A stretch of DNA of 23,383 nucleotides from Promethearchaeota archaeon (lineage in GTDB: Archaea > Asgardarchaeota > Lokiarchaeia > Sigyniarchaeales > SOKP01), in NCBI GenBank assembly GCA_016926735.1, contig JAFGOA010000008.1, positions 1 to 23,383 of the forward strand, in the 5' to 3' direction. Within the stretch, counting starts at the first letter, position 1. Each line of letters opens with the position of its first letter. Below are positions 1 through 23,383 of this stretch, one piece after another. Both the position numbers and the translations under genes were made by a program. The notes beneath the pieces are model-generated. The model saw nothing but the letters and a program-made list of their open reading frames with translations, had not been told where the DNA came from and searched no databases.

Positions 1-71
1 AAAATAAAAAGATTAAGCATCAAAGCGTTACCGATGAGTACAAACAAACAATAATACCGCCGCCTTACCAA
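1..71 (-). CDS. Possible N-terminus of the next gene (signal-peptide-like), running off the window edge
   Basis: Minus strand has GGAG (80-77), a 5-nt spacer, then TTG at 71. The frame is open to the edge: MVRRRYYCLFVLIGNALMLNLFI (basic then hydrophobic). Too short to verify. Confidence 0.35.
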   Translation of the reverse strand, partial: MVRRRYYCLFVLIGNALMLNLFI

Positions 72-83
72 AATTACTCCTAA

Positions 84-214
84 GAGGCTGTATTAAAAAG
101 GTAATTTTTGACATAAGATAAGGAAAAGTGAATTCGCAACTAATTATTTATCAATAGATTAATGGAGTCCCGTTTTCACGGGAATGACATTGTTATTAAT
201 TTTTAGACTGCATC
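84..214. mobile_element. ~131-bp MITE-like element 1 with degenerate terminal inverted repeats and an internal REP-like hairpin
   Basis: Left end GAGGCTGTATTAAAA (84-98) matches the reverse complement of the right end, GATGCAGTCTAAAAA (200-214), at 11/15. Contains TGGAGTCCCGTTTTCACGGGAATGACA (163-189). Same size and layout as element 2. Confidence 0.5.
163..189. repeat. REP/dRS3-like palindrome
   Basis: AGTCCC-N8-GGGAAT (166-185) followed by GACA. One mismatch to the Neisseria dRS3 pattern ATTCCC-N8-GGGAAT. Stem TCCCGT/ACGGGA. Confidence 0.75.
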
Positions 215-333
215 GAACTAACATCATACACTAACATTAACTGCAATCTTATCACACACCTACTGCCTGATTAATGCCGCAAGGCATGGATTACCATCGG
301 GATAAAATCGAAATCCTCAAAACAATAAATTAA

Positions 334-467
334 TAGAATGCTTTGAAAAACTAGCAAATTTGATATTTCTATTTTTATTAAAATCTGTAAGTCTATGAAA
401 ACAAATGGATTCCCAATCAAGTTGGGAATGACACTTTGCCAATTCTGAGGTTTTTCAAAGGATTCTA
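334..467. mobile_element. ~134-bp MITE-like element 2 with 18-bp terminal inverted repeats and an internal REP-like hairpin
   Basis: TAGAATGCTTTGAAAAAC (334-351) versus GTTTTTCAAAGGATTCTA (450-467): 17/18 inverted match, with TA at both outer ends. Internal hairpin at 406-433. Confidence 0.7.
406..433. repeat. REP/dRS3-like palindrome
   Basis: TGG-ATTCCCAA-TCAAG-TTGGGAAT-GACA: 8-bp perfect stem, same orientation and same flanks as 163-189. Confidence 0.8.
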
Positions 468-484
468 ATACTTATCAGAGTGTA

Positions 485-1072
485 TCAAGTAATCTCTTTA
501 ACAATACCATCAACTAATTGATATTTTTTCTTAGATTTTTCACAAACAGCAATATTATTTTCATCAAAATTCAATCGTTTTCCTGCTTCACTTACCCAGC
601 CAACCTGCCGTGCGGGGACGCCAACAATTAGAGCATAATCGGGTACATCTTTTGTTACAACAGCACCTGCACCGATTAAACAATGCTTTCCGAGTGTTAC
701 TCCACATACAATTGTTGCATTTGCACCAATAGATGCACCTTCTTTTACCAGAGTTTTGACATAAAAATCTGCTCCTACTTGCGGATACTTACATTTAGGG
801 TCTAATATATTTGTAAATACCATTGAAGGACCGCAAAAAACATAATCCTCTAATGTAACACCCTCGTAAATCGAAACATTATTTTGGACTTTACAATAAT
901 CACCGATTGATACATTGTTCCCGACATTGACATTCTGACCGAAAACACACTTCTTACCGATTTTAGCACCACTTTGTATATGAGAGAAATGCCAGATTTT
1001 TGTCCCCTCGCCTATTGTAACACCTTCGTCAACAACAGCATATTCATTTATGTAATAATTTTTTGCTTCCAT
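485..1072 (-). CDS. wbpD: UDP-2-acetamido-3-amino-2,3-dideoxy-glucuronate N-acetyltransferase (hexapeptide-repeat, WbpD/WlbB-like)
   Basis: 195 aa with IGEGTKIWHFSHI, GQNV, KVQNNVSIYEGVTLED, FCGPSMVFTN, GASIGANATIVCG. Directly downstream of a wbpB-like gene; GGGAG RBS. Confidence 0.88.
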   Translation of the reverse strand: MEAKNYYINEYAVVDEGVTIGEGTKIWHFSHIQSGAKIGKKCVFGQNVNVGNNVSIGDYCKVQNNVSIYEGVTLEDYVFCGPSMVFTNILDPKCKYPQVGADFYVKTLVKEGASIGANATIVCGVTLGKHCLIGAGAVVTKDVPDYALIVGVPARQVGWVSEAGKRLNFDENNIAVCEKSKKKYQLVDGIVKEIT

Positions 1073-1100
1073 TTTTTCTCCCTATAGGTAATAAATTATT

Positions 1101-2054
1101 TTATTTTTTAATTAAATTTTTATGCAATTTACCTTTATACGGTTTTTCAATTATTTTCGCATTTCTGATTTGATAGACCAATTCAATCGAAGGACGCACC
1201 TGTTGAATTCCAAATTCGTTACTTCCATTCAAAATATTTTCATATACTTTTGTATGCAAATCTGTAAAACCATCACTGAATTGAATCTCCTCTCCATCTA
1301 TGGTTATTAAACGATAAGTCGGCTTGCCACTTTCTTTGACTGAGGCAGGTAAATCTGCCGCTTCGAGAGATAGATACCAACTAACTTCTGCATTTTCCAA
1401 TTCAATAAACCCGGACATCTTGTTTGGCTCGGATAAATAAAGTTCTGAATAAATAGGTTTGCCAAACAACCAAATTAACATATCAAAAAAATGGACGCCT
1501 ATATTAGTAGCAACGCCACCGGATTTTTGTATATCTCCCTTCCAAGAATAGTTATACCAAAGCCCCCGGGAAGTAATGTATGTAAGTTCAATTTGTTTCT
1601 TTTTGTTTTTATTTATTTGCAAGTTATTTTTTAATTGAATTAAAGAATCGTGAACCCTTAACTGAAGAATTGTATGTACTTTTTTTCCAAATTCTTCTTC
1701 TAATTTTTCAAGATTATCCAAATTCCACGGATTTAATACTAAGGGCTTTTCGCATATAGCATCTGCCCCGACTCGTAGGGCTAATCTTATATGTGCATCA
1801 TGTAAAAAGTTCGGCGAACAGATAGACAAATATTCTACTGCATTGCCATCAGTTCTTCTGCGAAGCATTTCGAGGTGCCTGTCAAACCTTTCAAACTGAG
1901 TAAAGAAAGCGGCATTTGGAAAATATCTGTCAATTATTCCGACTGAATCATTAGGGTCGCAGGTAGCAATTAAATTATTATTCGTATCTTTAATCGCTTG
2001 CAAATGTCTCGGTGCAATATAACCACCAAGACCTGTAAGTGCAAAGTTTTTCAT
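1101..2054 (-). CDS. wbpB: UDP-GlcNAcA 3-dehydrogenase (Gfo/Idh/MocA family, WbpB/WlbA-like)
   Basis: 317 aa with MKNFALTGLGGYIAPRHL, SICSPNFLH, ICEKPLVLNPWN, SWKGD..KSGGVATNIGVHFFDML, FSDGFTDLH. Confidence 0.9.
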   Translation of the reverse strand: MKNFALTGLGGYIAPRHLQAIKDTNNNLIATCDPNDSVGIIDRYFPNAAFFTQFERFDRHLEMLRRRTDGNAVEYLSICSPNFLHDAHIRLALRVGADAICEKPLVLNPWNLDNLEKLEEEFGKKVHTILQLRVHDSLIQLKNNLQINKNKKKQIELTYITSRGLWYNYSWKGDIQKSGGVATNIGVHFFDMLIWLFGKPIYSELYLSEPNKMSGFIELENAEVSWYLSLEAADLPASVKESGKPTYRLITIDGEEIQFSDGFTDLHTKVYENILNGSNEFGIQQVRPSIELVYQIRNAKIIEKPYKGKLHKNLIKK

Positions 2055-2086
2055 TTATTTATATCCAATTAAATTTATTAAATTAT

Positions 2087-2236
2087 TTATCCGCTAATCA
2101 TTCGCGTACATTCGCGGTGAAAGTATTATCCGCTAATTTTCGCTAATCATTCGCGGCTATTCGCGGTGAAATTATTATCCGCCAATTATTCGCGTACATT
2201 CGCGGTCAAATTATTTATTCGCAGCTATTCGCGGTT
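2087..2236. repeat. Tandem array of modular ~39-bp units downstream of the GxxExxY gene
   Basis: Units start with TTATCCGC at 2087 (39 bp), 2126 (49 bp, one extra 10-bp module) and 2175 (39 bp). A partial unit at 2214-2236 overlaps the last codons and stop of the GxxExxY gene. Confidence 0.95.
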
Positions 2237-2613
2237 CTCGTATTTGCATAACGTTTATATTGTAACTTTTCTCCCCCAAAATTTACTAATAGACCTAAAG
2301 GTTTTTTTGTGCCTTTAAGATAATTGAGTATCTGTGCTTCGTCAGCCGGTGAAAGTGCTTCCATTGCTTTAATCTCAACTATTATATTACTGAAGCATAA
2401 AAAATCCGGGTAATATTTTTTCTTCAACTCAATATCCTTATAAAATACATTCATCTCAGAGAACTGAACAAAAGGTATATTTTGTTTTGTGAATTCTATT
2501 GATAATGCTTCTTGATATACTGCCTCTAAAAAACCATGCCCCAATTCATTATGCACTTCAAAACAACAACCGATTATTTTATATGCCTCTTCTTTAAATA
2601 TTAAATCTGACAT
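2215..2613 (-). CDS. GxxExxY protein (PD-(D/E)xK nuclease-like fold, function unknown)
   Basis: 132 aa with VHNELGHGFLEAVYQEAL (GxxExxY), YPDFLC..IIVEIKA, AQILNYLK...GLLVNFG. AAGGAG RBS at 2623-2618. Confidence 0.92.
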   Translation of the reverse strand: MSDLIFKEEAYKIIGCCFEVHNELGHGFLEAVYQEALSIEFTKQNIPFVQFSEMNVFYKDIELKKKYYPDFLCFSNIIVEIKAMEALSPADEAQILNYLKGTKKPLGLLVNFGGEKLQYKRYANTRTANSCE

Positions 2614-2622
2614 ATTACTCCT

Positions 2623-2847
2623 TAATCATGCGGGGTAAAAGTATTATCCGCTAATTTTCGCTAATCATCCGCGGTGAAAGTATTATCCGCCAATTATTCG
2701 CGGCTATTCGCGGTGAAAGTATTATCCGCTAATCATTCGTGGCTATTCGCGGTGAAAGTATTATCCGCCAATTATTCGCTTACATTCGCGGTGAAAGTAT
2801 TATCCGCTAATCATTCGCGTGCATTCGCGGTGAAAGTATTATCCGCT
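2623..2847. repeat. Tandem array of five 39-bp units plus partials upstream of the GxxExxY gene
   Basis: Exact 39-bp period, with units at 2644, 2683, 2722, 2761, 2800 and a partial at 2839. Near-constant core TTCGCGGTGAAAGTATTATCCGC. Same orientation as the 2087-2236 array. Confidence 0.95.
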
Positions 2848-2857
2848 TAATAAAACT

Positions 2858-4084
2858 TTAGTTTATGCTATACAAAAAAGTAATATAAATAAAGTAAATT
2901 GAACCTATAGAAAATTGGTATGGCAGCCATAATCGTTCAACTATTTTTTCCTTTGTCTTATTCAATGTAATTAAATAACCAGTTGCTACTAACGGAAGCA
3001 TGTGCCGCTCAGAAGCGAGAACATTAATTGAAAAACCAATAATCATTGCTAAAAATAAAATTTTCAGAATTGGCAAAATATCATTTTTTGTCAGCAATAC
3101 GATTTTTATGGTTATTAAACCAAAAAAAACTAGTGTCGTTTTAATCAGAAGTGATAATAAAAAACTATAACTTTCAATATTATGAATAACTTTGAATGTA
3201 TAACCTGAAATTCCGCCAATAGTTGGATTATTTATCCAAAATGGAAATGCAAAAGCTGCCAAAGAAATACTAATAATAAATATTAATATTAGTGAATAAA
3301 TTGAAAGTTCACTAAACCTATACAATACAAATGGAAATAATGTAACACCCATGACAACAAGAACTGAAGTCAAACATTCGATATTAAAACCTATTGAGTG
3401 AAATTGATATAATGGATGAGAGAAACCACCCCACAAATAAAATAAAACACCACACGGAACTAAACATAAAAAGATAAATAAATGCTCTTTTAAAAACTTA
3501 AAATATTCCTTTAATTTATACAGGTTATAAAATTCATAAACAAAATAAAATAATAATATTATCAAATAAAATTGCTGAGATAAGATAGATAGAGAAATAG
3601 AACAGCTGGCAAATATTTTATTTTTTATACCATCTTTTTTTACAAAATAGATAAAAAGGAAATAAAATAACAATCCATATATTGCCATAAAAAATGCGAA
3701 AGAAGGTTTTAAATAATATGGATAAAAAAATAGTATCAACAAAGGAATAATGGGTTTAGGGAATTTATCTTTTACTAATAGATAAAAAACAAAAATTGTA
3801 AGCAATGATACAATAATGTTTATCAAGCGGACACTGACCAATGTCGGCTCTACATTGATTGCTTTATGAACTAACGATACAAAGATATAAGGTAATGGTG
3901 TATTTGCTGATTGATATTCAGTACTAAATATAGAATTTATAATTGAACCATTATAAAAAAGTTGTGTGGTAGGTAAGTGAAATTTTAATTCATCATAATG
4001 AGGGTTGGTATATTTTATTGAAATAAAACCAAGCAGAATAAACAAGAATATAAATATTATAAATAAAGATTTTTGATTTCCCAC
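2858..4084 (-). CDS. Polytopic membrane protein, putative GT-C glycosyltransferase (ALG10/DIE2- or ArnT-like)
   Basis: 408 aa, GTG start, many hydrophobic segments. PHYDELKFHLP after TM1, then TPLPY, VRLIN, and C-terminal SERHMLP. Confidence 0.6.
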   Translation of the reverse strand: MGNQKSLFIIFIFLFILLGFISIKYTNPHYDELKFHLPTTQLFYNGSIINSIFSTEYQSANTPLPYIFVSLVHKAINVEPTLVSVRLINIIVSLLTIFVFYLLVKDKFPKPIIPLLILFFYPYYLKPSFAFFMAIYGLLFYFLFIYFVKKDGIKNKIFASCSISLSILSQQFYLIILLFYFVYEFYNLYKLKEYFKFLKEHLFIFLCLVPCGVLFYLWGGFSHPLYQFHSIGFNIECLTSVLVVMGVTLFPFVLYRFSELSIYSLILIFIISISLAAFAFPFWINNPTIGGISGYTFKVIHNIESYSFLLSLLIKTTLVFFGLITIKIVLLTKNDILPILKILFLAMIIGFSINVLASERHMLPLVATGYLITLNKTKEKIVERLWLPYQFSIGSIYFIYITFLYSIN

Positions 4085-4133
4085 AATTATAATTTAATTT
4101 ATAAGTAATTAATATAAAAAATAGGAATAAGTG

Positions 4134-4346
4134 CTAATTTCTAATTTTATTTAGTGAATATTTAATAACATTTTTAAATTTCTGTAACACTAATTCTTTC
4201 AGCCAAAGAAATTATGAATCATGCCATCTTTCGGGGTGGACAGTAAACATAATTTTGTTTGGAAGTCTTTCAATATTAGTTATTATCTTTTGCGTAGTTT
4301 TAAAATCAAAGTGAAATTTAGAACTTACTTTATCCTTAGTACTTCT
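4134..4346 (-). pseudogene. 3' remnant of a conserved polysaccharide-locus protein (probably deacetylase-like), 5'-truncated with an internal stop
   Basis: My translation: RSTKDKVSSKFHFDFKTTQKIITNIERLPNKIMFTVHPERWHDS*FLWLKELVLQKFKNVIKYSLNKIRN*. Internal TAA at 4214-4212; no plausible start for a full-length gene upstream. Resembles the ...DKV...LP.KIM...HP.RW.D...W.KELV.Q..KN C-terminus I recall from hypothetical proteins in such loci. Confidence 0.6.
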
Positions 4347-4386
4347 GAGCGATAGTGTTGAGTCTATAATTTATTATAATTAAAAG

Positions 4387-4445
4387 TATTTCTTCCGACA
4401 AGTCGGAATCAATATGACAAAATAAAGGTTTTTCAATGGTTTCTA
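4387..4445. mobile_element. Truncated third MITE-like copy (hairpin and right end only)
   Basis: Hairpin TTCCGAC-AA-GTCGGAA (4393-4408) followed by ATGACA (4414-4419). Then GTTTTTCAATGGTTTCTA (4428-4445), 16/18 identical to the element 2 right end (450-467). No convincing left end. Confidence 0.55.
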
Positions 4446-4450
4446 ATTAA

Positions 4451-5251
4451 TTACTTTTTTAAAAAAAATATCCTTGCCAATCTAAATCTGAAAGAATCAC
4501 TTAAACTTGGAGTAGAATTATATGTTGCGGAAGCCCCGTCATTTTTTATAAAATCTGTCGCACCACTTTCTAATTTATTTAATGCTTCCAGCATTGCAAT
4601 TGGTGCCAATTCGTAATTCTTTTTTACTATTGTGTTAAAATTATCTTTGGCCGTAACTCTAAATTTTTTTTGAGTTATAATATCACCAGCATCAAGTTCT
4701 TCTGTAACAAAATGAATAGAGACCCCCGTTTCCTTCTCACCTTTATACAAAACCCAAAATGGTGTTAAACGACCTCGATTTTTAGGTAAAAGTGCATTAT
4801 GACGATTTATAACCCCGATTTTCGGAATTGAAAGCAATTCACTTTTTAATATACTTTGGCTCTGGTTAATTATAACATCTATATCAAGCCTACCTATCTC
4901 TTCTAAAAAATTTTTATTATTCGGTGTTTTGATTATCCAGGTTTTTATACCATATTTTTTAGCAACTCCTATAATAGTTGGGTCTTTAAAAATAGAAGGT
5001 AATAACTTGTTAAATTTTTTTTTTATCTTATGAATAACTGTAATAAACGAATTTTTAAAAAAATGATAGAACCCCATTATCAATAAAAGCGACAAAATAT
5101 ATTGATATTTAGATTTATTCTTTTGTATAGTAAGTCTATTACCCTTAGCAACAGCAACACCAACAATATCCTTACTTCTTGATTCTATTATTTTTGAAAT
5201 GAATGATTTTGTTTGAACAGGATCATCCATAGAAATTAAAAAAATTTTCAT
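4451..5251 (-). CDS. Formyltransferase-family protein (probable sugar N-formyltransferase)
   Basis: 266 aa with INRHNALLPKNRG, ETGVSIHFV, LDAGDII (the N/H/D catalytic pattern of N10-formyl-THF transferases). ATGA overlap with the upstream deacetylase. Confidence 0.85.
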   Translation of the reverse strand: MKIFLISMDDPVQTKSFISKIIESRSKDIVGVAVAKGNRLTIQKNKSKYQYILSLLLIMGFYHFFKNSFITVIHKIKKKFNKLLPSIFKDPTIIGVAKKYGIKTWIIKTPNNKNFLEEIGRLDIDVIINQSQSILKSELLSIPKIGVINRHNALLPKNRGRLTPFWVLYKGEKETGVSIHFVTEELDAGDIITQKKFRVTAKDNFNTIVKKNYELAPIAMLEALNKLESGATDFIKNDGASATYNSTPSLSDSFRFRLARIFFLKK

Positions 5252-6165
5252 ATCAATCCAACTTCTTCACAATATTGCTTAACAGTTGCAAATCTATAAC
5301 CTCGCTTTTTAAAAAACTCAATCTCTTTTTTATATAACGGAATAGCTCCTTTACCCAAATTCTTTACTTTCAATTTAGAACGAACCCAATCTTTTAAGAA
5401 GTAGTTGAAAGGATTTTTTGTACGTTTATTTATTATTCTTATCTCGTCTGATTCATCAATAAATTCATTCGGGTGAATATCAAACACAACAGGTTTTTTA
5501 TTAATTTTATTTTCAAAATGTATGCCCAATCTCTGCAATACGGTAATCCAAGGAAATATTCTCATAGTCGTACCGACATAGGGGATAAACAAAGCTGACA
5601 ATGGGACTTCAATTAAATCACTTTTCCCCTTCTTAAAGATATTATTTATATCAACCTTATAAGGTAATCTGGGTGATGTAAGCCACTTAAGTTTATTTCT
5701 ACCTCCAAATGAAAGGAAAAAATCAAACCTCTGAGATGCTATAGAGCTGTCTATTTTATGTCCAGTTTCTATTAATGCTCTTGCTGTATGTTTATTTACC
5801 CTTAGTGCAGGTGCTCTAAAAGAAATTACTTCTTGTCCTGAAATATCCTCTAATAACTTTTTTGTATATTCTAAATGTTTTTTTTGTTTATCAAACGGTA
5901 TAACATCAAACCCATCTTTATGAACATGTGATTTCCCATGTGATGCAACTTCATGGCCATCTTGTACAACCATTCTAATTATTTCAGGAAACAATTTTGA
6001 AATATAACCCGTGAAATAAAAAGTAGTTTTAATATCATATTCTCTATATATATCCAACAGAATCGGCATACCTTCATTCAAAACTTTTAAACCTGTTTCA
6101 TCTCTAAGTGAGTTAAACCAGATTGAAGTAGTTTCAACATCGTTTGTGAATAATGAATATCTCAT
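5248..6165 (-). CDS. Polysaccharide deacetylase family protein (CE4/NodB-like)
   Basis: 305 aa with FTNDVE, TTFYFTG, GHEVASHGKSH, SFRAPA, DSS, DIHPNEF. Confidence 0.85.
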   Translation of the reverse strand: MRYSLFTNDVETTSIWFNSLRDETGLKVLNEGMPILLDIYREYDIKTTFYFTGYISKLFPEIIRMVVQDGHEVASHGKSHVHKDGFDVIPFDKQKKHLEYTKKLLEDISGQEVISFRAPALRVNKHTARALIETGHKIDSSIASQRFDFFLSFGGRNKLKWLTSPRLPYKVDINNIFKKGKSDLIEVPLSALFIPYVGTTMRIFPWITVLQRLGIHFENKINKKPVVFDIHPNEFIDESDEIRIINKRTKNPFNYFLKDWVRSKLKVKNLGKGAIPLYKKEIEFFKKRGYRFATVKQYCEEVGLI

Positions 6166-7223
6166 TAGCTAAAGATTCTAACTATTTCATTAAACATTCT
6201 TTTGGCTACATTTTGGCCAAATATTTGACAATATTTTTTTTTAGGTTGGAAATTTTCTATCAACACTGAAATGTCTAAGACTTCTTTAGGATTTAGTAAT
6301 AAATTCCACCCTGATTTAATAGTTTCAACCCATTCCGTTTCAGATCTTAATGTTATGCAAGGCTTTTTTAATAAATATGCTTCCTTCTGTATACCACCCG
6401 AATCAGTAATTATCTTTAAAGAATTCGCTTGTAAAATACAAAAATCAATATAGCCCACAGGATTTATAACTTTAATGTTTGAAGATAAACGAACATTATT
6501 ATTTTTAATGATAGTTTTCGTTCTTGGATGTATAGGAAAAATAACTGTTTTCGATAATTTCCCTAATCCTTTAAGTATCCGAATAATAATCTTTTCATCA
6601 TCAACATTATAAGGGCGGTGAAGAGTACATAAATAATAGTCATTTAAACTTAAATCAAGTGATTCTAAAATTTTGTTACTATCGGCAACATTAATTGCCA
6701 TTTCAAGAGAATCAACCATTATATCACCGGTAAAGATAGCCTTATCTTTTAATCCTTCTCTCCTTAAATTTTTCATAGCAGTAAGTGTTGGTGCAAATAA
6801 ATAATCTGAGACATGATCAGTTACTATTCTATTAGTCTCCTCAGGCATAAATTTATTAAAACTTCGTAGTCCTGCTTCGATATGTAAAATTCTCAATTTG
6901 ATTTTGGTAGCAGCTAAAGCGCCTGCCAATGTAGAATTTGTATCACCAAATACTATAACCAAATCAGGTTTTTCTAAATATAAAACTTCTTCTATAGCTT
7001 TTAACATTCGACCCGTTTGCTCCCCATGATGTCCTCCGCTAATTTCAAGATTATATTTAGGTTGTGGTATTCCTAGATCATTAAAAAAAAATTGAGACAT
7101 CTCTTCATCGAAATGTTGTCCAGTATGGACTATTACTTCATTGAACTTACTTGATATTTCTTTTGAAAGAGGAGCAAGTTTTACAAATTGTGGTCTAGCA
7201 CCGACTATTGAAAGAACTTTCAT
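6165..7223 (-). CDS. Non-hydrolysing UDP-N-acetylhexosamine 2-epimerase (WecB family, WbpI-like)
   Basis: 352 aa with IVGARPQFVK, HTGQHFD, GGHHGEQTGRML, GDTNSTLAGAL, HIEAGLRSFN..MPEETNR, TDSGGIQKEA, TLRSETEW. Confidence 0.88.
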   Translation of the reverse strand: MKVLSIVGARPQFVKLAPLSKEISSKFNEVIVHTGQHFDEEMSQFFFNDLGIPQPKYNLEISGGHHGEQTGRMLKAIEEVLYLEKPDLVIVFGDTNSTLAGALAATKIKLRILHIEAGLRSFNKFMPEETNRIVTDHVSDYLFAPTLTAMKNLRREGLKDKAIFTGDIMVDSLEMAINVADSNKILESLDLSLNDYYLCTLHRPYNVDDEKIIIRILKGLGKLSKTVIFPIHPRTKTIIKNNNVRLSSNIKVINPVGYIDFCILQANSLKIITDSGGIQKEAYLLKKPCITLRSETEWVETIKSGWNLLLNPKEVLDISVLIENFQPKKKYCQIFGQNVAKRMFNEIVRIFS

Positions 7224-8311
7224 TTAAATTTTTCGTATATTTTTATTTCTTTTCTTATTAATTCAACACTATCGGGGTAATTACTAATCAACCATATAAT
7301 GAATTGTGATACATTTATTTTATCATTTAACATAATCTTGCATCTTTGCTTAAATAAATTATCTGCTGCCGACATAATATCTTCAATGATATTGAAAACC
7401 ATTTGTGTATTTCTGGGCTTTATACCAAAAGTTAAGTTATATTTATGTTCTAATTCTTCTAATACACTTATCTTTCCTGCGAAATCACTAATTCTAATAG
7501 ATGGAACCCCGAGCATTGCAGCTTCAACTGACATACTTTGACTGTCACTTATCAATAGTTTTGAAAAACTCAAAATGTGATGAATATCAATAGGATCAAC
7601 TTTTAATCTATAATTTTCAAACTTTTCCTCTAATTTTTTTTCAGATGAAATGAATAGCCTTCCATATCTTGAAAGATATTCAATTAATCTAGATGCTATT
7701 TCATCCGAGAGTCCACGAATACCAATGTCATGATGTGCTGTAAGATTTGAAAATCTAATCAGAAAAAAATTATTTATATCCTTGCCAATATACTTACTAG
7801 CAATTTCATAATTTGGCTCAAATATTTTGGGATGAAGATATGCTAATTTTTGATAACCAGGATACTTAATTGATTTCTTTTCCCATTTGCCCAAGTCGCA
7901 AACGATTGGTGAGATTATATTATCTACAAATGGATACCCTATTTTAGCACTTATTGAAATAACATTTATATCATCCTCGGTAAAAATAATACTTTTAGCA
8001 CCTATCATTTTCGCAACATGGGCAATAGCAATTGAACTACCCAAAATAACATCTATACTGTTCTCTTTTAGTATTTTATATAATTCAATTTCTTTCTTAA
8101 TAAAAGAAATTAAAAAATTGAATTTGTTTAATCGCTTTGTCTTTTTTATTTTAAATTTTTTAACACTAAGACTATCTCCTTTTATCAGATCAGGAATTAC
8201 ATCTTTCTCGAAATAGATTAAATAAATGTTGTTGTTTTCTGAAAGGTGTTTAATCGATTCTCTAAATAAATAGTATTGAGATGGATGGGCTATAAAAAAG
8301 GCTATATTCAT
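7220..8311 (-). CDS. DUF354-like protein (GT-B-fold putative glycosyltransferase)
   Basis: 363 aa with FIAHPSQY, YPGYQKLAYLHP..FEPN, LIRF..LTAHHD, SDSQSMSVEAAMLGVPSI. Confidence 0.75.
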   Translation of the reverse strand: MNIAFFIAHPSQYYLFRESIKHLSENNNIYLIYFEKDVIPDLIKGDSLSVKKFKIKKTKRLNKFNFLISFIKKEIELYKILKENSIDVILGSSIAIAHVAKMIGAKSIIFTEDDINVISISAKIGYPFVDNIISPIVCDLGKWEKKSIKYPGYQKLAYLHPKIFEPNYEIASKYIGKDINNFFLIRFSNLTAHHDIGIRGLSDEIASRLIEYLSRYGRLFISSEKKLEEKFENYRLKVDPIDIHHILSFSKLLISDSQSMSVEAAMLGVPSIRISDFAGKISVLEELEHKYNLTFGIKPRNTQMVFNIIEDIMSAADNLFKQRCKIMLNDKINVSQFIIWLISNYPDSVELIRKEIKIYEKFK

Positions 8312-8498
8312 TTTAATATTAAATTTTATTCAACGAAAAAATAAGAAATAAATAAGAAAATTAAAAACATTACCCTTATATTAAGAAACTTTTTCTGAAC
8401 TTTTTTATAATTAATAACACCAACGTATACTATAAATATTTTAGTTTTATACAAAATTTTACATAAATAATCATATTAATAAACTTATATTATTTGTT

Positions 8499-9692
8499 TT
8501 ATTTACTATTTTTTTTTCTCATTTCAACTTGAAAAATTGATTGCGGCTTATGAATAAATACTAATTTCAAAAATGGTTTCATATATTTAAGGAATTTACT
8601 AAATAAAAAATCATAAGAAGGATAATCAGTAAAAGAATGATTTTCACTATTCATTAATTTTTGAAATTCATCTTGTGTAATATTTATTTTTTTACATATA
8701 TATGAAATTGTCTGATTAATGGTATTATTATCATGAGGGACTTTTTTGATTTCATTAAGTGCAAAATCCCTGCTGATTTCATTGCTTAAAACTTGAGCTG
8801 ATAAAGTGATTTTTCTTTTATCAATACCAAATTTTTCATATAACCAATATGAGATACTAAATTTCGTAAAAATATTCTCGTAATGATGACCGCCATAATA
8901 TTCCCATCCATACTTTTCGCTTAGAAATTTTTGAGCTTTATTTTTGTTATAATCAAGGTAATAGAAAGGATAGATGCTCTTAATTTTTTTTATAAAACCA
9001 TAATAAAGTAAATTTAGTAGTGTATAATTGGGAAATGTTTTTAATTTTACCTTGCCATATTTTTTATGTAGATATTTCAATTGACGCCCGTCACCGTAAG
9101 TCCATTCAGTGGGCTGAGAACCCTCTGAACGAAAATCGTTACCACGTAATACGTAAGATATTCTTTCTCTTGCAGCTACTTTGTAAAGAACAGATTTTAT
9201 CGCTAAATCAGCGGGAATATCTATCCAAGGTAAACCAGCTAACATATAACATTTTATTAAATCTGCAACTTCTTCATAGTTTATTACATAAGTTTCTAAA
9301 TCAATTTTCAAAGTATTAGTCATACTTTTTATATTTTTAACTGCAATATCACTATTCCAGCCATTATCAAGATTTACTGCCAGGGGACGTAAGTTATATT
9401 CCTTCTTCGCAATGTGCATTAAATATGAGCTATCTGTACCCCCACTGACACCGATTATGCAGTCATATTTTTTTCCTTTTCCTTTTTCTTTTATTTTATC
9501 AACAATATTTTCCCATTGCTTTTTTCCTTTCTCACCCCTTGGATATTCTTCGCAAAGTTTATCAAACATTTTAGCATAATTAGACACACCGTTTTCATCA
9601 AATGTAATTCCGGGTACGGTTGTATCCCAGATACCTCTGGTGCAAATGCGGTATTCCTGTTTTGTTTCAATCATTAAAAAATTCCTTTTCAA
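8499..9692 (-). CDS. N-acetyl sugar amidotransferase (PP-loop; WbuX/WbpG/PseA-like); the true start may be the second Met (MIETKQ)
   Basis: 397 aa with YDCIIGVSGGTDSSY, LRPLAVNLDNGWNS, GWEYYGGHHYEN, FGIDKRK. Adjacent to hisF- and hisH-like genes. Confidence 0.88.
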   Translation of the reverse strand: MKRNFLMIETKQEYRICTRGIWDTTVPGITFDENGVSNYAKMFDKLCEEYPRGEKGKKQWENIVDKIKEKGKGKKYDCIIGVSGGTDSSYLMHIAKKEYNLRPLAVNLDNGWNSDIAVKNIKSMTNTLKIDLETYVINYEEVADLIKCYMLAGLPWIDIPADLAIKSVLYKVAARERISYVLRGNDFRSEGSQPTEWTYGDGRQLKYLHKKYGKVKLKTFPNYTLLNLLYYGFIKKIKSIYPFYYLDYNKNKAQKFLSEKYGWEYYGGHHYENIFTKFSISYWLYEKFGIDKRKITLSAQVLSNEISRDFALNEIKKVPHDNNTINQTISYICKKINITQDEFQKLMNSENHSFTDYPSYDFLFSKFLKYMKPFLKLVFIHKPQSIFQVEMRKKNSK

Positions 9693-10446
9693 ATAATTTA
9701 TTTATTTCACTTTTTGAAGGATAATTTATAAGTACAGCTCTTCGGGCACCATGATATATAAATAAACTGCCAGCAGCAAGTGCATGTGCATTACCCACTA
9801 AAAAAGCATCCCTTAAATGTTCAAGATTGCCCGCTCCTCCACATGCTACAACAGGTATATTCACATTATCTACAATACTCTTAATTAAAGTGAGATCATA
9901 TCCTGTCATCGTTCCATCTAAATCAGTAGAATTAATTATTAACTCTCCAGCACCTAATTGTTCAACCTTCTTTGAATATTCTATTGGATTGATTTTTGTT
10001 TTTTCGCTGCCATCTTTTATCCAACATTCATATTTACCAAAAAAATTTTTCTTAACATCTAAAGATACTACAATACTTTGACTTCCAAAAATCTTTGCTG
10101 ATTCTTCAATCAGTGATGGATTTAGAAAAGCACTTGTATTTATAATAACCTTCTCTGCTCCTGCTTTTAGTAACTGTTCAATCTGTTCAATATTACTAAT
10201 CCCACCACCGACACCGAAAGGCATAAATGCTTCATCACCAATATCTTTCACCAGATCAACAGAAATGTATCTTCCCTTTCTTGAAGCTGTAATATCGAGA
10301 AATACAAGTTCATCTGCTTTTAAATCATTAAAAATCTTAACAGCGTTTATCGGGTCACCTATATATCTTGGCTCTTTAAACTTCACTGTCTTAACAAGAC
10401 CTTTTCCTTTTAGAAGTAATACGGGTATTATTCTTGGGAGAAACAT
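9667..10446 (-). CDS. hisF: HisF-like cyclase-fold subunit of a sugar amidotransferase module (WbuZ/HisF2-like)
   Basis: 259 aa with RIIPVLLL..GLVKTVKF..PRYIGDPINAVKIFN, ADELVFLDI, GAGELIINS.DLDG..GYD, AVLINYP. This is the polysaccharide-locus paralogue, not the His-operon copy. Confidence 0.88.
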   Translation of the reverse strand: MFLPRIIPVLLLKGKGLVKTVKFKEPRYIGDPINAVKIFNDLKADELVFLDITASRKGRYISVDLVKDIGDEAFMPFGVGGGISNIEQIEQLLKAGAEKVIINTSAFLNPSLIEESAKIFGSQSIVVSLDVKKNFFGKYECWIKDGSEKTKINPIEYSKKVEQLGAGELIINSTDLDGTMTGYDLTLIKSIVDNVNIPVVACGGAGNLEHLRDAFLVGNAHALAAGSLFIYHGARRAVLINYPSKSEINKLFEKEFFND

Positions 10447-10521
10447 GTTTTAGTGATTATATTATTTAAGTTATAGTGCATTATTTTGTATAATAGATTA
10501 ATTTAATAAATCAGTGGCCTT

Positions 10522-10569
10522 GAGACTAGGAGACTTAGGGACTAAGTGACTTAGGAACTGAGTGATAGT
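10522..10569. repeat. 8-nt-period degenerate array (GAGACTNA-type), downstream arm of four-helix-bundle gene 1
   Basis: Plus strand: GAGACTAG GAGACTTA GGGACTAA GTGACTTA GGAACTGA GTGATAGT. Confidence 0.85.
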
Positions 10570-10936
10570 GATTTAATATAACCATTTTTCTGGTTGTAAG
10601 GACATATTTACCAATAATGTTATCATAATATTTATTTAGATTCTTATGTATTTCTTTGTCAATATAATTGCAACTTAAAGAGAAATCTAACCAAACCTGT
10701 GTTTCTGCTGCTTCACTTTCAGAGTCTGATAATTTAGAAACAAATGATTTAGGGTACTTCCTTTTTCTAAATGCTTCAGCAATATTCGAACATACAGATC
10801 GAGATGATCTTTTTATTTGATCAGTTAACGAATATTTTTCTTCTTTCGGAAAATTCTTTGTAAGATTATAAATTTCCATTGCTGCTTCAAATGCAACATT
10901 AAAAACATCTAGTTCCCTGTGTGATCTTATTTTCAT
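10535..10936 (-). CDS. Four-helix-bundle protein (23S rRNA intervening-sequence protein family), with a probable frameshift near the 3' end
   Basis: SHRELDVF, TKNFPKEEKYSLTDQIKRSSRSVCSNIAEAFRKR, EAAETQVWLDF. The family-like tail NMSLQPEKWLY* lies in another frame (stop at 10575-10573). Confidence 0.9.
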   Translation of the reverse strand: MKIRSHRELDVFNVAFEAAMEIYNLTKNFPKEEKYSLTDQIKRSSRSVCSNIAEAFRKRKYPKSFVSKLSDSESEAAETQVWLDFSLSCNYIDKEIHKNLNKYYDNIIGKYVLTTRKMVILNHYHSVPKSLSP

Positions 10937-10974
10937 TTATTATTTACGGTATTTTTCCAAAATTTTTTTGTTAC

Positions 10975-11019
10975 TAAGTCTCTCCTTATCTCTTAGTCTC
11001 TCTTTCTCTCAGTCTCTCA
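10975..11019. repeat. 8-nt-period degenerate array (TNAGTCTC-type), upstream arm of four-helix-bundle gene 1, inverted relative to 10522-10569
   Basis: Plus strand: TAAGTCTC tc CTTATCTC TTAGTCTC TCTTTCTC TCAGTCTC TCA. These are reverse complements of the GAGACTNA units. Confidence 0.85.
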
Positions 11020-11033
11020 TACATCCCCTTTCC

Positions 11034-11642
11034 TCAAATCTCCGCAAAATTCCTCAATACCTGCAGCCCTGCATCATGGCTTTTTTCTGGATGAAACTGA
11101 CAACCGTAAATATTATCTCTTTGAAAAGAAGAAACAAATCGTTCGCCGTAACTCGTTTCTGATATAATATCATTTTCATCATCACAAGTAACAAAATATG
11201 AATGAACAAAATAAAAGAAATCATTATTATCAATATTGTGAGTTAAATTGTTTTCCCTTTTAATATTCAAATTATTCCAGCCCATATGAGGTATTTTTAG
11301 TTTTTTAATTTGAAAATTGAATTTTCTTGTTTTACCTTTTATCCAGCCTAGCCCTTCACAATTTCCTTCTTCACTATATTCAGTCATTAATTGCATCCCA
11401 AGACAAATTCCTAATATTGGAATTTTTTTTTCTATTACTGCTGAATTGAGTATTTCAAATATTCCAAGTTTTTTAAGATTGGCAAATCCTCTTTCAAAAT
11501 GCCCAACTCCAGGTAAAATTATTTTATCTGCATTCAGTATATCATCCTCTCTTGAAGTAATAATTGCTTTTACTCTTATCCTTTCAAAGGCTTTTTGGAC
11601 AGAGCGAAGATTGCCCATACCGTAATCAATTATTGTAATCAT
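11034..11642 (-). CDS. hisH: HisH-like class I glutamine amidotransferase (WbuY-like)
   Basis: 202 aa with IIDYGMGNLRSV, ILPGVG, LGICLGMQ (catalytic Cys), IPHMGWN, FYFVHSY, QFHPEKS. Polysaccharide-locus paralogue. Confidence 0.92.
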   Translation of the reverse strand: MITIIDYGMGNLRSVQKAFERIRVKAIITSREDDILNADKIILPGVGHFERGFANLKKLGIFEILNSAVIEKKIPILGICLGMQLMTEYSEEGNCEGLGWIKGKTRKFNFQIKKLKIPHMGWNNLNIKRENNLTHNIDNNDFFYFVHSYFVTCDDENDIISETSYGERFVSSFQRDNIYGCQFHPEKSHDAGLQVLRNFAEI

Positions 11643-12600
11643 TTTTTTTTATAACTTCATTGTAAATATTTACAATTTTTTTTGAGATTAGGTGATTATC
11701 TAATCCTAAATCGATAATTCTTTGCTTTCCATTAATTCTTTTCCCATCTTTTAACACTAATTTAATTTTTTCGGAAATTTCGTTTTCATTATAAGATGTG
11801 ATATAACAACCTGCTGTATCTCCTATCACTTCTCTAATATCACCTACATCAACAGAAACTACTGGACAACCACAGGCCAAGGCTTCTTTTATAACCTGTG
11901 GTGAACCTTCTGAAAAAGATGTGAAAATTAATAAATCACAAGCATTAAATAACAAATTAACTTCAAATCGTTCTCTGTTTTTTATTTCTAAAAGTTCAAT
12001 ATTGTCAATTAAGTTAATAGATTTTATCGCTAAAGCGAAATTTTTGTTTCTGTTTTCAAAATAAGATGAAAACAAAGCGAAGTTCTTTTTAAAATCTAGT
12101 CCTAATTTTGATTTGGCTTCACTTTTATCGATATAATATATTTCATTAAAATCTACACCAAAAGGTAATATTGAAAATTTCTTTTTTGTTTTTGAGACAT
12201 CTAACAATTTTTGAGATACGAAAATATTATGTTTTGATAAATGAATACTTATTTTCGATATTTTTAATGCTAAATAATTATTAATATCACTTCCAATAAA
12301 AGTTGATATTACAGGAATTGTTCTTTGCAAATTAGCAAATAAACACGAAAAACCATAAAATGCATGTACAATATCGGGTTTAAAAGCTTTAATTTTTATT
12401 TTGAATTTTTTATAGTTCTTTAAATAACCCCAAATACCTCTATTATTTATAAAAAAATAATCGATTATTATACCATTTCTTTTTATTGCTTCTGTTTGCT
12501 CATAAATAAAACACTGATGTTTTTTAAAGTCAAAATTTTCTTTTGCACCACTACAAACTATTAATACTTTTAAAAGCTGTTTATTAAATATTTTTTTCAA
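11626..12600 (-). CDS. Glycosyltransferase family 4
   Basis: 324 aa with KPDIVHAFYG, TSFSEGSPQVIKEALACGCPVVSVDVGD (EX7E motif). Confidence 0.88.
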   Translation of the reverse strand: MKKIFNKQLLKVLIVCSGAKENFDFKKHQCFIYEQTEAIKRNGIIIDYFFINNRGIWGYLKNYKKFKIKIKAFKPDIVHAFYGFSCLFANLQRTIPVISTFIGSDINNYLALKISKISIHLSKHNIFVSQKLLDVSKTKKKFSILPFGVDFNEIYYIDKSEAKSKLGLDFKKNFALFSSYFENRNKNFALAIKSINLIDNIELLEIKNRERFEVNLLFNACDLLIFTSFSEGSPQVIKEALACGCPVVSVDVGDIREVIGDTAGCYITSYNENEISEKIKLVLKDGKRINGKQRIIDLGLDNHLISKKIVNIYNEVIKKNDYNN

Positions 12601-13432
12601 GTATATTCCTCAATCCTACTTCTATAGAAATATTCGGAAACCAATTAAGTTCTTTCTTTATTTTAGAAATATCTGCTACAGTATTTAAAACTTCTTCTTT
12701 CCTAAAATCATTTGTAAAATTAACCTTAATATTCTTTTTTGTGTAATTTAGAATAATTTCAATAATTTCATATATTGAATAAGATTTTCCATAACCTATA
12801 TTATAAATTGAAAAAGAGTTAATTACTTTTATAACCTTGATAATAGAATCAATAACATCTGAAATATATATAAAATCACGTTTTGGACGAGGATCTTTTA
12901 ATAGAATGGAGCCAGTTTTGTATTGTTCAGTAATTGATGGTATGAGATACGAGCTATTTTGACCCATTCCATAAATATTAAAGGGTCTTAGAATCACAAT
13001 TGGAATACCAAAGTCACGATTATATCCTTCGCATAATTTTTCACAGATTAATTTCGTTTGAGCATAAGGGTTATGTGGTTTAATTGGATGTTTTTCGTCT
13101 ATTGGCAAATATTCAGGTTTACCATATAAGTATGAACTTATAAAAATAACTTTCGAATTATATTTTCTTGCCAATTCCAATATATTTAATGTCATAACAT
13201 AATTATCATGATAAAATTCATAAGGTCTTTCAAATGAGTGGGGGACAAATGACTTAGATGCAAGGTGTACAATAACATCAAATTTTGGTATTCGTTCAAC
13301 ATCTTTCTTTTTTGTAAGGTCAAATCCTTTGTCTATATCTAATTCAATAACATTTTCCTTGTTTTTATTTAGTGCATTTACCAAATGTCTTCCAACAAAT
13401 CCTGCACTACCTGTTACAGCAATATTTTTCAT
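12584..13432 (-). CDS. NAD-dependent epimerase/dehydratase/4-reductase (extended SDR)
   Basis: 282 aa with VTGSAGFVG, HLASKSFVPHS, PYAQTK (YxxxK), LRPFNIYG, RDFIYISD. Confidence 0.85.
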   Translation of the reverse strand: MKNIAVTGSAGFVGRHLVNALNKNKENVIELDIDKGFDLTKKKDVERIPKFDVIVHLASKSFVPHSFERPYEFYHDNYVMTLNILELARKYNSKVIFISSYLYGKPEYLPIDEKHPIKPHNPYAQTKLICEKLCEGYNRDFGIPIVILRPFNIYGMGQNSSYLIPSITEQYKTGSILLKDPRPKRDFIYISDVIDSIIKVIKVINSFSIYNIGYGKSYSIYEIIEIILNYTKKNIKVNFTNDFRKEEVLNTVADISKIKKELNWFPNISIEVGLRNILEKNI

Positions 13433-14133
13433 TTTATTTCTTTAATCCTATCAATTTCATTTAACGCTCTTTCGTAGTCATCAGGTCGTCCAATATCAAG
13501 CCAATAACCATCAAATTCATATATATACGGCAATTCTGACTTTTCGATTAATAATTTCATAAGGTTATCAAAACCAAAATAAGTATCCTGTGGAATAAAT
13601 TTAACAATATTTCTATTAACCATATAAACACCCATACTTACAAAAAAATTGTAAATTGGTTTTTCTTCAAATTTAATAAGTTTTTTTTCTTCATTACTAT
13701 GCAAAACACCATAATCTATTTTTTCTGCTCGTTTATATGAACTTACCGTAAAATTATTTTTATTTTTTATATGAAAATTGTAAAAACTGTCTAAATTCAT
13801 ATCTGTTAATATATCACCATTCATAACAAGAAAATTTTCGGGTAGGTCTTCAATTAAAGTCAATGGACCCATTGTACTTAATGGTTTATCTTCTGTTGTG
13901 TAATCAATTTTCAAATTCCATTTTGAGCCATCCCCAAAAACTGCTTTAATAATCTCCGCCAAGTGGTTTACTGTAATTGTAATGTGTTCAAATCCATAAT
14001 TCTTTAATTGCAATATTATTATTTCTAAAATTGGTTTGTCACCTAAAGGAACTAATGGTTTGGGCAAAACAATAGAATAAGGTTTTAACCTTGTCCCTTT
14101 ACCACCAGCAAGTATAACAGCCCGCTTAGACAT
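13429..14133 (-). CDS. Sugar-1-phosphate nucleotidyltransferase (guanylyltransferase-like, no CBS domains)
   Basis: 234 aa with VILAGGKGTRLKP...PKPLVP, VMNGDILTD, FEEKP, WLDIGRPDDY. Confidence 0.88.
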   Translation of the reverse strand: MSKRAVILAGGKGTRLKPYSIVLPKPLVPLGDKPILEIIILQLKNYGFEHITITVNHLAEIIKAVFGDGSKWNLKIDYTTEDKPLSTMGPLTLIEDLPENFLVMNGDILTDMNLDSFYNFHIKNKNNFTVSSYKRAEKIDYGVLHSNEEKKLIKFEEKPIYNFFVSMGVYMVNRNIVKFIPQDTYFGFDNLMKLLIEKSELPYIYEFDGYWLDIGRPDDYERALNEIDRIKEIK

Positions 14134-15097
14134 TATATATATCCGATTTATAAATATGTTTATGAATTTTCATCCATTCTATTGTTTCTTTCAAACCCGA
14201 ATCAATATCATATTTGGGACTCCAATCAGTAATCGAGATTATCTTAGAATTATCACATAATAATCTTTCAACTTCACTACTATTTGGCCTTATTCTTTGT
14301 TCTTCCGTTTCGATCTTAATCACTTTGCCAATCAAAGATGCTATTTTTTCTGCTAAATTTCCAACACTTATTTCTTTATTCATCCCAATATTTGTAATCT
14401 GTCCATTTAATGATTTATTTTTTGATATTTCTAAAAATCCTTCAACAGTATCTTTAACATAAGTAAGATCCCTGGTTGGATTCAAATTACCTAATTTTAA
14501 AGGTTTATCATCAAGTAATTGAGCGATAATGGTCGGTATAACCGCACGAGCAGATTGTCGAGTACCAAAAGTATTAAAAGGTCTTGCAATTTTAACCGGC
14601 AAATCAAATGAACGATAATAACTAATTGCAATTTGATCGGCAGCTATTTTCGATGCTGAATAAGGAGATTGTCCAACCATCGGATGTTTTTCATCAATTG
14701 GGACATATTGAGCAGTTCCATAAGTTTCACTTGTTGAGGTAACAATTACATTCTCTAAACTCAACTCACGCGCTGATTGAAGAATATTATAAGTCCCCTC
14801 AATATTTGTCCTTATATAAGCAAGTGGTGATATATAAGAATATGGAATCCCAATTAGTGCTGCTAGATGAAAAACTGTATCGCATCCTTTCATAGAATTA
14901 TACACCGAGTCAAAATCTCTAATATCACCGGCAAGAACTTCAATATCGCTTTTACACTTACATTCTTCAAGCCAGCCCCAATTATTTCGTGAATTATAAT
15001 GCACAAATGCTCTTACGGTATATTTTCTCTCAACAAGTAATTCAGTTAAGTGAGAACCTATAAAACCGGCGGCACCTGTAATAAGTATTTTTTTCAT
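14126..15097 (-). CDS. NAD-dependent nucleotide-sugar 4,6-dehydratase, LegB-like
   Basis: 323 aa with ITGAAGFIGSHL, YNSRNNWGWLE, HLAALIGIPYSY, TSTSETYGTAQYVPIDEKHP..GQSPYSASK, RQSARAVIPTII, SEVERL. Confidence 0.85.
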   Translation of the reverse strand: MKKILITGAAGFIGSHLTELLVERKYTVRAFVHYNSRNNWGWLEECKCKSDIEVLAGDIRDFDSVYNSMKGCDTVFHLAALIGIPYSYISPLAYIRTNIEGTYNILQSARELSLENVIVTSTSETYGTAQYVPIDEKHPMVGQSPYSASKIAADQIAISYYRSFDLPVKIARPFNTFGTRQSARAVIPTIIAQLLDDKPLKLGNLNPTRDLTYVKDTVEGFLEISKNKSLNGQITNIGMNKEISVGNLAEKIASLIGKVIKIETEEQRIRPNSSEVERLLCDNSKIISITDWSPKYDIDSGLKETIEWMKIHKHIYKSDIYNV

Positions 15098-15099
15098 TT

Positions 15100-16161
15100 T
15101 TAATTTATTTTAATATTAATATTTAACAAATTCTCCCAAAACACTGTCGCAGCTTTATGAGAATATTTTTCATGAATCGTTTTCACTGCGTTCTGTGATA
15201 AATCATTTCTTAATTTATCATTATTCAATAAAGTATTTATTTTATCTTTGTAACTTTTAATATCATCATACCTGTTGATTATAAATCCATTTTTATAATC
15301 TTGAATTAAATCTGAGATATCTCCTATATTAGGAACTACACATGGAATTCCACAACACATACTTTCTATTACAGAACGTGGTAGTCCTTCGGTTGAAGAT
15401 GTTATAACAAAAATCTTTCCCTGCTGGAAAAAACTTATTTTATCGTCTATAAAACCTAAGAGTTCAACATTATCTTGCAAATAATTCTGCTTTATAAAAT
15501 TATTGAGTTGATAATATTCCTCACCGCTACCAGCAATACCGACCCTGATATTTTTATAGTCTTTTTTAAGTTCTAAAACTATTTTCAACAAAACTATCAA
15601 TTCTTTTTCAGGGCTTAAACGACCTAAATTTATAATATCATATTTTTTGTCACAAGTGGAAATTTTGTAATTAGACACATCTATTGAGTTTGGAAGAATG
15701 AATAATTTCTTTGGATTATGACCTTTTTTTATAAGAAAATTTCTTGAATTATTACCTGTAATTGTGGTAAAATTCATTTTTTTTATCATTAAATTCATTA
15801 ACCAAAGTCTGAATCCTTTTCTTATTTTTATATATGCAGGATTACCTATTATACAAAGGACTGTTCTTTTCCTAAGTACTAAACCAGTTAAAAATGCAAT
15901 AAAACCGTGAGGTATTTCATATATACCAATTATATAATCAACCCCTTTACTTTTTCTTATCGCATTGAAAAACCGAAATATAAGTTTTAGAATTTTAGGT
16001 CGTTTTATATCATCTATAATATATTTTACTTTATCATATTCTTGTAAATAACCTTCTCCAAAAACAAAAATCTTTTCAACGGATTTTATATCTGCAAGTG
16101 GTTTTATAAATCCAAAGGATTCGGATTTTTTTGATGTATTGACAATTATGCTTATTATCAT
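15100..16161 (-). CDS. Glycosyltransferase family 4
   Basis: 353 aa with LGRLSPEK, IAGSG, TSSTEGLPRSVIESMCCGIP. Confidence 0.88.
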   Translation of the reverse strand: MIISIIVNTSKKSESFGFIKPLADIKSVEKIFVFGEGYLQEYDKVKYIIDDIKRPKILKLIFRFFNAIRKSKGVDYIIGIYEIPHGFIAFLTGLVLRKRTVLCIIGNPAYIKIRKGFRLWLMNLMIKKMNFTTITGNNSRNFLIKKGHNPKKLFILPNSIDVSNYKISTCDKKYDIINLGRLSPEKELIVLLKIVLELKKDYKNIRVGIAGSGEEYYQLNNFIKQNYLQDNVELLGFIDDKISFFQQGKIFVITSSTEGLPRSVIESMCCGIPCVVPNIGDISDLIQDYKNGFIINRYDDIKSYKDKINTLLNNDKLRNDLSQNAVKTIHEKYSHKAATVFWENLLNINIKIN

Positions 16162-16366
16162 TAATTTTTTACAAATCTTAACAAAACTTATAAAGAATAT
16201 TAAAATTGTTGCAACATAGGGTTCAAAACCATTGTTAAATAATATTTAAAATACTCCGTGCACTTATATGGGCTTTTCAAAGATTTCATATAATAAGTTT
16301 TCCTAAAAATTTTATTAATTTAAGAAATACTAGCAGCAATCTTATACTTTGAATTCATAAAATAAC

Positions 16367-17542
16367 TTACAATTTTTTTAGAAATTCGACAAGTTTTCTA
16401 CTATTATTTATATAGTCTAAATTATCTTTAGCCCATTTATATCCATAAATTCCAATTTCAATTGCAGCATACGGGTTTTCAATTAGAAATCTAATACCTT
16501 CCATAAGACTATCAGGTTTGTCAGGTTTGACAAGAATTAGGTGAATTTTATTTTCAAAATACAATTTAAAATCACCAACTTCAGTTGCTACAACAGGTCT
16601 TTTAGTTAAAAAATATTCACCAAGCTTCGTTGGAAAACCTGCTTCAGCAGTATGACTGCTTTTACGGGGGTTTATTAATATATCAAATTTACCCAATATA
16701 TCCAATACTTCATTCCATTTAAGTTGTCCATAAACATTAATCTTATTTCTTGTAGAACACGATAAATTATTTAAATAAAAATTCATTTTCGAATCAATGA
16801 ACCCAATTAAATTCAACTCAACATTAGGATAACTAATCAGAATATTCTCAAATGCAATCATTAAATCATATATTCCATTAGATTCGCTCAAAGTACCTGC
16901 ATATCCTATTTTTATTTTATTGTTTGTAAAAATTTTTGTCTGAGGTATTTTAATTTTTGTATCAAGAAATTGGGGGATAACTAGGATTTTCCCTTCCTCT
17001 ACTTTGTTTATAATCATTAAATTTTTTAAATAATTGCTGAAACAGAGAATTCCATTAAAGAATCTATCAAAATACTTAAACTGCAATTTATATAAATTAT
17101 ACTTAGGTATTTTCCACCAGAACGGGCATAATGATTTTTTAGTATAGAAATCCGTAACAATTCTAATTATTTTAATTTTGAAAACTTTACAAAAAATAAT
17201 TAAAGGTATTAAATAATAAGGATAATCAATTCCATAAACTAATAAATATTTAGTGTTAGACTTTAATTTTAACTTTATAATATAAATTGGTGAAAAAATA
17301 AAAAGTAAAAATATTTCTAAAAATTTAATTAATTCGTTTTTAGGCCTTTTCTTAAAAAGAATATAGTCACAGGAGATATCTAAATCATTATTTTGTTTTT
17401 TTTGTTGTCCTCTAAAAAGAATTACTTTTTCTAATTTATTCAAATATTTTAATCCTAATGCTATTTGTCTAACCGTATTTTCTGCAGCTAATCCGTAAGG
17501 GAAGTCAGTGCTTGTCAATATAGATATCTTTTGAGCTTTCAT
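16367..17542 (-). CDS. Glycosyltransferase family 4
   Basis: 391 aa with FPYGLA, IGYAGTL, AEAGFPTKLGEYFLTKRPVVATEVGD. Confidence 0.85.
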   Translation of the reverse strand: MKAQKISILTSTDFPYGLAAENTVRQIALGLKYLNKLEKVILFRGQQKKQNNDLDISCDYILFKKRPKNELIKFLEIFLLFIFSPIYIIKLKLKSNTKYLLVYGIDYPYYLIPLIIFCKVFKIKIIRIVTDFYTKKSLCPFWWKIPKYNLYKLQFKYFDRFFNGILCFSNYLKNLMIINKVEEGKILVIPQFLDTKIKIPQTKIFTNNKIKIGYAGTLSESNGIYDLMIAFENILISYPNVELNLIGFIDSKMNFYLNNLSCSTRNKINVYGQLKWNEVLDILGKFDILINPRKSSHTAEAGFPTKLGEYFLTKRPVVATEVGDFKLYFENKIHLILVKPDKPDSLMEGIRFLIENPYAAIEIGIYGYKWAKDNLDYINNSRKLVEFLKKL

Positions 17543-17665
17543 TTTTATTTAAAATTAAGGTGTTAGTAATATATTTATTTATCACTTTTTTTAATAATCA
17601 ATAAATACTTATATTGTATTATTTAAAAAATAATTAATTGAATTTAAATAATTATTTTCATTTTT

Positions 17666-19057
17666 TTACTTTATGTTTTCATCTCTTATTTCTTCTTGTT
17701 GACTAAACCTTGATAATATAAAACTAACAAAAAATATTGAGAACCAAGTTCCACCGATAGCATCAATTTGTCCAATTAGCGAATAAATCAAAATAATCAT
17801 GTATAATACCAAAAAAATTAAACGAAAATCTAACTTTAATAAACTATTTCTTTTATTATCTAATTTTGCTAAAATAATACCAATAAAAAAATAAAAAAAA
17901 CAGCCAAAAAAACCAAAATTCAAATAAAACTCACCTGATAACCCTGTTCGTATCCCTGTACCTTCCCCTTTACGACTAATCATCATTTGTAAAATATACG
18001 CTGAATTGTCTAGTCTTATATCTTTTTTAATAATTCCGAATGGTTCTAAAAAAAAGTAGGGGATAAATGAAATCGGAATATTTATAAGCGTTGTACCATA
18101 TCTATAATCATTAAAAATTTCCATCATATTTACTAATTGATTATATTCATTAAATGTAAATGGAATTATATCCTTATAAAGTGTTGAACGAAAATCACTT
18201 CCATCAACAAAAAATTTTTCATACGGACTATCGTCCTGCATCCGTATTTTATAAATTAAAGAATTAAATACAAATAAACCTAATAAAATTAGTAATCCAA
18301 CCAAGAAATGTTTTCGTTTAATTTTTTTATAACAAACATAAATTAAAATACAACCAACCACAACCAATACAATAGGGAATCTTTGTGCAGTAATAGGTAA
18401 TTGAATAAAAGAAAAAAAAAGTATTGCTTTATAATACTTATGATCTTCTTTAATAGTTATTAACTGTTTAAATGAAAATAGAGAAGAAAAAATTAACATA
18501 TAGTATAACCTCGCAGCCCTAAGATCCATATCTCCTGTGAAACGTTGAACACCAATACGATCTGCAGTTAGAATACCAATGCCGCCTTCGGAGATTATAA
18601 TTAATAATGTTCCTAAAGTGCCTAACATAAAAAAAACTTTTATCGTTTTCTTCATATTTAATAATCTATATACATAATATTTATCCACATTTTTTTTTAT
18701 GGTAAGCATATATCCAATTATTATAAAGTAAAAGGATATCAGAATATAAATATTTGTTCTTAATAAGTCTCCCTTATATAGTGGATAAAAAGATTTGATA
18801 ATTAAAAAGTTCAGATTACCGACATAGACATACAATAAAAAAAAACTAAAAAATATTTTACTAAATAAAAAAGTATTATCATTATTAGTATATTTTCGTT
18901 GCCATTTGATTAAAAAAATTAAACCAGGTACAAATAACAATAAAGAATAAAAAGCTGTTTTGCTTTCCTCTATTTCTGGACTAATACTGACAAATATTAT
19001 CGAAATAATAATTACTGAAATGATAAAATATATTTTTTTTTTATGTTTTTCTTTCAT
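17666..19057 (-). CDS. wzy: Probable O-antigen/oligosaccharide repeat-unit polymerase
   Basis: 463 aa, many TM segments, a large loop near the C-terminus, GEFYLNFGFFG motif. Immediately follows the flippase (ATGA overlap). Confidence 0.75.
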   Translation of the reverse strand: MKEKHKKKIYFIISVIIISIIFVSISPEIEESKTAFYSLLLFVPGLIFLIKWQRKYTNNDNTFLFSKIFFSFFLLYVYVGNLNFLIIKSFYPLYKGDLLRTNIYILISFYFIIIGYMLTIKKNVDKYYVYRLLNMKKTIKVFFMLGTLGTLLIIISEGGIGILTADRIGVQRFTGDMDLRAARLYYMLIFSSLFSFKQLITIKEDHKYYKAILFFSFIQLPITAQRFPIVLVVVGCILIYVCYKKIKRKHFLVGLLILLGLFVFNSLIYKIRMQDDSPYEKFFVDGSDFRSTLYKDIIPFTFNEYNQLVNMMEIFNDYRYGTTLINIPISFIPYFFLEPFGIIKKDIRLDNSAYILQMMISRKGEGTGIRTGLSGEFYLNFGFFGCFFYFFIGIILAKLDNKRNSLLKLDFRLIFLVLYMIILIYSLIGQIDAIGGTWFSIFFVSFILSRFSQQEEIRDENIK

Positions 19058-20304
19058 AATTTTTTTTTATACTTTATCCAAATTCTTAGATGCATATATA
19101 TATTTTGTGCAGAAAAACTCACTAGTACTGTTATTGATGCACCTATTGCTCCCCAAAAATTTGTAAATGTTAGATGGCTTAAGATTAAAACAAGAATTAA
19201 AAGTACAGACCCATTAAATATCGTTTTAATATCATTTAATGCAAATAAAACATTAATAGAGGGACTAAATATCAAAGATATACCCGATGATATACCCAAT
19301 ATAATTAAAGGGGTTATAGACTCTTCATAGCTACCCCCTGCAAATAAATAAATAATAAAATTTGCTCCGATTGTAGTTATGAAAATTATGCCTAAAGAAA
19401 AAGGTATAATCCTTTTTACTAAATTGAAGTATTTTTCAATTATTTCTTTTTCATTATTTATAGAAGAAAACTTAGGTAAAAGGACTGTATGTAAAGAATA
19501 TAAAGCAATAAAAAAAACTCCATATACTTTATATGCTACATTAAAGACTGCGACCTCTTCAAGATTTCGAAGAGTGTTTAGCATAAAAACTGATATTTCG
19601 CATCCCACAACTTGTAAAAAAGTATAAGAAACATACCATTTATATTCATCTATTTTTTTAAAAAATTGTAAATTTTTAATGAATTTTAAATTAAAGTACT
19701 TTTTATCAAAAATAATAAAGTAAAAAAATGGTAATAATGGTGTTATAATCAATACAATTATAACAGAATCAAAATCTAGTTTGTCAAAAAATAATAGAAT
19801 AGATACAATAGATATCGTAATTAGTGATTTTAGAATAGAAATAGAAGCGACAAGATTAAATTTATGAATGCCCTGATAAAAAGCTATAATTAAATTCATT
19901 AGAGAATTTGTAAACACCCCTATAATTACTATAGTTATAAAGCCAAATAATCCTATGGAAATAATTGCATTAGGTAGAAGAAAATTAAAAACAACAAGTA
20001 AAGCACCTATTATTAGAACGGTAAATAAAGTGATAAAAAATGATTCACTAAATAACTCTTTTATTTTAATCTCTTCACTTATTGATGCTGATATATTTTT
20101 GATAGCATAATAATTTATTCCATTTAAAATTGATGATGTTGCTATTGTAATTGCAGAAATAATTATTGATATTTGTCCAAATTCTGCTTTTGTTATGTGT
20201 CTAACAATAATGGCAAAAACTAAAGCTAATATAATCTTAGATAATACTTTTGATATTAGTATAACACTTACATTTTTGAAAAAAACATTCTTTATTAGTT
20301 TCAT
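19054..20304 (-). CDS. wzx: Oligosaccharide flippase (PST/MOP family)
   Basis: 416 aa, hydrophobic throughout. KNVS.., IVRHI...EFG, VAVFNVA, LLPKFS, WGAIGASI. Confidence 0.82.
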   Translation of the reverse strand: MKLIKNVFFKNVSVILISKVLSKIILALVFAIIVRHITKAEFGQISIIISAITIATSSILNGINYYAIKNISASISEEIKIKELFSESFFITLFTVLIIGALLVVFNFLLPNAIISIGLFGFITIVIIGVFTNSLMNLIIAFYQGIHKFNLVASISILKSLITISIVSILLFFDKLDFDSVIIVLIITPLLPFFYFIIFDKKYFNLKFIKNLQFFKKIDEYKWYVSYTFLQVVGCEISVFMLNTLRNLEEVAVFNVAYKVYGVFFIALYSLHTVLLPKFSSINNEKEIIEKYFNLVKRIIPFSLGIIFITTIGANFIIYLFAGGSYEESITPLIILGISSGISLIFSPSINVLFALNDIKTIFNGSVLLILVLILSHLTFTNFWGAIGASITVLVSFSAQNIYMHLRIWIKYKKKL

Positions 20305-20324
20305 TAGAAATTAAAATTATAATA

Positions 20325-21470
20325 TTATGATATAGAATTCCATTTATTACTCAACTTTGCACTACCGACAATTAACTTAACAACTCGCCAGGATGTATTT
20401 TCAACTTTGTAATCAGGTGTATATTCAGTTTCAATATTATTTCCTTTTTCTGTTAAAGTTAAATCAATTGCATTAATTATCGTTTGGTAATTTAGTCCCG
20501 TTAAAATAATAGACCCCGTATCCAATCCTTCGGGTCTTTCCATCGAATTTCTGACAGTAATTGCAGGAAAATTTAATATAGAGGACTCTTCGTTTATAGT
20601 TCCACTATCCGACAAGACACATAACGCATTCATCTGCAATTTATTGTAATCAAGGAAACCAAAGGGCTTCAAAAATTCTATTTTTTTATTAAGTGAAACA
20701 TCGCTTAAACTGTCTAGTCGCTTTCTCGTTCGCGGATGTGTTGATACAATTATCCTCTTTTGATACATCTCGGATATTTTGTTCAGTGTATTTATTAATT
20801 CAATTAAATTTTTCGAATTATCAACATTTTCTTCCCGATGGATGCTCACTAAAAAATAGTTTTTATTTTTTAAAGCAAGTAAATCAAGGATATTTGATTT
20901 TTCGATTTTCGGATAATAATATTTTAGAACTTCATTCATCGGTGAACCGGTCAAATAAATTCTTCTATGAGGTAACCCCTCGGAAATTAAATGCCTTCGT
21001 GCATGTTCGGTATAAACCAGATTAAAATCGGCGATGTGGTCAATTATTCTTCGGTTTGTTTCTTCAGGCACATTGAAATCGAAGCATCTGTTACCTGCTT
21101 CCATGTGGTATATCGGTATATGCATTCTCTTAGCCATATATGCAGAAAGACAGGAATTTGTATCGCCCAGCACTAAAACAGCATCGGGTTTTTCCTTTAA
21201 TAAAACTTCCTCTGATTTACGCATTATATCACCGACAGCCGCCCCTAATGAAGATACATCAACACTCAAAAAATAATCCGGTTTGCGTAACTCTAAATCT
21301 TCAAAAAAAACCTGATTTAATTCATAATCATAATTTTGTCCAGTATGAACCAATATATGATTTACAGTTTTATCCAATAGCCATATCACCCGCGAAAGGC
21401 GAATAATCTCGGGACGAGTCCCTACAATTGTCATAACTTTAAGTTTTTTAATAATGTTCTTTGTAAGCAT
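20325..21470 (-). CDS. fnlC: UDP-2-acetamido-2,6-dideoxy-L-talose 2-epimerase (FnlC/WbjD/CapG)
   Basis: 381 aa with KKLKVMTIVGTRPEIIRLS, HTGQNYDYELN, HMEAGNRCFD..VPEETNR, TGSPM, SDSGTINEESSIL, ERPEG. Third gene of the fnlABC trio. Confidence 0.9.
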   Translation of the reverse strand: MLTKNIIKKLKVMTIVGTRPEIIRLSRVIWLLDKTVNHILVHTGQNYDYELNQVFFEDLELRKPDYFLSVDVSSLGAAVGDIMRKSEEVLLKEKPDAVLVLGDTNSCLSAYMAKRMHIPIYHMEAGNRCFDFNVPEETNRRIIDHIADFNLVYTEHARRHLISEGLPHRRIYLTGSPMNEVLKYYYPKIEKSNILDLLALKNKNYFLVSIHREENVDNSKNLIELINTLNKISEMYQKRIIVSTHPRTRKRLDSLSDVSLNKKIEFLKPFGFLDYNKLQMNALCVLSDSGTINEESSILNFPAITVRNSMERPEGLDTGSIILTGLNYQTIINAIDLTLTEKGNNIETEYTPDYKVENTSWRVVKLIVGSAKLSNKWNSIS

Positions 21471-21502
21471 AGATATATTTGTTCCTATCTTGTATTTTGG
21501 AT

Positions 21503-21552
21503 GTGGAAAAGTGGAATAGTGGAAAAGTTAAATAGTAAAAACTTGGAATAGT
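21503..21552. repeat. 8-nt-period array (GTGGAAWA-type), downstream arm of four-helix-bundle gene 2
   Basis: Plus strand: GTGGAAAA GTGGAATA GTGGAAAA GTTAAATA GTAAAAAC TTGGAATA GT. Confidence 0.88.
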
Positions 21553-21566
21553 ATAATTCTGTTTAT

Positions 21567-21920
21567 TCAAATCTTTACCTCTAAAGAATTTATTAATCCG
21601 TGTAACATTTTTCTAATATGTTTAACTTTTTCTATATTATTTTTAATATCTGCCAGATATCCTAATCTCATTGCAATTTCAATTTGAGTTTCAAATTCTG
21701 AAAGTGAAGCATTTGCAATCCATAAAAATTGTATAAATTCTTTTGTCCCTTTTCTGCTTGAACCTTCTGCAATATTCGAAGGGATTGAAATTACTGCTCG
21801 TCTAATTTGTGATGTTAAATTATAAAGTTCTTCTTTCGGAAACTCTTTAGTAAATTTATATACATCAACTACTAAATCCATACTAACTTTCCACACTTCT
21901 AATTCCTTATAGCTTTTCAC
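21567..21920 (-). CDS. Four-helix-bundle protein (23S rRNA intervening-sequence protein family)
   Basis: 117 aa, GTG start. SYKELEVWK.SMDL, FPKEELYNLTSQIRRAVISIPSNIAEGSSR, FIQFLWIA.ASLSEFETQ. Confidence 0.93.
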   Translation of the reverse strand: MKSYKELEVWKVSMDLVVDVYKFTKEFPKEELYNLTSQIRRAVISIPSNIAEGSSRKGTKEFIQFLWIANASLSEFETQIEIAMRLGYLADIKNNIEKVKHIRKMLHGLINSLEVKI

Positions 21921-21960
21921 CTAACCCCCTTTTCACCTTTCCACTATTCCACCTTTTCAA
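21913..21960. repeat. 8-nt-period array, upstream arm of four-helix-bundle gene 2, inverted relative to 21503-21552
   Basis: Minus strand: TTGAAAAG GTGGAATA GTGGAAAG GTGAAAAG GGGGTTAG GTGAAAAG. Includes the fnlB stop codon and the RBS and GTG start of the bundle gene. Confidence 0.85.
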
Positions 21961-23077
21961 AGAAAGTATCCGCATCATCAGGATTATAAAATTCATTTAT
22001 CCAAAATAATGTGAGCAATTCATCATTTCCTACATTTGTAATATTATGGGTATACCAAATCGGCATATCAACATAAGCCGGTTCATCGCCGGATAACTTA
22101 TAACTGATAATTTCATCTGTTCCGATTCTGCGAATTTTAATTTCCGCCTCACCCTTGATTACTGAAAATCTCTCAATCTTTCTGATATGAAAATGCATTC
22201 CTCTTGTAACGCCGGGTTTGGTAGTCGAAAAAGAAACCTGCCCCCCTGTCTTTAATTTCATCGTCTCTATAAAAGTACCTCTTTCATCAGAATTAACTTT
22301 ATATTTAACCGGAAAGAAATCAGAATGGTTAATATAACTTCTGAAAGTATTGAAAAGATTTATTTCAAATGCATTATTTAATTGTGGAATAATACCCAAC
22401 TTAATATAATTTTCGTTATAATAAGTCAGTTTTTCCAAAATTTTACTTACACGAATTGTCCAAGTATGCGGGACAAGATATAACTCCTCAATAGTATTTG
22501 AACTGCCTGAAATTAATTCTTCAATTATCTTTATCAACTCAGTAACATAAATAAGATTTAGTTCTGCATCAATTTCAATTTTTGGTGGTTGATTATTAAT
22601 TATCTGGTGCGAGAAAGTAGAAATAACCGAATTATAAAACGGTCTACCGAAGGGTCCAAATACATTTGGAATAACCAATCCTGTGAATCCGCATTCATTT
22701 TCTTTTGCAAAATTCAGCAATTTCAGCCGTGCTTCCTTTTTCGCATTTCCATAAACATTATCTTGGGTTTCCTGAGTTGATGATGAAAAGATAATGTGTG
22801 GTTTATTTCCCGCGGTTTTTATGGCAGAAATCAATTTGTCTGTAAGTTCAATATTTTTATTATAAATTTCCGATGGTTCATTATGACGATTAACACCTGC
22901 AAGATGAATAATACAATCGCATTCTTGTACAAAATTACTCAATATTTCAGGCGAATCAAAATAACTATCATCAAAGTAAATTAATTTATATTTATCTAAA
23001 TAAAGTGATAAAGAATTATACAGATGTGTGCCAATAAATCCTGCTTGTCCTGTTATGCCAACTTTTTTAATATTCAT
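21944..23077 (-). CDS. fnlB: UDP-2-acetamido-2,6-dideoxy-hexos-4-ulose reductase with C-terminal cupin (FnlB/WbjC/CapF)
   Basis: 377 aa with ITGQAGFIG, HLAGVNR, SSSTQ, PNVFGPFGRPFYNSV, DERGTF.E, GQVSFSTTKPGVTRGMHFH..KIE, DMPIWYTHNI. Confidence 0.9.
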   Translation of the reverse strand: MNIKKVGITGQAGFIGTHLYNSLSLYLDKYKLIYFDDSYFDSPEILSNFVQECDCIIHLAGVNRHNEPSEIYNKNIELTDKLISAIKTAGNKPHIIFSSSTQETQDNVYGNAKKEARLKLLNFAKENECGFTGLVIPNVFGPFGRPFYNSVISTFSHQIINNQPPKIEIDAELNLIYVTELIKIIEELISGSSNTIEELYLVPHTWTIRVSKILEKLTYYNENYIKLGIIPQLNNAFEINLFNTFRSYINHSDFFPVKYKVNSDERGTFIETMKLKTGGQVSFSTTKPGVTRGMHFHIRKIERFSVIKGEAEIKIRRIGTDEIISYKLSGDEPAYVDMPIWYTHNITNVGNDELLTLFWINEFYNPDDADTFFEKVE

Positions 23078-23093
23078 TTTTCAATTCCTATCC

Positions 23094-23383
23094 TTAAGGA
23101 GCATAAACCTCTTCCAATTTTTCATTCAATACATCCTCGCGAATGAATCTTAATTTCAACAGGAGTTCTTTGGTCTCCTCCAAACTTAACCTATATGTAT
23201 TGTGTGAAGTATAATCTTCAGTTTGAAATATTTTTGATTCGCCTTGGCTAAAATATTTATTGTAATTCAAATCACGAGTATCTGCAGGTATTCTATAATA
23301 ATTTCCACAATCTTCTGCTTTAACCATTTCTTCTCTATTAACTAAAGTTTCAAAGATTTTTTCACCGTGTCTTATGCCAATAA
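23094..23383 (-). CDS. fnlA: UDP-GlcNAc 4,6-dehydratase/5-epimerase (FnlA/WbjB/CapE), C-terminal part; 5' end lies outside the window
   Basis: Frame open from the edge: IGIRHGEKIFETLVNREEMVKAEDCGNYYRIPADTRDLNYNKYF...EDYTSHNT. Confidence 0.9.
   Translation of the reverse strand, partial: IGIRHGEKIFETLVNREEMVKAEDCGNYYRIPADTRDLNYNKYFSQGESKIFQTEDYTSHNTYRLSLEETKELLLKLRFIREDVLNEKLEEVYAP

Follow-up and report, generated by a model that had tools for sequence, protein, structure and literature searches.

The inserted gene and its flanking arrays

This locus raises the question why a small gene for a four-helix-bundle (4HB) protein lies between two operon genes, enclosed by inverted arrays of 8-nt units. 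The window, i.e. the whole stretch of 23,383 nt that was analysed, contains two copies of this arrangement (Table 1). For the first copy, the sequence-only reading had described inverted period-8 arrays around the 4HB gene and taken them for the arms of an RNA stem or for the binding sites of a pentameric, TRAP-like ring with one unit per subunit (5-6 units). The arrangement was confirmed by the sequence itself, by Tandem Repeats Finder (TRF) with period 8/16 arrays at 10522-10565 and 10977-11019, and by an inverted repeat of 28 nt with 75% complementarity between the arms. The 5' arm consists, on the mRNA (minus) strand, of units of the type GAGACUGA, GAGAAAGA and GAGACUAA; the 3' arm gives GAGACTAG, GAGACTTA, GGGACTAA and GTGACTTA when reverse-complemented. 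Alignment yielded the same matches for the first three units as had been proposed (6/8, 5/8 and 7/8). Apart from one AT-rich run at 17879-17921, period-8 arrays in the window occur only beside the two 4HB genes.

Table 1 Features of the two 4HB copies and of the genes next to the first copy (positions in the window)
Feature	Position	Strand	Description
First copy, 5' arm	10974..11023	-	Purine-rich period-8 array, 5-6 units, GAGACNNA type; lag-8 array 10977-11023
First copy, leader	10937..10973	-	A-rich; between 5' arm and ATG of the 4HB gene
First copy, 4HB gene	10535..10936	-	133 aa as read; PF05635 1.3e-31, TIGR02436 2.4e-27
First copy, alternative frame	10573..10599	-	Encodes the usual C-terminal end and stop of the family, LQPEKWLY*
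First copy, 3' arm	10514..10565	-	Pyrimidine-rich on the mRNA, 5-6 units, reverse complement of GAGACTNA-type units
Upstream host gene	11034..11642	-	hisH-like glutamine amidotransferase (WbuY type); TIGR01855 5.8e-75
Downstream host gene	9667..10446	-	AglZ/HisF2 acetamidino-modification protein; NF038364 9.3e-106
Second copy, 5' arm	21913..21960	-	Units of GTGGAAAA type; lag-8 array
Second copy, 4HB gene	21567..21920	-	117 aa; PF05635 4.2e-38
Second copy, 3' arm	21495..21552	-	Reverse complement of GTGGAAAA-type units; TRF 21503-21552

The first copy is set in a polysaccharide-gene operon, amid two sugar-modification genes (hisH-like and hisF2-like). Its 5' arm begins about 12 nt past the stop codon of the hisH-like gene. 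The gap between the two host genes amounts to 587 nt in the window; in both of the two relatives inspected these genes abut directly. No promoter-like match was found on the sense strand of the leader. Within the element, the scan predicted no intrinsic terminator and gave promoter-like sites no more often than expected by chance.

The first 4HB protein matched PF05635 with 109.4 bits (cut-off 33.8), and over residues 1-112 it shares 70-83% identity with a widespread subfamily of 123 aa. The final ~21 residues of the ORF are out of frame and read into the 3' arm. The alternative frame marks an apparent frameshift near position 10600. Because of this tail and of its weaker arms, the first copy looks partly decayed. 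The second copy has the same layout with a different unit. Its 5' arm overlaps both the upstream gene's stop codon and the GTG with which its own 4HB gene starts; the product of this 4HB gene is 29% identical to the first 4HB protein.

No family, rRNA included, was found in an Rfam scan of the window. The three small proteins of the window gave no match to the PADLOC defence models, and a tblastn search of a phage collection with the first 4HB gene gave none at E <= 1e-5.

Pairing of the arms

The fold energy of the whole first-copy transcript was uninformative compared with shuffles (z 0.10); therefore, the arms were tested alone. The duplex of the two 53-nt arms reached -37.9 kcal/mol against -28.4 +/- 4.0 kcal/mol for dinucleotide shuffles (z -2.4), with 18 of 1000 shuffles as good. 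With flanks of 100 nt the z value was only -1.4, and 7 of 60 shuffles were as good. Taken singly, the first copy surpasses composition-matched shuffles by no more than a modest margin. The genomic background at the same spacing was -11.6 +/- 4.0 kcal/mol (617 window pairs), and the arm duplexes of both copies lie far outside of it. In transcripts of 536 nt and 1101 nt the stem between the first-copy arms was predicted in both the minimum free energy (MFE) and the centroid structure; the longest unbroken helix in this fold has 7 bp. For the second copy, the arm duplex had a z value of -3.3 against dinucleotide shuffles, and the 3' arm closes a 22-bp stem in MFE and centroid structures (fold z -2.4).

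The arrays might be incidental, slippage-prone low-complexity DNA of long intergenic spacers, unrelated to the gene. Slippage expands simple repeats, the unit numbers vary widely and the first copy is marginally above composition-matched shuffles, as this explanation would predict. The chief evidence against chance, and a strong one, is the recurrence of the layout across the family.

Recurrence of the arrays in related loci

The survey comprised 79 related loci of at least 8 phyla. Arrays were detected by a windowed lag-match count, and an array had to be stronger than any of 158 gene-body control windows. These gene-body controls were preferred because other arrays in the distant flanks raised the threshold derived from the full set of controls. 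A stricter detector (+1 match, -2 mismatch) gave both arrays in 12 of 73 loci and was too strict for units with two to three variable positions.

Among lags 4-13 the flanks were enriched for lag 8 only. Period-8 arrays above threshold were present in 47/75 upstream and 58/75 downstream flanks. For the 71 loci with both flanks readable, at least one flank carried an array in 62 and both flanks in 38; on neither flank was an array above threshold found in the remaining 9. The two-array loci were purine-rich upstream and pyrimidine-rich downstream in 33 of 38 cases, and the reverse polarity did not occur. Arm pairing was better than in dinucleotide shuffles at z < -2 for 41 of 72 pairs. The median was -51 kcal/mol for the family, -36 kcal/mol for shuffles and -38 kcal/mol for non-cognate arms; the cognate match exceeded the 95th percentile of non-cognate pairs in 24 of 72 cases. 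Arm lengths are correlated (rho 0.50, n = 51). Where the neighbours are co-directional, the 4HB gene shares their orientation in 42 loci and opposes it in 8.

These results already contradict the incidental origin, which we hold to be highly improbable. The enrichment is confined to lag 8 and to the vicinity of the gene, units of the same type occur in opposite orientation on both flanks, and cognate arms match better than non-cognate ones. Furthermore, the pattern spans phyla and a second subfamily with period 7, and an empty site without array was found (see below).

The unit sequence varies among elements even inside one genome, as for the two copies of the window and for two loci on one contig (L063 and L078). 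Judging from these sequences, it is complementarity that is conserved across elements, not sequence. This would suit an enzyme that reads structure. To judge from the literature, in which we found no description of 4HB genes outside rRNA enclosed by short-period inverted arrays, the layout recurring around this family in many bacterial phyla seems to be undescribed. The TAACTGA repeats of Beggiatoaceae were rejected as the same thing; in the available text of PMC4679880 they are direct arrays and located upstream only.

Joint insertion of arrays and gene

Ten 4HB copies on cyanobacterial plasmids are flanked by arrays of period 7/8, mostly purine-rich upstream and pyrimidine-rich downstream. 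On plasmid pNe_5 of Nostoc edaphicum, arrays and gene occupy the junction between the nrdA stop and the nrdB start. At the same junction Calothrix NIES-4105 has a 16-nt spacer without array, which is replaced by arrays and gene in pNe_5. From this one empty-site comparison, arrays and gene were inserted together. The filled and empty junctions were read from the sequences, as the pairwise MAFFT alignment was misplaced on the left side. This single junction pair showed no evident target-site duplication. As a clean empty site for the insertion of Anabaena sp. 90, the cas6-cas4 spacer of Dolichospermum (L097) was rejected; it holds a different sequence of 245 nt.

A proposed cassette of the intervening-sequence type

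We give a probability of roughly 45% to the explanation that the insert is a cassette of the intervening sequence (IVS) type within an operon mRNA, with arms forming a stem of the kind cut by RNase III. Such a cassette would consist of a purine-rich short-unit tandem array, a 4HB (S23p/Avd-like) gene and the reverse-complement array. It would have landed in a protein-coding operon rather than in 23S rRNA, probably as one piece at the normally zero-length hisH-like/hisF2-like junction. Transcription of the host operon would run through the cassette, and the arrays could then pair to a long imperfect stem with the gene looped out. By analogy with the rRNA elements, we infer that this stem forms in vivo and is a substrate of RNase III. 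Cutting would set the insert free or insulate it, and the insertion may be tolerable for this reason. The arms may be periodic because tandem duplication would be the easiest way to lengthen a stem. As a repeat-built arm is complementary to its partner in many registers, either arm could gain or lose length while the other stayed as it was.

The layout of the element, its recurrence in the survey, the joint insertion, the predicted pairing and the co-orientation with host genes all agree with the IVS-type explanation. The purine-first polarity (33 against 0) is not required by a stem and counts against it.

Unit-level tests gave further points against a plain helix. No position-specific complementarity was detected: permuting the unit order of the 3' arm barely lowered the match to the 5' arm (51 arrays; mean z 0.38, z > 2 in one array and below 0 in 17). 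Nor was there an excess of G.U pairs, since mismatches in the sense RNA were G.U/U.G in 111 and A.C/C.A in 119 cases. Of the stem proposed by the sequence-only reading, the pairing in predicted folds and in the better part of the family stands; its units do not show the detail expected of a selected RNA helix. The variation within arrays is strongly position-specific (chi-square 650.6 on 343 df). In GRGACNNA, mismatch rates are 0.03 for G3 and 0.06 for A4 against 0.34 for position 2 and 0.30 for position 7. The near-invariant G3/A4 look more like a recognition motif than like a plain helix. Owing to the lack of unit-by-unit complementarity and of a G.U bias and to this uneven conservation, protein binding and DNA-level ends remain live rivals.

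Possible protein binding to the units

Instead of or besides forming a stem, the arrays could be binding sites. One or more pentameric 4HB rings would bind the repeated core of their own flanking units, either as single-stranded RNA in a TRAP-like manner or as DNA, and would thereby regulate translation of their own gene or mark the ends of the cassette. We regard this as unlikely, although several results are in its favour. Two unit positions are almost invariant with the others free to vary, the order of units is irrelevant and a wobble signature of RNA is missing. The unit class clusters on the protein tree with 26 changes compared with 36.9 after shuffling (0 of 200 shuffles as low); the same clustering is also expected from plain co-inheritance. 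The fixed motif polarity at both ends fits oriented binding. Moreover, the 5' array often approaches or covers the start codon: in 8 of 47 loci the distance is no more than 15 nt, and in the second gene of the window the two overlap.

With regard to the pentamer, the entries of the solved relatives 2GSC and 2RLD contain five chains each, and these proteins are called toroidal homopentamers in the accessible part of PMC4990558, citing Lin et al. 2006. The unit numbers are not tied to five, with 4-15 per arm in the survey and ~39 in a plasmid copy (L083). Proteins with 60-80% identity bear quite different units, namely of the classes GRGAC, GCGA, GNGC and GGWGA. In the transcript, one arm shows the motif and the other its complement, i.e. 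different sequences; hence, one RNA-binding specificity cannot cover both. Arrays also persist despite in-frame stops, found in 3 of the 79 related copies, and despite the frameshift in the window. According to the part of PMC4990558 available, its authors consider that S23p of Coxiella is probably not made in vivo.

Possible mobile-element ends

The arrays could also act at the DNA level as ends of a mobile element, either as terminal inverted repeats or as recombination handles for movement of the cassette. The movement would be due to a host or trans-acting recombinase, or to homologous exchange with cargo-less hairpins as landing pads, comparable to REP doublets and the RAYT gene. The joint insertion at an array-free site fits this explanation, and the inward-pointing motif polarity resembles terminal inverted repeats. 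The family identity of 60-83% across phyla, from Bacteroidota to Chloroflexota, and the thousands of near-identical relatives, many of them on short contigs, fit horizontal spread and multi-copy repeats. Cargo-less hairpins with purine and pyrimidine arms and the same unit style were found near cassettes in six related loci (L005, L029, L031, L047, L018 and L073); in the 23-kb window no cargo-less inverted doublet was found. For Geobacter metallireducens, dozens of paired inverted intergenic sites of 3-5 tandem 7-9-mers are reported, some with IS110-family insertions at a fixed distance, in the parts of PMC2700814 (with its Table S4) that were available.

On the other hand, the 4HB cassette codes for neither a transposase nor an integrase or nuclease, and the one junction pair lacks an evident target-site duplication. 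Among the surveyed loci the same cassette did not occur at different sites of one genome. Since cassettes of the same genome vary in their unit sequence, no single end-recognising enzyme could serve all of them. We consider mobile-element ends quite unlikely.

Comparison with known elements

The closest known system is the 23S rRNA IVS with S23p ORF of Coxiella and Leptospira. In Coxiella its terminal inverted repeats pair into a 28-bp stem, RNase III cuts in the middle of this stem, and tandem heptamers precede the S23p ORF, as far as given in the accessible text of PMC4990558. The window element shares the protein family PF05635. According to the same text, it also shares the location of the ORF in the loop of a stem of terminal inverted repeats, purine-rich tandem repeats before the ORF (7-nt units in 2-3 strain-variable copies in the IVS) and decay of the ORF. 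Its termini are complementary and predicted to form a stem, more weakly with 100-nt flanks. It differs in its host transcript, which is the mRNA of a polysaccharide-gene operon instead of 23S rRNA, and the insertion site between hisH-like and hisF2-like genes is none of the 23S rRNA helices 9, 25 or 45. Furthermore, the period is 8 and both arms are wholly built of repeats; RNase III cleavage is documented for the IVS (PMC4990558, as available) and would apply here by analogy.

Cyanobacterial STRR sequences are tandem intergenic units of 7 nt which can form hairpins, e.g. between hupS and hupL, and roles in transcript stability or translational coupling were suggested for them (PMC2670836). 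The part of PMC2670836 available describes them as repeats by themselves and mentions neither an enclosed gene nor a link to 4HB proteins. STRR-like heptamer arrays flank the ten cyanobacterial plasmid 4HB genes mentioned above. The window element itself is not an STRR, as its period is 8 instead of 7 and its nearest relatives belong to Ignavibacteriota and Bacteroidota.

In Geobacter metallireducens, 'global regulator binding sites' of classes 1-3 are opposite-strand pairs of 3-5 tandem units of 7-9 nt with variable spacing. They are intergenic and also occur within operons (nifD/nifK, pdhA/pdhB, proB/proA). Read in reverse complement, the class-2 unit belongs to the GAGACGGA type, as in the window. 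In the accessible part of PMC2700814, to which these statements refer, the sites are interpreted as binding sites for proteins of the IHF/HU type; those listed are cargo-less or beside IS110-family transposases, and a 4HB gene is not mentioned.

With regard to a wider class, to our knowledge neither a function nor a way of spreading has been established since the early 1990s for the 23S rRNA IVS and their conserved ORF, and we know of no explanation for the STRR repeats, which have been recognised for about as long. The 4HB 'IVS proteins', the STRR heptamers, the paired Geobacter sites and the 23S rRNA IVS might be one undescribed pan-bacterial class of hairpin cassettes. In such a class, 4HB genes, perhaps also GxxExxY nuclease genes, would travel with self-complementary arms of idiosyncratic 7-9-nt units, enter the tightest operon junctions and rRNA loops and be tolerated by cutting or folding of the transcript. 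The repeated core of the arms would be recognised by their own 4HB ring, which would aid their spread or maintenance, comparable to RAYT for REPINs. As a whole, this unification appears rather unlikely to us.

Should 4HB genes be enclosed by the same cassette architecture in the operons of many phyla, the cases in rRNA would be one special form of a general element. Work on this element could then turn to ordinary mRNAs and to tractable hosts such as Nostoc and Cyclobacterium. Thousands of genes annotated as 'four helix bundle protein' would become recognisable as insertions. The arrays explain contig breaks and spurious ORF extensions, e.g. the frameshifted tail described here and the start of a plasmid cas4. 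Cassettes between translationally coupled genes (hisH/hisF2, nrdA/nrdB, cas10/cmr3) may change operon expression.

In REP/REPIN-RAYT systems a small gene lies between inverted short palindromic repeats, which also occur without gene as intergenic hairpin doublets; RAYT is a tyrosine transposase of the IS200/IS605 type. The window element resembles them in the single small gene flanked by inverted repeats. It differs in its arms, which are tandem arrays of idiosyncratic units and not one conserved palindrome, and in the many cassettes per genome. Identity with these systems was rejected, as the enclosed gene codes for a four-helix bundle which matches only PF05635 and PF22296.

Avd of diversity-generating retroelements has a homologous four-helix-bundle fold. 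None of the 12 window ORFs scanned was a reverse transcriptase. Both window proteins match PF22296 (bAvd) and NF033474 weakly; their scores for the latter, 30.0 and 23.7 bits, fall far short of its cut-off of 80, and they were rejected as Avd.

The GxxExxY genes are another inserted family in the window. In 4 of 7 cases seen, they were flanked by arrays in direct, not inverted, orientation, which counts against the IVS-type explanation.

Results

The window holds a polysaccharide or O-antigen gene cluster on the minus strand, with the first four-helix-bundle (4HB) gene between a hisH-like and an AglZ/HisF2-type gene. The sequence-only reading had described, at 10522-11019, a purine-rich 8-nt array 5' of this gene in the mRNA and its reverse complement on the 3' side. 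The flanks are as described, and the matches of 6/8, 5/8 and 7/8 for the first three units were reproduced by arm alignment. The matching profiles are named '23S rRNA-intervening sequence protein' (PF05635) and 'four helix bundle protein' (TIGR02436). With the DGR Avd model the ORF scores 30 bits, well short of the cut-off of 80.

Features of the window and gene-less hairpins of related loci (hairpin positions refer to the respective locus; 5' and 3' refer to the mRNA)
Feature	Position	Strand	Remark
GxxExxY / PDDEXK_3 gene	2215-2613	-	PF13366 9.3e-40; TIGR04256 6.4e-43
GxxExxY flanking arrays	2625-2847 and 2087-2234 (within 2087-2847)		39-nt period, GCGAAT-type sub-units
AglZ/HisF2-type gene	9667-10446	-	downstream neighbour of first 4HB gene
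3' arm, first copy	10514-10565	-	reverse complement of 5' array
First 4HB ORF	10535-10936	-	133 codons; PF05635 1.3e-31; TIGR02436 2.4e-27
5' arm, first copy	about 10974-11023	-	8-nt units, purine-rich
hisH-like gene	11034-11642	-	upstream neighbour of first 4HB gene
Second 4HB cassette with arms	21495-21960	-	same bracketing, other 8-nt unit, GTGGAAAA type
Second 4HB gene	21567-21920	-	29% identical to first; between WbcJ-like gene and wecB
Hairpin L005	760-952		near 4HB cassette
Hairpin L029	769-985		near 4HB cassette
Hairpin L018	1877-2154		near 4HB cassette
Hairpin L073	2898-3246		near 4HB cassette
Hairpin L047	1810-1925 (1825-1912)		-48 kcal/mol predicted
Hairpin L031	1860-2135 (1868-2121)		-153 kcal/mol predicted

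The first copy seems damaged. The reading frame is shifted over its final ~21 residues, which enter the 3' array. Relatives end at 123 residues with GK-V-NMS-LQPEKW-Y, and this usual C-terminus is readable in an alternative frame at 10573-10600 (end and stop at 10599-10573), which indicates an apparent frameshift. A similarly shifted tail reading through a repeat array was seen in the database relative P0066 (139 aa).

The gene is one member of a 123-residue subfamily that is both very large and highly conserved. Every one of the 8000 candidates scored was significant, with 70-83% identity to the first 4HB protein among the matches listed. In genome contigs, 593 of 601 matching stretches were confirmed. 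The top 80 of these 593 were kept and represent 79 loci from Bacteroidota, Ignavibacteriota, Chloroflexota, Cloacimonadota, Balneolota, Verrucomicrobiota and others. Among them, Melioribacteraceae carry the nearest relatives (76-77% identical).

Side by side, nearly all 79 loci showed a purine-rich short-period array 5' of the gene and its reverse complement directly past the stop. Lag 8 was the sole enriched lag in the flanks (lags 4-13 tried), with a mean best count of 21-22/32 vs 12.8 in controls. Within the best 80 of 593 matches, 47 of 75 usable flanks upstream and 58 of 75 downstream carried an array that outscored every one of 158 control windows taken from gene bodies. Both flanks were usable at 71 loci: an array was present on at least one side in 62, on both in 38 and on neither in nine, some of which (L035, L066, L076) have a period near 9 by eye. 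The 38 loci with both arrays comprise 33 with purine upstream and pyrimidine downstream, one with purine on both sides, four mixed and none in reverse. Arrays as chance or incidental simple repeats are most improbable and can be set aside. The median gap is 47 nt from the 5' array to the start codon and 21 nt from the usual stop to the 3' array. In three of the 79 copies (L022, about 1501-1872; L033, 1379-1750; L037, 1501-1872) the conserved ORF contains an in-frame stop; the flanking arrays are still there.

For the first copy, the predicted duplex of the two 53-nt arms has -37.9 kcal/mol; dinucleotide shuffles average -28.4 +/- 4.0 (z -2.4; 18/1000 as good). The value is far outside the genomic background of 617 window pairs with the same spacing (-11.6 +/- 4.0). 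The arm-arm stem occurs in the MFE and centroid structures of the 536-nt transcript and is kept in a 1101-nt context. The comparison of fold and shuffles suggested earlier was only partly favourable: with 100-nt flanks z was -1.4, and the energy of the whole 536-nt fold was no better than shuffles (z 0.1). This copy exceeds chance only modestly. The second copy reached -38.9 vs -26.7 +/- 3.7 (z -3.3; 2/1000 as good), and its fold has a 22-bp closing stem (z -2.4). Of 72 arm pairs of the family, 41 reached z below -2 against their own shuffles and 33 z below -3. The median pairing was -51 kcal/mol; shuffles gave -36 and non-cognate arms -38.

The second 4HB ORF follows the WbcJ-like ORF after just 23 nt, and its 5' arm overlaps the stop codon of that gene and its own GTG start. 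Five period-8 arrays were found in the whole window. Four are the flanks of the two 4HB genes, the fifth is an AT-rich run (17879-17921). The otherwise tightly packed cluster has unusually long intergenic gaps at 4085-4450 (366 nt) and 16162-16366 (205 nt).

Arrays and 4HB gene arrive together, as one filled/empty pair shows. The flanks of Nostoc edaphicum pNe_5 (L082) and Calothrix NIES-4105 plasmid1 (L096, without insert) are 87% identical. Homology extends to the start codon of nrdB and picks up again from the stop codon of nrdA. Between them Calothrix has a 16-nt spacer, and Nostoc has about 490 nt made up of array, gene and array. No array was found at the empty Calothrix site, and no clear target duplication at the junctions. 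At the window's own putative insertion site, hisH and hisF2 are 587 nt apart; they abut in the two relatives inspected (2 of 99 matching plasmid records). In Spirosoma oryzicola (plasmid locus L098, 1376-1570) a ~120-nt tandem duplication spans the hisH-stop/hisF2-start junction; this displaces the annotated hisF2 start, so that the genes are apparently 169 nt apart.

Hairpins without a gene were detected in six related loci. They consist of a purine-rich 8-mer array and, at a distance of 0 or 10-120 nt, a pyrimidine-rich one of like style (predicted energies -48 to -153 kcal/mol), and they account for most apparent exceptions with direct orientation in the side-by-side view. The loops of L005 and L029 have a short conserved stretch in common, which could be a remnant of a lost gene.

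A tblastn search of plasmids with the second window protein gave 47 records, mostly cyanobacterial, and 10 of the 47 were compared. The best upstream period was 7 in nine and 8 in one, with match counts of 13-20/21 (20 gene-body controls: <=12). Downstream, period 7 or 8 was best in 8/10 (counts 16-21). Purine upstream and pyrimidine downstream was seen in seven copies by best windows and in two more by eye. These heptamers are of the STRR type (short tandem heptamers) long familiar from heterocystous cyanobacteria. The plasmid sites include cas6/cas4 and cas10/cmr3 in CRISPR-cas operons and, in antisense, the space between two ribonucleotide reductase subunit genes (L083, L089, L082). In Anabaena sp. 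90 pANA02 (L083, 21-320) the whole stretch from cas6 to the 4HB gene is taken up by about 39 tandem heptamers. Further along this locus (808-870), the 3' array comes after the annotated cas4 start (808); the ORF is probably extended through the array, since Dolichospermum cas4 homology starts only at 876.

Discussion

The most economical account is an rRNA-IVS-type element in an mRNA, with a probability of roughly 0.45. On this account arm, gene and arm form a cassette inserted into a tight gene junction; its arms are predicted to pair within the host transcript, and the paired arms would probably be cut by RNase III. For the Coxiella 23S rRNA intervening sequence (IVS), the source describes RNase III cleavage mid-stem in vitro, the 5' cut falling at the first heptamer, 2-3 tandem heptamers (number varying by strain) that separate an AG-rich stretch from the S23p start, and decay of the S23p ORF (PMC4990558). 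The IVS resembles the window's cassettes in an S23p family ORF preceded by short tandem units, heptamers there and 8-nt units here.

Three observations favour a stem. Unit sequence is not conserved across cassettes, but complementarity is: the two copies of the window carry different units, and so do L063 and L078, which share a contig. The lengths of the two arms are correlated (rho 0.50, n=51). Where both neighbours point alike, the 4HB orientation agrees in 42 loci and opposes in 8 by crude ORF calls; the remaining 13/63 have divergent or convergent neighbours. The long imperfect stem proposed from sequence alone agrees with predicted pairing and family-wide complementarity. Two results count against a finely selected RNA helix: unit order had hardly any effect and wobble pairs were not in excess. 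Permutation of units in one arm barely altered the match (mean z 0.38; z > 2 in 1/51), and transition mismatches numbered 111 of G.U-type in sense RNA vs 119 A.C, both weaker tests as the pairing register is not fixed. The periodic build is perhaps just how stems grow and remain self-complementary.

Two rivals stay alive because the stem account leaves invariant unit positions, purine-first polarity and missing pair-level covariation unexplained. In favour of a recognition motif, how much a unit varies within arrays depends strongly on the position (chi-square 650.6, 343 df); mismatch rates along the unit in 34 GRGAC-type arrays were 0.10, 0.34, 0.03, 0.06, 0.14, 0.17, 0.30 and 0.14. These features would suit putative binding sites for a 4HB ring, which we consider rather unlikely. 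A toroidal homopentamer is cited for the family in the IVS paper (PMC4990558), and five chains are present in each of the PDB relatives 2GSC and 2RLD. The same invariant positions, fixed polarity and lack of covariation would also suit arrays that act, at the DNA level, as ends of a mobile element or as its recombination handles, which is less likely again. The ring-binding and mobile-end readings are compatible with each other. Unit class requires 26 changes on a 77-row protein tree (68 rows unit-labelled; three loci with in-frame stops left out) vs 36.9 in shuffles (0/200 as low). One phylum can hold several unit classes, and one class occurs across Bacteroidota and Ignavibacteriota. This clustering fits arms inherited with the gene and is not proof of recognition.

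Full-text searches of open-access papers found no description of such arrays around 4HB genes outside rRNA. STRR heptamer hairpins occur between hupS and hupL and at other sites, with the function called unknown (PMC2670836). For Geobacter metallireducens, the genome paper reports 24, 21 and 8 pairs of opposite-strand intergenic sites with tandem 7-9-mers, guessed by the authors to be IHF/HU sites (PMC2700814).

The GxxExxY gene of the window is also flanked by arrays. These have the same orientation, direct and not inverted, and the last codons of the gene enter the downstream array. Among the plasmid relatives compared (6 of 8 records), three have inverted flanking repeats (L090, L093 and L094), and in L091, L092 and L095 the repeats are direct.
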